Assembly: GCA_037131775.1 (NCBI GenBank)
Contig: JBAXQK010000003.1
Location: 76,439 to 140,438, forward strand
DNA length: 64,000 nt
Direction: 5' to 3'
Origin: Candidatus Uhrbacteria bacterium
GTDB lineage: Bacteria > Patescibacteriota > Patescibacteriia > UBA9934 > GWF2-40-263
In this document: positions 1 through 64,000 of the stretch, one piece after another
Layout of the letters: each line of letters opens with the position of its first letter
Numbering within the stretch: position 1 is the first letter of the stretch
Made by a program: the position numbers and the translations under genes
The notes under the pieces: generated by a model
Told to the model about the DNA's origin: nothing
Seen by the model: the letters and a program-made list of their open reading frames with translations, nothing else
Databases searched by the model: none

Positions 1-323
1 GGGTCGAGCGCGTCCTTCAGGTCGCGGTCGCCGCCCTGCGCGAAAATGTCCGGACGGATCTCGCGGAGCTCGCGGCACACGCTGCGGTCCTCGAAGCCCG
101 GCTCGTGCGACGTGAATACCACGCGCGTCACTCCCCGAATCGCCTCGATGATCTCGCGGCGCTGGTCCTGTGGCATGAACACGAACCCCTTCTTTTTCAT
201 CAGCCAGTTGTCGTTGTTGATGATCACCACAAGCTCGTCGCCGAGCGCGGCGGCTTCCAGGATCATGCGGACGTGGCCGACGTGGATCGGGTCGAACCCT
301 CCGGAGACGCAGACGGTTTTCAT
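1..323 (-). CDS. cytidylyltransferase-like nucleotidyltransferase (HxGH type); C-terminus runs off the window start
   Basis: Minus-strand translation MKTVCVSGGFDPIHVGHVRMILEAAALGDELVVIINNDNWL... with the GGFDPIHVGH HIGH-type motif of TagD / RfaE-domain-II / NMNAT-like enzymes. ATG at 321-323 overlaps the stop of the next gene (ATGA). Not in the ORF track because the 3' end leaves the window. Confidence 0.6.
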   Translation of the reverse strand, partial: MKTVCVSGGFDPIHVGHVRMILEAAALGDELVVIINNDNWLMKKKGFVFMPQDQRREIIEAIRGVTRVVFTSHEPGFEDRSVCRELREIRPDIFAQGGDRDLKDALD

Positions 324-871
324 AGGACGTAAAACTTGGAAAGAATCAGGATCGGGAGAATGAACGCGGCCCCGCCGACGAACCAGCCGATGAGCGCGCC
401 CGCGACGATGTCGGAGACGAAGTGGACGCCGACGGCGACGCGGGAGAGGACGACAAGCAGGCTGAGGGCGAGAAAGACGGGGAGCATCTCCGGGCGGATC
501 ATCGCGATGATCGCGCACATCGAGAAGGTCAGCGTCGCGTGGCCCGACGGGAACGAAGGGGTCACGATCGCCATGTCGATGAGCGCCTTTCGCCCCTCCC
601 GCTGGAACGGACGCAGGCGACTAAACAGGTACTCGATGAGCATCGTCAGTCCCCACGGGACCAGGATTCCTCCCGACAGCACGAAGGCCGCGGGAGTCCA
701 CGCGCGGAACCACTCCGGGCTTCCCGTATTCACCATCGCCACCACGAGCAGCATCCCTCCCATCAGCCAAATGATCTCGACCGCCCCGAGGACGGCAAGC
801 TTCGATAGGAACTTCGACCGCTTGGTGAAGTCCGCGATGGCATGGGAAATCTTATGATCGATGTTTTCCAT
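320..871 (-). CDS. PAP2-family membrane phosphatase (phosphatidic acid / undecaprenyl-PP phosphatase-like)
   Basis: ORF 320..883. PAP2 motifs PSGH and SRVAVGVHFVSDIVAG, multiple TM segments. The first ATG is at 869-871 (track start 883 is TTG). Confidence 0.7.
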   Translation of the reverse strand: MENIDHKISHAIADFTKRSKFLSKLAVLGAVEIIWLMGGMLLVVAMVNTGSPEWFRAWTPAAFVLSGGILVPWGLTMLIEYLFSRLRPFQREGRKALIDMAIVTPSFPSGHATLTFSMCAIIAMIRPEMLPVFLALSLLVVLSRVAVGVHFVSDIVAGALIGWFVGGAAFILPILILSKFYVL

Positions 872-1601
872 AGGCGACGGCAAGGCGTTGTTTTTCTAAA
901 TCGTGTTCTCGTCTCGCAATGTCCGCGACGATCGCGTCCGCGTCCTTCGGCGCAACGAGGTTCTTTTTTTTGAACGCGCAGTCCTTTTGAACCGGACACA
1001 TCCAGCAGCGAGGCTTTCCCGGAATGCAGACGTACCGGCCGATCTTGACAAACACCTGGTTTACGAGGCGCATGACCTTTGTCGGCACGATCCTCAGCAA
1101 AGCCACCTCGGTCTTCTGCGGCGTCTTTGTCTTCACCCATCCTAGCCGATTCGTCACCCGGTGAACATGGGTGTCGACGGCAATGGACGGCGTGCCGAAG
1201 CAGCTCGCGACGACGACGCTCGCGGTCTTGCGGCCGACGCCGGGAAGATCGACGAGCTCGTCCATCGTGGACGGGACGAGACCGCCGTGGACTTCGACGC
1301 AGCGCTTCGCCAAGCCCGACAGGTTCTTTGCCTTCTGGCGATACATCCCGATCGTATTGATCTTCGCGGCAATCTCCGCGACCGCCGCCTTCGACAATGC
1401 CCCCATCGTCGGGAACGCTTCGAACAATCCAGGAAGCAGCTTCAGTACCTGCTCGTCGCGCGTCCGCGCCGAAAGAACGACGCCGACGACCGTCCGGTAC
1501 GGGTCGCCAAGCTCCATCGCGCCCGGATTCGGGAAGCGTCGCTTGAGCGTTCTTAGGATGCGTTCGATATCAGTCACACTCTTCTCGTTTCCCCTCCTCA
1601 T
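852..1601 (-). CDS. nth: endonuclease III (HhH-GPD glycosylase, 4Fe-4S)
   Basis: 249 aa. HhH-GPD region LPGVGRKTASVV; Cys cluster CIPGKPRCWMCPVQKDC. The start ATG at 1599-1601 lies in the loop of repeat-element copy 1. Confidence 0.85.
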   Translation of the reverse strand: MRRGNEKSVTDIERILRTLKRRFPNPGAMELGDPYRTVVGVVLSARTRDEQVLKLLPGLFEAFPTMGALSKAAVAEIAAKINTIGMYRQKAKNLSGLAKRCVEVHGGLVPSTMDELVDLPGVGRKTASVVVASCFGTPSIAVDTHVHRVTNRLGWVKTKTPQKTEVALLRIVPTKVMRLVNQVFVKIGRYVCIPGKPRCWMCPVQKDCAFKKKNLVAPKDADAIVADIARREHDLEKQRLAVAYGKHRS

Positions 1602-1632
1602 AGGGAGGAGGGGTCAGGGGTGGTTGTCGCGC
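1589..1632 (-). repeat. palindromic repeat element P, copy 1
   Basis: ttCCCCTCCTCatagGAGGAGGGGtcaggggtggtTgtcgcgc. 9-bp stem 1591-1599 / 1605-1613. Lies between the gpmI stop and the nth start. Confidence 0.85.
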
Positions 1633-1645
1633 TGATGGAAGGATG

Positions 1646-3232
1646 TCAAACCAACGGCGCCCCCGTCATCTCCTCCGGCTGCGGGATTCCCAGTACCGCG
1701 AGGATCGTCGGGGCAACGTCCGCGAGCATTCCCACCGGGGACATCAGCGACAAATCGCCGTCCGGAACCTCGCCGGCGAGCGACGGAATTCCCTCGAACT
1801 GCTTGCCGACGATCACGAACGGAACCGGGTTCGTGGCATGCTCCTTGTCGATGTCGCCGGTGCGGAGGTTCTTGAGCTCCTCGGAGTTGCCATGGTCCGC
1901 GGTTATGAACACCGCCCCGCCCTTCCCAAGCGTCGCGTCCACGACCTTCCCAACGGCGGCGTCGAGCGCCTCGTGCGCCTTCACCGTCGCGTCGAAGCTT
2001 CCCGTGTGCGCGACCATGTCCGCGTTCGCGAAGTTCATGATGACCAGGTCGTATTTGTCCGACTGGATCTCCTTCACGACGCGGTCGGAAAGCTCCACGG
2101 CGCTCATCGCCGGGGCAAGGTCGTAGGAGGCGACGTGCGGCGACGGGATCAGGACGCGGTCCTCGCCCGGGAACGGCTTCTCGTACGTTCCGTTCATGAA
2201 GAAGGTGACGTGCGCGTACTTCTCGGTCTCGGCAATGTGCAGCTGCCTCAGCCCGGCGTCGGAAACCACCTGTGCGAGCGTCTTCTGGATCTTGACCGGA
2301 GGATACGCGACCTCGGCCGGAATTCCCTCCTCGTACTCGACCATCGTCACGAACAGCAGGTTCTTGACGGGCTGTCGCGGAAACCGAACGAAGTCTGGCA
2401 ACACGAACGCCTTGGTAAGCTCGCGGGCGCGGTCGGGACGGAAGTTGAAGAAGATCGCGGCATCGTTGTCCTGGATCGTCGCGACCGGCGCGCCCGATGC
2501 GTCGACGATCACCGTCGGCACGAACTGCTCGTCGTATACCTCCTTCGCATAGCTTGCCTTGATCGCCTCGATCGGGTCCGTCGCCTTCTCGCCCGTCCCC
2601 TTCACCATCGCGTTATATGCCATCTCCTCGCGGTCCCACCGGTTGTCGCGGTCCATCGCGTAGAACCGCCCGCTCATGGACGCGATCTTCCCGACGCCCG
2701 TCTCCTTCATTTTCGCGAGCAGCGTCGTCACGAAGTCGATCCCCGCGTTGTAGATCGTGTCGCGCCCGTCGAGGATCGCGTGCACGGCGACGTTCGCGAT
2801 TCCCTCGCGTTTGGCAAACTCCAAAAGCGCGTGACAGTGCTCGTCCATCGCATGCACCCTTCCGCCACTCACGAGGCCGATCAGGTGGAGCGTCGACCCG
2901 TTCTTCTTTACGTGCTCGGCCGCCTTCAGGAACGCCGCGTTCTTGAAAAAGTCGCCGGCGACGATGTCGCGGTTGATGCGCGGGAACGTCTGGTAATACA
3001 CCCGTCCGGCCCCGATCGCGAGGTGCCCGACCTCCGAGTTCCCCATCTCGCCCCAGCTCAACCCCACCTCCTCGCCCGAGGCGCGGATGGTCATGGTCGG
3101 ATACGTCCGAATCAGCTGCTTCCACCGCGGCATGTTCGCGCGGGTGATGGCGTTGCCGTCGGAATCGGGCGCGACGCCGAAACCGTCGAGAATCATGAGA
3201 ACGGCGGGCCTTGGGCGGTTGGGGATATCCAT
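1646..3232 (-). CDS. gpmI: 2,3-bisphosphoglycerate-independent phosphoglycerate mutase
   Basis: ORF 1646..3394; conserved N-terminus starts at MDIPNRPRPAVLMILDGFGVAPDSDGNAI (ATG 3230-3232). C-terminus ...EEMTGAPLV then TGA stop. Confidence 0.9.
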   Translation of the reverse strand: MDIPNRPRPAVLMILDGFGVAPDSDGNAITRANMPRWKQLIRTYPTMTIRASGEEVGLSWGEMGNSEVGHLAIGAGRVYYQTFPRINRDIVAGDFFKNAAFLKAAEHVKKNGSTLHLIGLVSGGRVHAMDEHCHALLEFAKREGIANVAVHAILDGRDTIYNAGIDFVTTLLAKMKETGVGKIASMSGRFYAMDRDNRWDREEMAYNAMVKGTGEKATDPIEAIKASYAKEVYDEQFVPTVIVDASGAPVATIQDNDAAIFFNFRPDRARELTKAFVLPDFVRFPRQPVKNLLFVTMVEYEEGIPAEVAYPPVKIQKTLAQVVSDAGLRQLHIAETEKYAHVTFFMNGTYEKPFPGEDRVLIPSPHVASYDLAPAMSAVELSDRVVKEIQSDKYDLVIMNFANADMVAHTGSFDATVKAHEALDAAVGKVVDATLGKGGAVFITADHGNSEELKNLRTGDIDKEHATNPVPFVIVGKQFEGIPSLAGEVPDGDLSLMSPVGMLADVAPTILAVLGIPQPEEMTGAPLV

Positions 3233-3287
3233 AGCGTGGCCATTGTATGCGATCCGGGCAAAAGAAAAAAGGCGGGAGTGACCGCCT

Positions 3288-3698
3288 TCAGGGAGGGAGT
3301 TCGGCGAGTGCCCTGAGCGCGCGCTCGTCGTGGGGGCTCTTGGAAAGAACCTGTTTGAACGAGGAACGCGCCCCGTCCGCGTTTCCGAGCGCAAGCTGGC
3401 ACAGACCGACGTTGTACAGGGCCGGCAAGCTCTCGTCCCACTCGAACATCCGCTGGAACACCGCGATCGCCCCGTCGTAATCTCCGCGGAACTGACGCAC
3501 CTTGCCGAGACACATCTGCGCGTCCGCGTTGTGGCGGAGTGTCATGTCCTTCTCATTCAGACACTCGACGACGGAGGAAACCAGGTTGGAATCCACCTTC
3601 AGGAGCGGCTTTGCCCGGCGCCAGCGAGGCTCCGCGACCAGCTGCTCCCAGCAAAGAAACTCCGTCTTGTACCGTTCGGGATGCAAGCGCTTCTCCAT
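3288..3698 (-). CDS. TPR-repeat protein (short)
   Basis: The C-terminal part of ORF 3288..4115 is TPR-like (LGKVRQFRGDYDGAIAVFQRMFEWDESLPALYNVGLCQLALGNADGARSSFKQVL). Plausible start MEKRLHPERY at ATG 3696-3698; the upstream extension is Arg-rich junk. Confidence 0.5.
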   Translation of the reverse strand: MEKRLHPERYKTEFLCWEQLVAEPRWRRAKPLLKVDSNLVSSVVECLNEKDMTLRHNADAQMCLGKVRQFRGDYDGAIAVFQRMFEWDESLPALYNVGLCQLALGNADGARSSFKQVLSKSPHDERALRALAELPP

Positions 3699-3770
3699 CA
3701 GGTATCCAACGACGCCGGGAAGGTCCGGGCGAACCGCATCAGAAGTTTTCAACGCGCGTCTCCTTCTGCC

Positions 3771-3808
3771 AATGGAAAAACAAAAGCGGCAGGGCGCAAT
3801 CCTACCGC
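3771..3808 (-). terminator. rho-independent terminator after P-loop ATPase gene
   Basis: Minus RNA GCGGUAGG auugcgc CCUGCCGC (8 bp, one G.U), then UUUUGUUUUUCC. Confidence 0.7.
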
Positions 3809-3822
3809 GTTTTATTTTGATG

Positions 3823-4824
3823 TCAAGAGTTTTTAACGCGAGTTCGCACGAAGCGTTCGAACAGTTCCCCGTTCGCGCGATACGACCCGTCGCCGTCGCG
3901 CCGAAGATACCCGATGTCGAGCAGCGGCTGGACGCGAACCGGGTCCGCGTCGCCCGCCGCGACCCCGCCGTTTTCCGCGATCGAGCGGAACAGCGCGCGG
4001 TCTTCGTCGTCGAACGCGAAGTCATAGACCTTGCGGTAATGAGACAGCCCCTCGTCGGCCAGTTGCCGCATGGCGGTCTCGTTCCCGGAAAGCCGGTCGA
4101 CGTCGGCCGCGTCAAACGTCGCGTCGTCGCGCCAGAACGGCTTGGACGGGTCGAGAAGCGCCGAGCAAAGGAGCTGGACCTCGAGCGGGCGGCCTCCGGA
4201 AAGGCTGGCGAGGCGGTCGATGGCGGCGTCCGTGAACGCGACCGGGGTGCCGGCGAACGGGCGAAGGGCGACGAGACGAACCTCGTCCTTGGTGAGCCCG
4301 CGAACGAAGTGAGAGTCGTACCCGTCGAACGCGCGTCGCATCGTCTGGTCCGTGTCGCGCGTCCAGTGCGCGACCACCGCGAGGCGGACGCCGGGAACGC
4401 GAAGGCCGTCGATTACGACGAGGAGGTCGGGACGATCCGCCAGGGCGATCGCCTCGTCGATGACGATCGTGCGCTCGTTGCCGGACTGCCCATCGACGGT
4501 TTCCGCAAGCGATGTCCGAAAACTCTCCGCGGACAGTTCCGTCCCGTACGGGCCGACGTCCTCGTGGACGAACGGGCCCGGAAAATTTCGCCTCAACGCG
4601 TGCCCGAGGCTCGTCTTGCCCGCGCGCCAGACGCCTCGGATCACCACCGGCCGCCCCGCGCGCAGCGAGTCTGCAACCGCGCGCTCCTGGTCGAGCCGCA
4701 CGACGCTTTCGCGGACGAGCAGTCCGCGCTCATACCGACCCACGCGCTCCGAAAAAAACGACCGGCGTTCCTCAATGGAACGTCCGATCGCTTCCCGGGA
4801 TCCCTCGGCGAGCCCTTCGCGCAT
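3823..4824 (-). CDS. P-loop NTPase (AAA/ORC-like ATPase), function unknown
   Basis: Walker A GVWRAGKTSLGHAL; Walker B TIVIDEAIAL; 333-341 aa. Start MREGLAE (4824) or track start 4848, which overlaps the eno stop. Confidence 0.65.
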   Translation of the reverse strand: MREGLAEGSREAIGRSIEERRSFFSERVGRYERGLLVRESVVRLDQERAVADSLRAGRPVVIRGVWRAGKTSLGHALRRNFPGPFVHEDVGPYGTELSAESFRTSLAETVDGQSGNERTIVIDEAIALADRPDLLVVIDGLRVPGVRLAVVAHWTRDTDQTMRRAFDGYDSHFVRGLTKDEVRLVALRPFAGTPVAFTDAAIDRLASLSGGRPLEVQLLCSALLDPSKPFWRDDATFDAADVDRLSGNETAMRQLADEGLSHYRKVYDFAFDDEDRALFRSIAENGGVAAGDADPVRVQPLLDIGYLRRDGDGSYRANGELFERFVRTRVKNS

Positions 4825-4828
4825 ACCG

Positions 4829-6082
4829 TTACGAGACTTCCTCCTCAATCTCCATCAGCCGGTTGTACTTTGCCAGGCGCTCCGATCGCGACAGCGATCC
4901 CGCCTTGATGTACTCGGCGTTCACGGCGACGGCGAGGTCGGCGATGGTGGTGTCGGTCGTTTCTCCCGAGCGATGGGATACGGACACGGCGTATCCGCTC
5001 TGCTGGGCGAGCAGGATCGCGTCCATCGTCTCCGAGAGCGAGCCGATCTGGTTCACCTTGATGAGGATTGCGTTCGCGCACCCTTCCTCGATTCCCTGCC
5101 GCAGGCGCTCGGCGTTCGTCACGAAGAAGTCGTCGCCGACGAGCGCCATCTTGTCTCCGAGACGGTCGGTGAGCTTCTTCCATCCCTCCCAGTCGTCCTC
5201 GGCAAGGCCGTCCTCGAGCGAGACGATCGGATACTTCTTGGAAAGCCTGTCCCACATCGCGATCATCTGGTCGGACGTGAACGACGTGCCGTCGACCTTC
5301 AGGACGTAGCGCTTCGTCTTGGCGTCATAAAACTCGGACGTCGCCGGGTCCATCGCCAGCGTCACGTCCTTGCCCGGCACGTATCCCGCGTCCTTGATCG
5401 CCTGGACGATCGTTTTGAGCGCCTCCTCGTTCTTGGCCAGCTTGACCGCGAATCCGCCCTCGTCGCCGACGAGCGTCGAGAATCCCCTCTTCTTCAGGAG
5501 ACGGCCGAGCGCGTGGAACACCTCGGAGCCACAGCGGACGCGCTCTCGGAATTTCTTCTGCTGCGGAACGATCATGAACTCCTGGAAATCGAGAATCCAG
5601 CCCGCGTGCGCGCCGCCGTTCAGGATGTTCATCGTCGGGATCGGGAGACGGTAGGTCTTGTACTTCAGGTCGAATGCGCGGCGAAGGTACGCATACAGCG
5701 GCAGGCCGCTGGCATTGGCCGCGGCTCGGGCGCAGGCGAGCGAGACGCCGAGGATGGCGTTCGCGCCGAGTTTCGACTTGTTCGCCGTGCCGTCGAGAAA
5801 GATCATCCGCGAATCGAGCTCGCGCTGGGCAGACACGTCCATGCCGATGAGGACGGGCGCGATCTTCGCGTGCACGTTCTTCGCGGCCTTGAGCACGCCC
5901 TTCCCGCCGTATCGCTTCGCGTCGCCGTCGCGCAGCTCGAGTGCCTCGTGCGACCCCGTCGACGCGCCGCTCGGAACGGACGCGGATCCGGAAACGCCGT
6001 TGTCGAGAAGAACGGTCACCTCGAGCGTCGGGTTGCCGCGGGAATCAAGAATCTCGTGCGCGTGGATGGATTCGATTTTCAT
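4829..6082 (-). CDS. eno: enolase
   Basis: [54 protein letters not shown]... The long upstream extension in track ORF 4829..6505 is Arg/Ser-rich and rejected. ATG at 6080-6082. Confidence 0.93.
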
Positions 6083-6092
6083 AGTCGTGAGT

Positions 6093-7274
6093 TTACGATT
6101 CGAGCGCTTCGACTCCCGGCATCTTCTCCCCGGCGAGAAACTCCAGCATCGCTCCCCCGCCGGTCGAAAGGAGCGTGAACTGGTCCGCGACTCCGGCGGC
6201 TTCGACGGCGGGAATCGTGTCGCCTCCGCCGACGATCGTGACCGCCTTCTTGTTCGCGGCGATGGCGCGGGCGACGGCGGTCGTCCCCTTCGAAAACGCG
6301 TCCACCTCGCAGTAGCCGAGCGGGCCGTTCCACACGACCATCTTGGTTCCCTTGATTTCCTCGCAAAATCGTCGAATCGTGTCGGGCCCAAGGTCGACGA
6401 TCCGGTCGGTCTTGCGAACCGCGCCAATCGCGACCGTCCGGCAGGTCGCGTCCTTGCGAAGGCTCTGCGCGACCAGCATATCCGTCGGCAACCAGATCTT
6501 CTCACGGAATTTCTTCATCAGCTGCTCCGCGTCCTTCATGCCGTCCTTGTCCACCGCGGACTTGCCGATCTCGATCCCGTCCGCCACGAAGAACGCGTGG
6601 GCAAGCGCCCCGCCGACGAGCACACGGTCGGCCTCGGGGAGCAGGCGGCGCATCACCGGAATCTTGTCCGCCATCTTCAGCCCGCCCATGACCACCACGA
6701 ACGGGTGCCTCGGATGTGCCAAAACCTTCGCGAGCACCTCCACCTCGGACACAAGCTGCGGCCCCGCGTAGCCTGGAAGCTCGGAAGTGATGGCATCGAC
6801 GGAGGCGTGCGCGCGATGCGACACCGCGAACGCGTCGTTCATGTACAGGTCGCCGAGCTGGGCAAGCGCATGCGCGAGCGTCGTGGAGTTGCGCTCCTCG
6901 CCCGCGTCGAAGCGCACGTTCTCGAGCAGGACGACGTCTCCGTCCCTCATCGAGCGCACGAGCTTCTGCGCGAACGGACCGGCGATGTCGCGCGCGACCG
7001 GGACGTTGATCGACAGAAGCTCGGACAACCGTCGCGCGACCGGACGAACCGTATACGCGCTGATCTTCCGCCCGTTCGGCCGGCCAAGGTGCGTCATGAC
7101 CACGACCTTCGCCCCGCGCTGCCGCAGCCACTCGATATCCACAGCCGCCCTGGCAACCTTCCCATGCGGCCCGTCGACGACTTTCCCCTTTGCGACCGGC
7201 ACGTTGGCGTCAATTCTAAGCAACACCCGCTTCCCGGATAGATCCACACCACTGCGCAAAGTCCTCAAACGCAT
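6093..7274 (-). CDS. pgk: phosphoglycerate kinase
   Basis: 393 aa; [27 protein letters not shown]... Leaderless-type promoter immediately upstream. Confidence 0.93.
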
Positions 7275-7283
7275 ATCGGGGGG

Positions 7284-7292
7284 ATTGTATCA
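7284..7292 (-). promoter_or_regulatory. extended -10 (TGaTACAAT) leaderless-type promoter of pgk
   Basis: Minus strand TGATACAAT, then 9 nt (CCCCCCGAT) to the ATG. Confidence 0.5.
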
Positions 7293-7293
7293 C

Positions 7294-7325
7294 AAAAAAA
7301 AGACGCGAACCACGGTGGGTTCGCG
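7294..7325 (-). terminator. rho-independent terminator after the 289-aa hypothetical gene, upstream of pgk
   Basis: Minus RNA CGCGAACC caccgu GGUUCGCG, then UCUUUUUUUUG. Confidence 0.8.
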
Positions 7326-7337
7326 AGGGGCTAGCGG

Positions 7338-8207
7338 TTAGAATACTGGACGGCGTGGCCGGAAGACCGTCCCGTAGCATTCGATGACCGATGCGTTGGG
7401 GTGGTGTTCGACGTCCGTCTCGACGCACCGCGCCCAGAGCCTCCAGCCGGCGGAGGTCGCTGGAGTCGCCCAATGGACGGTGCGGCCATCGTAACGCCGG
7501 ATGGTGCCGGCTTCGTGTGCGATCTCGGGGACTCCCGAGGCGCGAACGGCGGCGTCGAACGCCCGGAAGTTCGGAATCAGTTCCGGCATCCGCAGCCGAA
7601 GCGGCCCGTCCAGGAACCCCGTCGCGCAGTGGCCTGACGACTGGTACGCCTGGAGAATCGGCGAGTACCGCTGCCGCTCTTGCCGGGCACGTATGTCGTG
7701 CAGAACCTTCACGCCGAAGGGCAGCACCCGGGTATCTCTCACGGCGATGCTTTCATCGACGTGCCGAAGGCAGCTGTCGACAGGCAGGTCACCGGGCAGG
7801 AAGTACTGGATCTTCGAGTCGAAGTAGGCGTAGCGCCTCGTGCCGGTAAGGCCGTTGCGCATGCCCATGAGCACGCTGAGCGTCAGCGGCCCGGCGAGCT
7901 CAATGGCTTCCTCGAATGGACACCAGCAGAACGTCACGCCGTCGTCACGAACCTGTTCCTGCGAAGGAGCGGGGAGCCGTTCCACAAGCTCGAGACGGTT
8001 CGGGAAGTTGGCTTCGAACGACTCGATCTCCGTGACGCCGCGCGCCAGGTATCGTTCGAGCGTCGTGGCCCGCTTCTCCTCTGCGACGTCCGTCTCCGGC
8101 GGGCCCGGAGGCTTCTGCTCGGTAGAGCCATGGTAGGCCCCTTCGTTGGTGAAGGGTTCCACCGATTGGGTTTCGGCGTTACGAACCTTGCTAAGCGAGG
8201 TGCTCAC
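7338..8207 (-). CDS. hypothetical protein (289 aa)
   Basis: GC3-rich ORF with no recognisable motif. 4-nt overlap with the upstream gene 8204..9313. Strong terminator downstream. Confidence 0.55.
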   Translation of the reverse strand: MSTSLSKVRNAETQSVEPFTNEGAYHGSTEQKPPGPPETDVAEEKRATTLERYLARGVTEIESFEANFPNRLELVERLPAPSQEQVRDDGVTFCWCPFEEAIELAGPLTLSVLMGMRNGLTGTRRYAYFDSKIQYFLPGDLPVDSCLRHVDESIAVRDTRVLPFGVKVLHDIRARQERQRYSPILQAYQSSGHCATGFLDGPLRLRMPELIPNFRAFDAAVRASGVPEIAHEAGTIRRYDGRTVHWATPATSAGWRLWARCVETDVEHHPNASVIECYGTVFRPRRPVF

Positions 8208-9313
8208 GACCGTTCTCCTCCCACGTTCGGCACGAAGTCGAACATGGCTTGGTAGTACTGCAGTTTTGCCCTTGGATCTTGCGCGAGTCGCACGACCTCG
8301 GGGACACGTTCGTACAGGTGCTCGTCGGAGGGGTAACGGTGACGCTCCTGATCGGCGCCGTAGCAGTCGGGCATTCCGTACAGGCGATTGTACGTCAGGT
8401 TGTCGATGACCTGCCCTCCCATGACCGTGGGCGGGAGCGGAGCCCAGTCATGCTCGATGAAGAAGCTTTCCGCGCCCCAGCGGCGGTAGAAGCCGAGCTT
8501 CGCCATACGCGCCATCCAGGGAGGATCGCCGATCTGCCAGAACCCAACGCCGCACAGCAGGTGCTGCGAGTGGATGATCGGAAGTCGGCTACCGTCCAGG
8601 ACGTCGCGGCTGTAATGGCGGGCGATGTTTTCAAGGAACGCCCGCGCGATGTGCGCGCCACGATGGTCCGGGCCCACGACGAAGTTTGCGATTTGGTGGT
8701 ACCGGTTCGGCTTGAAGCTCTGGGGCGGCGGAAACGCGAAGCGGTCAAACCACTTGTGCGCGGGATCATCCTGATCCGGCCGGTCCCAGTCCACGTCTTC
8801 GACGATCGTCGACCAACGCAGGTTGTTGTACAGCCCGGTGAAGAAGAAGATCGTGTCCTTGCTTCTTCCCACGAGGATGGTCGCGATGATTTCGTGCGTG
8901 CGCTCATCGTGCCGGCGAGACAGGACGAAGCGGTGTCCGGCGACGCCCCAAAGCGTCGACACTCCCTCGGGGGAGATGATGTCCCGCTGCACGCGACGAA
9001 CCACGACGGTGGGCAGATGCCCACCGAGCTCACAGCGCGCCTGTTCGAGCGATCGCGTCAGCAGCGACGAGATCGCGCGCGCGATCATGGGATTCTCAGT
9101 CGACACGATGCCGAGCTCCATGCCGTCCGGAAGTGTCACGAAGTTCTGCGCGCCGGGGCTTCGGGTCTCCTCGTAGGTCAGGTACGCCGCATGCAGGCAA
9201 ACCGTTTCCACGAACCGATGAATCGGATCGAATACGTCTTCCGAGTGTGACATCTGACGGTCTCCCTTGGTTTCCCATTCCCCCCGAAACAAAATCGGGG
9301 AGGCCGTGAACAT
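8204..9313 (-). CDS. hypothetical protein, possible GNAT-like acyltransferase fold
   Basis: 369 aa, GC3-rich. The segment NFVVGPDHRGAHIARAFLENIARHY resembles GNAT motif A (R-G-x-G/A-I-A). Weak. Confidence 0.5.
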   Translation of the reverse strand: MFTASPILFRGEWETKGDRQMSHSEDVFDPIHRFVETVCLHAAYLTYEETRSPGAQNFVTLPDGMELGIVSTENPMIARAISSLLTRSLEQARCELGGHLPTVVVRRVQRDIISPEGVSTLWGVAGHRFVLSRRHDERTHEIIATILVGRSKDTIFFFTGLYNNLRWSTIVEDVDWDRPDQDDPAHKWFDRFAFPPPQSFKPNRYHQIANFVVGPDHRGAHIARAFLENIARHYSRDVLDGSRLPIIHSQHLLCGVGFWQIGDPPWMARMAKLGFYRRWGAESFFIEHDWAPLPPTVMGGQVIDNLTYNRLYGMPDCYGADQERHRYPSDEHLYERVPEVVRLAQDPRAKLQYYQAMFDFVPNVGGERS

Positions 9314-9368
9314 AGCACGGACTCCTCGAATCGTCCAGATCGCGACGGGACTAAAGTCCCTGGGAAAT

Positions 9369-10643
9369 CTAATCGTTCCTCCGGTACACCTTCGCCCCAG
9401 ACGACCACAGCTTCCACGCCTCGCCGACGGGAAGGATCGAGACGAAGTACTGCAGGTCCGCGGCCTTGCGGATGAGATAGCCGAGGAGGCCCGTCAGATG
9501 GAACCAGCCGAAGTCGGCGATGGCGTACGTTCCCCCCATGGGGACGACGGTGACCCAGCGGTCGGGCGGGGTCCAGGACATCGGGAGCTTTCGCTCGAGG
9601 GTGCGCGCGATGTTTTCCGCGACGATGGCGGCCTCCTTCACCGCGGCCTGCGCGAGCGCCGGGACGCGCTTCTTCGTCTTCGGATGCGTGAAGGCGGCGC
9701 AGTCGCCGAGGGCATAAACGTTCTTCGTTCCCTCGACGAGGAAGTTCGGCGTCACCTTGACGTATCCGCGATCGTCCACCGGAAGGCCCCACGTCTTCAC
9801 GACGTCGAGCGACTTTACTCCCGCGGTCCACACGATCACGTCGGCCTCATGCCGGACCGTCGTCCCGTCCGCCCGTTCGAGCGTAACCGCGTTCGCCTCC
9901 AAGGACTTGAGCTTCGTGGCGGCAAGGACGCTGATGCCGAGCGCGTGGAGGCGTTCCTTGGCGCAGCGACGAACGGGCGCCGGGAACATCGAGAGGATGT
10001 CCGGGCCGGCCTCGACGAGCGAGATGTCGTAGTCCCGGCGCAGCAGCGTCTCCTCATCGATCATCCGGTGAAAGAAGTTCGCTGTCTCCGAGGCGAACTC
10101 GGTTCCCGACGCGCCGCCGCCCACGACCAGAATCGAAAGACGCTTTTCCTTCCCGTCCTTGTAAGATCGAATGAACTCGAACATTCGCTCGCGGATGGCG
10201 AACGCGTCCTTGAGCGTCTTCATGGGCAACGCGAACTTGTCCGCGCCGGCGATTCCGTACGTGGCGCTCTCGACTCCGACCGCGACCACGAGGTCGTCGT
10301 ACGGGATCGTTTCCCCGCTCGATAGCGCGACGTTCTGCTCGGCAGCGTCGACGGTCGCGACGGTCCCCTGGACGAACCGGATATTCTTTTTCTTGATGAT
10401 GTTCCGAACCGCGTCAATCTGGACGCACGCCCCGCTCTGCAGTTCGCCGACGCACGCGTCCGACGACAATTCCAGATCCCCGCTCGACACCTCGTAGAGC
10501 AGCGGCGTGTACAGGTGCTCGGGACGCGGGTCGACGAGCGTGATCTCGAACGCCTTAAGCCGCACCTTGCGCTTGGCAAGCTCGAGCGCCGTGCGCAGGC
10601 CGCCGAATCCGGCGCCGATTATTACGATTTTGTGAGAATCCAT
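9369..10643 (-). CDS. ndh: type II NADH dehydrogenase (NDH-2) / FAD-dependent pyridine nucleotide-disulfide oxidoreductase
   Basis: Two dinucleotide-binding motifs IVIIGAGFGG and ILVVGGGASGTEF. ATG at 10641-10643 (track start 10658 is TTG). Confidence 0.8.
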   Translation of the reverse strand: MDSHKIVIIGAGFGGLRTALELAKRKVRLKAFEITLVDPRPEHLYTPLLYEVSSGDLELSSDACVGELQSGACVQIDAVRNIIKKKNIRFVQGTVATVDAAEQNVALSSGETIPYDDLVVAVGVESATYGIAGADKFALPMKTLKDAFAIRERMFEFIRSYKDGKEKRLSILVVGGGASGTEFASETANFFHRMIDEETLLRRDYDISLVEAGPDILSMFPAPVRRCAKERLHALGISVLAATKLKSLEANAVTLERADGTTVRHEADVIVWTAGVKSLDVVKTWGLPVDDRGYVKVTPNFLVEGTKNVYALGDCAAFTHPKTKKRVPALAQAAVKEAAIVAENIARTLERKLPMSWTPPDRWVTVVPMGGTYAIADFGWFHLTGLLGYLIRKAADLQYFVSILPVGEAWKLWSSGAKVYRRND

Positions 10644-10773
10644 AGGGGAAAGAAACAAAATTCAAGAAGGGCAAGATGCAAAGAAGATTCAACGGCCAAG
10701 GGACAAAATTGAAATTTTACGTTTCAACTTTGATTCTTCCTTGTCTCTTGCCCTTCTTGCATTTGCCTCTTTC

Positions 10774-11781
10774 TCACAGTCCTCCGACGTGCTCCGCCAT
10801 CTCAACCAGCCGCACGGAGTACCCCCACTCGTTGTCGTACCACGCAAGGACCTTCACGAGGTCGCCGTCCACGACGCGCGTCATCTCGAGGTCGACGACC
10901 GACGAGAAGGTCGATCCGATGAAGTCGGACGAGACGAGCGGGACGTCGGACACGCCGAGGATTCCCTTGTAGCGCGGCGAGGCGGCAGCCTTCTTGAAGG
11001 CGTCGTTGATCTCCTCGACGGTCACCTTGCGCTTGAGCACGAAGGTAAAGTCGGACAGCGAGACGTCGAGCGTCGGAACGCGGATGGCGAGCCCGTCGAA
11101 CTTGCCCTTGAGCTCGGGGACGACCTCGGTCACGGCCTTCGCGGCCCCGGTCGACGTCGGCACGATGTTCACGAGCGCGGCGCGGGCGCGGCGCATGTCG
11201 GGGTGCATCTTCGGCGGCAGGCCGTCAACGATGTTCTGCTCGGCGGTCACGGAATGCACGGTCGTCATCATCGCCTTCTTCACGCCGAACAGCTCGTGCA
11301 TGATCTGCGCGACCGGAGCGATCGAGTTCGTGGTGCACGACGCGTTGTTCACGATCGCGTCCGAGCCCTTCGCGCTCTTGTGGTTCACGCCCATAAGAAA
11401 CGTCGGCACGTCCTTCGCCGGCGCCGAGATCACAACCTTCTTCGCGCCCGCGACAAGATGCGCGGACGCCTTCTCCTTGTCTGCGAACCGACCGGTCGAC
11501 TCGATGACGACGTCGACTTTGAATTGCTTCCACGGCAGCTTCGTCGGCTCCGTCTCCGCCACGATGGGGATGATCTGCCCGTCGACGATGAGGTTGTGCT
11601 CGTCAAACGAAACCTCGTGCGGCCAGGTGCGCATCACGGAATCATATTTCAAAAGGTGCGCGAGGATCTTCGGCTCGGTCAAGTCGTTGATCGCGACGAA
11701 CTTCGTCCCCTTCCGTCCGAATCCGATTTTGAACGCGTTGCGGCCGATTCGGCCAAAGCCGTTGATTGCGATGCGAAGCAT
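10774..11781 (-). CDS. gap: glyceraldehyde-3-phosphate dehydrogenase
   Basis: MLRIAINGFGRIGRNAFK...; SCTTNS active-site region; 335 aa. Confidence 0.93.
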   Translation of the reverse strand: MLRIAINGFGRIGRNAFKIGFGRKGTKFVAINDLTEPKILAHLLKYDSVMRTWPHEVSFDEHNLIVDGQIIPIVAETEPTKLPWKQFKVDVVIESTGRFADKEKASAHLVAGAKKVVISAPAKDVPTFLMGVNHKSAKGSDAIVNNASCTTNSIAPVAQIMHELFGVKKAMMTTVHSVTAEQNIVDGLPPKMHPDMRRARAALVNIVPTSTGAAKAVTEVVPELKGKFDGLAIRVPTLDVSLSDFTFVLKRKVTVEEINDAFKKAAASPRYKGILGVSDVPLVSSDFIGSTFSSVVDLEMTRVVDGDLVKVLAWYDNEWGYSVRLVEMAEHVGGL

Positions 11782-11787
11782 AGGAAT

Positions 11788-11821
11788 AGTCGTTGAGTCT
11801 TTGAGTCGTTAAGTCGCTGAG
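11788..11821. repeat. tandem 8-nt direct repeats (GAGTCGTT-like x4) in the gap 5' leader
   Basis: AGTCGTTG AGTCTTTG AGTCGTTA AGTCGCTG. No inverted partner seen. Confidence 0.7.
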
Positions 11822-11909
11822 ACGAGGATAATATACCATAATCCAACAAAAAGAACCGCCCACAGGGTGAGCGGCCCGAGCCGGGAGCGACGAGCGCTCG
11901 ACCGGCAGG

Positions 11910-12170
11910 CTACTTGGCGCAGTGTTCCTTGATGGTCACCGTACCGTTGAGGACGCCGTACGAACTCTCCTCCTTGAAGGAGTACGTCTCGGCAACGTCC
12001 CCCTCGTGGAACGGCCGGGTGAGGTACCAAAGGTTCGCGTCCTTCCAGGTGACGTTGACCACCTTCTGGCAGTCGGGGATTTCCATGGTCGTGGACCCAC
12101 CCCAGCTTTTGGCTGCGATGTTGTCCGTGCAGCCGGACCCGAAAAGACAGAGAAGCAGAACGAAACGCAT
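11910..12170 (-). CDS. small secreted/lipoprotein (about 86 aa)
   Basis: MRFVLLLCLFGSGCTDNIAAKS... signal peptide with lipobox-like LFGSGC. Own promoter TTGACA(12233-12238)-16-TAGATT(12211-12216) on the minus strand. Confidence 0.55.
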   Translation of the reverse strand: MRFVLLLCLFGSGCTDNIAAKSWGGSTTMEIPDCQKVVNVTWKDANLWYLTRPFHEGDVAETYSFKEESSYGVLNGTVTIKEHCAK

Positions 12171-12245
12171 CGAATTCTCCAGACCACCAGCGGGATGCCA
12201 GCGGACGAACAATCTACCACAGCAATGAAGTCTGTCAACGCATGA

Positions 12246-12277
12246 ATGCAAAAACAGGGCTCGATTGAGCCCTGTTT
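12246..12277 (-). terminator. rho-independent terminator after tsf
   Basis: AAACAGGGCUC gauu GAGCCCUGUUU, then UUUUGCAUU. Perfect 11-bp stem. Confidence 0.8.
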
Positions 12278-12286
12278 AATCTCTTC

Positions 12287-12874
12287 CTAGGAAATCATGA
12301 ACCGTGCGAACCGGGCCACCTGGATGTTTTCCCCAATCGTGGAGATCTTTCCCTTGATGTACTCGCTGACCGTCAGGTCCTCGTCCTTGATGAAGGTCTG
12401 CTCCATCAGGCAGATTTCGCCGAACCACTTGTTCAGCTTGCCCTCGACGATCTTCTCGACGATTTCGGCCGGCTTGGCCTGCTCGGCCACCTCGGCGCGG
12501 AACAGTTCCTTCTGCTTCTCGACCAGGTCCTGCGGGACGTCCTCGCGGCGGACGTAGAGCGGGTCGGCGGCTCCCACGTGCATGGCGACGTCGTGGCAGA
12601 GCGCCCCGAACGCCTCGTTGCGGGCCACGAAGTCGGTCTCGCAGAGGATCTCGACCATCGCGCCAAGCTTGCCGTTGCCGTGCAGGTACGCGTGAACCTT
12701 CCCTTCCTTGGTCTCGCGCTCGGCCTTCTTGTCGGCCTTGGCAAGCCCCTTCTCCTGGAGCTTCTCCGCGGCAACCGTCAGGTCGCCGTTGGCTTCCTCA
12801 AGGGCCTTCTTCGCGTCCATCATTCCGGCACCGGTCATTTCGCGCAGCTGCGCGACGAGCTTTGCATCGATCAT
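12287..12874 (-). CDS. tsf: elongation factor Ts (short form)
   Basis: 195 aa; MIDAKLVAQLREMTGAGMMDAKKALEE... Downstream of rpsB. Confidence 0.9.
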   Translation of the reverse strand: MIDAKLVAQLREMTGAGMMDAKKALEEANGDLTVAAEKLQEKGLAKADKKAERETKEGKVHAYLHGNGKLGAMVEILCETDFVARNEAFGALCHDVAMHVGAADPLYVRREDVPQDLVEKQKELFRAEVAEQAKPAEIVEKIVEGKLNKWFGEICLMEQTFIKDEDLTVSEYIKGKISTIGENIQVARFARFMIS

Positions 12875-12904
12875 AATGAAAGATCTAAATGGTTGGTTTG
12901 AGAA

Positions 12905-13654
12905 CTACGCCGCCTTCGCCGGGGTCGCGGCCACCTTCGCGGCCTCCACGGCCTTCAGGTTGCGCATCGCCTCCGCCTTTCCTTCCGTAACGGCCTCGGC
13001 CACGAGGCGGGTGATCATCTCAATCGCCTTCACCGCGTCGTCGTTGGTCGGGATGACCATGTGTACGCCGCTCGGGTTCACGTTGGTGTCGCACATGGCG
13101 ACGACCTTCGTACCGGTGGTGTTGGCCTCCATGACCGCGGTCTTCTCGGTGCGGATGTCCACCACGAAGATCGCCTCCGGCGGCTTCTCAAGCATCTGGA
13201 TTCCACCAACCTTGTGCTCCATCTCCTCGATCTCGCGGCCGAGGACGATCTGCTCCTTCTTCGTGTACTTCTTCAGCTCGCCCTTCTCGCGCTGGTCCTT
13301 CAGCGAGCGGAGGCGCTTCAGCGTGACCTTGATCTGCGGGAAGTTGGTCAGCGTTCCGCCAAGCCAGCGCTCGGTCACGAACGGCATACCGCACTGTTCC
13401 GCGTACTTGCGCACGATCGGCTGCGCCTGGCGCTTGGTTCCGACGAACAGCACGTTGCCGCCGCGGGCCACCACGGAGCGAACGTACTCCAGGGCCTCCG
13501 GAAGCATCTTCTGCGTCTTCTCAAGGTCGACAATGTGAATGGATCCGCGCGATCCGAAAATATACGGCTTCATCTTCGGGTGCCAGCGCGACGTCTGGTG
13601 ACCAAAGTGAACGCCGGCCTGGAGCATCTCCACGAGCGAAGGCAATTTGCCCAT
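12905..13654 (-). CDS. rpsB: 30S ribosomal protein S2
   Basis: MGKLPSLVEMLQAGVHFGHQTSRWHPKMKPYIF... RBS AAGGAAAA 9 nt upstream. Confidence 0.93.
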   Translation of the reverse strand: MGKLPSLVEMLQAGVHFGHQTSRWHPKMKPYIFGSRGSIHIVDLEKTQKMLPEALEYVRSVVARGGNVLFVGTKRQAQPIVRKYAEQCGMPFVTERWLGGTLTNFPQIKVTLKRLRSLKDQREKGELKKYTKKEQIVLGREIEEMEHKVGGIQMLEKPPEAIFVVDIRTEKTAVMEANTTGTKVVAMCDTNVNPSGVHMVIPTNDDAVKAIEMITRLVAEAVTEGKAEAMRNLKAVEAAKVAATPAKAA

Positions 13655-13822
13655 AGTGTTATTTTCCTTTTATTGACCGTCGAAATGACAGGTCCACCGA
13701 AGGCACACGATCGAGCCCCGAGAAACGGGGAGGAAATCGACCGGAGTTTGTCCCTCTGTTTGATTAAACAGCCCTAAGGCTGACGACCGGGAGTGTACTA
13801 GAAGTACGGGAAATGGTCAATC
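13655..13822 (-). promoter_or_regulatory. structured about 168-nt 5' leader of rpsB-tsf (candidate S2 autoregulatory leader)
   Basis: Several hairpins: GUACU-ucu-AGUAC, CUGUUU-aauc-AAACAG, CCCCG-uuucu-CGGGG. The RBS is at the 3' end. Confidence 0.4.
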
Positions 13823-14944
13823 TTAGCGAATAAACATCGCGTCCCCGAACGAGAAGAACCGGTATCCGAGACGGACGGCTTCCTCGTAGGCCGCGACGAC
13901 GTTCTCCCTCCCCGCGAACGCGGAGACGAGGACGAGGAGGGTGGACTTTGGAAGGTGGAAGTTGGTGATGAGGGCGTCGATGACCTTGAACTCGAAGCCG
14001 GGGGTGATGAACAGGTTCACGTCGGCGGAGAAACCGTCGGCTGGCAAAACGTCCCTGTCATTGCGAGGTCCGCAGACCGAAGCAATCTCATCGAGGGATT
14101 GCTTCGTCGTTGAGACTCCTCGCAATGACGACGCGACGCCCTCGAGGACGCGGACGGTCGTCGTTCCAACCGCGACGATGCGACGACCTTCCCGCTTCGC
14201 CGCGTTGATGCGACCAGCCGTCTCCGCGTCGATCGACACGAACTCGGCGTGCATCACGTGTTCCTCGAGCGTCTCGGTCTTTACCGGGCGGAACGTGCCG
14301 ATCCCCACATGGAGCGTGACGAACTCGAACTGGACGCCCTTCGCCTTGAGCGTCGCGATCAGCGCGTCGGTGAAGTGGAACCCCGCGGTGGGCGCCGCGA
14401 CCGAGCCGACGGTCTTCGCGTACACGGTCTGATACTCGTCGAGCTTCGCTGGCGCCTTGTCCACGTACGGCGGAACCGGGATCTCGCCGTGCGCGTCCGC
14501 GAACGCGATGACCTCGTCGACCGTCGCGTTCATCTCGAGCGTCACGACCCCATCGTCCCTCTTCTCGACGACGACCGCGACCATCCCACGCAGATCGATC
14601 CAGTCCCCAAGGGCGACCTTCTTCCCAGGCCGCACCATCGCCGACCACCGCGTCCCTTCCCCGCGCAGCAGGAATACTTCGAGGCCGATCTTCTTTCCAG
14701 GGACGCTGACCGTCCCGCTCAATCGTGCCTTGAAAACTTTTGTGTTGTTCATCACCAGCACATCGCCCGCGACCAACTCGTCGACGATCTCCCAGAACAC
14801 CTTGTGCATACGCTCCCCCGACGCACGATCCAGCACCAACATTCGCGACGAATCGCGCGGGGAAACCGAAAACTGGGCGATTTGCTCGGGCGGGAGGTGG
14901 TAGTCGAACAGGGAGATGGGTGTGGGCACAAGGCGTAACGACAA
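13823..14944 (-). CDS. queA: S-adenosylmethionine:tRNA ribosyltransferase-isomerase
   Basis: Aligns with QueA from ...PISLFDYHLPPEQIAQ to ...RFFSFGDAMFIR. Track ORF 13823..15412 has a spurious N-terminal extension overlapping the divergent gene. Start uncertain: TTG 14944, GTG 14929 or ATG 14989. Confidence 0.8.
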   Translation of the reverse strand: MSLRLVPTPISLFDYHLPPEQIAQFSVSPRDSSRMLVLDRASGERMHKVFWEIVDELVAGDVLVMNNTKVFKARLSGTVSVPGKKIGLEVFLLRGEGTRWSAMVRPGKKVALGDWIDLRGMVAVVVEKRDDGVVTLEMNATVDEVIAFADAHGEIPVPPYVDKAPAKLDEYQTVYAKTVGSVAAPTAGFHFTDALIATLKAKGVQFEFVTLHVGIGTFRPVKTETLEEHVMHAEFVSIDAETAGRINAAKREGRRIVAVGTTTVRVLEGVASSLRGVSTTKQSLDEIASVCGPRNDRDVLPADGFSADVNLFITPGFEFKVIDALITNFHLPKSTLLVLVSAFAGRENVVAAYEEAVRLGYRFFSFGDAMFIR

Positions 14945-14990
14945 ATGAGTGAGTCCGTTGTAGACTGCGATTAATCTAACAGCCAATCGT

Positions 14991-15755
14991 ATGAACATCA
15001 AGCAATCCGCCTCGACCCTCGTCATCCTGGCCGCCGTCGCGCTCGTGGGCGCCGGGTGCCTTTCCTCGTCGAAGCCGGGAGAGACGAGGCCGATCGTCTC
15101 GGCGAAACCGACGCTCAACGTTCCTCCCGAGGTTCTCGGACAGGACACGCCGAGCGTCGCGCGACAGGAAACCACGACCACCTTCGCCACTGGACCGGAC
15201 GGATCGATGGTGACCACCGTCTCCGAAGATACGACGACGGTTCGCGACGCCACGTCGGGACTGACGTTCTCCGTTCCGACGTCGCTTGGGGAGATAAGAA
15301 CGCAGGATGAGAACGGATTCGGGACGGAGGGGACGAAGAGCGGGGATGGCAGTTCCGCGGACTGTCTCGTCCAGCGGTCGTTCCTGGCCGGCGACGTCAT
15401 CTTCCTCACCAACTACGACACCTTCCAGTGCGACCAGCCGGGACGCGGAGGATACTGGGGCGACCAGGCGCAAGCGTTCAAAACCGAAGCGGACATTGAG
15501 AAGTGGTGCAAAGCAAAGGACGCGTGCGACACGTTCGCGAACAAGAGCGGGATCACGATCTATCACGCCTTCACGAGGTCCGTGGAAGAGTATGGGACAA
15601 CCTATGCCGAAATCGACGAATACGGGGCCTGGAACGCAGAACGGTCCGTCCACGGCGTGCTCTTCTCGAACGAGGGCTTCGTCCAGGCGGGCGCCGGCAG
15701 ACAGCTGGAGACGCTGAAATCGATCGTCGATTCCCTGTCGTTCTACGTGGAATAA
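14991..15755 (+). CDS. secreted lipoprotein, unknown function
   Basis: MNIKQSASTLVILAAVALVGAGCLSS... signal peptide + Cys; GC3-rich; Cys pairs WCKAKDACD. Preferred over the antisense ORF 14976..15785. Confidence 0.6.
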   Translation: MNIKQSASTLVILAAVALVGAGCLSSSKPGETRPIVSAKPTLNVPPEVLGQDTPSVARQETTTTFATGPDGSMVTTVSEDTTTVRDATSGLTFSVPTSLGEIRTQDENGFGTEGTKSGDGSSADCLVQRSFLAGDVIFLTNYDTFQCDQPGRGGYWGDQAQAFKTEADIEKWCKAKDACDTFANKSGITIYHAFTRSVEEYGTTYAEIDEYGAWNAERSVHGVLFSNEGFVQAGAGRQLETLKSIVDSLSFYVE

Positions 15756-15765
15756 TGTCATTCGA

Positions 15766-15794
15766 TTGACATATTCCCGCGTCATTGCTACACT
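15766..15794 (+). promoter_or_regulatory. sigma70-type promoter of rpmE-prfA (TTGACA-17-TACACT), with overlapping palindrome ATGTCA-N6-TGACAT (15755-15772)
   Basis: TTGACA 15766-15771, 17-nt spacer, TACACT 15789-15794. Confidence 0.6.
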
Positions 15795-15819
15795 TCCGCT
15801 CGTTATTCCCCCACCTCAT

Positions 15820-16104
15820 ATGAAGAAAACAATTCACCCACAATACTTCCCGAAAGCGAAGATTTCCTGCGCCTGCGGGGCCAAGTACGAGATCGGCTCG
15901 ACGGTTCCGGAAATCGCGGTGGAATTGTGCGCCGCCTGCCACCCGTTCTACACGGGCAAGCAGAAGATCATCGACACGGCACGCCGCGTCGAGAAGTTCG
16001 GCGATAAGCTGACCAAGGTCGTTGCCGGGGCAAAGGTTGCCAAGAAGGCCAAGACCGAGGCGCGCACCGCCAAAAAGAAGGAAAAGGCCGTCAAAGCATC
16101 CTAG
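15820..16104 (+). CDS. rpmE: 50S ribosomal protein L31 (Zn-ribbon form) with Lys/Ala-rich C-terminal tail
   Basis: [11 protein letters not shown]...CACGAKYE...[10 protein letters not shown]. Consensus promoter upstream. Confidence 0.88.
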
Positions 16105-16108
16105 GAAC

Positions 16109-17191
16109 ATGAACCTCATCGACGAGCTCACAAAGGTGAAGTCGCGTCAGAAAGAGCTCGAGACACTATTGAGTGACTCGAGCGTTCTTTCTAATACGGC
16201 GAGATTGCGCGAGGTAAACACGGAGTTCGGCGACGTGTGCGAGACTGTCGCGATTGGCGACCAATACGCCAGGGCCGTCTCGGACCTGAAGAGCGCGGAA
16301 TCGGCGCTTGCGAACGAGGCCGACCCGGACATGCGACAGATGGCGCTCGACGAGATCGCGCTCGTGAAGGGCCGCCTCCCCAAGCTGGAGGAGGACTTCA
16401 CGCTGGCACTCGTTCCGCCCGACCCGCTCGACAAGAAGAACACCATCGTGGAAATTCGCGCGGGCGCCGGCGGGGACGAGTCCGCGCACTTCGCGGGCGA
16501 GCTGTTCCGGATGTACACGCGGTATTCCGACGCGCAGGGATGGAAGATCCATCTTATCTCTTCGAGCCGCAACGACCTGGGCGGATTCAAGGAAGTTATC
16601 TTCTCGATGGAGGGAAAGAACGTGTACAGCCGCATGAAGTACGAGAGCGGCGTGCACCGCGTCCAGCGCGTCCCGGAAACCGAGAAGGCCGGGCGCGTGC
16701 ACACGTCGACGGTCACGGTCGCGATCATGCCGGAGGCCGAGGACGTGGACGTGAAGATCGACATGAAGGATTTGCGCATCGACACGATGACGTCGAGCGG
16801 CGCGGGCGGGCAGAGCGTGAACACCACGTACTCCGCCATCCGCATCATCCACATTCCCACGGGAATCATGGTGCAGTGCCAGGACGAGCGCAGCCAGACG
16901 CAGAACAAGGAGCGCGCCATGACGGTTTTGCGCGCCCGCCTGTTCGCGTTCGAGCAGGAGCGCGTGCGCAAGGAGCGCGAGGACAAGGTGCGCGGCCAGA
17001 TCGGGCATGGAAACCGGTCCGAGAAGATTCGCACGTACAACTTCCCGCAGGACCGCCTCACCGACCACCGCATCGGCCAGAACTTCCACAACCTGCCAAA
17101 AATCATGGAAGGCGACATCGACGAGATCGTGAATGCGCTCAAGACCGCCGAGCTGAATAATGCGTTCTTGGAAAACGACACGGACGACTGA
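16109..17191 (+). CDS. prfA: peptide chain release factor 1
   Basis: [18 protein letters not shown]...; GGQ motif [12 protein letters not shown]; RF1-type [17 protein letters not shown] 16109 is 4 nt after the rpmE stop. Confidence 0.92.
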
Positions 17192-17192
17192 T

Positions 17193-17867
17193 ATGCAGGC
17201 GGTCATCCTCGCGGCTGGAAAAGGGTTGCGCCTGCGTCCCATCACGGAATCGGTTCCCAAGGCGCTGGTGGACGTGTGCGGCACGCCGCTTCTTTTTCAC
17301 ATTCTGAATTCCCTGCCGTCGACGGTGACCGAGATCTTCGTCGTCGTTGGCTATCTCAGCGAGCAGATCCGCGCGGCGATCGGGGACGCGTTCGATGGGA
17401 AGACGGTCCGCTACGTCACGCAGGAACCGCTCGACGGGACCGGGAGCGCGCTGCGACTTTTGAAGGATGAGCTGCGTGAGAAATTTCTCGTCGTGAACGG
17501 AGATGACATGTACGGAAAAGACGATCTCGAACGTCTCGCACGACACGACCTCGCGGTCCTCGTCGCGCCGACGGAAGACGAGACGGGATCGACTGCGATG
17601 ATCGACGCGGCCGGACGGTTCGTCGGAATCCGAAACGACGCGATCGCGACCGCGCGCTCCCGCGTCTGCGGCGCATACGTCCTCGACAAAACGTTCTTCG
17701 ACGAGCCGCTCGCGACCGTGAACGTTCACGACAAAGTCGAGTACAGCCTCCCGCACACGATCGTCGCCATGGCGCGCGCCCATGCGATCGCGACGGAAGT
17801 TGCGACGCACTGGCAGCCGGTCGGCACGCACGAGGAACTGGCGAGAGTCCGAGCGACCTGTGCATAA
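17193..17867 (+). CDS. sugar-phosphate nucleotidyltransferase (NTP-transferase fold, 224 aa)
   Basis: MQAVILAAGKGLRLRPITESVPKALV... G-x-G-x-R-L motif. Starts 1 nt after the prfA stop. Confidence 0.75.
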   Translation: MQAVILAAGKGLRLRPITESVPKALVDVCGTPLLFHILNSLPSTVTEIFVVVGYLSEQIRAAIGDAFDGKTVRYVTQEPLDGTGSALRLLKDELREKFLVVNGDDMYGKDDLERLARHDLAVLVAPTEDETGSTAMIDAAGRFVGIRNDAIATARSRVCGAYVLDKTFFDEPLATVNVHDKVEYSLPHTIVAMARAHAIATEVATHWQPVGTHEELARVRATCA

Positions 17868-17875
17868 CTTCTTTG

Positions 17876-17899
17876 AAAAGTCCTTGACCGGACTTTTTT
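17876..17899 (+). terminator. terminator after NTP-transferase gene; loop doubles as a -35 box
   Basis: AAAAGUCC uugacc GGACUUUU + UU. Confidence 0.55.
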
Positions 17900-17912
17900 A
17901 AGTCGCTATATT
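17884..17912 (+). promoter_or_regulatory. near-consensus promoter TTGACC-17-TATATT driving the ORF-free region
   Basis: -35 at 17884-17889 is the terminator loop; -10 at 17907-17912. Confidence 0.55.
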
Positions 17913-17918
17913 GAATGA

Positions 17919-18450
17919 ACCGCTAGGCACGAGCGTAAGTTGAGATGGACGCAAGTCCGACCCAGCCCCAGCGACGCCATGCGATAGACGGAGAAGCAGG
18001 CCACGGTGCAAACCGTCGTGCGACTCCCTCGGGCCGTTCATCCCATTTGCATCGTACGCATTCCTGGCATAGCCACGCATCCAATCGACGCAAGTCGAGA
18101 CGGAACGCGGTTGTCCCCTCGGAACTTTGAGACGCTTGCGCCTCGAATACGGTCGGTGAGGATCATCGGTAACCAGTCCTCCAGCAGGAATCAACGAGAA
18201 GAACTGTCGCGCCTCCGGAGCAATCTGGAACAAGCCGTCCCAATGGACAAAGCCGAAAGCACGCTGTCGACCTCACCGTCGAGAGAAGCCTGAAAAATTC
18301 GCCGCCGGCGAATGCCACGTCTAAAAGACAAGCAGCTTGCAGCCGCAGCACTCACTCGTCGAAGACCAACGCGCCCACAGCGCCGCGATCACCATCTGGA
18401 CGGACTCCCCCTTCCCCCTACGTTGTGAGCTTGCTCCAACGTCTTTTTTT
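17919..18450 (+). ncRNA. candidate non-coding RNA locus (identity unknown)
   Basis: About 530 nt with no protein-like ORF on either strand. Preceded by TTGACC-17-TATATT and a terminator, and followed by a hairpin plus T7. Internal palindromes, e.g. attcgccgccggcgaat. Confidence 0.4.
18421..18450 (+). terminator. terminator closing the ORF-free region just upstream of prmC
   Basis: cgttgtgagcttgctccaacg (stems cgttg/caacg and gagc/gctc), then tcttttttt. Confidence 0.6.
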
Positions 18451-18468
18451 GTGTAAGAATGCATCCGT

Positions 18469-19383
18469 ATGATGGTGATGGAAGCATTGAAGTGGGCGAA
18501 CGAGACCCTGAAGCGGGGCGTGGACGGATCTGGGCTGGATTCGCCGATGCTGGACGCGGAGGTTCTTTTGGCCGCGTCGCTCGACGTGAACAAGGCGTGG
18601 CTGTTCACGCACCTCGACCGCGAGCTCAAGTCGCACGAGAACGACAAGTTCCGCGCGTTCGTAAAGCGACGGTCCACGGGCGAGCCGGTCGCGTACGTCA
18701 TCGGATACCGCGAGTTCTACAAGCGCCGCTTCGCCGTCAACCGCCACGTCCTCATCCCGCGTCCCGCGACCGAGATTCTCGTCGAGGCCGCCCTCCGTGT
18801 TGCCACCCAGCTCCCAAATACAAACGACCAAGAACAAACTACCTTGTTCTCCGATATTGGTACTGGCTCCGGCGCAATCGCGGTTACCCTCGCCGCGGAG
18901 TCCAGGGCACACGTCCTCGCGACCGACATGAGCAAAGAGGCGCTCGCCGTTGCCAAGTCGAACGCGGTCGCGCACAAGGTCGACGAGCTCGTCGATTTCC
19001 GCCATGGCAACCTCGTCGAGCCGGTCGTGAAGATCTTCGCCTCGCTCGGCAAGCAGTCGCCGTACCATCACCTGATCGTCTGCGCCAATCTCCCGTACCT
19101 CACCCAGCACCAGGTAGATGCCGCCCAGCGCGAGGTCCGCGACTTCGAGCCGCACGAGGCGCTCATCGCTGGCCAGGACGGGCTCGACGACTACTGGAAC
19201 CTCATCCGACTTCTGAAAAAGAACCGCTCCGTCCTCCCCGAGCGCGTCACGATCCTTCTCGAGATCGACCCGTCGCAGAACGCGCGGATCGTCGAGCTGA
19301 TCCGGCACGACTTCCCGCACGCGGAGCCGGCGATTACGAAGGATTTGGAAGGGTTTGATAGGGTCGTGACGGCGGAGATCTAA
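18469..19383 (+). CDS. prmC: release factor glutamine N5-methyltransferase
   Basis: 304 aa; SAM motif DIGTGSGAI; NPPY-variant CANLPYL. Confidence 0.85.
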   Translation: MMVMEALKWANETLKRGVDGSGLDSPMLDAEVLLAASLDVNKAWLFTHLDRELKSHENDKFRAFVKRRSTGEPVAYVIGYREFYKRRFAVNRHVLIPRPATEILVEAALRVATQLPNTNDQEQTTLFSDIGTGSGAIAVTLAAESRAHVLATDMSKEALAVAKSNAVAHKVDELVDFRHGNLVEPVVKIFASLGKQSPYHHLIVCANLPYLTQHQVDAAQREVRDFEPHEALIAGQDGLDDYWNLIRLLKKNRSVLPERVTILLEIDPSQNARIVELIRHDFPHAEPAITKDLEGFDRVVTAEI

Positions 19384-19425
19384 CGGAGAATAACCCGTTA
19401 CTTTGCCAGTCTCAGCAAAGATTTT

Positions 19426-19477
19426 AAAAAACCGCTCAACATACCTCGCAGCTGCGAGGTATGTTGAGCGGTTTTTT
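19426..19477. terminator. bidirectional terminator, perfect 20-bp palindrome flanked by A6/T6
   Basis: aaaaaa CCGCTCAACATACCTCGCAG|CTGCGAGGTATGTTGAGCGG tttttt. Confidence 0.85.
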
Positions 19478-19484
19478 ATTTCCA

Positions 19485-19513
19485 TTGACGATATCGGCCG
19501 TCATGAGTACTCT
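19485..19513 (+). promoter_or_regulatory. promoter TTGACG-17-TACTCT for the small charged-protein gene
   Basis: Spacing and hexamers as stated. The SD follows. Confidence 0.45.
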
Positions 19514-19537
19514 GTCGCGACACCCCAAGGAGTGCTC

Positions 19538-19816
19538 ATGGGAAAGTCCAAGCGTCGCGACGACGATGACGTCGAAGCGAGATCCGAGCGCCAACCTCTT
19601 CCGCCGCTTGATCCGAAAAAGTCAGAAGCGCGGGAACAGCGCTGGAGAGACGAAATCGCCCGCGTCGGCCGCGGAGACCGTCACGGAGGCGTCTACTACG
19701 TCGGCAACTACGACCATGACGGCAACGAACTCTTTGGAGACGAGCTCGCCGCCCGCGACGCACGCCATACGCGCGACGATGACGACAACCTTCTCTTTCG
19801 CGACACAAACGACTGA
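19538..19816 (+). CDS. small highly charged protein (93 aa), unknown function
   Basis: MGKSKRRDDDDVEARSERQ... Perfect SD AAGGAG 6 nt upstream. Own promoter and terminator. Confidence 0.6.
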   Translation: MGKSKRRDDDDVEARSERQPLPPLDPKKSEAREQRWRDEIARVGRGDRHGGVYYVGNYDHDGNELFGDELAARDARHTRDDDDNLLFRDTND

Positions 19817-19821
19817 CATCT

Positions 19822-19849
19822 CCGCCAGAACTTGGCGGTTTTTTATTTT
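19822..19849 (+). terminator. terminator after the small charged-protein gene (cassette copy A)
   Basis: CCGCCA gaact TGGCGG + TTTTTTATTTTCCA. Confidence 0.8.
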
Positions 19850-19850
19850 C

Positions 19851-19881
19851 CAACGAAAAAGCCGGACGAACTTCGCCCGGC
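19851..19881 (-). terminator. terminator for the DUF3048-like gene
   Basis: Minus RNA GCCGGGCGAAGUUCGUCCGGC, then UUUUUCGUUGG. Confidence 0.6.
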
Positions 19882-19884
19882 CTC

Positions 19885-19932
19885 GTCGCGACGACCACCC
19901 CTGTCCCCTCCTGCCTATCAGGAGGGGGAACG
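19885..19932 (+). repeat. palindromic repeat element P, copy 3 (inverse orientation, compensatory C/G swap)
   Basis: gtcgcgacgaccacccctgtCCCCTCCTGcctatCAGGAGGGGgaacg. This is the reverse complement of copy 1 except for a compensated stem position. Confidence 0.85.
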
Positions 19933-19934
19933 TT

Positions 19935-21050
19935 TTAGGGGGAGGACTCGGCCACCGTTACGTCGCTCTCGTCCGCCGCGACCTCGATCCAGGAGTTTCC
20001 CGCGTTCATCGCGATCTCCCTCCCGTCCTTGTCGTAGAACGCAAGTCGCTCGCTCGCGGACTGTTTCTTCCAGGTCGCGTCGATCGTCGCGCCGTCCTGG
20101 AGAACCCACGCCTTCCCTTCTCCCGTCGTGCGGATCTTGCGCCGTCCGACCGCGTCGAGGACCGACACGTCAGTGACGATCACCGCGACGTTATTCGCCG
20201 AGACGCGCGTGCCGTCCTGCGTGACAGTCTTGCGGCCGCCTTGGGCGCGGAGATAGGTATTCGTCGCGGTATCGTATGTCCACATTGCGACGTAGAGGTC
20301 GGAATTGAATCGGACGGAGATCGAGTTCTGCCAGACGGCGTCGGGCGCGGCGTCGGTCGACCCCGGCGTGACGAACGTCTTGGCGCCGTCCTTGAACTTC
20401 CACACCCCGTACAGCACGTCCGACGCCGTTCCCTTCTCCTCGGCCTTCGCAACCGCGGCCGCGAGCAGGTCCGTCGACGTGTAGGCATTGTGCGGCGCCG
20501 ATCTGTCGGCGGACCTCCAGAAGCTGTTGCCGTGGGAGAATTCGTTCAGGTCAAACGTTCCCGTCGAGCCGATGAGCGCGAGGGCGTCGTTGGAACCGCC
20601 GACGTGGGCGTAGAGCGCGTCGAACTCGCTGGCCCAGTCGACGAAGTACGGCCGGGCCGATCGGACGGGACCGATCTTGTCGACCTTGGCGTCGGCCGAG
20701 AAGAACGCCTCGAACCTCGGGATCGCGGCCTCGACCGGCGCCTCGATGACGAGGAAGGCTTTGTCGATGCCGCTCTGGGGCCAGGCATCGACGGAATTAT
20801 CGATCATGACGGCGTAAACGCGAGGGAGAATGTCGACGGGCTCGACGATCGGGAGACCGGTGAGGACGTCCCGGAATGTCGGTTCGGACGGGGCGATGAC
20901 CTCACCCTGTCCCTCTCCTTTTGAAGGAGAGGGGAGCTCGGCGAGCGGGGTGACGTGCCAACGCCATGCGATGAAAACAAACGCAAGCGCCAGAATGATG
21001 GCGCCTGCGATTGCGTGCTTGCGGGTGAATTTACTTTTTGGCCGGGGCAT
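19935..21050 (-). CDS. secreted/membrane-anchored protein, DUF3048(YerB)-like
   Basis: N-terminal signal anchor KHAIAGAIILALAFVFIAWRW. The track start 21131 overlaps rplY; a later Met (about 21050) is more likely. Confidence 0.55.
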   Translation of the reverse strand: MPRPKSKFTRKHAIAGAIILALAFVFIAWRWHVTPLAELPSPSKGEGQGEVIAPSEPTFRDVLTGLPIVEPVDILPRVYAVMIDNSVDAWPQSGIDKAFLVIEAPVEAAIPRFEAFFSADAKVDKIGPVRSARPYFVDWASEFDALYAHVGGSNDALALIGSTGTFDLNEFSHGNSFWRSADRSAPHNAYTSTDLLAAAVAKAEEKGTASDVLYGVWKFKDGAKTFVTPGSTDAAPDAVWQNSISVRFNSDLYVAMWTYDTATNTYLRAQGGRKTVTQDGTRVSANNVAVIVTDVSVLDAVGRRKIRTTGEGKAWVLQDGATIDATWKKQSASERLAFYDKDGREIAMNAGNSWIEVAADESDVTVAESSP

Positions 21051-21723
21051 CTTTCTTGGCATCCTTTCCTTCCGCGTCATCGCCGGCCTTCTTGGCCTTC
21101 TCAACCTTCTCGATGGCCGTGACGTCGACAACGACCTTCTTCGTCAGCTCGTCCATCTCGGCGTCGGAACGCGGGGCGGCCACGAGGGCGACCACGGCGT
21201 TCTCGTCCTCGAGAACCTCGACGGCCTTGGAGATGTTCAGGTCCTTCACCTTGATGACGTCGTCGAACGTGGCGAGCGCGGAGATGTCCACCTCGATGAA
21301 CGAGAGGAGATCGCCCGGGAGCGCCTTGATGCGCACCTCGTCCATCGGCTTCACGAGCGTACCGCCCAGGCCCTTGACGGCCGGCGACTCGCCCAGGAAG
21401 TGAAGCTTTACCTCGGCCTCGATCTTCTTCGTCATGTCGACGGCGCGGAAGTCCACGTGCGTGAACTCGTCGCGGAGCGGATCGGTCTGCGTGGCCTGGA
21501 TCAGCACGTGCAGGTCCTTGGCGCCATCGACGGAAAGCTCGACGATCGTCGATTCTCCGGCGCTCTTGAGCACCTTGGCGAACTCATTGTGCACCACCTG
21601 GATGTTGAGCGGCTCCATGCCGGCGCCGTAAACGACGGCCGGAATGACGCCCTCGTTGCGGATGTGGTAGTTCTTGCGACCCATGTGGACGCGCTTCTGT
21701 GCCGAAAGGATTGTTTTATCCAT
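21031..21723 (-). CDS. rplY: 50S ribosomal protein L25 / general stress protein Ctc, with K-rich tail
   Basis: MDKTILSAQKRVHMGRKNYHIRNEGVIPAVVYGAGMEPLNIQV... matches the Ctc/TL5 family. ATG 21721-21723. Confidence 0.85.
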   Translation of the reverse strand: MDKTILSAQKRVHMGRKNYHIRNEGVIPAVVYGAGMEPLNIQVVHNEFAKVLKSAGESTIVELSVDGAKDLHVLIQATQTDPLRDEFTHVDFRAVDMTKKIEAEVKLHFLGESPAVKGLGGTLVKPMDEVRIKALPGDLLSFIEVDISALATFDDVIKVKDLNISKAVEVLEDENAVVALVAAPRSDAEMDELTKKVVVDVTAIEKVEKAKKAGDDAEGKDAKKDAPAKK

Positions 21724-21774
21724 ACAAAATACAGGCGAATAACGCCCGTATTGTGCTTGAAAGGCCAATTATTG

Positions 21775-22164
21775 TCAAGGACGAACGGATCGGCGGGCTT
21801 TGACGGAGACCTTTGCGTGCGTTCGGCGCTTCCGAAGAGGGACCGAGAAAAGGTCTGTCAGGGCCGTTCCGAGCGCTTTGTGGACGTCGATCACGTCGTC
21901 GGTACTCACGCGACGGCTCCGGTGCAGCCGCATCACGTCATCGTGCGTGAGATCCGTCACCATCCCCACGGAACTGGCTCCTGAAGGATTCTCCAAAATC
22001 AACGAGAGCGTGGCTCCGCCGCACTTCTTGCAGGTGACGTGAATGAGCCGGGTCTCCCCTTCCTCGGCCAGCAGCCGCGCGTTGCCGTTGGCATACCGGG
22101 TCTCGCACAGCGGGCAGTAGGACACGAGGCGGAGGGAATCATGGTTGAGAGGCGAGGGTTTCAT
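21775..22164 (-). CDS. small zinc-ribbon protein (CPLC...CKKC), unknown function
   Basis: MKPSPLNHDSLRLVSYCPLCETRYANG...HVTCKKCGG. ATG 22162-22164. Confidence 0.55.
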   Translation of the reverse strand: MKPSPLNHDSLRLVSYCPLCETRYANGNARLLAEEGETRLIHVTCKKCGGATLSLILENPSGASSVGMVTDLTHDDVMRLHRSRRVSTDDVIDVHKALGTALTDLFSVPLRKRRTHAKVSVKARRSVRP

Positions 22165-22213
22165 ATGGGTAACATTAGCACGAGATGAGGCAAAAGGTAA
22201 AATAACCATTTGC

Positions 22214-23320
22214 CTATCCATTCCCACGCTCCCGCATCGCCACGCTTTCGACGATTCCGAGCATGAGAAGCGTGAAGACGAGCGACGATCCGCCATAGCT
22301 GACAAGCGGCAGGGCCACGCCCGTAACCGGCAGAACCCCCAGGTTCATGCCCGCGTTGATAAAGAACTGCACGAACAGGACGGCGCCGATGCCAATGAGG
22401 AGAAATCCGGTGAAATCATCGTTCGTCTTCTTCGCGATGCGCCAGACGCGGAAGAATAGGACGAGGAACGCCCCAAGAAGAAGCGCGACGCCAAAAAAGC
22501 CGAGCTCCTCCGCGATCACGGAGAAGATGAAGTCCGTCTGGCTTTCTGGGAGGAACTTCAGCTGGCTCTGCGATCCGAACCCGAGTCCGCTTCCGAACCA
22601 ACCCCCGGCTCCGACCGCGATCATGGCCTGGGCCACGTTGTACCCCTGTCCGAGCGGATCGGCAGTCGGGTCGGCGAACGTAAGAATGCGGTCCTTCTGA
22701 TATGGCGCAAGCAGGAACTGCCAGGCGACCGCGCCGACGATCGCCGCGACGACCGCGAGCGCGACGAGCTGACGTCTCTTGATTCCCGCGAACAGAACGA
22801 GGATTCCCCACATGCCCATGAGCAGCACTGCCGAGCCAAGGTCCGGCTGAAGGAGGACGAGGCCTACAGGAACCGCGGTAAGCGCTCCGCTCTCGATGAG
22901 TTCCCGCCATCCGAACTCGAGGCGCGCGCGGCGGCTGAAGTACGCCGCCAGCGCGACGGCGAGGGCTAGCTTCATGAACTCGACCGGCTGGAAGCTGAAA
23001 CCCGCGACCGCGTACCAGCCCTTGGTTCCGTTGACGGTCGCGCCGAAAACGAGCACGCCGCCGAGCAGGGACAGGCCCGCGGCGTACAGCACGGTCGCGT
23101 AGTTACGCAGGAGATGATAGTTGGAACAGGCGATCAGCAAAAAGAGCGTCGCGCCGATAACGGCCGATGCTCCCTGCTTCTGGATGTTCAGGAAGTCCGT
23201 CGTCCCGTGCGAAAGCTCCACCGAATAGATGGCGGCCAGCCCGAACGAGACGAGCGTAAACGCCGCGAGGATGAGAATCCAGTCGGCGGAACGAAGTTGT
23301 CGAAAAAAATCGAGGCGCAT
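22214..23320 (-). CDS. ftsW: SEDS-family peptidoglycan glycosyltransferase (FtsW/RodA)
   Basis: 368 aa, about 10 TM; ...PLVSYGGSSL... family signature. Confidence 0.85.
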   Translation of the reverse strand: MRLDFFRQLRSADWILILAAFTLVSFGLAAIYSVELSHGTTDFLNIQKQGASAVIGATLFLLIACSNYHLLRNYATVLYAAGLSLLGGVLVFGATVNGTKGWYAVAGFSFQPVEFMKLALAVALAAYFSRRARLEFGWRELIESGALTAVPVGLVLLQPDLGSAVLLMGMWGILVLFAGIKRRQLVALAVVAAIVGAVAWQFLLAPYQKDRILTFADPTADPLGQGYNVAQAMIAVGAGGWFGSGLGFGSQSQLKFLPESQTDFIFSVIAEELGFFGVALLLGAFLVLFFRVWRIAKKTNDDFTGFLLIGIGAVLFVQFFINAGMNLGVLPVTGVALPLVSYGGSSLVFTLLMLGIVESVAMRERGNG

Positions 23321-23328
23321 GTGGAGGA

Positions 23329-23402
23329 TTGTAGGATAGTAGGAATGTAGCGCAGTAGGGGAAAAAACGCTACTTACCTACCGCCCTACCATCCTACCTC
23401 CT
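23329..23402. repeat. inverted array of tandem 8-nt repeats (GTAGGnnn x4 / nnnCCTAC x4)
   Basis: GTAGGATA GTAGGAAT GTAGCGCA GTAGGGGA aaaaacgctactta CCTACCGC CCTACCAT CCTACCTC. Lies between the stop of 23394..24317 and the ftsW start. Confidence 0.8.
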
Positions 23403-24317
23403 CAGCTGAACCCGCGTTCGCGTGTCCTCGGTCGTTTCCCCGGCCAGCGCCTTGTACGACGCCATGTCAAACGGATTGACCTCCGTGATCACCTGCACCT
23501 TGTTCGCACTCGGGATCGGCCCGAACCAGTTGACGGTCACGTCCTGCGACTCCCCGGCGTCGATCGAGGAGAGCGTCGTCCCGGTCACCCCGACGATGGT
23601 CGGCCCGCGCATGAGCAGGATGGTGAGCGTCGGGTCGTAGTAACCGTAGGCAGTCGCGTTCCGAACCGTAAACGAGATCCGACCCACCGGCTTCTTGTCG
23701 ATCTCAATCGACGCGAACGCGGCGTTCGTTACCTCGAACCCCACGCGGTTCGCGATCCAGTCCGAAGGCTCGCCGGTCTCATGATGGTCGATGTGATGCC
23801 ACGCGACGTTTGAGAGCGCCAACGACAAGCTGCGCGGCGGCGTCGCGGACGCAACCGCGTACGCGGCCAGCGACTTGTCCGAGTTCGGCAGTACGTACCC
23901 CTTCGCCTCCGCGGTCGCCCCGGCGGTCGACTCAAAGACATACGTGTACTCCGCCCACCAGTCCCGGTTCGGATTCGTAATCGTCGCATACAGATCGTAC
24001 TTCCCTTCCGAGGAGATCGTCGCGATCGGCGTGACGGCCTTCAGATTCTTCGCCGCCCGTGCCGTCGCGTACCCATGCAGGTCGCTCTGGCCGTAAGAAG
24101 CCATCTCAAGCACGGATCGCGTCTCGTCTGCGTATCGCACAAGGTACGCGTCTACGAACGCCCATCCCGCAAACGCAACGAACAGCGCGTCCACCAAGAC
24201 GAACGCGACAATCCCCGCCCGCCGCAACCCGTCGCGGTGCTCGATCCACCATTTCGACTTCTTATACTGCTTCTGATAATCCTTCTCCGCCTCCAGAAGA
24301 ACGTTCTCTGTCTCCAT
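23394..24317 (-). CDS. membrane-anchored hypothetical protein
   Basis: METENVLLEAEKDYQKQYKKSKWWIEHRDGLRRAGIVAFVLVDALFVAFAGWAF... ATG 24315-24317. Confidence 0.55.
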   Translation of the reverse strand: METENVLLEAEKDYQKQYKKSKWWIEHRDGLRRAGIVAFVLVDALFVAFAGWAFVDAYLVRYADETRSVLEMASYGQSDLHGYATARAAKNLKAVTPIATISSEGKYDLYATITNPNRDWWAEYTYVFESTAGATAEAKGYVLPNSDKSLAAYAVASATPPRSLSLALSNVAWHHIDHHETGEPSDWIANRVGFEVTNAAFASIEIDKKPVGRISFTVRNATAYGYYDPTLTILLMRGPTIVGVTGTTLSSIDAGESQDVTVNWFGPIPSANKVQVITEVNPFDMASYKALAGETTEDTRTRVQLRR

Positions 24318-24460
24318 ACGAGGGACAGTATACCAGATCCCATTGACGAACGCCCGATTTTCTGCTTGAATGCCAGCTCCGAGCCATCCCGGCACGGAGA
24401 TCAGGCAACTGCCGCCAGCGGGGTAGAACCCAAGGCGGCTCCCGTAGAACGGAGTACGAG

Positions 24461-25423
24461 ATGGAAAGACGGCTCTTCGACAAGCCCATGAGCGAGCTAC
24501 GCGAGGCATTCGTCCGCGCGCGGTTCGCGGAACCCAAGATGTTCGGCAGCCCTGACGTCGAGTCGACGTCTATCTGGGTCAACGCCCCGGCCTTCCACGC
24601 ATGGCTCAAGGCGAACTGGAACGGCAACGATGTTGTTGATGGATACGCGGCGGTTCTCGAACGCGTGGCGACGCGTGCATCCCGAGACGAAGTTCTCCGC
24701 TCGCTTCCAGATATGAAGTGCCTCGAAACGGCTCGCACCCTTCTCGGCAGCCTGGACGCCGACACGTCGCTCTATCACAGTCCTTTCTCGAAAACGGTCG
24801 TTCTCGTTCGCGACCATACCGTCCTCACGCTGTCACCAAATACACCGGAAGAGATCGACATCAGCGTCCGTCCTGCCAGCGTCTTCGACGTTTGTTGGGT
24901 CGTATCCACTGAGAGGTTACACGGCAGACCGAAAGCTGAAGCCGCGCTCGCCTGGCTCAGGCAGCAGTATGCTGCCGCGATCCTGTCCGTCCGCGAGTCC
25001 GCCGAGCGCGACTTCGACGAGGCGGTCGCGGTCAGCGCCTACGGGACGAAGATCGTGAAGGCGAAGTGGGTGATCGCCGTACACGTCGAGCGCAACGGCG
25101 TGGCGTGGCTCTTCCCCGCTTCCGCGTTCCGCGAGAACAAGGTTCGGCTCCGCCAAGACGTCGAATTCGATCGACAGAACGTTCGGCAGCTCAACCACTT
25201 CGACCCCAAGCAGTTCCAGGCGTACATGACGAAAGACCCAACCAAGTCGTTCCTCGAGGACGCTCGACACACGCTCCTTCGCGCCATGTTCGAAAGGAAA
25301 TCGTACGCGCAGCGCCTGATCACGATCGATGACCGCGTCATCAAGGACTTTGGAAGCGTCCTCGTCGCGAACGTCACTGACTGCCCCTCCCCGCTCCCCT
25401 CCGGCAGCCGTATTCCCAGCTGA
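24461..25423 (+). CDS. hypothetical protein (320 aa)
   Basis: GC3-rich. Followed by a clean terminator. Confidence 0.55.
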   Translation: MERRLFDKPMSELREAFVRARFAEPKMFGSPDVESTSIWVNAPAFHAWLKANWNGNDVVDGYAAVLERVATRASRDEVLRSLPDMKCLETARTLLGSLDADTSLYHSPFSKTVVLVRDHTVLTLSPNTPEEIDISVRPASVFDVCWVVSTERLHGRPKAEAALAWLRQQYAAAILSVRESAERDFDEAVAVSAYGTKIVKAKWVIAVHVERNGVAWLFPASAFRENKVRLRQDVEFDRQNVRQLNHFDPKQFQAYMTKDPTKSFLEDARHTLLRAMFERKSYAQRLITIDDRVIKDFGSVLVANVTDCPSPLPSGSRIPS

Positions 25424-25433
25424 CCGTAGACAA

Positions 25434-25462
25434 CCGCCACCCTGGCGGTTTTTTCATTTTCC
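25434..25462 (+). terminator. terminator after 24461..25423 (cassette copy B)
   Basis: CCGCCA ccc TGGCGG + TTTTTTCATTTTCCA. Same stem and tail as 19822-19849. Confidence 0.8.
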
Positions 25463-25538
25463 ATCCCTTCCCTTGACCCGATTCCGTTGAACGGGAACGC
25501 CAACCATGATACTATTTCTTCGAAATTTCCTCCCCATT

Positions 25539-27590
25539 ATGGCTGACAAAAAACCGCAGAAGACCGGAGAATACTCCGCGAATCAGATCCAGGTCCTCGA
25601 AGGACTCGATCCTGTCCGCAAGCGCCCTGGCATGTACATCGGCTCGACTGGTCCCGCCGGTCTTCACCACCTCGTGTGGGAAGTCGTCGACAACTCGGTC
25701 GACGAGGCGATGGCCGGGCATGGGAACGAGATCGTCACGACGTTGAACGACGACGGGACCGTCTCGGTCACGGACTTTGGGCGTGGCATTCCGGTGGACA
25801 TGCATCCGCAGTTCAAAGTGTCCGCGCTCGAGCTCGTGCTCACGAAGCTGCATGCCGGCGGAAAGTTCGGCGGCGGCGGATACAAGGTCTCCGGAGGTCT
25901 GCACGGCGTCGGCGTCTCGGTCGTGAACGCGCTTTCGAGCTACGTCCGCGCCGAGGTGAAGCGCGACGGAAAGCTGTGGATGCAGGAGTACGCGTTTGGA
26001 AAGCCGCAGGCGAAGGTGAAGGAAATCGGCAATGCGCGCGGAACCGGGACGACGATCACGTTCAAGCCGGACCCGACCATCTTCGAGACGGTCGAGTTCG
26101 ACCTCCAGACGATCCTCGACCACCTGCGCCAGCACGCGTACCTCACGAAGGGCGTGAAGTTCGTGATCATCGACAACCGCGTGAAGTCCGCCACGTCGGG
26201 ATACGGCTTCTACTTCGAGGGCGGCGTCGCCTCGTTCGTGCGCCACATCAACCACGGCAAGTCCGTGAAGAACACCAACGTCTTCTACGTCTCGAAGCAC
26301 GACGACGCGGCCGACATGGACGTCGAGGTCGCGCTCCAGTACACCGACGAGTACCACGAGTCCGTGTTCTGCTTCGCCAACAACATCACCAACCCGGAGG
26401 GAGGCTCCCACCTGGTGGGCTTCCGCGCCGCGCTCACCCGCGAGCTGAACAACTACGCCCGCGCCAAGGGTTTCCTACGCGAGAAGGACGCGAACCTCAC
26501 GGGCGAGGACGTGCGCGAGGGATGCACCACGGTCATCAGCGTGAAGATCAAGGATCCGCAGTTCGAGGGACAGACCAAGGCCAAGCTCGGCAACCCCGAG
26601 GCGCGCACGGCCGTCGAGGCGATCTTCGGCGAGGCGTTCAAGGTGTTCCTCGAGGAGCACCCGCGCGACGGCGAGGCGATCATCGGCAAGTGCGTCCTCG
26701 CCTCGCAGGCCCGCGCCGCGGCACGCGCGGCACGCGACACCGTGTTGCGAAAGGGCGCGTTCGAGGGGCTGACGCTCCCGGGCAAGCTCAGCGACTGCTC
26801 AAGCAAGGATCCGTCCATCTCGGAGCTGTACCTCGTGGAGGGAGACTCCGCAGGAGGCAGCGCCAAGCAGGGACGCAACCGCGAGAACCAGGCGATCCTT
26901 CCGCTGCGCGGAAAGATCCTCAACGTGGAGCGCGCGCGGCTCGACAAGATGCTCGCGAACAACGAGATCAAGTCGCTCGTGATCGCGCTCGGCACCAACA
27001 TCGGCGAGATGTTCAACATCGCCGACCTGCGCTACGACCGCGTCATCATCATGACCGACGCCGACGTCGATGGCGCCCACATCCGCACGCTGCTGTTGAC
27101 GCTCTTCTACCGCTACTTCCCCGAGCTCATCAAGCAGAACCACATCTACATCGCCCAGCCGCCGCTGTTCCGCATCGCGGTTGGAAAGGAATTCAAGTAC
27201 GTCTTTACCGAGGAAGAAAAGCAGGCGGCGATCGACGAGCTGACGAAGGGACGAGGGATGGCGGGAGCCGTCGAGTCCAAGTCCTCCGCGAAGGCAGCCA
27301 AGGTGGAACCGACGCCGGAGGAGGCCGAGGAAAGCCCAGACGGCGCGCAGGCGCTCATCGTGGGTGGCATGAAGGTGAATGTCCAGCGCTATAAGGGTCT
27401 CGGTGAGATGAACCCGGAACAGCTCTGGGAGACGACGATGGACCCGGTCACCCGCGTCATGAAGCTCGTCACCATCGAGGACGCCGAAAAGGCCGACAAC
27501 GTCTTCGACGTATTGATGGGCGAGGACGTGGCCGCGAGAAAGCACTTCATCCAGACGCACGCGAAGAGCGTGCAGAACCTCGATATCTAG
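25539..27590 (+). CDS. gyrB: DNA gyrase subunit B
   Basis: MADKKPQKTGEYSANQIQVLEGLDPVRKRPGMYIGST...; 683 aa. Confidence 0.95.
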   Translation: MADKKPQKTGEYSANQIQVLEGLDPVRKRPGMYIGSTGPAGLHHLVWEVVDNSVDEAMAGHGNEIVTTLNDDGTVSVTDFGRGIPVDMHPQFKVSALELVLTKLHAGGKFGGGGYKVSGGLHGVGVSVVNALSSYVRAEVKRDGKLWMQEYAFGKPQAKVKEIGNARGTGTTITFKPDPTIFETVEFDLQTILDHLRQHAYLTKGVKFVIIDNRVKSATSGYGFYFEGGVASFVRHINHGKSVKNTNVFYVSKHDDAADMDVEVALQYTDEYHESVFCFANNITNPEGGSHLVGFRAALTRELNNYARAKGFLREKDANLTGEDVREGCTTVISVKIKDPQFEGQTKAKLGNPEARTAVEAIFGEAFKVFLEEHPRDGEAIIGKCVLASQARAAARAARDTVLRKGAFEGLTLPGKLSDCSSKDPSISELYLVEGDSAGGSAKQGRNRENQAILPLRGKILNVERARLDKMLANNEIKSLVIALGTNIGEMFNIADLRYDRVIIMTDADVDGAHIRTLLLTLFYRYFPELIKQNHIYIAQPPLFRIAVGKEFKYVFTEEEKQAAIDELTKGRGMAGAVESKSSAKAAKVEPTPEEAEESPDGAQALIVGGMKVNVQRYKGLGEMNPEQLWETTMDPVTRVMKLVTIEDAEKADNVFDVLMGEDVAARKHFIQTHAKSVQNLDI

Positions 27591-27602
27591 AGAAAAATGT
27601 GA

Positions 27603-27630
27603 GACGAGCCTTGACGAAGGCTCGTTTTTC
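27603..27630 (+). terminator. terminator after gyrB; loop doubles as a -35 box
   Basis: ACGAGCCUU gacg AAGGCUCGU + UUUUUC. Confidence 0.8.
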
Positions 27631-27639
27631 ATGTAGAAA
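27611..27639 (+). promoter_or_regulatory. promoter TTGACG-17-TAGAAA for 27660..28253
   Basis: -35 lies in the loop of the gyrB terminator. SD AGGAGAG and ATG follow. Confidence 0.4.
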
Positions 27640-27659
27640 CGTTCGCAGGAGAGTATCAC

Positions 27660-28253
27660 ATGGATGAAACGTCGAAATCACCAGTGGACACCCGCATCAA
27701 GCGAAAGCGGAATGCGAGCGAACGCAGGGCGTTCGTCGCCGGCGTCGGACGCAAGTTGCGATTCGTCGTCCTCGTGCACCTGCCACTGGACATGGACGAG
27801 GACCATGCGAGCAGGATGACCGGCGACGTCATCGAAAAGGAGAACGTTCGGGCCGGCAACTGCAAGAAGCAACCGTTGTCCGGAACGTTCATCGTAGGCC
27901 CACGGAGCGAGGTGACCTTCGACGGCCCCACGAGGGACTCGTCGCGGGACCTGGTCGTGGAGTTCACCGGCGACGTCCTCGTCAGGAAGACGGACCGCCA
28001 TATCCGCAACCCCCTCGAGGTAGAGCTCGACCGAGACGTGTTCGTTCAGCTGCGGGACCTGTTGATGCTGCTTACCCGTAAGTTTGGCATCGTGAACGGC
28101 GGCGGAGAAATTTCGCTCGGCGACTTCAAGACGAACATCACGCTGACGAACGGCAGGCTGACGAGCGAGAACGACCCGATCGTCGAGGTCAACCCGAAGG
28201 ACGTCGTCACCGTCGCCGTCACGGGCGATCCACCGTTCAGGGAGTTCAACTAG
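27660..28253 (+). CDS. hypothetical protein (197 aa)
   Basis: GC3-rich. SD AGGAGAG upstream. Strong terminator downstream. Confidence 0.55.
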   Translation: MDETSKSPVDTRIKRKRNASERRAFVAGVGRKLRFVVLVHLPLDMDEDHASRMTGDVIEKENVRAGNCKKQPLSGTFIVGPRSEVTFDGPTRDSSRDLVVEFTGDVLVRKTDRHIRNPLEVELDRDVFVQLRDLLMLLTRKFGIVNGGGEISLGDFKTNITLTNGRLTSENDPIVEVNPKDVVTVAVTGDPPFREFN

Positions 28254-28278
28254 GCCGCGCTCCGGCCTCTTTTTTTAT
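28253..28278 (+). terminator. terminator after 27660..28253
   Basis: GGCCG cgctc CGGCC + TCTTTTTTTTAT. Confidence 0.85.
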
Positions 28279-28304
28279 CCCATTTTCCCCCGTCCCCACT
28301 GCCT

Positions 28305-28333
28305 TTGACACGAATCCCCTCTTCCTGTATAGT
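28305..28333 (+). promoter_or_regulatory. consensus promoter TTGACA-17-TATAGT for secE-nusG
   Basis: TTGACA 28305-28310, TATAGT 28328-28333. A small GNRA hairpin (28343-28358) lies in the leader. Confidence 0.7.
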
Positions 28334-28376
28334 ATCCTCGAAAGGCCCGCAAGGGCTTCTTAAAATAGCGCACCGT

Positions 28377-28583
28377 ATGACGAAGCCCCTCAAACTTGCC
28401 GTGCAGTACATTCGCGAATCCAAGGAAGAGCTGGAGAAGGTCACCTGGCCGACGCGCCAGCAGACGCTTCGCTATTCCATCCTGGTGGTCGTGGTCGCCG
28501 TCGGCATGGGTCTCTTCTTCGCCGGACTCGACGCCGCTCTCAACCTGGGCCTCGAGAAACTGATCGGACTTACGACCAAGTAA
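28377..28583 (+). CDS. secE: preprotein translocase subunit SecE
   Basis: MTKPLKLAVQYIRESKEELEKVTWPTRQQTLRYSILVVVVAVGMGLFF...; upstream of nusG. Confidence 0.85.
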   Translation: MTKPLKLAVQYIRESKEELEKVTWPTRQQTLRYSILVVVVAVGMGLFFAGLDAALNLGLEKLIGLTTK

Positions 28584-28596
28584 CGTTCTTTCCACT

Positions 28597-29142
28597 ATGC
28601 CAAAGCAAACAGCCAACTACGGCCGCCGCTGGTACGCGATCCACACGTACTCCGGATACGAGGACAACGTCTCCGAGGCGCTTCACCAGCGCATCGAGAC
28701 GATGGACATGCACGAGAAGATCTTCGACGTGCTCGTGCCGAAGGAGAAGAAGATCAAGATCAAGAACGGCAAGCGCAAGACCACGGAGGAAAAGATCTTC
28801 CCGGGCTACGTGCTGGTGGAGATGATCGTGACGGACGACTCGTGGTACGTGGTGCGCAACACGCCGAACGTCACCGGGTTCATCGGAACGGGAACGGTCC
28901 CGACGCCGATCGCGCCCGAGGAGATCGAGGCGCTTCTGAAGCGGACCCGCGTCGGCGAGCCGGAAACCACGCTCGACGTGGAGAAGGGATCGATCGTGAA
29001 GATCAACGACGGCCCGTTCAAGAACTTCGAGGGAAAGGTGTCGGCCATCGACGAGCAGCGCGGCAAGATCAAGGTTCTCGTGAACATGTTCGGCCGCGAG
29101 ACTCCTGTCGAGCTGGACTTCTTGCAGGTGCAGAAGGTGTAG
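28597..29142 (+). CDS. nusG: transcription termination/antitermination factor NusG
   Basis: ...RWYAIHTYSGYEDNV...; KOW motif region. Confidence 0.92.
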   Translation: MPKQTANYGRRWYAIHTYSGYEDNVSEALHQRIETMDMHEKIFDVLVPKEKKIKIKNGKRKTTEEKIFPGYVLVEMIVTDDSWYVVRNTPNVTGFIGTGTVPTPIAPEEIEALLKRTRVGEPETTLDVEKGSIVKINDGPFKNFEGKVSAIDEQRGKIKVLVNMFGRETPVELDFLQVQKV

Positions 29143-29145
29143 GCC

Positions 29146-29234
29146 GTCACAGATTACGGATTATACGGATGTACGGATTAGATACTTGGCCGAGTGTCTG
29201 ATCCGTACATCCTTACCCATCCGTAATCCGTGAC
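29146..29234. repeat. long imperfect hairpin from tandem heptads (TACGGAT x3 / ATCCGTA x3)
   Basis: gtcacagatTACGGATtaTACGGATgTACGGATtagatacttggccgagtgtctgATCCGTAcATCCtTAcccATCCGTAATCCGTgac. Immediately after the nusG stop. Confidence 0.8.
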
Positions 29235-29310
29235 ACAATTTCACTAACTAACATAGCAATGGTAGCCACCGGGCCACAAACCCCTTGGAATCCATTCAAA
29301 CAAAACTGCT

Positions 29311-29733
29311 ATGGCAAAGAAACTCATTACGCAGGTTAAGCTTCAGATCCCGGGTGCGGCTGCGACCCCGGCCCCGCCGGTCGGTCCGGCGCTCGGTCAG
29401 CACGGGCTGAACATCGCCAGCTTCGTGAAGCAGTTCAACGACGCGACGCAGAACCGCCGCGGAGAGACGGTTCCGGTCATCATCAACGTGTACGAGGACC
29501 GCAGCTTCGACTTCATCATGAAGGTGGCCCCGGCCTCCGGACTCATCGCGAAGGCCGCCGGCATCGCGAAGGGATCGGGCAAGCCGCTCACCGAGAAGGT
29601 CGGCAAGATCACGCAGGCCCAGCTCCGCGAAATCGCCGAGAAGAAGCTCCCGGACCTCAACACCTCGGACATCGACGCCGCCATGAAGATTATCGCCGGA
29701 ACGGCGCGCCAGATGGGAGTGGACATTGTCTAA
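29311..29733 (+). CDS. rplK: 50S ribosomal protein L11
   Basis: [35 protein letters not shown]... Confidence 0.95.
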
Positions 29734-29750
29734 ATTTAGGCAGAAGGCTG

Positions 29751-29819
29751 AAAGGCATTAGGCTTAAGGGTTTACAGCCCGGCGGACTTACGCCTTAAGC
29801 CTTAAGCCTTAAGCCTGAA
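29751..29819. repeat. hairpin from tandem heptads (GCCTTAA x3.5 with inverse AGGCTTAAGG arm)
   Basis: aAGGCTgaaAGGCattAGGCTTAAGGgtttacagcccggcggacttacGCCTTAAGCCTTAAGCCTTAAGCCTgaa. Between the rplK stop and the small membrane ORF. Confidence 0.8.
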
Positions 29820-29822
29820 CAT

Positions 29823-30188
29823 ATGACCAAAGGAGGATCGATCATTCTCAGAATCTACTTCTCGCTCGTGGCGTTCGTGACCCTGATGATTCTTATCTTC
29901 TCGGTTTCGGACCTCATCAACATCGTGCTGAAGACCTACGTGTTCACCGCCGCGGACCGCCCGGCGTACACGAGCTACTGCGACCTCACCACGCAGACCC
30001 AGGCGCAGTGCGACACGCAGAAGAAGAATGACGAGGAATCGTCCATGGCCGTCAAGCAGCAGGACGCCGTCCGCGACATCGCTCTCCTCCTCGTCGCTTC
30101 CCCGCTGTTCTGGCTCCACTTCCGTGTCGTGTACCGAGATCTGATGGGAGACAAGGAAGAGGAGAAGAACGACAAGAAAAAAGCTTAA
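29823..30188 (+). CDS. small membrane protein (121 aa, 2 TM), unknown; inserted between rplK and rplA
   Basis: MTKGGSIILRIYFSLVAFVTLMILIF...VRDIALLLVASPLFWLHF... plus a K/E-rich tail. Confidence 0.5.
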   Translation: MTKGGSIILRIYFSLVAFVTLMILIFSVSDLINIVLKTYVFTAADRPAYTSYCDLTTQTQAQCDTQKKNDEESSMAVKQQDAVRDIALLLVASPLFWLHFRVVYRDLMGDKEEEKNDKKKA

Positions 30189-30236
30189 TACTAACCTGAT
30201 CGTGGAAGGCGAGAGCCGTTACACCACGCAAATCAT

Positions 30237-30920
30237 ATGGCAGGAAAGCGCTTTACGGAGGCCAAGAAGCTCGTCACGGACAAGAAGGTTTACTCGATCG
30301 TCGATGGAATCGCGCTCCTCAAGAGCTTCCCGAAGGCCGGCTTCGACGAGGGCGTCGAGCTGCACGTGAACCTCGGCATCGACCCGAGCAAGGGCGACCA
30401 GCAGGTGCGCGGAACGATCGCGTTCCCGCACGGAGTCGGAAAGTCCAAGCGCGTCGCCGTGTTCGTGGAGGCCGCCAAGGAAGCCGAGGCCAAGGCCGCG
30501 GGCGCCGACATCGTCGGAGGAGAGGACCTCATCACCGAGATCGCGGCCAAGGGCATCATCAACTTCGACGTGGCCATCGCCACGCCGGCCATGATGCCGA
30601 AGATCGCCAAGCTCGCGAAGCTCCTCGGACCGAAGGGCCTCATGCCAAACCCGAAGAACGACACCGTCGGCCCGAACGTCACCAAGATGATCGCCGAGCA
30701 GAAGGCCGGAAAGCAGAGCTTCAAGAACGACAACACCGCCAACGTCCACCAGATCGTCGGCCGCGTGTCCATGACGGACGCCCAGCTCAAGGAGAACCTC
30801 GCCCCGTTCGTCGACCAGCTCCGCAAGATGAAGCCGGCGTCCTCCAAGGGCATCTACTTCAAGAGCGCGACGCTGACGACCACGATGGGCCCGGGGATCA
30901 AGGTTGACCTCAACTCGTAG
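30237..30920 (+). CDS. rplA: 50S ribosomal protein L1
   Basis: MAGKRFTEAKKLVTDKKVYSIVDGIALLK... Confidence 0.95.
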   Translation: MAGKRFTEAKKLVTDKKVYSIVDGIALLKSFPKAGFDEGVELHVNLGIDPSKGDQQVRGTIAFPHGVGKSKRVAVFVEAAKEAEAKAAGADIVGGEDLITEIAAKGIINFDVAIATPAMMPKIAKLAKLLGPKGLMPNPKNDTVGPNVTKMIAEQKAGKQSFKNDNTANVHQIVGRVSMTDAQLKENLAPFVDQLRKMKPASSKGIYFKSATLTTTMGPGIKVDLNS

Positions 30921-30929
30921 TAGACAGAA

Positions 30930-30958
30930 ACACCCGCCGGCGATAAGCTGGCGGGTGT
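30930..30958 (+). terminator. hairpin after rplA (weak U-tract)
   Basis: ACACCCGCCGGC gauaa GCUGGCGGGUGU, then UAUGAUAUUG. Overlaps the dcd start region. Confidence 0.45.
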
Positions 30959-30959
30959 T

Positions 30960-31610
30960 ATGATATTGTCACGCCAAGACATCCTCGCGCAGATCGCCTC
31001 GGGCGGAATCCGGTTCACGCCGGAGATCGACCAGTTTCAGCTGCAGCCGCACGCGATCGACTTGCGACTGGGATACAAGTTTTTGATCCCGCGCAACTGG
31101 ACGTTCGACGAGAAGGGCCGCCGCGCGATCAAGGTCTCGATCGACGACGCCGATGCCCATCCCGAGCAGTTCGACGAGGTCATCCTCAAGCCCGGTCAGT
31201 TCTTCGACCTTCTCCCGAACGAGTTCGTCATCGGCACCAGCCTCGAGCGCATCGAGCTCAACGCGCCGAACCTGATGGCGATCCTCTTTCCCAGGACGTC
31301 GACGAATCGCCGCGGCATCGACCTGTCGCTCTCGGGAATCATCGACGTGGGCTACAAGGGCAACCTCATCTTCCCCATGAAGAACGAGGCGGGCAACCAG
31401 GTCATCCGCGTGTATCCGGGCGAACGAGTGTGCCAGGTGGTATTCGAGGAACTCAAGACCCCGTTAACGTCCGAGGAGGCGAATCTCCACGGGATGTCGG
31501 CGGCGAAGTACTCGGAAAGCGACGGCGCGTACCGGCTCGACAAGGATGACGAGCGGACGCTGCTGGTGGAAGGGAAATTGGACGAAATGAAAAAGCGGTT
31601 CGGGGTCTAG
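30960..31610 (+). CDS. dcd: dCTP deaminase
   Basis: ...IQPHAIDLRLG...; dUTPase-fold Dcd family. Confidence 0.8.
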   Translation: MILSRQDILAQIASGGIRFTPEIDQFQLQPHAIDLRLGYKFLIPRNWTFDEKGRRAIKVSIDDADAHPEQFDEVILKPGQFFDLLPNEFVIGTSLERIELNAPNLMAILFPRTSTNRRGIDLSLSGIIDVGYKGNLIFPMKNEAGNQVIRVYPGERVCQVVFEELKTPLTSEEANLHGMSAAKYSESDGAYRLDKDDERTLLVEGKLDEMKKRFGV

Positions 31611-31628
31611 CCCGAACCGCTTTTTTTG
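31594..31628. terminator. bidirectional terminator between dcd and subtilase
   Basis: aaaa AGCGGTTCGGG gtctag CCCGAACCGCT ttttttt. The dcd stop is in the loop. Confidence 0.85.
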
Positions 31629-31632
31629 ATGG

Positions 31633-34600
31633 CTACTGTGCGATCGACGCGATCTGCGTGCGCGTCTTGACCGCGGACAGGTCTACCGACTCCGGGACCG
31701 TCACGTCCTCGCCGCGCTCGTAGTGGGCGAAGAGGGTGGGCTCGAGGTCGATGACGTCGTCGGCCCAGGATGCGCCGAACATTTCCGTCGCGACGGATTC
31801 CGAGACGATGTGGCGGAGGAGGAAGGTTCCGTTCGCGTCCGCGTCCACGAGATAGACGTTCGGGTCGCTGACGATCTTGACGAGCACGACGCCTGGCTTC
31901 GGGAGCATCGGGGAGCCCAGCGCGAGGGTCGGCATGGTGGCGTCGGTGACCCAGACCACGTTGGACCACGAGTCCGTCCAGGTAAAGAAGGTCTGCGCGT
32001 TCCAGAAGACATGGCGTTTCCCGTCCGCGCCGACGTAGTACACGCTGCCGCTGCCGGACGATCGGATCAGCCAGCCGGGCTCCACCGCCGAGACGGACTG
32101 GGACGCCTGGCTGAACGGAGAGACACCCGTGTCCGACGTCACGGGGGCGACATGGCGGCCTTCCGCGTCAACTGCAATGCCGTTCTCGCGGATGGTCTCG
32201 GGGGAAAGCGACACGACGGACGGGACGGTCCCCATGCCCGACGAGGAAATTCCCGTTGCTGACGCAGCCGACGGCGTCGCGGCCGGAGCGCCGCCTCCCC
32301 CGCCCCCGCCCCCGCTGCTGCGGCGCGCGGCAACCGTGACGGTCACGACGTAATCGACCGTCGACTCGTCCTCCGCGAACACCGTGTACGTCACGGGGTC
32401 TGTAAAGTCCTGGGCGTCGCCCGTCGACGGAACGGTGAACCATCCCGTCGTCACGATGGTCGGAACGAGATCCGTCACGTCCGTGCCGAACGGGACGCGG
32501 AGCGAGATCGTCTTGGAGCCCTCGTGCACGCTGCCCGTGACGTCGAGGTCGCCGAAGTCGAAGGACTCGATCGCCTTGTCCGAGGTCGGAATCGTCGTCA
32601 CCGTGTAATTTACCAGCGTTTCGCCGTCCTCCGCGAAGACAGCCAGCCAGTCTCCGGTCACGACGGGGTCGGAGAGGAAATCCTCGAGCCAGTTCTGATG
32701 AGGCTCGTCCTTCGTCAGCGCGGCAAGGAAGTCGGCCTTCGACGTTCCGGGCGGAACGTCCGTAATCGTCTCGCCGTCCGTCCCTCCCGCGCTGACCGTG
32801 TACGTCTCCGACGAGATCGTCGCGACGGTGCTGGCCGGGAGCGCGAGGACGGCGAGGACGAAGTCCTTCGTGTCGGACGCGAGGCCGTTCGTGATCGTCG
32901 CGGTCATCGTGACCGTCGCGTCGCCATCCGCAAACGCCGGGCGGACGACCGTCTGCCCGTTGTCGGAAACGATGTCCGCGTCGCTCGAGGACCAGGTGAT
33001 CGTCGACGCGTTCACGGAACCGACCGATGGGAGCGGGTTCTCAAGCGCAACCGTCACGTCCGCCAGGTCGGCATTCTCCCCGAGGATCGCCTCGTCCGTC
33101 AGCCCGTCCTTGTCCGCCGCGACGAGAACCGTGTCCCCGACGGACAGGAGCGCGTTGTTCGCGTTGATCCTCTTTCCCGTCGTCGTCACCCCGTCGAGCG
33201 ACGCGATCGGATCGCCGGACGTCAGAATGATGTTCTTGACCTGCGCCGCCGTCAGGCTCGGATCATACCCTTCGATGAGCGCCGCGAGGCCGACCACGTG
33301 CGGGGTGGCCATCGACGTCCCGTTGAACCAATCGTACAGCGCGGCGGTGCCGTCCTGGTCCGGATAGGTGAGGAGCGTCACGTCATCGACCGCGCAGCCG
33401 TTCCCGCCGCCGACGTCCGCGTTCCCATTCGCGACCCAGCGGAATCGAAATTTGAAATTGTCCGTGAGATACTCCGCGGGAACATCGACGCTGGCGTATC
33501 CGATCGCCGATCCGGTCGGATCGCCCTCGAAGTCGTCCAGAACCACCTCGTCCCAGCGCGTGTATTCCTCATACGTGTCTCCCCCGTCGGCGCTAAACTC
33601 CAAGGCCATGTAGTCGGCCCAGTCGGTCAGGTCATACTCCGTATCGCACGCGGTCCAGAATTCCATCGTGGTCGCGCCGCCGCTCAGGTCGTACTCCGGC
33701 GACTCGACGGTCGTGTCCGCCGTCTGCGCGTACGGGGACGCAACGTCGCCCTTCAGGACGTTTCCCCAGCCGTCGCCAAGCCATTCCGTCGCCTCGGACA
33801 CGCCCCAGGCGTTGCCATCGCCCGCCGCCGCCCAGTCGCCCGGAATCGCGGCGGTGTCCACGCCCTCGAACGACTGCGAAAGCAGGCTCGTCCCGCTGTC
33901 ATCGACGACCGTACTGTAGATATCCGTGCCCGGCGCGCCGACGTCGACGTACCCGGAACCGTAGTCAGAGAAATACGCCAGTCCGTCCGACGAGTCGGTC
34001 GCCGCGACGGAAATGACGTTCGCGAGGCCGTCCCAGCAGTCCGTCGCGTGGCCGTAGTCGGAGGGAAGGTCGACGTACGAGGAGCCGTCATGCTCGCTCG
34101 CGTCGTTCCCGGCGGCCGCGACGAACAACCCCGGAAACCCGTCGATCGCCGCGTACAGCGCCTCGTCATACGCGCCGTCGCACGACCCGGCGGCCCCGCC
34201 CCAGCTCGCGTTGATCACCGTCGCGCCGTTATACGCCGCGAAGCTGATCGCGCGGACGATCTCGGCCGTGGTGAGCGATGACTTCAATGCCATGATCTTC
34301 GCGCGCGGCGCCACGCCGGCGATTCCCGTCGCGTTTCCTTTCACGGCCGCGATCGTCCCGGCGACGTGCGTCCCGTGCGTGCTCGTCGTCGGCAGAGGCG
34401 TCTTGTCGAGGTCCTCGAAGTCATAGCCATGGTCGCATCAGCCGAGCGCCGCGTTCGCGTCGTCCACGCAGCCCGTCCCGTCCCACATGTTCGCGGCAAG
34501 GTCCGGATGGTCGTACGCCACGCCGGTGTCGATGATCGCGACGATCACGTCCCCGTTCGTCCCCTCGTCGACCGCCCACGCCTCGGGCGCGTCGATGTCC

Positions 34601-35160
34601 GCACCCGTCGTCCCGGTGGTCCCGTTCACCGTCTGCCCGGTGTTGTCCAATCCCCAAAGCTCACCGCGAGACGGATCGTTCGACGAGATTTCCTGCGTCT
34701 CGTATTGAAAGTTCGGCTGGACGTACTCGACGCTCGGGTCGACGCTCAGTCGGGCAACTGCGCTTTCGACAGACTCGCTCCGACCCTTCGCGTCCTTTCT
34801 CGTCGAAAACACGGAGATGTTCCCCTTGGCGATGTCCTCTTTCTTTTCCAATCTCTTCGATTCCGCAAACTGGCGCGACTTGAGAGCGCCCGTCCTCGTT
34901 CTCAGGTTAACGGATCGATCTTTGAACTTCACGACGACCTCGCCCTCGACATAGTTCTTCTGCGCTTCCGGCCGTACTTTTTCCGTCGACTCCCCACGGT
35001 TCCCCTCCTCATAGGGAGGAGGGGTCAGGGGTGGTCGTCGCGCGTCATCGACGGAAGCGAGAACAAGCGTCGATGACGAGCCAACGACGAACGAGACGAT
35101 TCCCAGGACCAGCAATCCCCGGCACAGCGCTTTCACGGACGTTGTCATATGGATTCTCAC
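31633..35160 (-). pseudogene. S8 subtilisin-like serine peptidase, interrupted by one in-frame TGA at 34438-34440
   Basis: N-terminal ORF 34441..35160: signal peptide, I9-like propeptide, Asp motif VAIIDTGVAYDHPDL, ending ...NAALG then TGA. The same frame continues CDHGYDFEDLDKTPLPTTSTHGTHVAGTIAAV... into ORF 31633..34344, with the His motif HGTHVAG and the Ser motif GTSMATPHVVG. About 1175 aa if read through. Also carries repeat-element copy 2 in frame near the N-terminus. Confidence 0.8.
34999..35044 (-). repeat. palindromic repeat element P, copy 2 (inside subtilase coding region, in frame)
   Basis: ttCCCCTCCTCatagGAGGAGGGGtcaggggtggtCgtcgcgcg. Encodes ...RRPPLTPPPYEEGN... on the minus strand. 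Confidence 0.85.
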
Positions 35161-35166
35161 CAGGAA

Positions 35167-35499
35167 TTAGTAAACGGTCTTCTTATCGACGGAGCAGTTC
35201 GCTCCGACCCACGCCATGTCCATCTGCGACAACTCCATGCGTTTCCCGTCGATGACCACGTACTCGCTTGGCATGGTCGGTCTTCCGTCGTCTGCGACCG
35301 TCGGCATCCTGTTTGTGTACCACGCGTCCGGACACCGCTGGATCAGCGTCGTCGACGGCTCGGCGGACGGCGGTTCGTCCGTCTTCGGCATTCCGTTCGT
35401 CCGGACGAAGATCGCGAACAAGCCACCCGCTAACAAAAGAATCGCAAACCCAATTGCGATTCCCTTCGTCGAACGAATGCGATCAACAAAACGGCTCAT
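35167..35499 (-). CDS. small membrane-anchored hypothetical protein
   Basis: 110 aa, N-terminal TM IAIGFAILLLAGGLFAIFV. Confidence 0.5.
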   Translation of the reverse strand: MSRFVDRIRSTKGIAIGFAILLLAGGLFAIFVRTNGMPKTDEPPSAEPSTTLIQRCPDAWYTNRMPTVADDGRPTMPSEYVVIDGKRMELSQMDMAWVGANCSVDKKTVY

Positions 35500-36212
35500 A
35501 GCTGTCTCAGCACGTTCTTAAACTGACGACACACCAGATCATGCTCCTCACAGTCGATATGGTACACCGGATCCTCGTGGGTCGGAAGGTGGATCGTGAC
35601 GCGGCTCCCCGAGCATACGGCGCGGACGTGCGCGGCGGCATTTTCGGTCACCTCGCAGCCAAGGTCCTCGATCACCTTCTGCAGCCCGTCGGCGAGGTGC
35701 TCGTCGGCACCCTCGATCTTCACGGTCGAGACGGACGGCTTCAGCGTCTCGGCGTACACCTTGTCGCGGCTGAACCGGTCGTGCGCGTCCGCCGTGACGT
35801 ACACGTCGTTGATTCCCGCGGCAATGAGCGCGTTCCAGCACGGCTCGCAGGCCCACCAGTGGCCGTACATGTACACGTCCGCCCCGACGATGTCGATTCC
35901 CTTCTCCGCCGCCACCTTCACCGCCATCGCCTCCGCGTGGCCCGGCGAGTCGTGCAGCGCGCACAGGTCATACCCCGTCCCGGTCGGGCACTCGAGGACG
36001 ATGCGCGGACAGACGTGGACCTGCTTGCCGAGGTTGTACCCATTCCCGACGGTCAGCAACACCTCGCCGTCGCGAACCACCGCCACGCCGACCGGATACG
36101 TCGGATCCCCGGACCGCTCGCCGCGCGCCTCGGCCGCCGCGAGCATGAACGGATCATCGTGCGGCGCGTACTTCAGGTGCCGGTCGGGTGGCATGTAGGG
36201 GTAGTCGGGCAT
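35496..36212 (-). CDS. CMP/dCMP-deaminase family zinc enzyme (dCMP deaminase-like) with Cys/His-rich C-terminal extension
   Basis: HAEAMAV and CEPCWNAL zinc-binding motifs. ATG 36210-36212 (MPDYPYMPP). Confidence 0.7.
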   Translation of the reverse strand: MPDYPYMPPDRHLKYAPHDDPFMLAAAEARGERSGDPTYPVGVAVVRDGEVLLTVGNGYNLGKQVHVCPRIVLECPTGTGYDLCALHDSPGHAEAMAVKVAAEKGIDIVGADVYMYGHWWACEPCWNALIAAGINDVYVTADAHDRFSRDKVYAETLKPSVSTVKIEGADEHLADGLQKVIEDLGCEVTENAAAHVRAVCSGSRVTIHLPTHEDPVYHIDCEEHDLVCRQFKNVLRQL

Positions 36213-36222
36213 AGGGGGGTGA

Positions 36223-36687
36223 TTATTTTTCTGTGATTTCCGCCTCATGCTCGGCGTTCCATTGGTCGATGGACCGCTGAAGCACGTCGACGGCATGGGT
36301 ATCGAGAACGTCGTCCGCATGGGAGCCTGGCAGGGTGGCGGCCCGCCGCGAACCCGGATACACCTCGGTAATGCGGAAGAAGCCGTCTTCCCGCTGGATA
36401 TCCATTGCCACGCGGAAGATGATCGGCGCCTCGAGTCCCTTCTTCGCGGGAGGAAGCATGTTGCCGAATCCGACGATCTTTCCAGAAAGGCGATTCACCA
36501 TCGCGTTCGCCCCGGCCGCCGGATATCTCTTCCCGTCGACGACGACCGATCCCGCGTTCCCGCCGATCGATTCCCCGTTCAACAGCTCCACCATTGCCGT
36601 GTCCATCAGCCGTACGTTGTCGCGGATTACCTCGCCCTTCAGTGCCTCCGCCTCCCTGCCGGACATCGCGTCGAATGATTCGGACAT
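36223..36687 (-). CDS. hypothetical protein (about 154 aa)
   Basis: GC3-rich. Sits between the deaminase and the DHFR-like gene. Confidence 0.5.
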   Translation of the reverse strand: MSESFDAMSGREAEALKGEVIRDNVRLMDTAMVELLNGESIGGNAGSVVVDGKRYPAAGANAMVNRLSGKIVGFGNMLPPAKKGLEAPIIFRVAMDIQREDGFFRITEVYPGSRRAATLPGSHADDVLDTHAVDVLQRSIDQWNAEHEAEITEK

Positions 36688-36691
36688 ATCC

Positions 36692-37203
36692 TTACGCCTT
36701 AAAGCGCAGCAAAATCCCGCCGCCAAGAGGCTTCGCCTCGACGAGCGTCAGGTTCATCCTCCCGAACCCGGACGCGAGCGGAACGCCGTCGCCGAACAGG
36801 ACCGGCTCGACGGTAAGAAACAGCTCGTCGACGAGGCCGGCCGCGAGGAATTGCGAGTAGATCATCGATCCGCCGCAGACCGCGAGGCCCGTGAGCCCCT
36901 TCTTCGAGAGACGCGCGACCAGCTCGGCCGGCGTCTCCCGCGTCCACTCGACCCCGTCGCGCCCATCGAATTTCTCCGTATCCGATCCTCCCGTCGACGA
37001 CATCACGATTGTCCGGCGATCCTTGAGCGGTCTGCCAATGGTCTCGAACGTCTTGCGCCCCATCACGACGGCGCCGATGTCCTTCGTCTTGTCGGCAAAG
37101 AACCGCGTGTCTTCCTTCGACGTCCAGTCAAGCGACGACTGCTTCGCGTTCTGCGCGATCTTTCCGTCCGCGGAGATGGCGGCGATGATGGTTATTTTCA
37201 TAC
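36692..37203 (-). CDS. dihydrofolate reductase family protein (FolA / RibD-C-terminal-domain like)
   Basis: MKITIIAAISADGKIAQN...VVMGRKTFETIGRPLKDRRTIVMSS... ATG 37201-37203. 6-nt overlap with thyA. Confidence 0.75.
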
Positions 37204-38031
37204 GGCGATTTGCACTTTCATCATCGGCGCTCCCGGCTGGTACTGCGACGAGAACATTTCGACGAGCTCGCCGACAAGCGACGCGTCGGCCCCGAGGGCG
37301 CGGCGGAACGAGTTTTCCGGAAGTCGGCAGACGATCTCTGGGTGCGCGACGACTTCCCTTCCGAGAATGTCCTTGACCGCGTCGAACTGGTTCTCGTAGA
37401 TGTGGGCGTGCGAGATCGAGATCGTCAGCTTGCCGACCGCCACGTTCAGCTCCTGGGCGAGCATGGCCTGGAGGAGCGCGAAGTCGGCGGTGTCGTTCGG
37501 GTTGCCGAGGACCATGTCGTTCGAGCGCATGATCATGTGAAGGTTGAGCTTTCCGCCGATGATGTTCACCGTCCAGGTGAACGGGCACGGGACATTCTTT
37601 TTCTTGGGCGCGCGCAGGCCGTCGCTTGCCGGGTCCCACATCATGACCACTCCCTGCCGGCTCGAAGGCTCCTCGCGGAGGTGCTCGACCAGGTCGAGGA
37701 GCTGGTCGCGGCCGAAGTGGTGGCGCCAGCGGTAGCCGTAGGCGGTCTCGACCGTGCCGTCGTCCTCGAGGAAACTGTCCCAGCCCTTGGTGAACTGCTG
37801 GAGGAATCCGGCGTGCTTGTGGCCGGCAATGAACCAGACCGTCTCCGCACAGAAGAACTTTGGGAACATCTTGCGGACCGTCAGGAGCGGGAACCCCTTC
37901 GACGGTTCCAGCTCATAGGTGATCCCCGGGATCGCCCGCGTCGATATCCCCGTGCGCTCGCTTTGGACGGTTTCCCCCTCGCGGTAAATTCGGCCGACGG
38001 TATCGAGATAGAGGCGGTCGAAGGTGGTCAT
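37198..38031 (-). CDS. thyA: thymidylate synthase (ThyA family; active-site PCP instead of PCH)
   Basis: Aligns with ThyA along its length: RTGISTRAIPG, GFPLLTVRK, VPCPFTW (catalytic Cys), MRSND, NPND (Asn at the dUMP-specificity position). Confidence 0.8.
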   Translation of the reverse strand: MTTFDRLYLDTVGRIYREGETVQSERTGISTRAIPGITYELEPSKGFPLLTVRKMFPKFFCAETVWFIAGHKHAGFLQQFTKGWDSFLEDDGTVETAYGYRWRHHFGRDQLLDLVEHLREEPSSRQGVVMMWDPASDGLRAPKKKNVPCPFTWTVNIIGGKLNLHMIMRSNDMVLGNPNDTADFALLQAMLAQELNVAVGKLTISISHAHIYENQFDAVKDILGREVVAHPEIVCRLPENSFRRALGADASLVGELVEMFSSQYQPGAPMMKVQIAV

Positions 38032-38100
38032 ATCGCCCCCATCCTACCAGACAAACCCCCTGTTTCCAACCGGGCCGATCTGGGCTAAGATATCCCCGTT

Positions 38101-38532
38101 ATGGACATCTCTGTGGATATCAAAAGACTGGGCCCGGACGTGCCGGTTCCCGAGTACAAGACGACCGGCGCGATTGCGTTCGATATCGCCGTTTCCGAGC
38201 AAAAGACGATCCAGCCGGGCGAAACGGCATTTATTTCCACAGGGTTGGTCGTCTGCACCCCGCCCGGATACGGACTGATCCTTGCCGGCCGTTCTTCGAA
38301 CGCGAAAAAGCAGATCACGCTCGCGAACGGAATCGCGATTATCGACCAGGACTATTGCGGTCCGAGCGACCAGCTCCTCCTGTCCATTCGCAACGAGGGG
38401 CCAATCGCCTATACCGTCGAACGGGGCGAACGAATCGCGCAAGGGCTGTTCGTTCCCATCGTCCGCGCGATATTTCGCGACGTCGAGACACTGTCCGCCC
38501 CGGACCGCGGGGGGTACGGGACTACCGGATAG
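38101..38532 (+). CDS. dut: dUTP diphosphatase
   Basis: 143 aa; dUTPase motifs ...AGRSS... and ...RGERIAQ... Confidence 0.8.
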   Translation: MDISVDIKRLGPDVPVPEYKTTGAIAFDIAVSEQKTIQPGETAFISTGLVVCTPPGYGLILAGRSSNAKKQITLANGIAIIDQDYCGPSDQLLLSIRNEGPIAYTVERGERIAQGLFVPIVRAIFRDVETLSAPDRGGYGTTG

Positions 38533-38559
38533 GTCCTATTGGACCCATCGGACCTATGC

Positions 38560-38565
38560 TATAAT
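38560..38565 (+). promoter_or_regulatory. TATAAT -10 box 6 nt upstream of the tmk-like ATG (leaderless), within tandem GGACCYAT repeats (38531-38571)
   Basis: aGGTCCTATtGGACCCATcGGACCTATgcTATAATcGACCTATG. Confidence 0.5.
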
Positions 38566-38571
38566 CGACCT

Positions 38572-39291
38572 ATGCCAACAGGCCGGTTCATCATGATCGA
38601 CGGCATCGCGGGGAGCGGGAAATCGACCCTGCTTCGGGCCGCCGAGATCTGGGCGAAGGAATGCGGCCACAAGGTGTTCGACATGCGGGAGTGGACAAAG
38701 ACCCACGCGGATCCGCCCACGTTCGACCAGGCGAAGGACTACGACGTGTTCTTCACTTACGAGCCGACGCGGCAGTGGGTGGGCGCGGCCATCCGGTTCG
38801 AGCTTTCGCGGACCGACCTTCCCTACAACGGCGAGTCGCTTGCACACGCGTTCGCCCTCGACAGGGAGATCATGTACAAGCGCCTGATCATCCCGGCGCT
38901 CGGGGCCGGCAAGACGGTATTCCAGGACCGCGGCGTGTGCACGTCGATCGTCTACCAGCCCATCATGCCCGGAGGGATCTCGTTGCGACGGTTACTGAAG
39001 CTCCCGGGAAACGCCCTCGCGCTGAAGCACCCGCCCACCGCGCTCATCGTGACCGACCTCGACCCGGCCGTCGCGGTCGAGCGCCTGAAGAAGCGCGACG
39101 AGGAATCCCGGGGAGTGTTCGCGGACGTCGCCTTTCTCCGTCGCGTCACCAAGCGCTTCCGATCCCATTGGTTCTCGTATCTCTTCCACCGCCTCGGAAC
39201 CTCGGTCCATGCCTTCGATACCGACGTCCCCATGGACGCGATGGTCGCGCGGGCCAGACAGCTCATCGAATCCATCCTAAAAACCTGCTAG
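38572..39291 (+). CDS. thymidylate kinase-like dNMP kinase
   Basis: P-loop FIMIDGIAGSGKSTL and LDR-like ALDREI. Leaderless-type promoter TATAAT 38560-38565. Confidence 0.7.
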   Translation: MPTGRFIMIDGIAGSGKSTLLRAAEIWAKECGHKVFDMREWTKTHADPPTFDQAKDYDVFFTYEPTRQWVGAAIRFELSRTDLPYNGESLAHAFALDREIMYKRLIIPALGAGKTVFQDRGVCTSIVYQPIMPGGISLRRLLKLPGNALALKHPPTALIVTDLDPAVAVERLKKRDEESRGVFADVAFLRRVTKRFRSHWFSYLFHRLGTSVHAFDTDVPMDAMVARARQLIESILKTC

Positions 39292-39308
39292 ACCTTTTAC
39301 TTCATTCT

Positions 39309-40178
39309 ATGGCCCTTATCACCATCGGAGAGCTCATCGACCGCTCCTGGGAGCACTATCACAAGGAATTCTCCAGCCTCATGAGCGTTTCCGGATGGAT
39401 CCTGCTCGTGGCAATCTTCAACGTGGCGACGCTAGCGCTCTACCCGTCCGCGTCCCGGCTGCTCACCGTCGACACGACGCTTACGAAACCGGAGGCGGTC
39501 GGCGTGGCCATGTACGCCTTTTCCAACTGGGTTCTCGGGCCGCTGCTCGGTCTCTGGATCTTCATCACGCTCATCCGTCTCATCCGCTCGCAGCTGTCCG
39601 GAAAGCGCGCGGGGATCCGGGAGGCGCTCGCCGACGGAAAGAAGTACTTCCTTCCCACGCTGGCCGTCACCGCCATGATCTTCCTGATCCTCGTGGCCGT
39701 CGTCCTGATCGGGTTCGGACCGTCGCTCATCCTGTCCCTTTTGGCGACCGTCACGAAGCTCGGCTTCCTCACCGTTCTCGCGACGATTTCCCTGGTCGTC
39801 GGCGTGATGGCTTCCCTCGTCCTTGGAATCCGCTGGTCCGTCCACTACTACTTCGCGCCGTTTACCCTTCTCGTGGACGACGTGCGCGGCAAGGCCGCGC
39901 TGACCGCGGCGCGCAAGCTGGTCGACGGACGGTTCTGGCAGGTCCTCATCCGCCTCGCCCTCCCGAAGATCTTGTTCATCCTCGTTGGCGTTCTCCTCAT
40001 GGCGCTGGTCCAGTTCGTCTTCTCCGTCGTGAGCAGCGCGTTCGTCGGACTCAGCGTCGACGTCCAGCTCCGCATCTCCACGATCGTCCTGTCCGTACTC
40101 TCCACGCTCGTCGCCGCCCTTATCAACCCGCTCATCGTCGCCTCCGACCTGATGCTTTATCAATCTTTGAAAAGGTAG
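39309..40178 (+). CDS. polytopic membrane protein, unknown (paralogue 1)
   Basis: MALITIGELIDRSWEHYHKEF... about 6 TM. Paralogous to the next gene. Confidence 0.6.
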   Translation: MALITIGELIDRSWEHYHKEFSSLMSVSGWILLVAIFNVATLALYPSASRLLTVDTTLTKPEAVGVAMYAFSNWVLGPLLGLWIFITLIRLIRSQLSGKRAGIREALADGKKYFLPTLAVTAMIFLILVAVVLIGFGPSLILSLLATVTKLGFLTVLATISLVVGVMASLVLGIRWSVHYYFAPFTLLVDDVRGKAALTAARKLVDGRFWQVLIRLALPKILFILVGVLLMALVQFVFSVVSSAFVGLSVDVQLRISTIVLSVLSTLVAALINPLIVASDLMLYQSLKR

Positions 40179-40242
40179 GTAGTTTGTGGTGAGTCGTGAG
40201 TAGTTTGAATACCACTCACTACAAACCACTCACTACAAACTA
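40179..40242. repeat. inverted array of tandem 7-nt repeats (CCACTCA/CTACAAA x2 vs complement)
   Basis: GTAGTTTGTGGTGAGTCGTGAGTAGTTTG aata CCACTCACTACAAACCACTCACTACAAACTA. Between the two paralogous membrane-protein genes. Confidence 0.75.
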
Positions 40243-40249
40243 ACTCGAT

Positions 40250-40987
40250 ATGACCTCCGTCCCAAACCTTCTGCGCGCGTCCTTTCAGCTGTACCGAACC
40301 CACGCGAAGCTCTTTGTCGGATACGTCTCCTGGCTCCTGCTCTCGTACGCCGCGATCGTGCTTGTGACGCTCATTCCAAACGAGGGGGTCCGCATGGGCC
40401 TCGGCCTTGCCGTCGAGCTCGCCGACGGGATGCTCTGGCTCTTCATCGGGGTGATCATGATCGTCCTGACACACCAGCTCGGGAATGGCAAGGAAATCGA
40501 CACGAACGTCGTTCCCCTGTATGCCCTTTCCGCCCTCGGGTCCTTCGCCTGGGTCGGACTCCTTCAGGCGCTCACGGTGGCAGGCGGTTTTCTCCTGCTT
40601 GTCATCCCGGGGTTGATTTTCCTCGTCTGGTTCGGCTTTGCCCAACAGGCGCTGCTCCTGGACGGAAAGAGGGGCCTCGACGCGCTGTCGGCCAGCCGCG
40701 ACCTCGCGAAAGGGCGTTTCTTCGTGGCCGCGCTCTACCAGCTCGGCGGCCCGGTTCTCGTCGGGATCGCCTACCTCGTCGTCCTCTCCCTCGCCTATGT
40801 CGCCCTGTCCGCCCTCACGCACACGCCGATCGAGGACATCTTCGGCGACACTCCCCCGCTCTGGGCCGACATGCTCGGCACGATCGGAAACATCTTCCTC
40901 CTTCCGATGTTGTCGATCTATGGGGTGATGGCATACAAGGAGATGAAGACGAGCGTCCCCGCAAAAACAGAACCGGCAAATTCGTAA
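40250..40987 (+). CDS. polytopic membrane protein, unknown (paralogue 2)
   Basis: MTSVPNLLRASFQLYRTHAKLF... Same architecture as 39309..40178. Confidence 0.6.
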   Translation: MTSVPNLLRASFQLYRTHAKLFVGYVSWLLLSYAAIVLVTLIPNEGVRMGLGLAVELADGMLWLFIGVIMIVLTHQLGNGKEIDTNVVPLYALSALGSFAWVGLLQALTVAGGFLLLVIPGLIFLVWFGFAQQALLLDGKRGLDALSASRDLAKGRFFVAALYQLGGPVLVGIAYLVVLSLAYVALSALTHTPIEDIFGDTPPLWADMLGTIGNIFLLPMLSIYGVMAYKEMKTSVPAKTEPANS

Positions 40988-41056
40988 CGTTCGTTGCAAT
41001 TCGTGTCATACGCAATTTAGTAACCGTATTCGTTATTCGCAACCCCGCTTTTTCCT

Positions 41057-42529
41057 ATGCTCGTCCCCGTCATCGGCCTTGAGATCCACCTCCAGCTGAA
41101 AACCAAGACCAAGATGTTCTGCGCCTGCTCGGCCCACGAGGCGGCGGCGCCGAATGCGAACGTTTGCGCCATCTGCACCGGCCAGCCCGGCACCCTGCCC
41201 GTCCCGAACGAGCAGGCGGTTCGCTTTGGCATCCGCATGGGTCTCGCGCTCAACTGCGCCATCGCGCCGCACTCCAAGTTCGACCGCAAGCACTACTTCT
41301 ATCCCGACCTTCCGAAGGCCTACCAGATCTCGCAGTACGACCTGCCGATCGCCGAGAAGGGGTTCGTCATGGTCGGATCGCACCGCGTCGGGATCACGCG
41401 CGCGCACCTCGAGGAGGACGCGGCGAAGAACCTGCATGGCGCGGACGGAAAGACGTACGTCGACTTCAACCGCGCGGGAACGCCGCTCATCGAGATGGTC
41501 ACCGATCCGGATTTCGCGTCGCCGGAGGAGGCGAAGGCATTTTTACAGGACCTGCGGCTGATGGCGCGCTACCTTGGCGTCTCCGACGCGGACATGGAGA
41601 AGGGGCAGATGCGCTGCGACGCGAACGTGTCGCTTCGCGAGGTCGACGACGCCGGAAATATCGTCGGGCCGAAGTTTCACCCGAAGACCGAGATCAAGAA
41701 CATCAACTCGTTCCGCAACGTCGAGCGCGCGCTCCAGTTCGAGCTCAAGCGCCAGGCCGACCTCTGGGCCGCCGGCTCTCCCCCGTCCGTCACCACGACG
41801 CGCGGATGGGACGACGCGACGCAGGGGACGAAGGAGCAGCGCGTGAAGGAGGCCGAGGGCGACTATCGGTATTTCCCGGAACCGGATATCCCGGTGCTCG
41901 AGCTGTCGAAGATCGCCGACGAGGAGCGCGCCCGGATGCCGGAGTTACCGGCGGCTCGACGAGCGCGGTTCGTCGACGAGTACGGCTTGAAGGCCGACGA
42001 CGCGAAGCAGATCTGCGAAGACCCGGCGCTGTCGGAATTTACCGAGCACGTCTTCTCGGAGCTTGGCGAGTGGACGAAGGCGAATGGCGGCGCGACGGAA
42101 AAACAAAAGACGGCGAACCTGGTCGCCGGATGGCTGCTGTCCAAGCTTGGCGGACTTCTGCTCGAACGAAACGTCGACGTCGGCTCCATGAAGATCGACG
42201 CGGAAAACTTCGCGGAGTTCATTTCCCTGCTGGCCTCGAATAAGCTCTCCTCATCCGCGGGCATGACGGTGCTGACCGAGATGCTCGAGTCCGGCGCGGA
42301 CCCGTCCGGCGTGATGGAGGCAAAGCGGTTGGGGAACATCGAGGACGCGTCCGTGATCGCCGAGATCGTCGACCGCGTGCTCGGCAACAATCCGGAGATC
42401 GTCGAACGTTACAAGGCCGGAAAGAAGGAGCTTATCCAGGTGCTCGTCGGCCAGGTCATGAAGGAAACGGAGGGCGCGGTGGACGCGAAGATCGCGAGAA
42501 ACATGCTGCTCGTGAAGCTTGAATCGTAA
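41057..42529 (+). CDS. gatB: Asp/Glu-tRNA amidotransferase subunit B
   Basis: MLVPVIGLEIHLQLKTKTKMFCACS...; 490 aa. Confidence 0.93.
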   Translation: MLVPVIGLEIHLQLKTKTKMFCACSAHEAAAPNANVCAICTGQPGTLPVPNEQAVRFGIRMGLALNCAIAPHSKFDRKHYFYPDLPKAYQISQYDLPIAEKGFVMVGSHRVGITRAHLEEDAAKNLHGADGKTYVDFNRAGTPLIEMVTDPDFASPEEAKAFLQDLRLMARYLGVSDADMEKGQMRCDANVSLREVDDAGNIVGPKFHPKTEIKNINSFRNVERALQFELKRQADLWAAGSPPSVTTTRGWDDATQGTKEQRVKEAEGDYRYFPEPDIPVLELSKIADEERARMPELPAARRARFVDEYGLKADDAKQICEDPALSEFTEHVFSELGEWTKANGGATEKQKTANLVAGWLLSKLGGLLLERNVDVGSMKIDAENFAEFISLLASNKLSSSAGMTVLTEMLESGADPSGVMEAKRLGNIEDASVIAEIVDRVLGNNPEIVERYKAGKKELIQVLVGQVMKETEGAVDAKIARNMLLVKLES

Positions 42530-42539
42530 CGCAAACGCT

Positions 42540-42893
42540 ATGGAACGTCTTTTTCGAAACCCAGCGGAAGGCGAGCCGATCCTGGACCCGGTCCTCGTCG
42601 AGACGCTGAACGCGATCGAGGGCGCGAAGCTGGTCCTGAACGACCGTGCGGAGACCCTCGCGAATCGACACGAACGCCTCGAGGCAAACCTGGACGCGCT
42701 CCGCTCCATGCTCGAGGCCGCGTCAAGGAGCCGCGACACCGAACGGTTCACGACCCTGGAAACGGCAGCGGTCGCCATCCTCACGCGCATGGGATCCCTG
42801 CGCGGTTCGATGCAGGCCGTCTCCGACGAGATCGACGCGATCGACGCGCATCTTGCGATGCTCGTCGAGCTCCCCGTCCCGATCAATGAGTAA
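42540..42893 (+). CDS. hypothetical coiled-coil protein (117 aa)
   Basis: Strongly GC3-biased. Converges with miaA, overlapping by about 10 nt. Confidence 0.45.
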   Translation: MERLFRNPAEGEPILDPVLVETLNAIEGAKLVLNDRAETLANRHERLEANLDALRSMLEAASRSRDTERFTTLETAAVAILTRMGSLRGSMQAVSDEIDAIDAHLAMLVELPVPINE

Positions 42894-43836
42894 CCCACTC
42901 TGCGACGATCTCAAGCGCGTCGACGGGATTCTCTATCCACCGCACGCGATCGTCGCGCCGAAACCAGGTCATCTGCCGCTTCGCATAGGCACGGGTGACC
43001 TTTTTGGTTTCCTCGACGGCGTCGGCAAGTGGACGCGAACCGTCGAGAAACGCGCAGATCTGACGATACCCGATCCCCGTCATCGCCTCGTTGTCGCATC
43101 CAAATTTGTCGCGCAGCCGGCGCACCTCGTTGACGAGCCCCGTCGCGACCATGGCTTCGACGCGGTCGTTGATCCTTGCGTTCAGGACGTCGCGGTCGAC
43201 CAGGATTCCGATCTCAAGAAGGTCGTACTTCGACGTCCCGCGCTTCAGCTGCGCGGAGAACGGCTTCCCCGTCGCGATCGTCACCTCGAGCGCGCGAACC
43301 ACGCGGCGCTTGTTCTGGCGGTCAATGAGTTCCGCGCCGTCCGGGTCCAGACGCTTGTACTCTGCGAACAGGTCGTCGAGGTGCCGCGCCTCGAGCGTGT
43401 CGCGCAATTCGTCGTTCCGAGCCGTCTCGGTCAGGTTCAAATCGTCCACCACCGCGCGGACCCACAGCCCGGTTCCCCCGACGAGGATCGGGAGCTTCCC
43501 GCGCTTCGAGATCTCGACGATCTTCTCCTCCGCATATTTCTTAAAGTCCGCCACGGAATACTCCGCGTCCGGATCGACCAGGTCGATTCCCCAGTGCGGA
43601 ATCCCCTCGACGACAAGATGGTGCTCGCTCGCGAACAGCGTGCCGATCCCCTCCTTCGACCCGCCGATCCTCAGTGCCTTCTCTCCCTCGACCTTCCCCG
43701 TCCCCACGTCCATTCCCCGATACACCTGCCTCGAGTCAACAGAAATGACCTCGCCGTCAAACCGTTTGGCAAGGTCGATCCCGAGCTGGGTTTTTCCGGA
43801 CGCGGTCGGTCCGACGATGACGAGAAGCTTGCGCAT
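42883..43836 (-). CDS. miaA: tRNA dimethylallyltransferase
   Basis: MRKLLVIVGPTASGKTQLGIDLAK... Confidence 0.92.
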   Translation of the reverse strand: MRKLLVIVGPTASGKTQLGIDLAKRFDGEVISVDSRQVYRGMDVGTGKVEGEKALRIGGSKEGIGTLFASEHHLVVEGIPHWGIDLVDPDAEYSVADFKKYAEEKIVEISKRGKLPILVGGTGLWVRAVVDDLNLTETARNDELRDTLEARHLDDLFAEYKRLDPDGAELIDRQNKRRVVRALEVTIATGKPFSAQLKRGTSKYDLLEIGILVDRDVLNARINDRVEAMVATGLVNEVRRLRDKFGCDNEAMTGIGYRQICAFLDGSRPLADAVEETKKVTRAYAKRQMTWFRRDDRVRWIENPVDALEIVAEWVTH

Positions 43837-43854
43837 ATGATCGTTGGCGAAACA

Positions 43855-45243
43855 TTAGACAATCTCCCCGTCGAGAATCCACTTCTCCGCCTTCGCGACC
43901 CTCACGTTCACGATCTGCCCCAGCAGCTCCTTCCCTCCCGGGAACCGCACCAGCTTCATCTCGCGCGAGTTTCCGAGACACGTTCCCGGCATCTTCGCCA
44001 AACGGTCGAGGATATTCCCGGGCAGTTCGAGCATCTCGTCGGTGGCGACCGGAACCTCGTGGCGCTCGACGAGGACGGAGACGACCTTGCCGACGTACGC
44101 CTGGTTTTTCTCGAAGACGATCCGTTCCTGAATGTCCTGGAGGTGCTTCCAGCGCCATTTCTTCTCGTCGCCGTCCACATCGTCCTTGAACGCACGCCAC
44201 GCGGCGGTTCCGGAACGCGTCGAATAGCGGGCCGTGTACGAGATGTCGAAGCGGACCTGCTCGTACAGCTCGGCCGTCTTCAGATACTGCTCGCGCGATT
44301 CGCCGCAGAATCCGACGATAATGTCGGTTCCGATCGCAAGGCCCGGGATTTTCTCACGGAGACGGCGGACCACGTCAAGGAACTGCGCCGAGGTGTAGCG
44401 CCGGTTCATGCGCTTGAGCACCGCGTCGTCGCCGGCCTGTACCGGGAGATGGATGTAATTGAGATGCGCGGGGAGCGTCATCGCGTCGATGGCCTCGTCG
44501 CTCATGTGCAGCGGGTGCGGCGCGGTGTAGTGGAGGCGCGAGATTCCCGCAACCTGGTTCACCTCCCACAGCAGCGCCGCGAAATGGTCCTTGTACGGGT
44601 TCGCCGTCGAGAACGACTCGGGGTCCGGCGCGCGGAACGAGTTGACGGTCTGCCCGAGCAGCGTGATCTCGACGCAGCCGTGGTCGGCCAGGTCGCGGAC
44701 TTCCGTCAGGATGTCGACGACCGTGCGATTCTTCTCGAGTCCGCGGGCGAACGGCACGACGCAGTACGTGCAGAACTTGTTGCAGCCGGTCTGGATCGTG
44801 ACGAACCCCTGGCGGAACGTGCGGCGCTCGGGAATCACCTTCAGGTAGTCCTCGCCGATGTCCGCCCCGTTCACGAGCTCCGGACGCAGTTCAGAAATCC
44901 AGCGCGGGAGCTGAACGACGTCAGTGATGGGAAAATAAAGGTCGGCAGTGGGCATCTTCTTGCGGATCGCGCCGTCGCGGTCGCGTCCCGGAAGGCAGCC
45001 GGTGATTCCGACGATGAGGTTCGGACGCGCCAGCTTCAGCTTGTCGAACTCGCGCAAAAATCCGAACACGCGATCCTCGGCGCTCTGCCGGACCGAGCAG
45101 GTGTTCACGAGGATCAGGTCGGCCTCCTCCTTGCGTTCGGTTGAAACAAAACCGACTCCGGAGAGGATGGCATCCATCCGCTCGGAGTCGTTCTTATTCA
45201 TCTGGCAGCCGAGAGTAATGAGATGGTATTTTGGTGCGTCCAT
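43855..45243 (-). CDS. miaB: tRNA-i6A37 methylthiotransferase (radical SAM)
   Basis: CNKFCTYC radical-SAM motif; N-terminal MTTase domain with LGCQMN; TRAM C-terminus. Confidence 0.9.
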   Translation of the reverse strand: MDAPKYHLITLGCQMNKNDSERMDAILSGVGFVSTERKEEADLILVNTCSVRQSAEDRVFGFLREFDKLKLARPNLIVGITGCLPGRDRDGAIRKKMPTADLYFPITDVVQLPRWISELRPELVNGADIGEDYLKVIPERRTFRQGFVTIQTGCNKFCTYCVVPFARGLEKNRTVVDILTEVRDLADHGCVEITLLGQTVNSFRAPDPESFSTANPYKDHFAALLWEVNQVAGISRLHYTAPHPLHMSDEAIDAMTLPAHLNYIHLPVQAGDDAVLKRMNRRYTSAQFLDVVRRLREKIPGLAIGTDIIVGFCGESREQYLKTAELYEQVRFDISYTARYSTRSGTAAWRAFKDDVDGDEKKWRWKHLQDIQERIVFEKNQAYVGKVVSVLVERHEVPVATDEMLELPGNILDRLAKMPGTCLGNSREMKLVRFPGGKELLGQIVNVRVAKAEKWILDGEIV

Positions 45244-45277
45244 GTACGCGAAAAACTAACAGTTCGGCGCCCAAAAG

Positions 45278-46189
45278 TCAACGAGTGGCGTCTGGCTTTC
45301 GATTCGCCTTGCGAATCAGGAACGCCTCCCTCAGACGCATGGACGAAAGTTCCTTGTCTATGTCGGCCTTCGCGAAGATGTTCCAGATGTTGAGCTTCGC
45401 GCGCTCCGCCTGTTTGCGTTTCATTTTTGTCTGAAGCTCGGCCAGCTCGACGCGATCGGGATTCGTGTCAATATCCTTGTCGCCCAGCGTTTCCAGGACC
45501 GAACCCTTTGCGGCGATCCTCTCCGCCTGCTCCCGTGCCCCTTCCGTGCGCAATCGGCTCCACTCGTTTCCAGGCATCGCCGATATCTTCCGGACGATTT
45601 GGATCTGATCCTTGATAACACGCGCCTCGTCGATCGCCGTTCGGGTTGCCGCTTCGTTCCCTCCCGAAAACGCGGCCGCGCGCTCGGCTTGCTCAAGCCG
45701 GCGTTCCAGGATGTGGACGTACATGTTCGGATCCGTGAACCGAAGCGATTTCGCGTCCGTCCTCACGCGCGCATCGGCCAGCCTTGGAATCAACGCGTTC
45801 ATTTCCCCGCGAATATTCTTGATGACCGCGCGGTCCGTCGGCGTCTCGACGCCAAGTTCGTCAAATTCGCGCGCCTGGGCGGTGCGCTCGTCGAATGCCT
45901 GGGACAGATTCGCCCAGTAGTCCTCGACCTTGCCGTCCTTCGCGATCTTTTCCGCCACGATCGCCGCGTACCGGCTTCTGGCCAGATCCGCCGCAAAGTC
46001 GACGGCCGGCGGACGTCCGGCCTCCGGACGCGAAGCGGGCACCGGCGGCATTTCGATCCGCGGCATCGGCTGGAAAAGAAATGGCGGGCCGACGATATCC
46101 GTCTCGTCGTCGGCCACGGGAAGATTGACCGGCTTCCAGTCCCGCATCCGTGTCTTCAGTTGTTCGCCGATCGGTGATTGTCCCTCCAT
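45278..46189 (-). CDS. hypothetical protein (303 aa), helical
   Basis: GC3-rich. Leaderless-type promoter TGGTATAAT 9 nt upstream. Confidence 0.5.
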   Translation of the reverse strand: MEGQSPIGEQLKTRMRDWKPVNLPVADDETDIVGPPFLFQPMPRIEMPPVPASRPEAGRPPAVDFAADLARSRYAAIVAEKIAKDGKVEDYWANLSQAFDERTAQAREFDELGVETPTDRAVIKNIRGEMNALIPRLADARVRTDAKSLRFTDPNMYVHILERRLEQAERAAAFSGGNEAATRTAIDEARVIKDQIQIVRKISAMPGNEWSRLRTEGAREQAERIAAKGSVLETLGDKDIDTNPDRVELAELQTKMKRKQAERAKLNIWNIFAKADIDKELSSMRLREAFLIRKANRKPDATR

Positions 46190-46198
46190 AATAAAAAG

Positions 46199-46207
46199 AT
46201 TATACCA
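46199..46207 (-). promoter_or_regulatory. extended -10 TGGTATAAT 9 nt upstream of the ATG of 45278..46189 (leaderless-type)
   Basis: Minus strand TGGTATAAT cttttatt ATG. Confidence 0.5.
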
Positions 46208-46220
46208 CAGGGTTGAGAAG

Positions 46221-46263
46221 GATAAAAAAAACGACAGCCCCTATCCAATCGGACCGGGCTGTC
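46221..46263 (-). terminator. terminator overlapping the stop of 46241..46768
   Basis: Minus RNA CGACAGCCC (15-nt loop) GGGCUGUCG, then UUUUUUUU. Confidence 0.65.
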
Positions 46264-46768
46264 GAGAAGATCGTGTCTGGCTGAGCACGCCGTGGACCGG
46301 GCCGACGTTCGCGTGCATGACGCACGAGACGTACAGGGATCGGAGAAACGCGCGGTGCGTGGAGGAAAGCGTGTTCCCGAGGCGGAGATAGAGGGCTTCC
46401 ATGTCGGCGGTGAAACGCTCGAGGCGGTCTGCGATCCACAGGCCGCGGACGCGCGTTCCGACGAGGCCGTTTCCGCCGACGCGAGCGATCTGGTCCGCGA
46501 CGAACCTCTCGTTGAACGCCGGGTGCACCACCCAGCGCGACGCCACTTCCAGCCCAATTCTCCGGCAGTCGCTCTCGTCCCAACGGCCGAGATTTCCGAG
46601 ATGGTCGAGGAGCAGCGGGATGTCCTGTCGGTAGAGCGACGAGCCAAGTCCGTCCCGGAGCATGCGCTCGACGGGATGTGGCTCGTGGCGTCGACGGGAA
46701 GAAAAACGGCCGGGGGCGGACGCGACCTGTTCGCGCTCGTCCTCGACCAGTGTCAGTGCGGGGATCAC
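46241..46768 (-). CDS. hypothetical protein (175 aa)
   Basis: GC3-rich. Terminator hairpin overlaps its stop. Confidence 0.45.
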   Translation of the reverse strand: MIPALTLVEDEREQVASAPGRFSSRRRHEPHPVERMLRDGLGSSLYRQDIPLLLDHLGNLGRWDESDCRRIGLEVASRWVVHPAFNERFVADQIARVGGNGLVGTRVRGLWIADRLERFTADMEALYLRLGNTLSSTHRAFLRSLYVSCVMHANVGPVHGVLSQTRSSRQPGPIG

Positions 46769-47265
46769 GAGGCGTTCCTACGCCAGGCGGCAGGAAGCGA
46801 CTCGGGGTTCGGTGGAGTCCGTACGGACGAGCAACCCGCAAGGTCGTAGAGCAGCAGCACCGCGGACTGGAGCACGATAACGCGTGACGTATCCGGCATC
46901 GCGTCACTCATCCTCCGAAACCAGGACGGCAACGCATTCGCGAACGCCTCCACGTGCTCGCGCACGCGCTCGGCGAATGGCGTTGACAGGCGCTCGTCGA
47001 CGAACGCACGCGCCGCCTCGGGATCGGCTGCGCATTCCTCGATCTCCGAACGGACCGCTGCCAGTGCGTCGGCGTTCCATACTTGCCTCGGCGGAAGCCA
47101 GGCAAACACGATCGCCGTCTCGTTCTGCGTGAACGGCGCGCCGGGAGCGCCGTTCCCGTCCAGGATTTTCCGAAGGTCCCGGAGCGGCCCGGGAACGTTC
47201 ACGTCGTGCGCGAAGTCGTCTGATGATGGCGCGCGAGTCTTTCGTCGGCTGGTCTGTTGAGACAT
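46765..47265 (-). CDS. hypothetical protein (166 aa)
   Basis: 4-nt overlap with the previous gene. SD GGAGAGGAG upstream. Confidence 0.45.
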   Translation of the reverse strand: MSQQTSRRKTRAPSSDDFAHDVNVPGPLRDLRKILDGNGAPGAPFTQNETAIVFAWLPPRQVWNADALAAVRSEIEECAADPEAARAFVDERLSTPFAERVREHVEAFANALPSWFRRMSDAMPDTSRVIVLQSAVLLLYDLAGCSSVRTPPNPESLPAAWRRNAS

Positions 47266-47330
47266 GATTGCTCCTCTCCCCCGTCAATAGTACACGAAGG
47301 GAGAAACCATCCTATGCGATCCGTCTGAAA

Positions 47331-47368
47331 TTGTCAACCCCCGACCAAAGTGTTATACTCTGTATAAT
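47331..47368 (+). promoter_or_regulatory. promoter TTGTCA-17-TATACT (+ second TATAAT) for the 631-aa gene
   Basis: TTGTCA 47331-47336, TATACT 47354-47359, TATAAT 47363-47368. Confidence 0.6.
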
Positions 47369-47404
47369 TATCGCGCGACTGCGCAAAGCTAACGAAAAAA
47401 ATCT

Positions 47405-49300
47405 ATGATCGGAGAATCAAGAGGCAGCGCACGCAACGCGGAATGGAAGCCAAGGCCAACGCGCGCAAAGGTAACGAAATCACCGGACCGTGATTTTACC
47501 AAGGGACGCGAGGCGGGCGCCTTAAAGACGCGCATTGGTGACTCGAAGCTACAGCCGGAACAGGCGGGGATCGCCCGCAAGTATCTCGCTCTGATGGATA
47601 GCCTCGATGCCGCGCAAAAGACCGCCAACAACTTCAAGAAACCGAAGGATGAGCGCGACGCCGCGACGGCGGAGATCAAGCGAATTGCCGCGCTTGCCAT
47701 TAACCCCCGCCAGGATTTGATTGACGGAGGAATTGACGTAGTCGGCCTCAACCTCCAGAACAAACACAACCGAAAGGTCTTTGAAAAAAAACACGAGGGA
47801 ATTCTCAAGGCCGAGGAACCGAAGCTCGTTTCGAAGGCATCTGAGATCAAGCGGAGAGATCTCGTCCCCGGTTCCGCGGAGCAACGCGGCAACGCGGCAA
47901 TCATCGCGGAGTACAAGAAGCAAAGACTGGACGAACAAAAGCGGACCGAACAGCAGGCGACCGAGACCAAGAACTATCTTGCCGCGGTCGAGCGAACGAA
48001 CGATCTCCACGCCGGACTTTTGAAGATCCGACGCGAGCTTGCGCAAGCGAAGAATTCCGGATCGGAAGACGTCGTCGAGAAACTGACGCGCGATGAAGCC
48101 GACACGACGAAAGCATACGCGGCAGGACGCGAAAAGATTAAAATTGCCGAGCGGTCGCTCAAGGATGCCGGCATCGAGCCGAGCGACAAGCGGTTCGCGA
48201 CGCAGACGGCACGCGATCGTTTATACGCGGAAAAGCCAACGCTGAAGCCCACGATGGAAAGCCGACGTGAAGATCGCGCCAATGGGGCCGAAGCGCTCGA
48301 GATGGGCGAGGATCCAAGCGACGCGGCCGAGGACGTGATCGGCTTTCTCCCGGGACCCGATGACGCAAAGGACGGATCCGTAAGGCCTCTTATGCGCGTA
48401 AACCGAGGAGCGGACGGCCGAGTGATTCGCGGAGGAACTCCCGAGATGGGAAATAAGGATGCCCGACCGTTCGACGCATCCGAGGAAGCTCCGGACATGA
48501 TCGACCTGAACAGCCCGAAGCGAGCGGAGGAACAGAGGATGCGCGAGATTTCCGCGGAAACGAAAAAGGCGGCCGCGGAACAGGCGCGAGTGGAGGCGCT
48601 GAGCGAGGCGCAACGACTCGAGGAATCCATGCTTGGCAAGGACTTCGCGATGGCAAAAGCCGCTCCGGCGCAAAAGCCAGCCGAGAAGACCGGGTTCTTT
48701 TCCCGCATCGCCGGCTTCGACGTCGGAAGTGCCGCAAGAAGGCTTCTCCTGGGCCTTGGAATCGGTCTCGCGGCAGGAAAGGGCGTGGATACGGTCCGCA
48801 ACCACGATCAGTCCCCCGAAAGCGCCCCGACCCACCAGGCATACGACGCGGGAACGCGGGCTGACTACTCGATCCGCGCGGAAACGCCGGCAGCACCTCC
48901 CGCGGCTCAGGCCGTCGAGTCTGGTTCGGCGGACACCGCGCCCGCCGCAAACGTGGAAATCAGCCAGCCGTCGATCGAGGTTCCATCCATGGAAACGAAT
49001 AAGGCCGTCCGTGAATTCAGAAAGAGCGGAGACCCGCGAAATCTCGAGGACGCGTTAAAAAGACTTGAGATCTTCGAAGGAAGGGACGAATACTTGCGAG
49101 GACGGGCCGCGGAACAAAAGGCCGAGCTTCAGGCCCGCCTGGCCGATCTCGCAGCCATTCGTTCCGTCATGAGCTCCAAGAGTCCCGCCGTTGAGGCGTC
49201 AAAACGAATCGACATGGAAAAAAGGATTGCCAAGGCAAAGGCACGCAGCGAAGACATGATATCTTACCTGGAACTCATGCGAACCATTCGCAGCCAGTAA
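47405..49300 (+). CDS. large coiled-coil / low-complexity protein with one central TM segment (631 aa)
   Basis: K/E/A-rich. TM FFSRIAGFDVGSAARRLLLGLGIGLAAG. Lower GC than neighbours. Consensus promoter upstream. Confidence 0.55.
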   Translation: MIGESRGSARNAEWKPRPTRAKVTKSPDRDFTKGREAGALKTRIGDSKLQPEQAGIARKYLALMDSLDAAQKTANNFKKPKDERDAATAEIKRIAALAINPRQDLIDGGIDVVGLNLQNKHNRKVFEKKHEGILKAEEPKLVSKASEIKRRDLVPGSAEQRGNAAIIAEYKKQRLDEQKRTEQQATETKNYLAAVERTNDLHAGLLKIRRELAQAKNSGSEDVVEKLTRDEADTTKAYAAGREKIKIAERSLKDAGIEPSDKRFATQTARDRLYAEKPTLKPTMESRREDRANGAEALEMGEDPSDAAEDVIGFLPGPDDAKDGSVRPLMRVNRGADGRVIRGGTPEMGNKDARPFDASEEAPDMIDLNSPKRAEEQRMREISAETKKAAAEQARVEALSEAQRLEESMLGKDFAMAKAAPAQKPAEKTGFFSRIAGFDVGSAARRLLLGLGIGLAAGKGVDTVRNHDQSPESAPTHQAYDAGTRADYSIRAETPAAPPAAQAVESGSADTAPAANVEISQPSIEVPSMETNKAVREFRKSGDPRNLEDALKRLEIFEGRDEYLRGRAAEQKAELQARLADLAAIRSVMSSKSPAVEASKRIDMEKRIAKAKARSEDMISYLELMRTIRSQ

Positions 49301-49306
49301 GCCACC

Positions 49307-49337
49307 GAAAACGCCTCGCACTAGCGAGGCGTTTTTG
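49307..49337. terminator. bidirectional terminator between the 631-aa gene and thrS
   Basis: gaaaACGCCTCGC acta GCGAGGCGTtttt. Perfect palindrome; the thrS stop is inside. Confidence 0.85.
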
Positions 49338-51063
49338 CTGCGTTCAATGCCGTGGCAACGAGGTCGGCCTGCGGGACCATCAGGTCTTCCGTCGCTCCGA
49401 ACACGTTGATCTTGAAATCCCCTCCCTCGGCTTCCTTGGCACCGAAGACGATCGTCCACGGAACCTTCATCATGGCCGACGCGCGGATTTTCTTTCCGAC
49501 CTTCTCGTCGGACGCGTCGAGCTCCACGCGGAGTCCGGCGGCGGATAGCTTCTCCTTGAGCTCGGTCGCGGCCGGGACGAAGGCGTCCGAAACAGTCGCG
49601 ATGCGAATCTGGTACGGGGCGAGCCACATCGGGAACGCGCCGCCGAGGTGCTCGATGAGGACGGCCATGAAGCGCTCGATGGATCCCATGATCGCGCAGT
49701 GGACCATGACGATCTGTTCCTTCTCGCCCTGCTCGTTAACGCAGGTGAGACCGAAGTTGCGCGGCTGGTTGAAATCGAGCTGGATCGTGGCGACCTGGTG
49801 CGTTCGGCCGATGGAGTCCTTTGCCATGAAGTCGATCTTCGGGCCGTAGAACGCGGCCTCGCCCGGACCGTCGGCGTAGGCGCTTCCGACGTGCGACTCG
49901 ATGATGTCCCGAAGCTCGGCCTCCGATCGGTCCCAGTCTGCCGAATCTCCAAGGTACTTCTCCGGCATGGCGGGATCACGGCGCGACAGGCGAAGCGACA
50001 GCTCGTAGCCGAACGCGCCGTAGAACGTCGTGATGATGCCCCAGATCTTCTCCGCCTCCTCGCGGACCTGCGACAGACGGCAGAACACATGCGCGTCGTC
50101 CTGGGTAATCGAGAGCACGCGGGTGAGCCCTCCGAGCTCGCCCGACTGCTCGTCGCGGTACACCATAGTCGTCTCGGCGTAGCGGACGGGAAGGTCGCGG
50201 TACGAGCGCATCTCCGAGGCGTAGATCTGCGCGTGGTGCGGGCAGTTCATCGGCTTCATGGCGTAGGTGTGCTTCTCGCGCGTGACGATCTTGAATAGGT
50301 CGTCGGCATACTTGGCCCAGTGGCCGGACGTCTCATACAGGTCCTTCTTGGTGATGTGCGGGATGGTCACGCGCTCGTAGCCGTGCGCGCGACGAAGCGA
50401 CCAGACGAACCCGTCGAGCAGCATGCGGACGGTCGTGCCGCGCGGAGTCCAGAGCGGGAGTCCGGGACCGACCAGGTCGGAGAAGGTGAACAGCTTGAGC
50501 TCGGCGCCAAGCTTCCGGTGGTCGCGCTTCTTGGCCTCCTCGAGCATTGCGGAATGGGCGGCGAGCTCCGCGGCCGTGGCGAACGCAAGCCCGTAGATGC
50601 GCGTGAGCTGGTCCTTTTCCGAATCGCCGCGCCAGTACGCGCCCGCGATCTTTGACAGCTTAAACGACTCGGGGTCGACATTCGCGAGCGACTCCGCATG
50701 GCCGCCGCGGCACAGGTCGACGTACGATCCCGACCGGTACAGCGTCAGCGTCTGCCCTTCCGTCGAGAACTCGTTAATGAGCTCCGTCTTGTACTTGTTG
50801 TCCGCGAACGCCGCGCGTGCCTCGTCGGCCGAGACTTCCGAGCGGTCGAACGACGTGAAGGTCGGCAGCAGCTCGCGCATCTTTGCCTCGATCTTCGGCA
50901 GGTCCTCTTCCGAGACGGGCGTCGAGAACTTGAAATCGTAATAGAACCCGTCGTCGACGGCCGGGCCGATGGTGCGCTTGGAGTCCGGGTACAGCTCGAG
51001 GACTGCCGCGGCGAGCAGGTGGGCAAGCGAATGGCGGAGGTGGGAGAGCTCTTCGGAAGACAT
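49321..51063 (-). CDS. thrS: threonyl-tRNA synthetase (short form)
   Basis: HxxxH SAD motif HLRHSLAHLL; class II core; 580 aa from ATG 51061-51063. Confidence 0.9.
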   Translation of the reverse strand: MSSEELSHLRHSLAHLLAAAVLELYPDSKRTIGPAVDDGFYYDFKFSTPVSEEDLPKIEAKMRELLPTFTSFDRSEVSADEARAAFADNKYKTELINEFSTEGQTLTLYRSGSYVDLCRGGHAESLANVDPESFKLSKIAGAYWRGDSEKDQLTRIYGLAFATAAELAAHSAMLEEAKKRDHRKLGAELKLFTFSDLVGPGLPLWTPRGTTVRMLLDGFVWSLRRAHGYERVTIPHITKKDLYETSGHWAKYADDLFKIVTREKHTYAMKPMNCPHHAQIYASEMRSYRDLPVRYAETTMVYRDEQSGELGGLTRVLSITQDDAHVFCRLSQVREEAEKIWGIITTFYGAFGYELSLRLSRRDPAMPEKYLGDSADWDRSEAELRDIIESHVGSAYADGPGEAAFYGPKIDFMAKDSIGRTHQVATIQLDFNQPRNFGLTCVNEQGEKEQIVMVHCAIMGSIERFMAVLIEHLGGAFPMWLAPYQIRIATVSDAFVPAATELKEKLSAAGLRVELDASDEKVGKKIRASAMMKVPWTIVFGAKEAEGGDFKINVFGATEDLMVPQADLVATALNAAKTPR

Positions 51064-51102
51064 AGGGTTTGAGGACAAGGGTGACCGATAACCCTCGAAC
51101 TG

Positions 51103-51138
51103 TAACACAAATGAAAGAACGGCCACAAGCGGCCGTTC
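51103..51138 (-). terminator. terminator after 51139..52308, upstream of thrS
   Basis: Minus RNA GAACGGCC gcuugu GGCCGUUC, then UUUCAUUUGUGU. Confidence 0.7.
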
Positions 51139-52308
51139 CTACTGCGCAATCTCCACGTAAATGTGGTCTTTCAGCCTCGGAACACGCTTCATCCAGAACG
51201 GGGTAAACTCGACCGTCACGTCGGACGCGATCGTTTCCTTTACGAGCAAATCCTTGATTTCCTCCTGGCTCATTCCCGCGAACCGTCCCGGCTCAAGCGA
51301 CCGGCTGGTGGCCGAAGGGGCGACGATTCCGTCCATGTACACGTGGACGCTCGCGGTTCCGAGCTTCGCGTCCGCGACCTTGTCGACGGATGCCTGGAGC
51401 GCGTTGTCATTCGATCCGACGAAGTCCATTCCCGGAAGCAGCTGCTCGAACAATTTTTTCTTCGCGATGACTGCCAGCGCGGCGCGATCGTAGAACACCC
51501 CGGTTGCCTCTATCGACATCGTGAGGCTGAACCCGGACGCCTCGGCCCCGGCCTGCGTATCGCTCTTCTGTTCCGTGACCTCGAAGGAATAGGCCTCGCC
51601 GGAAAGGCCATCCTCGGCCTTCGCCTTCAGCGCCGCCTTCGCCTGTTCCTCCAGCGTGCCACGCAGCTCGAGCGCCGATCGGTCGATATCCTCCTGGGTC
51701 ACGATGGAAACCGTGCGCGTCCCGCCGACGAATGCGACGGCGTTGTCGGCGTAGATGGACTTTTGAAGCGACTCGGAAAGGCCCGGTATCGAAAACTTCG
51801 TCGGAGCGACGTTCCCCGTCGCGCCCGCGACGTCGGCGTGGATCGCTGCCTCGACCGTCCCGTTCGCCGGAACCGTCACGCCCTTGTCGAGCCGGAAGAG
51901 GATGCCGTCCGCGCTCAGGAACCGGGTCGTGGCAACGAGCGGCTGGGTGTGCGACGACGCGTTGTGGACGATGACCGTCCCGCCGGCCTTCTCGTCGATG
52001 ATCTTTCCCGGGTTGGCCGACGCGAACGGCGCGGTCTTCTGCACGGTCGCGGTCACGATGGATCCGCGCACCTCCGAGTCCTTGGTCGGCGTCTTCACCA
52101 CGTCCGCGATGAACTCGGTCTTCACCGTCGTCTTGATCGGCACCACATGAATCGTCGCCGAGACCGTCGAGACGTAGAGAACGGCTGCCAGCATCATGGC
52201 CACCGCAACGACAAAGCCGACCGCGATACGGCGGTATAGCTTCAGCGAAGGGGCGGCCGGAGCCGGAGCCTTCGCAGTGACCTTCGATTTTTTGACGGCT
52301 GGTGCCAT
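51139..52308 (-). CDS. membrane-anchored hypothetical protein (389 aa)
   Basis: N-terminal TM IAVGFVVAVAMMLAAVLYV, then a long soluble region. Confidence 0.5.
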   Translation of the reverse strand: MAPAVKKSKVTAKAPAPAAPSLKLYRRIAVGFVVAVAMMLAAVLYVSTVSATIHVVPIKTTVKTEFIADVVKTPTKDSEVRGSIVTATVQKTAPFASANPGKIIDEKAGGTVIVHNASSHTQPLVATTRFLSADGILFRLDKGVTVPANGTVEAAIHADVAGATGNVAPTKFSIPGLSESLQKSIYADNAVAFVGGTRTVSIVTQEDIDRSALELRGTLEEQAKAALKAKAEDGLSGEAYSFEVTEQKSDTQAGAEASGFSLTMSIEATGVFYDRAALAVIAKKKLFEQLLPGMDFVGSNDNALQASVDKVADAKLGTASVHVYMDGIVAPSATSRSLEPGRFAGMSQEEIKDLLVKETIASDVTVEFTPFWMKRVPRLKDHIYVEIAQ

Positions 52309-52358
52309 GGGTTCCTCCTACCACGGACGGGACTAGCGCCCCTATGGATATGATTCTA

Positions 52359-52607
52359 TCACGTTTCCTCAATAATGTCTGTAGCGAAGAGATACGGGGT
52401 ACGATAGACGGACGAAAGCACCGCCATGAACGCAAGGCCGTCCGCGACGGTCAACGCGGTTCCGAGGAGCGGATCGACGATCCCCGCGCTGAGATCCGCG
52501 ACCATGTCCGGGTCGCCCGACGGGACCGCGACGCCGTCGACGAGGTCGACGCGGGCGAGGCGGACGGACTGGCCGTTTTCGAGGGCAAATATGTTCACGT
52601 GTGGCAT
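52359..52607 (-). CDS. small hypothetical protein (82 aa)
   Basis: Strong GC3 bias. Confidence 0.4.
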   Translation of the reverse strand: MPHVNIFALENGQSVRLARVDLVDGVAVPSGDPDMVADLSAGIVDPLLGTALTVADGLAFMAVLSSVYRTPYLFATDIIEET

Positions 52608-52616
52608 AGGCTCTGG

Positions 52617-54284
52617 TTATAGCGGCCTTGTCACGTCCGGCCCGCTCGGTCTTGACCTCGGCGTCTGCGCCGACTTTGACGCAAGGTACGCGGCGAATTT
52701 CTCCCCGAAGTCCCTTCGAAATCTGGGCAGGTATTTGGGGTACTTCGCCCCCGGACCGTCCGCGACGAATCTCGCGACCATCGCGTCGATGCGCTTCCCG
52801 TACGCTTCCAGGTACGGACCCATGTTCTCCGGCAACAGGCCGACCATTCGCTCGAACGTCTTTCGCTCCGCCGAATCCCTCCACGCGACAACCCGCTCCT
52901 GCAACGACTCTGGAACCGTATCGCCCGACTCCGACATGAGCAGAAGCGGCACGGAGCTGAAGGGCGATTCGACGTCGGAGGAAAGGTCGGAGCCGTAGTC
53001 GATGGGGACGAGGCCGCGTGACGTCCTCATGATGTTGCGCGGCGCCAGGTCCGAGTTATTCAAGAGAACGCTCGCCACCGCCATCGGACCGATCTCTGGC
53101 CTGAGGCGGCCGCTCGGAAGTTGAAACCATTCGTCAATCCGACTGCAGTCTTTTCCGTCCAGCAGCTCCAACACCGTCACGTCGCCGTACGGCTCCAGCC
53201 GGCGCGACACGACGGCGGGCGCCTCCACGCCGAATCCGACCGCGTGCATGGACGCCGCCACCTCGCGGTACTTCCCGTTTCCCGGCGTGACGCCCTCGCG
53301 CGCAAACCGCTCGCTGAATGAGAACTTCACCACGGCCTGCCGCGTGTCGTCCCCGTCCTGAAACGTCACGATGACCGGCGAGGCGGCATGGTCTTCCGTG
53401 GAAATGACCGGCCTCGGGACCCCGACGATTTTGCCACGTCGAAAAATCTCCTCGGTGCGTCGACGGCGCTCGATGGATTCGCGGCGCTCCGCATGGGACG
53501 CGACGATCGCGTCGTACATGTCGACCTGGCACGCATAAAGCCTCTGGTCGCGCGCGTCGTCCTGCAGCGCTTCCCTCTCAAGCTCGCTTGGCAGGCGAAT
53601 CAGGTGCTCCGGCATCCCGACCCACGCGAGCATTACCGCGCGCCAGGTTTCCTTCGCCTCGCGGAACGAACGGTTCGCAATCTGGTTCACGAGCCGTCGC
53701 GCGTCTCCCCGCGCGCGGGGGGGAACGAGATCGGAGGAAAGGACGCGGGAGGATGTCCGGAGGGATTCGGGAACGTACGCCAGGAACGTCTCGAGGATTG
53801 GCGTCGGTTCCAAGTCCGCCGCGATATCGGCCCTCTGACGCAGCAATGCCTCCGTGACAAACCGCGGGTGACCTGCGCCCGCACGAAGGGTTTCCGCGGC
53901 CTCCTCGGGAGAAAAGTCACGGAGAAAGCTTGAAACGAGCCGCGTTTCGGTCAGCGTCAGATCAAGCTGCACTTCCGCGATGCGGATCGACCGCCACTCC
54001 GGGTTCGACAAATCGTTCGCTTCCAGAAGCTCCCTGGCCCGCGCCAGTCTCTCCTGCGTGTTCCCGCGCCTGCTCTTCGGGATCGAGTCGCTCCATTTCG
54101 CGAACCTCGCCTCAAATGCGTCCGTGAGCTCAAGAAGCGACCGCGGGGTCGTCCGTGCCTCGGCCGCGGCACGGACGTCAACGAGGCCACGCATGACGCG
54201 GTCCGAGAGCGGCAGGATGCGCGGCTGCCCGCGGTCGGTCATCTCGCGCGAAATCTCAGGGCTGATGGGATTTGGCTCTGCCAT
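52617..54284 (-). CDS. hypothetical protein with C-terminal atypical protein-kinase-like domain
   Basis: C-terminal region has AVVKF (beta3 Lys-like), NSDLAPRNIM (D-L-x-P-x-N catalytic loop) and LVPIDYGSD (DFG-like). N-terminal about 350 aa helical. ATG 54282-54284. Confidence 0.55.
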   Translation of the reverse strand: MAEPNPISPEISREMTDRGQPRILPLSDRVMRGLVDVRAAAEARTTPRSLLELTDAFEARFAKWSDSIPKSRRGNTQERLARARELLEANDLSNPEWRSIRIAEVQLDLTLTETRLVSSFLRDFSPEEAAETLRAGAGHPRFVTEALLRQRADIAADLEPTPILETFLAYVPESLRTSSRVLSSDLVPPRARGDARRLVNQIANRSFREAKETWRAVMLAWVGMPEHLIRLPSELEREALQDDARDQRLYACQVDMYDAIVASHAERRESIERRRRTEEIFRRGKIVGVPRPVISTEDHAASPVIVTFQDGDDTRQAVVKFSFSERFAREGVTPGNGKYREVAASMHAVGFGVEAPAVVSRRLEPYGDVTVLELLDGKDCSRIDEWFQLPSGRLRPEIGPMAVASVLLNNSDLAPRNIMRTSRGLVPIDYGSDLSSDVESPFSSVPLLLMSESGDTVPESLQERVVAWRDSAERKTFERMVGLLPENMGPYLEAYGKRIDAMVARFVADGPGAKYPKYLPRFRRDFGEKFAAYLASKSAQTPRSRPSGPDVTRPL

Positions 54285-54346
54285 ATTCCGGTCCAGTATA
54301 CGATGCCCGGGATCGCAGATCAAACAAAAAAGACCCTGAGCGAAGC

Positions 54347-54631
54347 TCAAGGCCGAGTCGAACGTGTCTTCGGAACCGTCGCGCACCAGGCGCCATAGGC
54401 CACCGCCACGGTTGGCTGGTACGTGTCGAGCACGCCGTCCAGGAACGCCGTTCCGTCGTGCTGGCTCAGGCCGCACCGTTCGCAGACGTCGAACCGGATC
54501 GTCTCGATCGCCTCGTCGGACCCCGTGATCAGAACGTTCTCGCCGGCAAGGAACGCCGACGCGACGGTAATCTCCTTTCCATCGTCGTCGACGCAGACGA
54601 CGTTCACGCGTCTCGGATCTCCTTCGCTCAT
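54347..54631 (-). CDS. small Cys-containing hypothetical protein (94 aa)
   Basis: SD AGGAGG 5 nt upstream of ATG 54629-54631. GC3-rich. Confidence 0.5.
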   Translation of the reverse strand: MSEGDPRRVNVVCVDDDGKEITVASAFLAGENVLITGSDEAIETIRFDVCERCGLSQHDGTAFLDGVLDTYQPTVAVAYGAWCATVPKTRSTRP

Positions 54632-54706
54632 GGCACCCTCCTGTTGTGGGTGGAGAACGAGTGTGGCAGAAAAGGAGTCCCGCGTCAAGACGGCCACGGG
54701 CAAATC

Positions 54707-54739
54707 AAACGATGTCAACACTCGGTGTTGACATCGTTT
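54707..54739. promoter_or_regulatory. perfect 15-bp inverted repeat AAACGATGTCAACAC-tcg-GTGTTGACATCGTTT
   Basis: Overlaps the stop of 54738..55412 and lies about 75 nt upstream of the 94-aa gene. Contains TTGACA on both strands. Confidence 0.6.
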
Positions 54740-55412
54740 ATCCCAGCGATACGAAGAATCCATCCCGGGCGCCTAGCGCGGGATAGCGGTCCGTCTCCGG
54801 GTCGGCGCCAATGCGCAGGCGCTCCGGGTTCGCGTTCCAGGCGGCGTAAAGGACGTTTCCTTCCTTGTCGCGGCTGCCGAGCAGCCACGAGGAACCGCCC
54901 GTCGATCGGTCGACGAGGTGCGCGCCGGTCGTCTCAAAATGGACGCGTTCCTCGACGAGAAACTCGGCGATCGTGAGCCCGACGCGGTTGGTCGTCTCGA
55001 ACGTCGCGGCGAGACCGGCGGCGCTCCGGCCGAGCGTGTTCCTTGCCATCGCGCGGTCCGGGTTCGTCAGCAAAAGGTACGACCGCCCGACGCGACGCGG
55101 ATCCGTCGTGACGATCCCGTCCGGCCAGCTTGCCGTGACGCGGGCCGAGCGGTCGACGGGAAACGCAGCGAGAAGCTCGGGGAGATGTCGCTCGATCCCG
55201 GCCGGGATCAGAAGGACGCGCGAATACCCTTCCCTGGCCTTGGCGCGGAGAACGTCCAATTGATCGCGCGACAGGTCGATGGTCGGCGGCAGTGTCGCGG
55301 CAAGGTCGGCGAGGCCGAGGCGATCGTAAAAATCGACGGCATCTCGACGCAGCGCCGAAAGGTCGACGGCGATTTCGACGGGTAGCAGACCTTCGGGATG
55401 GGAGCGCTTCAT
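54738..55412 (-). CDS. hypothetical protein (224 aa)
   Basis: GC3-rich. A 15-bp perfect palindrome lies immediately downstream. Confidence 0.5.
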   Translation of the reverse strand: MKRSHPEGLLPVEIAVDLSALRRDAVDFYDRLGLADLAATLPPTIDLSRDQLDVLRAKAREGYSRVLLIPAGIERHLPELLAAFPVDRSARVTASWPDGIVTTDPRRVGRSYLLLTNPDRAMARNTLGRSAAGLAATFETTNRVGLTIAEFLVEERVHFETTGAHLVDRSTGGSSWLLGSRDKEGNVLYAAWNANPERLRIGADPETDRYPALGARDGFFVSLG

Positions 55413-55422
55413 ACGATGACAA

Positions 55423-58400
55423 TTAGTCCGCGACGACGTTCTGCCTCCCCACGATCCCCGCGATCTCGTCGATCACCTGGCTCGTGGCGAGGATCGAGTA
55501 CTCGGTTTCGATCTTCCTGGTCTGTCCGCCCGACTCCACGAGCAGGCACACGCGGCGCGGGCCGGGGTTGGCACGGAGAATTCCGCGGAGGCGCTCGACC
55601 ATGTCGTGGTCGGGCCGTCCGCGGAGCGCGATGGAGACGGACGGTTGTTCCGCGGCCTTCGCCTTCGGATCCTCGGTCTTCTGAAACTTCGACCGCTGCT
55701 CCTCGTCGATCCACCCGCCCGACTTCAAAAGCTCGCCAAGCCCCGCGGCCTCGCTGTCCGAGACGAGCACGAGGCTGTTCGCGATGAGCGCGACCTCTTC
55801 CCCGCCCGGGCCGTCGACGTCGTCGTCGCGGCTCGACTCGCTCTTGCGCCGCGACACCTTCGCGGACACGACCATGATCGTGTCGGGCAGCAGCGATTCC
55901 TTGAACTGGGCGAACGTACGCGGGAACACCAGCAGTTCCGTCTTCCCCGTGAGGTCCTCGAATCCGACGAACGCCATCGCATCGCCCTTCTTCGTGACGA
56001 TCTCCTTCACCGTCGTGATGATCCCTCCCACGCGCACGAACTCGGCGTCCGGCTTCGTGATCGCGACCGCGACCGACAGGACGGTATCGCCGAGCTGCTT
56101 CGCCACGTCCTCGTACGGGTGCGCCGACACGAATAGGCCGAGCAGCTCCTTCTCCCACTGCAGCACGTCGCGCTTGGCCGCCGGCGGAACGACCCGAAGG
56201 GTAATCCCCGCGGTGGCGACGGACGGTGCCGCGTCGAACAGGCTCCCCTGGTTCGTCGTCAGCTGCCTCTGCGCGTCCTTGTTGAACAGCAAGATCCGGT
56301 CCATGTTCTCGAGCAGCTGGTTGCGGTCGCCGAACCGGTCGAGCGCGCCGGTTTTCACAAGCGCCTCGATGGACTTCTTATTGAACGCGCGATGGTGCAC
56401 GCGCCGCGCGAAGTCGGCGAGGTCGAGGAACGGCCCCTTCGCCTCGCGCTCGGCGATGATCGACTCGATTACCTCTTCCCCGAGGTTCTTGATGGCGATC
56501 AGCCCGAAGCGGATCGTCTTGTCATTGATGTACGTAAACGTCAGCCGCGACTCGTTGATGTCCGGCGACAGCACGTCGATTCCCATGCGCCGGCACTCCG
56601 TGACGGCCTCGGCGACCTTCTCGATGTCCGACGACTCCGCGGTCATGATCGACGTCATGTACTCCGCCGGATAGTTCGCCTTCATGTAGGCGGTGTCGTA
56701 CGCGATCATCCCATAGCTCGCGGCATGCGCCTTGTTGAACCCATAAGCCGCGAACGGCTCGATGAGCTTCCAGATGTCCTGCGCCTTCGTCATGGTCAGC
56801 CCGTGCTCGACGAAGCCGCTCAGGAGCTTTTCCTTCTGCTTCTGCATCTCCTCCGGGATCTTCTTTCCCATCGCCTTGCGCAGCTTGTCCGCGTCGAGCC
56901 AGGAGTAGCCGGCCAGGTGGATGGCGATGAGCATCACGTCGTCCTGGTACACGATGACGCCGTACGACTGGTCGAGGATATCCTTCATCCGTGGGTCCAT
57001 GAACTTCACGAGGCTCGGGTTGTGCTTGCGGCGGATGTACTCCGGGATCGACTCGATCGGGCCCGGGCGGTAGAGCGCGACCATGGCCATGATGTCCTCG
57101 ACGCGCTCGGGGCGCAGGTCCATCAGGTACTTGGTCATCCCGTCGCCGTTCAGCTGGAACGTTCCCATCGTCTTTCCGGCCGCGAGCAGCTCGAAGGTCT
57201 TCTTGTCGTCTACCGGGATCTTCTCGAGGATGATGTCCGCGTTCTTCGTCTGCTTCACGAGCTTGATCGCGTCTCCCAGGATCGACAGGTTGCGGATCCC
57301 GAGGAAATCCATCTTCACGAGACCGGCCGACTCGACGGCGTGCATCTCGTACTGCGTGATGGTCTTTCCCTCCCGGGTATCGATCTGCAGCGGGGTGAAG
57401 TCGGTGAGCGCGGTGGGCGAGATGACCACGCCGGCGGCATGGATCGAAACGTGGCGCGCGCACCCCTCGACCTGGCGGGCGAGGTCGATAAGACGGTGAA
57501 CCTCGGCGTTCACGTCATACAGCTTCTTCAGCTCCGGCGCCTCCTGGAGCGCGATCTCGAGCGTCATCGGGAACCCCTGGCTCCCCATCGGAACCGACTT
57601 CGAGATCTTGTCCACGAACTGGTAGTCGTACCCGAGCACGCGGCCCACGTCGCGCACGGACCCGCGCGCGGCCATCGTCCCGAACGTGCAGATCTGCGCC
57701 ACCTTGTCCGCGCCGTACTTCTCCGTGACGTACGCCATCATCTCGTCGCGGCGGTTGTCCGCGAAGTCGGCGTCCACGTCCGGCGCGCTCGGTCGCTCCG
57801 GGTTGAGAAAGCGCTCGAACGGCAATTTGTAAACGAGCGGGTTCACCGTCGAAATTCCAATCGAAAAACCAACGAGCGACCCTGCGGCCGATCCACGGGT
57901 CGTCGTGACGATTCCATTGCGCCGCGCCCACTCGATATAGTCCGAGACAATCAGAAAGTACGGGCAGAATCCTTTCTGCTCGATAATCGCCAGCTCGTAG
58001 TCGAGGCGCTTCGTCATCACCTCGGTGAGCGTCCCGCCGACCTTCTCGGGAAGCTCGGCGTAGGCGCGGGCCGTGAGCACGTCGAGGAACGTCTTTCCTT
58101 CCGGAATCTTGAAGTCCGGGAAGTTCCACTTGCCCAGCTCGAGCTCGACCGTGCAGCGGTCCGCGATCTTCCGCGTGTTCTCAATCGCCTCGGGAACGTC
58201 CTTGAACCGCTCGATCATGTACTCGCCCGACACGAGCGACGCGTCGAAGTCGTACTGCTGCTGGCGCTCGTACGCCTCGAGCGTGCGCTGGCCCTTGATA
58301 CAGTTGAGGACCTTCCACGCCTCGACGTCGCCCGGCTTGAGATAGAACGCGTTCTTCGTCGCGACGACCGGGACGCCCATCTCCTTCCCGAGCTCGATCA

Positions 58401-58974
58401 GCGTCGCGTTGATCGCCTCCTGCTCGGCGATCTCCGGGCGGTCGACGAGCTCGAGGAAGAAGTTCCCGTCGCCGAAGATCTCGACGTACTCGCGAATCAG
58501 CGTCTTGGCGCGTTCGCGGTCGTGCGAGTTGATCGCGCTCTCTATCTCCCCGGCGTGCCCTCCCGACAGCGCGATGATCCCCTTCCCGAGCGAGCGCAAA
58601 ACCTCCTTGTCGACGCGCGGCTTGTAGTAGAACCCCTCAAGAAACCCGATCGACGCGATCTTTATGAGATTTTGGTACCCCTCCCGCGTCTCCGCGAGCA
58701 GCACGATCCGATAATTCTTCGTGTCGATCTTCGCCCGCTTCTCGTTGCGCCCCTCGATCCCGAGGTACGCGTCCATCCCGAAGATCGGCTTCACCCCGGC
58801 ATCCTTCGCCTTCTGGTAAAACTCAATCATCCCGTACATCGACCCGTTGTCCGTGATCGCCACCGCGTCCATCCCGTGCTTCAGCACGTGCTTCAAAATC
58901 TCCTTGGGCTTTGGCAAAGCCTCAAGAAGCGAATAGTGGCTGTGGACATGCAGGTGGACGAAGGGACTGGGCAT
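55423..58974 (-). CDS. dnaE: DNA polymerase III alpha subunit
   Basis: PHP domain HLHVHSHYSLLEA...; 1183 aa. Confidence 0.95.
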   Translation of the reverse strand: MPSPFVHLHVHSHYSLLEALPKPKEILKHVLKHGMDAVAITDNGSMYGMIEFYQKAKDAGVKPIFGMDAYLGIEGRNEKRAKIDTKNYRIVLLAETREGYQNLIKIASIGFLEGFYYKPRVDKEVLRSLGKGIIALSGGHAGEIESAINSHDRERAKTLIREYVEIFGDGNFFLELVDRPEIAEQEAINATLIELGKEMGVPVVATKNAFYLKPGDVEAWKVLNCIKGQRTLEAYERQQQYDFDASLVSGEYMIERFKDVPEAIENTRKIADRCTVELELGKWNFPDFKIPEGKTFLDVLTARAYAELPEKVGGTLTEVMTKRLDYELAIIEQKGFCPYFLIVSDYIEWARRNGIVTTTRGSAAGSLVGFSIGISTVNPLVYKLPFERFLNPERPSAPDVDADFADNRRDEMMAYVTEKYGADKVAQICTFGTMAARGSVRDVGRVLGYDYQFVDKISKSVPMGSQGFPMTLEIALQEAPELKKLYDVNAEVHRLIDLARQVEGCARHVSIHAAGVVISPTALTDFTPLQIDTREGKTITQYEMHAVESAGLVKMDFLGIRNLSILGDAIKLVKQTKNADIILEKIPVDDKKTFELLAAGKTMGTFQLNGDGMTKYLMDLRPERVEDIMAMVALYRPGPIESIPEYIRRKHNPSLVKFMDPRMKDILDQSYGVIVYQDDVMLIAIHLAGYSWLDADKLRKAMGKKIPEEMQKQKEKLLSGFVEHGLTMTKAQDIWKLIEPFAAYGFNKAHAASYGMIAYDTAYMKANYPAEYMTSIMTAESSDIEKVAEAVTECRRMGIDVLSPDINESRLTFTYINDKTIRFGLIAIKNLGEEVIESIIAEREAKGPFLDLADFARRVHHRAFNKKSIEALVKTGALDRFGDRNQLLENMDRILLFNKDAQRQLTTNQGSLFDAAPSVATAGITLRVVPPAAKRDVLQWEKELLGLFVSAHPYEDVAKQLGDTVLSVAVAITKPDAEFVRVGGIITTVKEIVTKKGDAMAFVGFEDLTGKTELLVFPRTFAQFKESLLPDTIMVVSAKVSRRKSESSRDDDVDGPGGEEVALIANSLVLVSDSEAAGLGELLKSGGWIDEEQRSKFQKTEDPKAKAAEQPSVSIALRGRPDHDMVERLRGILRANPGPRRVCLLVESGGQTRKIETEYSILATSQVIDEIAGIVGRQNVVAD

Positions 58975-58990
58975 ACTTCCGACAACTTAC

Positions 58991-59009
58991 CATAGTACGC
59001 TATACTATG
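58991..59009. promoter_or_regulatory. palindromic divergent -10 region between dnaE and 59015 ORF (CATAGTA-N5-TACTATG)
   Basis: Presents TACTAT on both strands. Only 40 nt separate the divergent ATGs. Confidence 0.45.
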
Positions 59010-59014
59010 CCCAT

Positions 59015-59206
59015 ATGGTCAAAACCCCACAGGAAATTGTCGCGGAAACCGTTGGAATCACGAAGGAATTCGAGCGAAAGCTGGCCGAGCTTGAGGCGCG
59101 GAGGAAGGAAATCGTCGCGTCGGCCATTCGGAGCGCGGAACAAGCGAAGATGTCGGCAGTTCGGCAATTCATTCACAGGCTGTTCGGCAATACAAAAACC
59201 GTATGA
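59015..59206 (+). CDS. small hypothetical protein (63 aa)
   Basis: Leaderless-type: TATACT 59001-59006 then ATG. ATGA overlap with the next ORF. Confidence 0.4.
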   Translation: MVKTPQEIVAETVGITKEFERKLAELEARRKEIVASAIRSAEQAKMSAVRQFIHRLFGNTKTV

Positions 59207-59694
59207 GCGCACAAAGCAACAACATAACGAACGCCCTTGAAAAACCGCCGTCGGAACCGGTGCCGGAAGGCGCGGCTCCGGAGAATCCCAAGGATCTCAA
59301 GGAGGGCGAGTCGGCCGGTAAGGCCGAGCAGGCGACCATTGACGATCCGAAGTCCCCTGACGATCTGGAGACGTACTTCAACCGCGTCGCCACCGAAAAA
59401 GGGGAGGCCGTCGCGGCGCAAAAGGTGCTCGAGCAAGCCATAAAGATGGCCGAGGTGAAGGGCGATCGCGCCATGCATCTTCTCCAAAACTCCGGGGAAA
59501 CGATCAACGGAGCGCTCAGCCGCATCGGATACGAGCTTTCTGCCGGCGCCGATGCCCGAGCATCCTTCAAGCAAATTCAAGAACAGATGGATCTTTTGCG
59601 CGCCGAGGCTCGCGAACGACTTAACGCGCTTGCCGTCGAAGCCGCCAACAATAACGACGCGTTTGCCAAGGAGGACCAGGCCAAAGCCGCATAA
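59203..59694 (+). CDS. hypothetical protein (163 aa)
   Basis: Co-oriented, overlaps the previous ORF by 4 nt. Confidence 0.45.
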   Translation: MSAQSNNITNALEKPPSEPVPEGAAPENPKDLKEGESAGKAEQATIDDPKSPDDLETYFNRVATEKGEAVAAQKVLEQAIKMAEVKGDRAMHLLQNSGETINGALSRIGYELSAGADARASFKQIQEQMDLLRAEARERLNALAVEAANNNDAFAKEDQAKAA

Positions 59695-59705
59695 TTCCCC
59701 TCCTT

Positions 59706-60644
59706 ATGCCCACAGATCCCCGCATCGCAGAACTCCCCGGATTCGTCCTCCTTCGGGACAAGCTTCCCCGCCTCCACGACGAGATCGACCGCCTTGTGGC
59801 GTCGAGCGTGTTCGGCGTGCGCCCAAGCGGCCCGGCGCTCGACCAGATGGCCGGGTTCATCGAGTTGGCCGAGCTTGGCGCGTTCGTCCAGGCGGTCGAC
59901 CTATTCTATGAGAAGCACCCGTGGCCGAGGACGACGGTCATTTCCCTGCTGCAGAATCCCCGGCTGTCGCGCAAGGAGCTGCTTGATGGCGACCGATATT
60001 CGATGGTCTACCGCAACGCCGTGCAGCAGCTCGACGAGATCCTGCAGTACAAGCACCTGTGGGCGGCGCACGGGTCCGCCTCCGACCTGATGGCGACCAT
60101 CGTAAGCCAGCCCGCGTTTTCGCGGCTCGACGGGTCAACCGTCCACGGCCTCGTCTTCGCCCTCAAGAACCAGGCCGACCAGGAGTCGCTCGCCGAGGCC
60201 GAGTTCGCCCTCCTGCTTGCCATCGACTGGACCCGCAACGCCTCCCCGGCCATCACGCTCGCCGACCTGGTCGCCCAACGCATGGTCGAGCCGGCCGTCG
60301 CGGTCGCGCTTCTCCAAAAGATCGTCGAGACGACCCGCTACCCGTTTTTTCAAATAGACCTTCTTGCCCACGTCCTCGAGTCCGTCCCGGAAAACACGTT
60401 CCGCGGCTACCTCCTCGGCCCGAAGACGTCGAACGTCCCGTCGCCGTCGCTCGACAAGCTGCTCCTCCATCTCGCCCAAACCAACCCGCACGCCTTCGCG
60501 AACCTGTTCCTGCGACACCGCTCGACGTTCAAAAAGAAATTCCAGCCGACCGGCATGTTCTCGAGCGAGAAGGAGATCTATCGAATCTGCTGGGGAAAGA
60601 TCGGGCTCTGGGACAAGATCATGGCGACGTTTTTTCCCGGGTAA
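59706..60644 (+). CDS. hypothetical protein (312 aa)
   Basis: GC3-rich. Confidence 0.5.
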   Translation: MPTDPRIAELPGFVLLRDKLPRLHDEIDRLVASSVFGVRPSGPALDQMAGFIELAELGAFVQAVDLFYEKHPWPRTTVISLLQNPRLSRKELLDGDRYSMVYRNAVQQLDEILQYKHLWAAHGSASDLMATIVSQPAFSRLDGSTVHGLVFALKNQADQESLAEAEFALLLAIDWTRNASPAITLADLVAQRMVEPAVAVALLQKIVETTRYPFFQIDLLAHVLESVPENTFRGYLLGPKTSNVPSPSLDKLLLHLAQTNPHAFANLFLRHRSTFKKKFQPTGMFSSEKEIYRICWGKIGLWDKIMATFFPG

Positions 60645-60668
60645 AAAAATACCGCGTGCGTTACGCGG
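60641..60668 (-). terminator. terminator overlapping the stop of the alpha/beta hydrolase gene
   Basis: Minus RNA CCGCGU aacgc ACGCGG, then UAUUUUUUUACCC. Confidence 0.65.
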
Positions 60669-61392
60669 CGAGGAAGCCGGCGATTCGGGAGAGGGTCTCC
60701 TCGAATCGCCTGGGGTCGTGATGGCGGATAAACGCGTGGCCGCCGGTGACGAAGACGAACTTGGGGTGCTCGCCCTTGTACGTGGCGCCGAGGACGATGG
60801 CGTCGCTCGCGGGGACGACGGCCATGAGCGGAATGGTCAGGGCCGGATAAGTCTTGCGGAACACCGGGAGGAACACCTGGGCGATCTTCATCCACATCGG
60901 TTCGATCCGCATGTGAGAAAGCATCGTCTCGGCTTCCCTCTCGGTTTTTTGTTCGCTCGAGAACATCAGCCGGTGGCAGTCGCCGACGGATCGGAGAAAC
61001 ACCTTGCCGGTAAGAAGCGACAGCGCGAACGAGTAGAACGCAATGAGCGCGATGTTCGCGAACGGCTTGAGACCGATGCCGTGGCGCTCGAGGCCGCTTA
61101 CGAAGACGGCCCTCGCGAAACGATCTTTGTCGCGCGCCACGACCGCCCGCAGAACCTGGCTGCCCATGGAGTAGCACAGGGCAAGGCTTCCGGGCGGGAC
61201 GTTGGCGCGCTTGAGCTGGAGACAGGCGTTGCGGGCAATCTCGTCGATCGAGTTCCCTTCGTAGACGAGCGGCACCACGTGGTAGCCAGAGAACAGCGGC
61301 TGGAACTTTTCGAACCACCAGCGGACATCCTCCGCGGAATGGTTGCCCCACGCGCCGGGAAACAGGACGAGAAACTTGATGGCTGGCTTCAT
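60661..61392 (-). CDS. alpha/beta hydrolase fold protein
   Basis: Nucleophile elbow ALCYSMGSQ. ATG 61390-61392 (MKPAIKFLVLFPGAWGN). Confidence 0.6.
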   Translation of the reverse strand: MKPAIKFLVLFPGAWGNHSAEDVRWWFEKFQPLFSGYHVVPLVYEGNSIDEIARNACLQLKRANVPPGSLALCYSMGSQVLRAVVARDKDRFARAVFVSGLERHGIGLKPFANIALIAFYSFALSLLTGKVFLRSVGDCHRLMFSSEQKTEREAETMLSHMRIEPMWMKIAQVFLPVFRKTYPALTIPLMAVVPASDAIVLGATYKGEHPKFVFVTGGHAFIRHHDPRRFEETLSRIAGFLAA

Positions 61393-61479
61393 GAGATCTC
61401 CGTGAGATGATTTGGTTCGCCGAGCAAAAACCGACTCGGTCGAGTCGGCTATGCTGCCATATTTTGGCCCGTCTGTCAA

Positions 61480-61758
61480 TTAGTCCTTCCGGTCGCGACG
61501 CTTGTCCATCGCGTACTCGATCACCTTCTTCGCGCCCTCCATGAGGATGGTCGCCGGGGCGGTCATGGAGTCGAGGCGGTTGCGCATGCCGGTGATGGCG
61601 TGTTCGATCATGCCGATCTTTTCGCGCGCCTCGTCCACGGCCGTGTTCACGTTGCGCAGAATCTGCGCCGCCTGCCAGATGAACCAGAACAGCGCGGCAG
61701 TGAGCCAAAGGACGCAGAACGAGAGAACGAGGGATAGGATTTCGCTTGGTGAGAACAT
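61480..61758 (-). CDS. small membrane protein with coiled-coil (DUF948-like)
   Basis: N-terminal TM ILSLVLSFCVLWLTAALFWFIW. High GC3. Confidence 0.5.
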   Translation of the reverse strand: MFSPSEILSLVLSFCVLWLTAALFWFIWQAAQILRNVNTAVDEAREKIGMIEHAITGMRNRLDSMTAPATILMEGAKKVIEYAMDKRRDRKD

Positions 61759-61771
61759 AGGGGTTGGGTGG

Positions 61772-63187
61772 TTATCGATTCGGGACGGATCCGCCGCCCG
61801 TGGTCGTGGAGGTCGTGCCGCCGCCGGTCGTGACGGATCCGCCGCCCGTGGTCGTCGTGACCGACGATCCGGAGCATGGGTTCGTCAGTATCGTGTCGGC
61901 GGTCGACAAATTATTGTCCTCGTTCGTCTCGACGATCTTGTTCAGCGGGTCGACGGTGGCAACGTCCGTGACGACCTTCGTGGTGTCGCAGACCAGCCCG
62001 GTCGTGCCCGTGGTCAGTTTGACGGTGATGGTCGCCGTCTTCCCCGCGCCGATCATCCCGCCCTTGCAGACGACCGTCTTCGTCGCCGACGCGCAAACGA
62101 ACCCCTTGTCGCCCGTCGCGGAGGCATAGGCGAACGGATCCGTGTAGACGTCGGTCAGTCCGACGCTGGCCGCGTCGACCGTTCCGACGTTGCTCACCAG
62201 GATCGTGTAGGAAGCCAGGTCGCCCTGCTTGACGGAAGAGACGCTGCCGGACTTCGTGACGGTCAGGTCGGTCCCGGCCGTCGTTCCCGCCGCGCCGGAC
62301 GAGGAGAGGGACGTTTCCACGCAGTTGTCCGTCTCATCCGACTCCGTGACCGCCTCAAGCGCGTCCACGCACAGCTTCACGGTCTTCGCGGTCTTCGTGT
62401 CGACCGTCTTGGTCGAGATGGGCGACGTCCCTCCGGCCTTCAGGAAATTCTGGTCCGCGAGGGTCGGGGAGGAGTACGTCATGCTCTTCACGCCGTCGAC
62501 GTAGAGGTAGACGCCCACGGGAACGGTCACGTCCGCGGTTCCCGTATTGTTCAGCGTCGCGGTCACGAGGCCGTTCGAGGAGGCAACGGCGAGATTGGTG
62601 ACCGTCAGGTTCGGAAGCGCGGTGACGACGGGACAAATGCCCGGGACCGCGATCGAAAGCTTCGCGGCATTGTCCGTCTCGTCCTGCTCCGCGATGACGT
62701 TCTTCGGGTCGATCGTCAGCAGGGACATGGCGGATCCGCTCGTTCCGCACGCGTTCGCGTTCTGGAGGAGCTTCATCGTGATCGAGATGGACGCGGTCTC
62801 GCCCGCCTTGAGGGCGCCCCCCGAGCAGGAAATGTCCGACGCGCCCGTCGCGACGGAACAGGAAAAGCCTCCGGGGGTTCCGGTCGTCTTCGCGGACACG
62901 AACGACAGGGTGTCCGCCGCGAAGTGCTGGAGGGCCGTGATCTCGCTCGTCTTCACCGTCCCCGTGTTCGCGATCGTCATGACGTACGTCAGAAAGTCGC
63001 CGTTGGCCTGTATGGACTGCTTGTCCGCCTTGATCGAGGCGCGCAGGTTCGGGGTCCCGACCTGCGCGATGCCCGGAAGCAGACCCGCGGCCATGCCGAG
63101 CAGCCCGAGGCCGGCCGCGGCCACCACGACCGCAACGACGACCGAGGAGGTTGCCACCTTCGTTCCCGTCTGAGATGCCGTATTCAT
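61772..63187 (-). CDS. secreted repeat protein with three CARDB/DUF11-like domains and Gly/Thr-rich C-terminus
   Basis: Signal/TM at the N-terminus. Recurring E-x-DE-TDN motifs (EQDETDN, ESDETDN, ETNEDNN). Tail TTTGGGSVTTGGGTTSTTTGGGS. Confidence 0.6.
   Translation of the reverse strand: MNTASQTGTKVATSSVVVAVVVAAAGLGLLGMAAGLLPGIAQVGTPNLRASIKADKQSIQANGDFLTYVMTIANTGTVKTSEITALQHFAADTLSFVSAKTTGTPGGFSCSVATGASDISCSGGALKAGETASISITMKLLQNANACGTSGSAMSLLTIDPKNVIAEQDETDNAAKLSIAVPGICPVVTALPNLTVTNLAVASSNGLVTATLNNTGTADVTVPVGVYLYVDGVKSMTYSSPTLADQNFLKAGGTSPISTKTVDTKTAKTVKLCVDALEAVTESDETDNCVETSLSSSGAAGTTAGTDLTVTKSGSVSSVKQGDLASYTILVSNVGTVDAASVGLTDVYTDPFAYASATGDKGFVCASATKTVVCKGGMIGAGKTATITVKLTTGTTGLVCDTTKVVTDVATVDPLNKIVETNEDNNLSTADTILTNPCSGSSVTTTTGGGSVTTGGGTTSTTTGGGSVPNR
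61787..61861. repeat. about 52-nt tandem duplication in coding DNA (Gly/Thr-rich tail of CARDB protein)
   Basis: acggatccgccgcccgtggtcgt occurs at about 61787 and about 61839. Confidence 0.6.
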
Positions 63188-63199
63188 AGGATCTTGAAA

Positions 63200-64000
63200 T
63201 TATTCCTCCGTTCCCGCGGGAGCTCCCGCCCGACCCGATTTCCATTCCTCGACGACGGCCGCGATTTCCCGCTCCGTAACCTGCGGCGCGCCGTCCTTCA
63301 TGCTGATTCCGCTTCCCTCCATCAGGTCCTTCACGTGCGACTCAAGCGCCCGCTCGGCCTTCTCGATGCCGATGTCCGAAGGAAATTCCTTCTTCAACGT
63401 CGCCAGGTGGACGAGCTCCTCCTTGAGCGCCACCGCCTCCGTCTCGGATCTCCGCCTCGACGCCTCGTTCAGCACTCCGAGCGCAACCTTGTGCCCGAGC
63501 GCCGCCTCGATGGAGACGGTCGCGGCGGCCTCGTCGATGAGGTCGATCGCCTTGTCGGGAAGGAAGCGACCGACGATGTGCTTGATGGAAAGGTCCACGG
63601 CCGCCGCGAGCGACGCGTCCGTGATCTGCACGTGGTGGTGCTTCTCGTAGACGGGACGCACCGCGCGGAGAATCTCGAGCACCGCCTCGCGCGATGGCTC
63701 CCCCACCACGACCGGCTGGAACCGGCGGTTCAGCGCGTCGTCGGGCTCGATCAGTGATTTGTACTCGCGGAAGGTCGTCGCCCCGATGGCGGCCAGCTCC
63801 CCGCGAGAGAGCGCCGGCTTCAGAATGTCGGAAACGTTCATGGCCCCCTCGGCCCCGCCCGCCTGCTCGAGCATGTGTACCTCGTCGATGAACAGGATCA
63901 CCGTGCGGTTCGCCGCCTGCAGCTCATCGGTGAGGTGCTTCATGCGCTGCTCGAACTCGCCGCGATACTTCGTGCCGGAGATCATGCCCGGAAGGTCGAG
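63200..64000 (-). CDS. Clp/Hsp100-family AAA+ ATPase (D1-type), N-terminus beyond window end
   Basis: ...SGTKYRGEFEQRMKHL...ILFIDEVHML...AIDLIDEAAA...QVTEREIAAVVEEW, then stop. No D2 domain follows. Confidence 0.7.
   Translation of the reverse strand, partial: LDLPGMISGTKYRGEFEQRMKHLTDELQAANRTVILFIDEVHMLEQAGGAEGAMNVSDILKPALSRGELAAIGATTFREYKSLIEPDDALNRRFQPVVVGEPSREAVLEILRAVRPVYEKHHHVQITDASLAAAVDLSIKHIVGRFLPDKAIDLIDEAAATVSIEAALGHKVALGVLNEASRRRSETEAVALKEELVHLATLKKEFPSDIGIEKAERALESHVKDLMEGSGISMKDGAPQVTEREIAAVVEEWKSGRAGAPAGTEE

Follow-up and report, generated by a model that had tools for sequence, protein, structure and literature searches.

A strain-variable hairpin of tandem heptads between nusG and rplK in a Candidatus Uhrbacteria genome, most likely a gene-less relative of the 23S rRNA intervening sequences

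Introduction

The protein family PF05635 is named after the open reading frame (ORF) of 23S rRNA intervening sequences (IVS), and many classical IVS, for example those of Salmonella, have no ORF. Other small insertions that form hairpins in transcripts are known from bacteria. MITEs of this kind include the Correia elements of Neisseria and the ERIC/IRU elements of enterobacteria, which are small, non-coding, bounded by inverted repeats, co-transcribed with their surroundings and variable between strains, and which are expected to be substrates of RNase III. REP sequences are extragenic palindromes found after stop codons; their arms are short imperfect palindromes with a 5' GTAG, and they occur in many near-identical copies with RAYT transposases.

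The 23S IVS of Coxiella has been called selfish, and it combines a 28-bp stem of terminal inverted repeats with an S23p ORF for a four-helix-bundle protein (PMC4990558). In its 5' region AGAAGA and three tandem GACAGAT heptamers (plus one GACAGAA) precede the start of the ORF; three to four GACAGAT heptamers stand before the ATG, and their number varies with the strain (PMC4990558). It was determined that RNase III cuts the stem in its middle, at the start of the first repeat, and reductive decay of the ORF was reported (PMC4990558). The 5' arm of this IVS is purine-rich. Intergenic TAACTGA heptamers have additionally been described in Beggiatoaceae, Cyanobacteria and Bacteroidetes, where 169 sets are direct and 1 is indirect (PMC4679880).

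In this paper, a hairpin made of tandem heptads (H1) that directly follows nusG in a Candidatus Uhrbacteria (Patescibacteria/CPR) genome will be discussed. It lies in a stretch of 64,000 nucleotides, which we call the window and which amounts to ~6% of the genome if the genome is taken as ~1 Mb (an assumed size). We will focus on how H1 is built, whether it regulates the genes on either side of it, how it is distributed among strains, and how it compares with other elements. We regard H1 as most likely a strain-specific copy, without a gene, of a selfish stem-loop element akin to the 23S rRNA IVS. Related loci and contigs are referred to by L numbers.

Structure and Location of the Hairpin

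The window is ~62% GC with tightly packed genes. A sigma-70-type promoter, immediately preceded by a U-tract terminator (28252-28276), is followed by secE, nusG (28597-29142), H1, a 76-nt leader, rplK (29311-29733) and a second hairpin, H2; downstream of H2 come a gene for a small membrane protein (DUF5671), rplA and a gene of the dCTP deaminase family. H1 is probably transcribed from this promoter. The membrane-protein gene (29823-30188, 121 aa, faint DUF5671 match) separates rplK from rplA; of 62 related loci that were measured, many have an insert of ~450-570 nt between these two genes.

A first reading of the DNA, made from the sequence only, had described a hairpin directly after the nusG stop with three TACGGAT heptads and three inverted ATCCGTA heptads. 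The sequence and position of the hairpin, which begins 3 nt past the stop codon, were confirmed. Exact TACGGAT copies on the plus strand begin at 29155, 29164 and 29172 in the left arm, but the right arm has exact ATCCGTA only at 29201-29207 and 29219-29225, together with the one-mismatch copies ATCCTTA (29209-29215) and ATCCGTG (29226-29232). CACAGAT (29148-29154) is an outer fourth unit of the left arm, so that each arm has four units instead of three. TACGGAT occurs only twice more in the 64-kb window, which is the level expected by chance, and H1 alone has it in array form.

The plus-strand RNA of H1 has a predicted folding energy of -56.4 kcal/mol, compared with -22.4 +/- 3.4 for 200 dinucleotide shuffles (z = -10.1), and 0 of the 200 shuffles folded as well. 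The 89 nt form 38 pairs, leaving an apical loop of only a few unpaired nucleotides, and the minus strand folds nearly as well (-53.7). The stem is AT-richer than the genome. A sliding-window census of minimum free energy reported 786 "hairpins" across the window and was uninformative as a hairpin detector because coding sequence of 62% GC folds everywhere.

Other hairpins of the window are built in the same way from other units. A k-mer detector for tandem and inverted tandem units found 3 sites in the window where 0.18 were expected (at most 1 in 50 shuffles), and 26 against 1.2 expected over 587 kb of related loci. The first reading was right that the heptad-array build is unusual, and also that it returns in the window with other units. 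We located it at the four hairpins H2 to H5 and a solo arm (Table 1). The units differ at each of the six sites. In H2 one arm has three perfect TTAAGCC copies and the partner arm is degenerate, which implies ongoing slippage. The solo arm matches the arms of the post-nusG elements in L003 and L004.

Short GGACCTAT-type unit arrays were also seen in two more spacers of this species group (L212 9881-9914 and window 38520-38566). In the first 1000 nt (1-1000) of L095, a metagenome contig of 66% GC, several near-identical hairpins with TACGGAT arms stand in tandem with a period of ~105 nt.

Table 1. Coordinates of H1, the features around it and the other tandem-unit hairpins of the window
Feature	Position	Strand	Description
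H1	29146..29234	+	89-nt palindromic element, 38-bp imperfect hairpin
H1 5' arm heptads	29148..29178	+	CACAGAT-TACGGAT-ta-TACGGAT-g-TACGGAT, spacing 0, 2, 1
H1 3' arm heptads	29201..29232	+	ATCCGTA-c-ATCCtTA-ccc-ATCCGTA-ATCCGTg, mirror of 5' arm
nusG stop	29140..29142	+	TAG in the window; TAA in empty-site strains
Sigma-70-type promoter	28305..28333	+	TTGACA-17-TATAGT, upstream of secE
Conserved rplK leader (candidate)	29252..29313	+	outside H1; CAUAGC pairs with GCUAUG, including the start codon
H2	29735..29819	+	AAGGCTn and TTAAGCC units (AAGGCTT/AAGCCTT); rplK to DUF5671 gene
H3	23323..23398	-	GGTAGGnn octads; fills 73-nt spacer between 307-aa gene and ftsW; overlaps upstream TAG stop
H4	40174..40245	+	fills 71-nt spacer; overlaps upstream TAG stop
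H5	10650..10771	-	gap (GAPDH) to Pyr_redox_2 gene
Solo arm	11788..11821	+	AGTCGTnn octads upstream of gap

Transcription Termination and the rplK Leader

The spacer between nusG and rplK is a classic regulatory site, and H1 had been placed where a secE-nusG terminator or attenuator and the leader of the L11 operon would be expected. For a terminator this expectation is borne out in relatives: in L016, L020, L022 and L025 nusG is followed by a U-tract terminator, then a TTGACA promoter and then the rplK leader. H1 does not have this arrangement. As the first reading had already noted, it has no U-tract; its 3' flank is ACACAATTTCAC, and a terminator scan found no site there. Canonical terminators with a GC stem and a U-tract are used elsewhere in the genome (for example at 12257-12288, 19425-19478, 27601-27632 and 28252-28276). 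No promoter was found between H1 and rplK, and efficient termination at H1 would therefore shut off rplK and rplA. The attribution of a terminator or attenuator function to H1 is also at odds with strains that have identical NusG and L11 and lack the hairpin.

The terminator at 19425-19478 is a perfect 54-nt palindrome with an A-run on one side and a T-run on the other (TAAAAAACCGCTC...GAGCGGTTTTTTA). It lies between convergent genes and looks like a bidirectional intrinsic terminator.

The leader of rplK is a separate, conserved structure just downstream of H1 (Table 1), and H1 is absent in L001, L002, L081 and L082; H1 is accordingly not the L11-operon leader. Within the paired ends of this leader there is NUGGUNGC, followed by a variable hairpin and then GRAAUCCAN. 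The motif was found in 17 loci, 13 of which were folded together, with compensatory changes in 3 of the 7 consensus pairs, and RNAfold predicts the same fold in many relatives. It has no match in Rfam and is a candidate autoregulatory site for a ribosomal protein. The comparison with Rfam leader models that had been proposed gave no family at the gathering score over the whole window; there and in 28200-30400, searched at E <= 10, the only matches were weak generic miRNA-precursor hairpins below threshold. For annotation, this means that the conspicuous hairpin of this classic spacer should not be taken for its regulator and that a transfer from E. coli would mislead.

A small predicted hairpin, GTGGAAGGCGAGAGCCGTTACACCAC, lies just upstream of rplA (30200-30228) and is kept in L001, L081 and L082. 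It is possible that this hairpin binds L1, in which case the binding site would stand ahead of rplA and not ahead of rplK.

Presence and Absence Among Strains

A NusG scan with one genome per species yielded 80 related loci. In L001, NusG and L11 are 100% identical to those of the window and the nucleotide identity in these genes is 96-98%, but its nusG-rplK spacer has 66 nt and no H1. L001 also lacks H2, and ahead of its rplA it has a hairpin with GAAGGnTC units that is missing from the window. An exact NusG look-up across independent assemblies showed that the contigs with identical NusG differ at three adjacent spacers and form three haplotypes: none/none/none (L081 and L082), none/none/hairpin (the L001 type, which is the most frequent) and H1/H2/none (the window and L083, which has an identical copy of H1). 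Where H2 is absent (L001, L081 and L082) its spacer measures 25-28 nt instead of 89. The outgroup L002 has an empty H1 site, and L003 and L004 have a different element, made of AGTCGTnn octads, at the H1 position. H1 is thus an insertion/deletion polymorphism among near-identical strains, 3 nt past the nusG stop. The sequence-only reading had itself held that a lack of conservation of the array in related genomes would speak against its regulatory proposal, and strains of the same species with 100% identical NusG and L11 do lack H1.

A second region was obtained through homologues of GAPDH. H5 is missing in strain L208, where the spacer between gap and the next gene has 5 nt, and L208 has two hairpins that the window does not have, one of them within the 9-nt pgk-eno spacer. 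In total, sibling strains differ by a spacer-sized length at six places, and every one of these differences is a long hairpin that begins 0-3 nt past a stop codon. The elements other than H1 end 2-10 nt ahead of the next start, and empty sites of 5-9 nt are coupled junctions. No target-site duplication was seen at the six filled/empty pairs, the flanks of which have diverged enough for 1-2 nt to escape notice. The same six sites revealed no intermediates, and no arm could have been copied from an empty site (5-66 nt). The similarity between elements and empty-site flanks, judged by eye, was not significant (a rough hand estimate of ~0.1-0.3 for the best case). Exact look-ups returned nothing on record for the GAPDH product and only the same strain for FtsW and a 245-aa protein.

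Two ORFs without a Pfam match, 27660-28253 (197 aa) and 24461-25423 (320 aa), flank gyrB in the window strain and are missing in L081 and L082, where the neighbouring genes abut; gene content as well as hairpins therefore differs between strains. A region of 15-nt repeats within a long ORF (14019-14138) differs by ~85 nt in length from L208 and L212.

Arm Layouts Shared with Other Genomes

The arm layout of H1 recurs at unrelated loci of other Patescibacteria, in metagenome contigs and around genes of the PF05635 and GxxExxY families. Three families of layout can be described. Family A has the layout YACNNAT-TACNNAT-n(2-5)-TACNNAT-n-TACNNAT and occurs at non-orthologous loci in distant genomes; its members are H1, three copies in L033, and single copies in L037, L061, L070, L109, L119, L141 (in the map-ruvX spacer) and L187. 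The central dinucleotide (GG, GA, AG or AA) is common to all heptads within one family-A element. The three copies in L033 lie within 8.5 kb together with two further copies built from CTAATTT units. Family B (GGTAGGnn) comprises H3 and the post-nusG element of L043, and family C (AGTCGTnn) comprises the solo arm of the window and the elements of L003 and L004, whose arms, at the same site, differ by compensatory changes. Solo direct arrays were found at 11788 in the window and at 13630 and 18552 in L212, and this sister strain has a solo ATCCGTA array.

A metagenome scan for three TACGGAT copies returned at least 120 contigs, ~20 of which have inverted ATCCGTA arrays nearby; the search pattern itself accounts for part of the likeness of these matches to H1. 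Among viral contigs, the matches were mostly 9-mers coding for GTD or plain tandem repeats, and the pattern therefore finds a heterogeneous set. Inverted arrays of TACGGAT 9-mers, 60-110 nt apart, were seen in L220, L221, L223 and L231 (one phage), in L224/L229 and in L234. These pairs of arrays surround AT-rich DNA and resemble the iterons of origins. The remaining viral matches are for the most part GGTACGGAT coding repeats.

Two further kinds of hairpin were noted. One is a family of GC-rich palindromes with stems of 25-35 bp that start with GTCATTGCGAG... or TGTCATCC... and end with ...CTCGCAATGAC or ...GGATGACA; it occurs at L212 12325-12395 and in the nusG-rplK spacers of L050, L056, L059, L061 and L063. 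The other has a CGCTTCTC motif at the apex and is gene-less, and it occupies the nusG-rplK spacer of Magasanikbacteria-like genomes (L036, L047, L054, L057, L058, L063, L065, L069-L071, L073, L074 and L076). The same motif lies between the ORF and the 3' arm in the gene-bearing cassettes of L064, L072 and L079, and CGCTTCTC may be a part of the element or a second type of rplK leader.

Gene-Bearing Cassettes

Cassettes of 340-510 nt fill the slot directly past the nusG stop at other CPR loci. In these cassettes, inverted arms of tandem units surround a small gene in sense orientation. The cassettes surfaced in a search for inverted arrays 0.3-5 kb apart, and no transposase was found in that search. 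The gene in L064 and L079 encodes a four-helix-bundle protein (TIGR02436/PF05635, E ~1e-33 to 1e-35) that is weakly Avd-like, the L072 cassette has a truncated copy of a PF05635 gene, and the L051 cassette encodes a GxxExxY protein (TIGR04256, PF13366), which is nuclease-like (PD-(D/E)XK-like), between TACGAAT arms. In L068 a PF05635 cassette lies just upstream of nusG. Two contigs that were matched by the TACGGAT pattern only also have a gene between TACGGAT arrays, a GxxExxY gene in L092 and a PF05635 gene in L098. The arm of L092 shares its first unit (YACAGAT) and the 0/2/1 spacing with H1. To our knowledge, neither the PF05635 nor the GxxExxY protein mobilises DNA, and neither is a known transposase.

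The gene-bearing relatives probably correspond to classical bacterial IVS, except that they occupy the few nucleotides from one stop codon to the next start codon within co-transcribed protein genes and not 23S rRNA. No rRNA genes were found in the window with Rfam or in 20 related contigs. H1 has no ORF or remnant of one, and no PF05635 or GxxExxY gene was found by tblastn in the 64-kb window; the link between H1 and the cassettes therefore rests on the arm layout and the shared slot. That one slot holds gene-bearing (L064 and L079), truncated (L072) and gene-less (H1, L033 and L037) forms. By analogy, the series from L064 and L079 through L072 to H1-like elements resembles the reductive decay that was described for the ORF of the Coxiella IVS.

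Orientation Relative to the Host Genes

The elements show a bias of orientation with respect to the genes around them. In 16 of the 18 elements with a known direction of the host gene the stop-side arm is rich in purines and G and the start-side arm is rich in pyrimidines (two-sided binomial ~0.001), and this bias tracks the gene strand inside a single replichore. All five CPR cassettes (5/5) are in sense orientation. The arms of L064 and L072 have a composition opposite to the polarity of the ORF-less hairpins, and descent from cassettes therefore explains the polarity only partly. General G-poorness upstream of start codons, examined with crude start calls, gave no support as a cause of the polarity. 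In a test for selection at the RNA level, which compared G-U with A-C pairing by strand and gave a weak result, there were 48 versus 37 G-U pairs, and the sense fold was the more stable one in 13 of 20 cases.

Origin and Possible Effects of the Hairpin

H1 could be a local low-complexity palindrome, with heptads produced by slippage and an inverted arm produced by template switching, which would involve neither import nor kinship with IVS. Such an origin would fit the different unit of each window element, the contrast in H2 between the perfect TTAAGCC arm and its degenerate partner, the existence of solo direct arrays and the lack of a visible target-site duplication. However, empty sites of 5-66 nt hold no template for arms of 40 nt, intermediates are missing at the six polymorphic sites, and the four-unit spacing and the unit type are found again in distant genomes and in arms that flank genes; we regard a local origin as unlikely. 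We also see little prospect for H1 as a functional factor-independent terminator or attenuator dividing secE-nusG from rplK-rplA. The very stable stem directly past the nusG stop and the terminators that four relatives have at exactly this position would suit that function, but the U-tract of the genome's own terminators and the TTGACA promoter that follows the terminator in the relatives are both missing, and strains with identical NusG and L11 manage without H1.

The placement of the elements raises the question of whether they are selected inter-cistronic RNA devices that bring the stop codon close to the next start or leader for translational coupling, or that serve as processing sites setting the nusG:rplK ratio. 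Elements that begin 0-3 nt past a stop and, H1 excepted, end 2-10 nt before a start, empty sites that are coupled junctions of 5-9 nt, the orientation bias (16 of 18) and the compensatory changes between the same-site arms of L003 and L004 all point in this direction. On the other hand, sibling strains show no other change where the elements are missing, the start of rplK is 76 nt from H1 and separated from it by the leader, the strand-specific support from G-U pairs is weak and the general test of G-poor upstream regions gave no support, and selection for such a device seems improbable to us. A role at the DNA level, with the heptads as binding sites of a protein in an iteron-like or operator-like array, is very improbable. 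The central dinucleotide common to all heptads of one element is reminiscent of the iterons of one replicon, and phage contigs (L220, L224 and L234) do have inverted TACGGAT 9-mer pairs around AT-rich DNA; yet, since the units change from element to element, the 64-kb window would require at least five binding proteins, a spacing of 7-8 nt is too tight for independent sites on the duplex, and the elements lie inside operons and not at origins or promoters.

We consider it probable that H1 is an ORF-less stem-loop element of the IVS type that sits in an mRNA spacer and belongs to a family with directional insertion. Such an element would be transcribed within the secE-nusG-rplK message from the promoter upstream of secE, and its RNA would fold into the 38-bp stem. 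By analogy with the stems of IVS, RNase III may cut this stem, and the cleavage would split the nusG part of the message from the rplK part and leave the rplK leader intact. The effect of H1 is probably small because sibling strains do without it, and a net effect near neutral would allow H1 to come and go. The number of heptads probably drifts by slippage, which is made plausible by the Coxiella strains and by H2, where one arm has a perfect TTAAGCC triplet. A search for an RNase III signature motif, which covered a small part of the genome, gave no match, and no known transposase is associated with these elements.

More broadly, Patescibacteria may carry an abundant and undescribed class of IVS-type elements, although we put this forward tentatively. 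Members of the class would consist of inverted arrays of units of 7-9 nt, some of them enclosing a four-helix-bundle or GxxExxY gene, would lie in short stop-start spacers of co-transcribed genes in a fixed orientation and would turn over between strains. The host would tolerate them because the insert is folded out of the message by its stem and the operon is "punctuated" there by RNase III. No literature on such elements in Patescibacteria or outside rRNA was found in the library searched, though reports may exist. If this proposal is true, the IVS of 23S rRNA would be a long-known special case of a general parasite of operon spacers, and the 35-year-old question of how IVS move could be tested directly on natural sites with and without an insert. 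Matched natural sites of both kinds bear on the origin, mobility and function of IVS and of the widespread PF05635 and GxxExxY proteins. The precise insertion after stop codons and the orientation bias are handles on mobility, on mRNA processing by RNase III and on operon expression, in host organisms that cannot yet be grown alone.

Comparison with Known Systems

Intrinsic terminators are also stable hairpins directly past a stop codon, but the stem of H1 has 38 bp instead of 5-14 bp, is AT-richer than the genome and is not followed by a U-tract within ~8 nt. H1 resembles MITEs as a small non-coding insertion that is bounded by terminal inverted repeats and varies between strains, and like them it would be co-transcribed and a substrate of RNase III. 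Neither a target-site duplication nor a transposase-encoding parent was found for H1-type elements, and their arms are arrays of 7-9-nt units, different in each element of the window, and not unique terminal repeats. REP and REPIN elements share the placement after stop codons, and some families of H1-type elements are GTAG-rich (H3 and the element of L043); however, the arms of H1 are direct tandem arrays of heptads, and the copy number seems low, with one TACGGAT array in 64 kb. Like the TAACTGA repeats and the cyanobacterial STRR, H1-type elements place tandem heptamers in short spacers, in many cases close ahead of a start codon and also in ribosomal-protein operons. Those repeats use one heptamer per genome, almost always in direct orientation, whereas H1-type elements are inverted pairs with a new unit at each site.

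The agreement is closest with the 23S rRNA IVS of Coxiella burnetii, Leptospira and Salmonella. Both have a long inverted-repeat stem (28 bp in Coxiella and 38 bp in H1), and the arms of both the Coxiella IVS and H1 contain tandem heptamers, GACAGAT in the former and CACAGAT with TACGGAT in the latter, a similarity that is a lead and not proof of common descent. Both are distributed sporadically among strains, as seen in the three haplotypes around H1 and at three further polymorphic sites, and relatives of H1 in the same slot carry the PF05635 gene. The differences are that H1 itself has no PF05635/TIGR02436 ORF, that some of its relatives carry GxxExxY instead of PF05635, and that H1 lies in the nusG-rplK mRNA spacer and not in helix 9, 25 or 45. 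From this comparison, H1 is best read as an ORF-less IVS-type element that lies outside 23S rRNA, in an mRNA spacer.

Follow-up and report, generated by a model that had tools for sequence, protein, structure and literature searches.

The L11 operon of this Candidatus Uhrbacteria genome raises the question of what an array of tandem heptads, facing an inverted counterpart, does between rplK and the small membrane-protein gene that precedes rplA, and how it came to be there. The locus lies in a stretch of 64,000 nucleotides (the window, i.e. the whole DNA that was analyzed), which has a GC content of 62% and is about 92% coding. The proteins encoded in it place the genome in Candidatus Uhrbacteria, within the Candidate Phyla Radiation (CPR). 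The local order is terminator, strong promoter-like site, secE, nusG, rplK, a DUF5671 gene, rplA and dcd. The rplK gene (L11; 29311-29733, plus strand; Pfam domains Ribosomal_L11_N and Ribosomal_L11) ends with the TAA stop codon 29731-29733 and is followed by the gene of a 121-aa DUF5671 protein with two transmembrane segments (29823-30188, plus strand). A promoter-like sequence (TTGACA-17-TATAGT, 11/12 matches; 28305-28333, plus strand) is the sole site of this kind in the secE-nusG-rplK-DUF5671-rplA block, which implies that the heptad element is transcribed inside a polycistronic mRNA. The scan found neither promoter-like nor terminator-like sites at this element or at a similar one in the nusG-rplK spacer.

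Direct reading of the sequence gives three GCCTTAA units (29792-29798, 29799-29805 and 29806-29812) followed by GCCT (29813-29816), i.e. 3.6 copies, whereas Tandem Repeats Finder (TRF) reports 29787-29816 with a period of 7, 4.3 copies, 95% matches and a score of 53. The array is an intergenic heptamer SSR in the sense of at least three tandem 7-nt units in intergenic DNA. A perfect inverse arm (AGGCTTAAGG) occupies 29760-29769, and 5' of it lie the degenerate inverse units AGGCAGA (29738-29744), AGGCTGA (29745-29751) and AAGGCATT (29752-29759). The inverted-repeat listing of the spacer contained five arm pairs (I2, I3, I5, I6 and I9). Together with the RNA folds, I2, I3, I5 and I6 delimit a G-rich, C-poor 5' arm (29735-29772, plus strand; AGGCAGA / AGGCTGA / AAGGCATT / AGGCTTA / AGG), and TRF and the folds delimit a C-rich, G-poor 3' arm (29792-29819, plus strand; GCCTTAA x3 + GCCT + GAA). 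Between them is the apical region or loop GTTTACAGCCCGGCGGACTTAC (29773-29791, plus strand), for which two small sub-stems are predicted in the MFE and centroid structures. At 95% matches the 3' arm is homogeneous; the 5' arm is degenerate.

Folding of 29731-29830 as RNA yielded -38.3 kcal/mol versus -24.9 ± 3.1 kcal/mol for 200 dinucleotide shuffles (z = -4.33), and none of the 200 shuffles folded as well. In the predicted structure the 89-nt rplK-DUF5671 spacer (29734-29822) is one long bulged stem-loop, an imperfect palindrome of about 85 nt. Its base is formed by pairing of 29735-29741 with 29813-29819, and the stem begins 1 nt past the rplK stop codon and ends 3 nt short of the ATG at 29823. 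The first-pass annotation had described tandem heptads opposed by an inverse arm and had set the start of the element at 29751. The inverted tandem-heptad array proved to be real (GCCTTAA x3.6 against the degenerate inverse array 29738-29769), and the repeat is where it had been placed, but the element starts about 16 nt further upstream, at the stem base (29735). In three independent assemblies (ENA, JGI and Logan), each 99.8% identical to the window, the spacer is the same base for base; thus the hairpin is not an assembly artefact and is stable within the strain. No copy-number polymorphism of the GCCTTAA array was found among the four assemblies at 99.8% identity.

The DUF5671 ORF had been regarded as an insertion into a normally contiguous rplK-rplA pair. 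Its GC content by codon position resembles that of real neighboring genes (GC3 0.83, GC2 0.33), its Pfam score is 35.1 bits with a cut-off of 28.4, and 63 of its 64 homologue clusters carry PF18920. In the alignment the N-terminus and two cysteines are invariant, and there are two hydrophobic helices. By codon composition and homology, the 121-aa ORF is a real gene. When 43 related loci were collected from homologue-encoding contigs and from a scan of species-representative genomes, the order rplK-DUF5671-rplA was found in all of them, at protein identities from 35% to 100%. Since the gene is present there in every locus, it is an old component of this operon throughout the clade rather than an inserted one. 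In these 43 loci the rplK-DUF5671 spacer is usually 10-36 nt long, typically about 25-30 nt, and free of repeats, the DUF5671-rplA spacer usually measures 48-57 nt and the nusG-rplK spacer 57-66 nt. As for rplK-rplA spacing in the relatives, the small ORF is always part of it and the repeat is mostly absent.

A candidate L1 autoregulatory site was located in the next spacer, at 30199-30230 (plus strand; GUGG(A/G)AG-GC-GAGA-GC-CGUUACACCAC), 6 nt 5' of the rplA ATG. The motif GUGGGAG-[hairpin of variable sequence and length]-G-N5-ACCAC occurs in 32 of 33 lineages, 3-10 nt 5' of the rplA start (134 nt in L005). Its outer stem is invariant and its inner stem covaries, one pair being CG in 14, GC in 12, UA in 3 and AU in 2 cases, and the next pair CG in 21, UA in 7 and UG in 2. 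The core of 30199-30230 matches the E. coli 23S segment GGUGGGAGGC...GCCGACC..AUACCACC (also given as GGUGGGAGGC...GCCGACCUUGAAAUACCACCC), which BLAST assigned to 23S rRNA in every one of the 5426 E. coli genomes and which we take to be the L1 stalk. To judge from this match and from the covariation, 30199-30230 is probably the L1 autoregulatory site, a mimic of the 23S L1 stalk. L1-binding RNAs are known directly 5' of rplA in Actinobacteria, Cyanobacteria and Chloroflexi, with dual sites in Firmicutes (Fu et al., PMC3616713), and in several phyla the sites are located between rplK and rplA (PMC3616713). The core of the L1 site (GGGAG...ACC, with a G-A pair plus an unpaired A) is absent from 29735-29819, and the conservation and stem covariation of the L1 site are not shared by the heptad hairpin, which is missing from L014, L047, L001 and L015. 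The L1-binding mRNA leader of the L11 operon (PMC3616713; PMC2175363) belongs to the same operon as the heptad hairpin, possibly even to the same rplK-rplA location, but the hairpin has none of the features that define such leaders.

The four loci just mentioned are the nearest relatives without the GCCTTAA element, and they possess a conserved 28-nt rplK-DUF5671 spacer, TCAGTCCGAAAGGACRAACAAGACTCAT. The identity of their flanking coding DNA to the window is 95-98% (L014), 90-96% (L047), 89-96% (L015) and 88-94% (L001). If the units found in the nusG-rplK, rplK-DUF5671 and DUF5671-rplA spacers are written in this order, the window has TACGGAT / GCCTTAA / none, L001 has TACGGAT / none / TCGAAGG, L014 has none / none / TCGAAGG, L012 and L013 have TTGGTAAA / GTGGTAG / TGGTAAA, and L047 and L015 have none in all three. 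These alignments demonstrate that genomes 88-98% identical in the flanking genes bear different, unrelated or no hairpins in the three spacers, and, as far as such comparison can tell, the hairpin after rplK is a strain-specific, recent and dispensable addition. One hairpin (hairpin d) is common to the window and L001, and is about 98-99% identical between them versus 93.7% for the enclosing block. When the 28-nt ancestral spacer was aligned to the GCCTTAA element, only weak and unconvincing similarity was seen (GAAAGG, GGAC). Because the ancestral spacer is not convincingly traceable within the element, origin of this copy in place is not demonstrated.

About nine lineages have an enlarged rplK-DUF5671 spacer; seven of these spacers were folded, and most gave hairpins with unrelated units. 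Independently expanded spacers are those of L019 (TAGTAAG), L020 (AGCCCTCAA), L024 (AGCCATT / GCTAAAA), L034, L038 and L041. In expanded nusG-rplK and DUF5671-rplA spacers the hairpin comes directly after the upstream stop codon and 5' of the following gene's conserved leader, with one exception (L005). An assembly gap of L024 falls inside a repeat array of this kind.

The closest counterpart within the window is the sister element in the nusG-rplK spacer (29146-29234, plus strand; TACGGAT-type 8-9-nt units, -56 kcal/mol), which is present in L001 and L002 and absent from L014, L047 and L015, while L012 and L013 have the TTGGTAAA hairpin instead. As had been noted at first pass, its architecture is that of the element after rplK and its sequence is unrelated. 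Other members of the class to which both belong are a hairpin of AGGATTGT / CCTACC octamers that fills the spacer of two minus-strand genes (23325-23395, minus strand) and a GTGAGT/GGTAGT-type hairpin (40177-40245, plus strand) that stops 4 nt short of the ATG at 40250. A related long intergenic hairpin with CAAGAAGGG units (10658-10764, minus strand) folds at -45 kcal/mol on the transcribed strand. A one-armed octamer array (11788-11821, minus strand; CAACGACT x4.2 on the transcribed strand) is C/A-rich, lies 7 nt before an ATG and has no inverted partner. The seven hairpins seen in this genome all differ in sequence, and for four of the five hairpins of the window the transcribed strand folds better.

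For a census, 34 non-redundant Uhrbacteria loci (GC 41-66%) were searched with our own anti-diagonal stem scan, which was used instead of a self-BLAST hairpin finder that returned almost no matches. In 51.9 kb of intergenic DNA 58 stems were detected, of which 16 were terminator-like and 28 had repetitive arms and no T-run. The corresponding numbers were 12, 4 and 1 for 480 kb of coding DNA, and 0.3, 0.1 and 0.05 for dinucleotide shuffles of intergenic size (mean of 20). TRF found 28 period-7 arrays in intergenic DNA versus 20 in CDS of roughly nine-fold greater length, and arrays of periods 7 and 8 were about ten times as dense between genes as within them. An inverse partner lay nearby for no fewer than 34 of the 56 intergenic arrays (at least 60%). 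These results show, for the genomes compared, that the GCCTTAA hairpin belongs to a class that occurs throughout the Candidatus Uhrbacteria lineage and is set by architecture, not by sequence: intergenic hairpins of 60-100 nt, each arm made of three to four tandem 7-9-nt units, with no T-run and with a unit that varies by locus and strain. Members usually begin a few nucleotides past the upstream stop codon, and the GCCTTAA hairpin has all of these properties. The hairpins were not in excess between co-directional genes over the base rate, and neither arm was systematically the more regular one (11:7). Rfam gave no matches at the gathering threshold for the whole window and none for L005, L030 and L026; at E ≤ 10, the only matches on 29100-30300 were spurious ones of plant and animal microRNA hairpins to the nusG-rplK palindrome.

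A further property of the class is its chirality. Of 20 non-redundant members, 19 have the G-rich arm on the 5' side (p = 4e-5); among terminator-like stems (13:12) and among other stems (11:10) the two orientations are balanced. Since reverse complementation leaves chirality unchanged, it carries no information on the transcribed strand, and the idea that the 5' position of the G-rich arm is a polarity relative to transcription was rejected for this reason. On the transcribed strand 23 mismatches would be G-U and 18 would be A-C, which likewise gives no signal for RNA over DNA. Shine-Dalgarno sequences are absent from the genes here, and in the conserved genes G makes up only 13-14% of positions -20 to -1. 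Because such leaders are poor in G, a hairpin abutting the start codon would be tolerable only with its G-poor arm on the 3' side, and G-poor start-codon leaders are the explanation of the chirality that we prefer, suggested by base composition.

Searches of the 64-kb window and of 9 kb to its left revealed no second copy of the GCCTTAA or the TACGGAT element, and a scan of JGI metagenomes for paralogues of the GCCTTAA element returned, from this organism, the orthologous locus L053 only. Related hairpins within one genome were encountered elsewhere. Three hairpins of L019 share arms and loop (71% mean identity), two further ones of L019 have AAACGAC/GTTTGTC units, and two TGGTAAA hairpins of L012 are 80% identical. 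The paralogy in L019 and L012, which includes the loops, fits copy-and-paste better than independent origin in place. An unrelated, complex palindrome of 130 nt is 83% identical between the DUF5671-rplA spacer of L005 and the nusG-rplK spacer of L030, which shows that these spacers do receive mobile palindromes. Taken together with the paralogous hairpins, this indicates that copy-and-paste spread occurs in some genomes. Hairpins with AAGGCTT units were also seen in five unrelated metagenome contigs (37-66% GC), as singletons isolated in their neighborhoods. As the unit is shared but the loops and flanks are not, we read these as recurrence, not homology.

Three interpretations had been put forward by the first-pass annotation: an L1 autoregulatory site, an attenuator, and the footprint of a mobile element that delivered the small ORF. 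Binding of L1 would suit the position between rplK and rplA, but the hairpin lacks conservation already at about 95% identity of the flanking genes, it has no GGGAG...ACC core, and a conserved, covarying L1-stalk mimic exists at 30199-30230 instead, so that this assignment has next to no probability left. We give equally little credence to the delivery footprint, for which adjacency is the only argument: the ORF is at the same position in 43 of 43 loci, down to 35% identity and mostly with no repeat, the hairpin is confined to one strain cluster, and L014, L047, L001 and L015 combine the same ORF with a 28-nt spacer and no repeat, a result that had been named in advance as speaking against it. 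A transcription attenuator or terminator that cuts read-through from rplK into the DUF5671 gene could make use of a stem-loop as strong as -38 kcal/mol, placed where a highly expressed ribosomal gene gives way to a gene for a membrane protein. It is, however, very unlikely, as the stem is followed by GAACAUAUG and not by a U-tract, the terminator scan scored nothing there although canonical hairpin-plus-T-run terminators are plentiful in this genome, the downstream rplA needs read-through, and relatives exist that have no such element.

Insertion of a small mobile palindrome of the MITE or REP type after the rplK stop codon, the tandem units being a property of the element family, would agree with the paralogous hairpins of L019 and L012 and with the 130-nt palindrome common to different spacers of L005 and L030. 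We nevertheless consider it improbable for the hairpin after rplK: neither the GCCTTAA nor the TACGGAT element has a second copy in 64 kb plus 9 kb, the metagenome scan yielded, from this organism, only the orthologous L053, neither a target-site duplication nor terminal inverted repeats other than the arms themselves can be seen, and there is no common unit sequence that a transposase could recognize. A neutral by-product, i.e. a DNA-level accident of slippage and template switching under weak repair, tolerated in the unconstrained stretch between stop codon and leader and having no RNA role, is a more serious competitor, even if we think it unlikely. It would account for presence and absence varying among genomes 90-98% identical in the flanking genes, for the lack of a G-U excess over A-C on the transcribed strand (23:18), for the uniqueness of each copy in the window and for the sporadic AAGGCTT hairpins of unrelated contigs. 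It has more difficulty with compact genomes (about 92% coding in the window) that keep inserts of 60-100 nt, with stems that stay well paired, with the approximately 98-99% identity of hairpin d in an enclosing block of 93.7%, and with a 19:1 chirality that requires selection or a very specific mutational bias.

The explanation that we favor, holding it with confidence and doubt in about equal parts, is that the hairpin, a strain-specific member of the class that replaces the usual 28-nt spacer, was born by slippage and template switching and acts as an intercistronic RNA stem-loop. Replication slippage would build a G-poor heptad array in the leader just 5' of a start codon, and the one-armed array 11788-11821 is a plausible precursor or candidate intermediate of this kind. 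A short template switch (fold-back copying) would then make the inverse array, and continued slippage may homogenize the 3' arm. An excess of heptamer repeats in prokaryotes has been described and explained by slippage (PMC4679880), and template switching has been documented as a source of RNA hairpins that arise de novo (PMC8794818). The role as an RNA stem-loop may be pictured as follows. Transcribed within the secE-nusG-rplK-DUF5671-rplA mRNA and folding at -38 kcal/mol, the hairpin would clamp the rplK stop codon to the start region of the DUF5671 gene by its stem base. The stem could serve as a barrier to 3'-exonucleases, stabilizing the rplK part of the mRNA, and could occlude the SD-less landing site of the membrane-protein gene, whose translation might then be reduced, or depend mainly on ribosomes that open the stem while terminating on rplK. 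The hairpin would tune expression, not control it, and would be dispensable; since close relatives do without it, any effect must be non-essential. Occlusion of the start site cannot be the general role, as many class members are 30-95 nt away from the next start codon.

A broader reading is distinctly speculative, and we would not expect it to hold. According to it, Uhrbacteria, and perhaps other CPR bacteria, possess undescribed self-generating hairpins that colonize operon spacers after stop codons, turn over faster than the genes diverge and have been selected as RNA for a G-rich 5' and a C-rich 3' arm; the G-poor 3' arm would be a landing pad for SD-less ribosomes, masked by the G-rich 5' arm until the upstream ribosome terminates. 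If it were true, the hairpins would be an evolvable, sequence-independent device that sets translational coupling and cistron stability in the polycistronic mRNAs of organisms that do without Shine-Dalgarno recognition.

Several known systems resemble these hairpins in part. REP, BIME and REPIN elements of Proteobacteria are also short, imperfect intercistronic palindromes, typically situated just after stop codons and variable between strains. As RNA, REPs block 3' exonucleases and stabilize the upstream cistron. They are present in high copy number with one conserved sequence per genome and a GTAG-type head recognized by the RAYT transposase, whereas in the window each copy has a sequence of its own and arms that are themselves tandem arrays, and a motif common to the whole family is absent. 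Assignment to REP/REPIN was rejected on the grounds that the element is single-copy in 64 kb plus 9 kb and that the hairpins of this genome have no conserved sequence in common. An integron attC site was also considered and rejected: R''/R' cores (RYYYAAC ... GTTRRRY) are absent from the ends of 29734-29822, and the flanks are syntenic core genes, not cassettes. Intercistronic stem-loops processed by RNase III, such as those of the phage T7 early mRNA and of the E. coli rplL-rpoB spacer, are long, imperfect, bulged stems between cistrons of polycistronic (ribosomal) mRNA, as is the present one; those are conserved and experimentally mapped, whereas this hairpin is known by its predicted fold.

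The TAACTGA repeats of Beggiatoaceae, cyanobacteria and Bacteroidetes (PMC4679880) and the cyanobacterial STRR heptamers are likewise 7-nt tandem repeats found almost exclusively in intergenic DNA. TAACTGA repeats end a few nucleotides before SD-less start codons, including some in ribosomal-protein operons, and their differences between strains come in 7-nt steps (PMC4679880). They use one unit genome-wide and are direct in 169 of 170 sets, in contrast to the locus-specific units described here, where at least 60% of the arrays have an inverse partner. Hairpins made by template switching (PMC8794818; PMC5453318) share with the present ones that a lineage-specific inverted copy arises in one step beside its source, which can explain differences between close relatives. 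The published cases concern ordinary sequence rather than tandem arrays, and a chirality with the G-rich arm 5' is not known for them; their application to this locus is our inference. Within a literature search of incomplete coverage, nothing relevant was found on intergenic repeat hairpins of CPR/Patescibacteria, and hairpins built of inverted tandem arrays, with units that differ by locus and a chirality that is fixed, were not seen described for CPR or any other organisms.

For the annotation of the locus these findings mean that the L1 site is probably to be placed at 30199-30230, that the small gene is an old resident of the operon and that the heptad hairpin is a recent addition. More generally, they point to a population of intergenic hairpins that is recognizable by architecture only and is missed by Rfam, by clustering of repeat families and by REP finders. 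If the hairpins act as RNA, they would offer a rare chance to watch the birth and death of structured mRNA elements between close strains, and could show how operon expression is tuned in bacteria where initiation is not led by Shine-Dalgarno sequences. If they are neutral, they would document, cleanly and in nature, how slippage and template switching mutate genomes whose repair is reduced. Tandem-repeat hairpins of this kind are a hazard for assembly and, at the same time, useful strain markers.

A gene for a DUF5671 two-helix membrane protein (29823-30188) was found between rplK and rplA in the window as well as in all 43 related loci compared (35-100% identity). Across this Uhrbacteria clade the gene, the product of which has two helices and two invariant cysteines, is thus a fixed member of the L11 operon, which is unusual. 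The region 30199-30230, 6 nt upstream of rplA, mimics the 23S L1 stalk and is probably an L1-binding mRNA site. At this site GUGGGAG is present in all other 30 aligned sequences, whereas the window strain and three 99.8%-identical assemblies have GUGGAAG, a G-to-A change at a position that is invariant in all other aligned sequences. G-to-A replacement of this type is an experimental means of abolishing L1 binding.

A conserved structured leader (29259-29295) precedes rplK, approximately 18 nt upstream of its ATG. Its motif, NUGG-UNG-C[variable hairpin]G-GAAU-CCAN, was detected in about 24 of 32 lineages with compensatory changes in five of the eight pairs, and no matching Rfam family was found. 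This candidate may be a second L1 site, like that of Firmicutes, or else an unknown ribosomal-protein leader.

A complex palindrome of 130-165 nt occupies different spacers of this operon in two species, DUF5671-rplA in one (L005:2915-3050) and nusG-rplK in the other (L030:3915-4080). The two copies share 83% identity and show compensatory changes. It had no match in Rfam and looks like a mobile structured element. In the rplK-DUF5671 spacer of a third Uhrbacteria locus (L024:5665-5865), three AGCCATT units are followed by a long array of GCTAAAA heptads, which is broken by a run of Ns; it seems that arrays of this kind cause breaks or gaps when metagenomes are assembled.

Hairpins built of AAGGCTT/AAGCCTT heptads, as in the window, were also found in five unrelated metagenome contigs from other organisms (L048-L052, GC 37-66%), one in each. 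The L048 hairpin is between lgt and rluD, and that of L049, 3' of a tRNA-synthetase-like gene, has 20 of 21 nt (GAAAGGCATNAGGCTTAAGG) in common with the 5' arm of the window hairpin.

The window's genome contains one more long hairpin of unique sequence, made of TACGAACCTGC units (L054:16218-16298, approximately 6 kb past the left end of the window), which has near-perfect 37-nt arms and stops 10 nt short of a UvrD-like helicase gene. A one-armed octamer array (11788-11821; CAACGACT x4.2 as read on the minus strand, which is the transcribed one) lies 7 nt upstream of the ATG of the gene 10774-11781. It has no inverted partner, and may represent a precursor stage of the repeat hairpins.

Throughout the window, the majority of confidently placed ATG starts lack a Shine-Dalgarno motif, and in conserved genes the 20 nt upstream of the start contain only 13-14% G, which suggests that translation initiation in this lineage is independent of Shine-Dalgarno pairing.

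Two perfect or near-perfect palindromes (19425-19478 and 31590-31625) have an A-run on one side and a T-run on the other, and are therefore candidate bidirectional intrinsic terminators. They indicate that this genome makes use of canonical terminators, separate from the repeat hairpins.

Follow-up and report, generated by a model that had tools for sequence, protein, structure and literature searches.

The interrupted subtilase gene

The 64 kb window (the whole stretch of 64,000 nucleotides that was analysed) comes from a MAG of Candidatus Uhrbacteria, an uncultured CPR bacterium. On its minus strand lies the reading frame of a large subtilase, in which a single in-frame TGA occurs at codon 237 (Table 1); no second stop and no frameshift was found across its 1,171 codons. 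The domains of the frame follow in the order signal peptide, fervidolysin-type N-propeptide, S8 catalytic domain, aBig_2, DUF5018-like region, poly-Gly linker and C-terminal domain, with Pfam matches to PF22148, PF00082, PF20578 and PF16410. The match to PF00082 (Peptidase_S8) has an E-value of 3.7e-46 and 158 bits, against a cut-off of 21.8, and one alignment to this family (residues 200-413) crosses the stop unbroken. An earlier reading of the letters alone (the sequence-only reading) had described a lone TGA splitting an otherwise whole S8 subtilase, and the translation and the Pfam alignment bear this out.

Table 1. Features of the subtilase locus in the 64 kb window
Feature	Positions	Strand	Details	Basis
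Complete subtilase reading frame	31633..35148	-	1,171 codons including the in-frame TGA, plus terminal TAG	translation; Pfam; full-length collinearity with intact orthologues
In-frame TGA, codon 237	34438..34440	-	mRNA ...GCG CTC GGC TGA TGC GAC CAT GGC... = A L G stop C D H G	translation
N-terminal ORF, 236 aa	34441..35148	-	ATG at 35148; signal peptide, propeptide, Asp box (Asp207 at 34528-34530)	
In-frame remainder after TGA	31633..34437	-	His258 34375-34377, Asn348 34105-34107, Ser612 33313-33315; TAG 31635-31633	
Weak hairpin TCGAG-GAC-CTCGA	34406..34418	-	5 bp stem, 3-nt loop, begins 20 nt after TGA	
Palindromic repeat copy, ~50 nt	34990..35043		core CCCCTCCTCATAGGGAGGAGGGG at 35002-35024; in-frame insertion just after signal peptide	

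The catalytic residues appear in the order D-H-N-S, in the motifs IIDTGV (Asp207), HGTHVAG (His258), AAAGND (Asn348) and GTSMATPHV (Ser612). All four are conserved in the orthologues, and an insert of about 260 aa separates Asn348 from Ser612 within the catalytic domain. Under the standard code they are not brought together in a single polypeptide, the TGA sitting between Asp207 and His258 and parting the Asp from the His and the Ser. The sequence is that of an S8 gene, but it is predicted to give no active S8 enzyme.

The N-terminal ORF, which holds the Asp box IIDTGV, ends in ...DGTGCVDDANAALG, and directly 3' of the TGA the same frame goes on as CDHGYDFEDLDKTPLPTTSTHGTHVAG... (flanks of the TGA codon AALG-x-CDHGYDFEDLDK). 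The translation thus agrees with the earlier statement that the His box follows the TGA in frame. In GenBank this ORF is MEI6510869.1, “hypothetical protein WCO25_02385” (a 100% match to P0029), and the downstream CDS is MEI6510868.1, an S8 family serine peptidase of 920 aa starting at 34395, a position derived by hand from its length and apparently a CTG codon. The internal GTG at which the sequence-only reading let the downstream ORF begin was located at 34344; it is an alternative gene-caller start and gives 903 aa. The downstream part alone has neither signal peptide nor propeptide nor catalytic Asp. The two GenBank CDSs are the halves of one gene, and MEI6510869.1 and MEI6510868.1 should be annotated together, as one pseudogene or internal-stop gene.

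The TGA is followed by 934 in-frame codons at a GC3 of 0.88. After the 15 other TGA-terminated ORFs of the window the extensions reach at most 92 codons, the longer ones at a non-coding GC3 (0.42-0.44). The split frame is not a chance juxtaposition: no other TGA in the window has a long in-frame stretch of coding type behind it. No second split gene was found in the 64 kb. Two sorts of candidates were rejected: same-frame neighbours parted by TAA or TAG, with Pfam hits, are distinct genes (miaB and miaA, dUTPase and tmk, thrS), and an apparent plus-strand split with a series of in-frame TAG and TGA (12291-13538) is the antisense of rpsB and tsf.

The gene also carries, as noted earlier, a copy of a repeat element, with a palindromic core; this copy encodes RRPPLTPPPYEEGNRGE and is absent from the orthologues L008 and L010. 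Three copies of the repeat are present in the 64 kb, the other two lying just 3' of stop codons in a terminator- or REP-like placing. The sequence-only reading saw here a locus in flux. The copy is indeed an insertion missing from these two orthologues, but it stays in frame and is not itself disabling.

The site of the stop in orthologues and in a second assembly

Three Uhrbacteria orthologues (L008, L009 and L010) are single intact ORFs of 1,078-1,276 aa, with identities of 95%, 91% and 79% respectively over the catalytic domain. The sequence-only reading had proposed comparing the residue at this position between orthologues; the codons found are GGG (Gly) in L008, GCG (Ala) in L009 and GAC (Asp) in L010, and in none of the three are there two separate genes. 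Close relatives thus have an intact gene with a sense codon where the window has TGA. Since the alignment with the orthologues shows no indel at the site, the change is a substitution.

Among 148 homologues the column holds G (106), N (17), D (12), S (6), E (3), A (2), T (1) and V (1), and neither Cys nor Trp. The earlier placing of the TGA in a loop between the Asp and His boxes is supported by the alignment, in which it falls inside an insertion relative to thermitase. Alignment with thermitase and deseasin points to a surface loop, which the residues of the column show to be variable.

One base difference would suffice to create the stop and the sequence is a MAG consensus; the true population could then have a sense codon such as GGA, the TGA being an artefact of sequencing, assembly or consensus, as the sequence-only reading had also envisaged. 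This is distinctly unlikely. An ENA assembly contig (L001, 25.8 kb, a MEGAHIT k141 contig by its record name) has the identical TGA and is 100% identical to the window across the whole gene; it departs from the window 2.2 kb away, where a 240-bp tract at the end of folA has 46 differences. Because this contig differs near folA yet has the TGA, two assemblies resolving different haplotypes agree on the stop, with the reservation that both may derive from one sample or from related ones. An identical 236-aa ORF is moreover recorded under NCBI, JGI/IMG and ENA sources, and in a short-read consensus at normal coverage substitution errors are rare. Exact-pattern scans of JGI metagenome contigs returned no conspecific allele with a sense codon, and a full-length protein search returned no intact protein above 87% identity.

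Decoding of UGA

At least seven Pfam-verified genes of the window end on TGA: gpmI, GAPDH, prfA (RF1), dCMP deaminase, thyA, miaA and a PAP2 protein. For gpmI, GAPDH, prfA, miaA and PAP2 the Pfam or NCBIfam match reaches to within 7 positions of the profile end; for thyA it stops at 238/266 and the C-terminus was judged by eye. The in-frame extensions beyond the stops of the TGA-ending genes are short or non-coding in composition. The sequence-only reading had taken TGA for a genuine stop elsewhere, quoting the end of gpmI (...EEMTGAPLV-TGA), which we confirm, and had argued against global recoding, with which these verified genes agree. Global recoding of UGA was ruled out by the survey of stop usage together with the Pfam and NCBIfam matches, most of which reach the domain end. 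RF1 (the prfA equivalog) is the only release factor found in the window, and no tRNA gene was found in the 64 kb.

Code 25 is known in other CPR lineages (PMC8629427). The protease homologues in code-25-type genomes are rich in TGA (19 in the L005 ORF), and at the site of the stop Gly is the commonest residue, the closest orthologue having GGG. A UGA read as Gly as in code 25, an ambiguous intermediate decoding or a relic of transfer from a code-25 donor would suit these observations, and we nevertheless consider it scarcely credible. About 64 kb hold one in-frame TGA, whereas one gene from a code-25 genome has 19; far from being unused as a terminator and recurring in frame at Gly positions, UGA ends at least seven verified genes. 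The column is also variable, the next orthologues having Ala and Asp, so that agreement with Gly counts for little. As to transfer, the gene is syntenic with sense-codon Uhrbacteria orthologues, is 79-95% identical to them and has a GC3 (0.88) like that of the host genome; it was therefore inherited vertically and not recently imported. Two truncated-looking homologues (P0020 and P0023) considered in connection with a code-25 donor lie in fragmented code-25-type genomes of 41-46% GC, while the window gene is Uhrbacteria-like, and this origin was rejected. The case calls for caution: an in-frame TGA at a mostly-Gly site in a CPR genome resembles code 25, and the orthologues and the stop usage show otherwise.

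Selenocysteine, another option of the sequence-only reading, would be inserted at the UGA under the direction of a downstream SECIS. The in-frame UGA and the 5-bp hairpin that this reading had pointed out, and which is present, are in its favour, but the hairpin is not a SECIS-like element. For the 81-nt downstream region the MFE is -18.2, whereas shuffled sequences average -22.0 (z = +1.34); 187 of the 200 shuffles fold at least as well, so that no stable SECIS stem-loop is seen 3' of the UGA. The only Rfam match (E = 9.8) is to an unrelated sRNA, and the tRNA scan detected no tRNA-Sec in the 64 kb window. Selenocysteine positions align with Cys in homologues. Here the UGA is aligned with neither Cys nor Sec (Cys in 0 of 148 homologues and 0 of 3 orthologues), at a surface-loop residue without redox role. 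We know of no report of selenocysteine machinery in Parcubacteria-type CPR genomes. The selenocysteine reading is effectively refuted.

Programmed read-through, also listed earlier, is not supported: the stop and its context are not conserved, all three orthologues having sense codons, and no structure was found. Another reading is a leaky stop. If near-cognate tRNA-Trp or tRNA-Cys, or else a suppressor tRNA, read the UGA at a low but useful level, some full-length protease would still be made and the gene would stay under selection. The 3.5-kb frame is otherwise perfect, with no relaxed selection on the window lineage; the loop tolerates G, N, D, S, E, A, T and V, so that nearly any inserted residue would be acceptable; and the allele is present in two haplotypes. 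Against this, the stop is conserved in no orthologue, no stimulatory structure lies downstream, housekeeping genes of the same window terminate on UGA, and the intact frame is equally explained by a recent mutation. The stop is followed by U, and in E. coli termination at UGA-U is comparatively efficient. Taken together these points make functional leakiness unlikely. Still less probable is a further reading, in which a suppressor or near-cognate tRNA inserts Gly, Trp or Cys at the UGA often enough to matter physiologically, so that the protease is still made although this CPR lineage lies outside the code-25 clades. The undecayed gene and the tolerant site are compatible with it, but nothing speaks for it positively; if true, the codon would be a tolerated “ambiguous” UGA, a state that has been proposed as the opening step in the reassignment of UGA to Gly. 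Our literature search returned no paper linking Uhrbacteria with stop-codon recoding. A bypass by frameshift or reinitiation was discarded: the overlapping ATG (UGAUG, seen by eye) opens an ORF of 5 codons only, and the subtilase continues in frame 0.

A putative young pseudogene and its relation to known systems

Single-base changes could create a stop at 310 places in the frame. The chance that no second nonsense mutation had arisen is 0.13 at a neutral divergence of 0.02 and 0.006 at 0.05. Downstream of the TGA, dN/dS relative to L008 is 0.156, and the window lineage has 86 synonymous and 45 non-synonymous changes versus 98 and 62 in the intact L008 lineage; no relaxed selection is visible on the window lineage in this part. 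We infer that the mutation is recent because there is neither a second lesion nor relaxed selection downstream, and a pseudogene so free of decay fits only a very recent event. The lack of decay fits a still-functional read-through gene equally: selection tests cannot part recent loss from continued translation.

A lineage-specific, recent nonsense mutation, giving a young pseudogene or null allele, is in our view very probably what the TGA represents. This possibility was among those of the sequence-only reading, and the intact sense-codon orthologues, the ordinary termination of other genes on TGA and the lack of a recoding signal support it. What counts against it is that pseudogenes are considered uncommon in the streamlined genomes of Patescibacteria. 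The most economical path would start from a Gly codon GGR and reach TGA, presumably by way of GGA, through one G-to-T change in its first base. The substitution would have fallen in a variable loop on the surface of a secreted or cell-surface S8 subtilase, whose gene was inherited vertically within Uhrbacteria. With UGA an ordinary terminator, translation should end after residue 236, and the product would be a fragment made of signal peptide, propeptide and Asp box, probably devoid of protease activity. The 3' part is intact, yet without signal peptide, propeptide and catalytic Asp it would not be expected to give an active enzyme. Given an inactive fragment and a 3' part deprived of the catalytic Asp, the locus would thus be a very young pseudogene, or a null allele of the population, split into two CDSs by gene callers. 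Its relatives keep this large secreted or surface protease under purifying selection, and the population has probably just lost it or has a null allele of its gene; such a loss may bear on the host interaction of these presumed episymbionts.

Among solved structures the best matches of the window subtilase are deseasin MCP-01 (3vv3, E 2.3e-35) and thermitase (1thm, E 1.1e-24). It shares the canonical Asp-His-Asn-Ser order with S8A subtilases of the thermitase, deseasin MCP-01 and fervidolysin type, and the type of its N-propeptide with the last. It differs from thermitase-type subtilases by a Cys-loop-Cys insertion between the Asp and His boxes, which holds the TGA, by the insert of about 260 aa from the oxyanion Asn to the catalytic Ser, and by a long C-terminal extension (aBig_2, DUF5018-like, Gly run and a conserved C-terminal domain).

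The repeat copy, as distinct from the TGA, recalls the Rickettsia palindromic elements (RPEs), which are inserted in frame into coding genes: it is a short palindrome of about 50 nt, in several copies, one of them in frame in a tolerant linker of a gene. Unlike RPEs, it has only three copies in the window, two of which are 3' of stop codons, and it has no sequence relationship to them.

With bacterial selenocysteine recoding (fdhF-type UGA and SECIS) the locus shares the in-frame UGA, but its homologues lack Cys at the site, the RNA downstream forms no stable stem-loop, and the residue has neither a catalytic nor a redox role. With genetic code 25 of Gracilibacteria and Absconditabacteria it shares a CPR host and a UGA at a mostly-Gly position; here, however, UGA works as a terminator, and there is one in-frame UGA in about 57 genes versus about 19 in code-25 protease homologues (PMC8629427).

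The closest likeness in kind is to the ordinary nonsense pseudogene or internal-stop split gene that annotation of bacterial genomes flags, with its single premature stop, uninterrupted sense-codon orthologues, no recoding signal and two adjacent CDSs in the same frame. The chief worth of the case lies in annotation. The window gene departs from the ordinary case in showing no further decay, as a very young or segregating null allele would, and in lying in a streamlined CPR genome.

The interrupted subtilase frame

Masking the stop of the subtilase frame gives a product of 1,171 residues. Its N-terminus carries a signal peptide and a fervidolysin-type N-propeptide (PF22148, Pfam), the Peptidase_S8 alignment (PF00082, E 3.7e-46) runs across the TGA, and an aBig_2 domain and a DUF5018-like region are found in addition. 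The catalytic set is complete: Asp207 (IIDTGV), His258 (HGTHVAG), the oxyanion Asn348 (AAAGND) and Ser612 (GTSMATPHV). The sequence-only reading had placed the TGA between the catalytic Asp and the His and Ser, and this is what the translated frame shows; the GTG start, the small hairpin and the repeat copy that it had reported in the same gene are also present. The frame contains no second stop or frameshift.

The oxyanion Asn and the catalytic Ser, ~65 residues apart in subtilisin BPN', are separated here by an insert of about 260 residues (~349-611). The orthologues and many CPR homologues keep this insert, with motifs DTEY...DYMALEFS...FRFRW...GNGC.VDD, which forms a domain of unassigned function.

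Features of the window and genes ending on TGA (profile positions from Pfam/NCBIfam)
Feature	Position	Strand	Detail
Subtilase reading frame	ATG 35148 to TAG 31635-31633	minus	one frame, one interruption
In-frame TGA	34440-34438	minus	GCG CTC GGC TGA TGC GAC CAT GGC (A-L-G-stop-C-D-H-G)
Hairpin downstream of TGA	34418-34406
GTG start of downstream ORF	34344
Asn-Ser insert	33316-34104	minus
Palindromic repeat, copy 1	1586-1632
Palindromic repeat, copy 2	19905-19927		core
Palindromic repeat, copy 3	34990-35043
RF1/prfA	16109-17191	plus	ends on TGA; match to 343 of 347
gpmI			ends on TGA; 2-251 of 252
GAPDH			ends on TGA; C-terminal domain, 1-158 of 158
miaA			ends on TGA; 1-243 of 243
thyA			ends on TGA
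dCMP deaminase			ends on TGA
PAP2 protein			ends on TGA
In-frame stop series	12291-13538	plus	antisense of rpsB and tsf
AAA/AAA_lid_9 ORF	63200-64000	minus	stops at TAA

Origin and age of the TGA

A scan of GTDB species representatives gave three Uhrbacteria orthologues, L008, L009 and L010, with catalytic-domain identities of 95%, 91% and 79% respectively. L008 and L009 have the same neighbours (thyA / dCMP-deaminase / dCTP-deaminase, by ORF sizes and order), while the position of L010 near a contig end limits its comparison to the downstream neighbour. Each is one unbroken ORF (1,078-1,276 aa), and the aligned codon is GGG (Gly) in L008, GCG (Ala) in L009 and GAC (Asp) in L010. Because the alignment has no indel, the TGA of the window is a substitution. 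In 148 more distant homologues, all with the Cys-loop-Cys motif, the position preceding the second Cys is occupied by Gly in 106, Asn in 17, Asp in 12, Ser in 6, Glu in 3, Ala in 2, and Thr and Val in one each; neither Cys nor Trp occurs there. Thermitase (1thm) lacks the whole WDGTGCVDDANAAL-G-x-C stretch, which is inserted after the strand of the Asp box and before the GWDF strand, and the TGA therefore lies in a loop. Searches for conspecific alleles that carry a sense codon at this site found none.

A contig from a second assembly (L001; ERZ27300037 k141_1275240, 25.8 kb, ENA) encodes the same pair of ORFs (236 and 903 aa) and shows 100% identity with window positions 36612-31438. The 46 differences all fall within 36613-36851 (~240 positions; 85-323 in L001), where folA (DHFR) reaches its 3' end and the following ORF begins; both alleles are intact there. 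Since L001 carries the same pair and differs near folA, two assemblies resolving different haplotypes agree on the TGA, and a consensus error at this codon is unlikely. The folA segment, beside which identity spans 5.1 kb within the same species, has the appearance of a strain-variable stretch or of a short tract exchanged by recombination.

A stop would arise from any of 310 single-base changes in the frame; the chance that no second nonsense mutation has occurred is 0.36, 0.13 and 0.006 at neutral divergences of 0.01, 0.02 and 0.05 respectively. The part 3' of the TGA has a dN/dS of 0.156 against L008 (dS 0.35). Polarising the changes in this part against the outgroups L009 and L010 gives 86 synonymous and 45 non-synonymous changes for the window lineage and 98 and 62 for the intact L008 lineage, the expected neutral non-synonymous to synonymous ratio being ~3. 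By a rough estimate from these counts, the neutral share of the window branch would be a few per cent at most, and since so little of it can be neutral the TGA mutation would be recent. The selection data fit equally a subtilase that is still translated, which these tests cannot separate from recent loss.

UGA as a stop and the recoding alternatives

Stops were surveyed with a composition-based gene list of the 64-kb window, in which TGA terminates 16 ORFs. Only the subtilase TGA precedes a long in-frame stretch of coding type (934 codons, GC3 0.88); extensions past the others reach at most 92 codons, the longer ones having a non-coding GC3 of 0.42-0.44. Pfam and NCBIfam confirm the seven TGA-terminated genes of the table as real; in five of them the profile match ends 7 positions or fewer short of the domain end. 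The match of thyA ends at 238/266, and its C-terminus (...MKVQIAV) is canonical ThyA-like by eye; gpmI ends ...EEMTGAPLV-TGA, as had been read from the sequence. TGA is a stop in the genome of the window.

Stop usage in the heuristic list (TAG 22, TAA 19, TGA 16) is approximate, as a few antisense false ORFs are included; for a 62% GC genome the TGA share is low and the TAG share high. The prfA gene (equivalog, 480 bits) encodes release factor 1, and RF2 was not found within the window. Same-frame neighbours with Pfam hits separated by TAA or TAG (miaB/miaA, dUTPase/tmk, thrS and others) are distinct genes, and the plus-strand stop series is antisense. No interrupted gene besides the subtilase was found in the 64 kb.

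In code 25 UGA is read as Gly (PMC8629427). Gly is indeed the commonest residue at the site, and the nearest non-Uhrbacteria homologues (loci L002-L007, including proteins P0020 and P0023) come from genomes of 41-46% GC, where genes are broken up under code 11. With TGA as Gly the L005 copy is a single ORF of 1,396 codons spanning 19 TGAs, hence these genomes are of the code-25 type (Gracilibacteria/Absconditabacteria-like). The window genome, however, terminates on TGA and has one in-frame TGA only, and its subtilase is vertically inherited within Uhrbacteria with the GC3 of its host. The match to Gly is accounted for by the nearness of GGA to TGA, a single mutational step, at a position that is tolerant and rich in Gly. 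Code-25-like decoding is thus extremely improbable.

Selenocysteine insertion deserves practically no credence: homologues have no Cys at the site, Rfam gives no support, and the 81 nt from the TGA onward have a folding energy of -18.2 kcal/mol, weaker than the shuffle mean of -22.0 (z = +1.34), 187 of 200 shuffles folding at least as well. Programmed read-through is not supported, the stop being neither conserved nor accompanied by any stimulatory structure, and functional leaky read-through is unlikely. That a CPR lineage with code-25 clades among its relatives tolerates the UGA, or decodes it ambiguously, is the sole reading of real interest; this analysis gave it no positive support and we consider it highly improbable.

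Probable outcome, and other elements of the window

UGA ends translation in this genome, and a premature one separates the Asp box of the subtilase from its His box. Ribosomes would release a 236-residue fragment with signal peptide, propeptide and Asp box. The 3' part, even if begun at a weak internal CTG or GTG (the gene-caller starts), would lack the export signal, the catalytic Asp and the propeptide, which in subtilases is a folding chaperone. Neither part would be expected to yield an active protease. We hold it probable, as the best of the readings, that the locus is a very young pseudogene or null allele. Events of this sort are ordinary, and the main consequence concerns annotation. 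MEI6510869.1 ('hypothetical protein WCO25_02385 [Candidatus Uhrbacteria bacterium]'), on a 142.6-kb contig, has the same sequence as the N-terminal ORF, and MEI6510868.1 ('S8 family serine peptidase', 920 aa) corresponds to the downstream part: one subtilase gene of this Uhrbacteria (Patescibacteria/CPR) MAG, of 62% GC, is annotated as two CDSs, which should become one disrupted gene.

The ORF with AAA and AAA_lid_9 domains, its N-terminus cut by the window edge, resembles the D1 half of Clp ATPases. It stops ~70 residues past the lid with no second AAA domain, an unrelated CARDB/DUF11 protein coming directly next, and could be a Clp-type ATPase that is truncated or unusual.

The palindromic repeat (~50 nt; CCCCTCCTCATAGGGAGGAGGGG then TCAGGGGTGGTCGTCGCG) has three copies, against none expected by chance. 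Two lie just 3' of minus-strand stop codons, those of gpmI and of the gene at 19935-21143. The third is in frame within the subtilase, past the signal peptide, encodes RRPPLTPPPYEEGNRGE and is absent from L008 and L010; Rickettsia palindromic elements are inserted in frame in a similar way.
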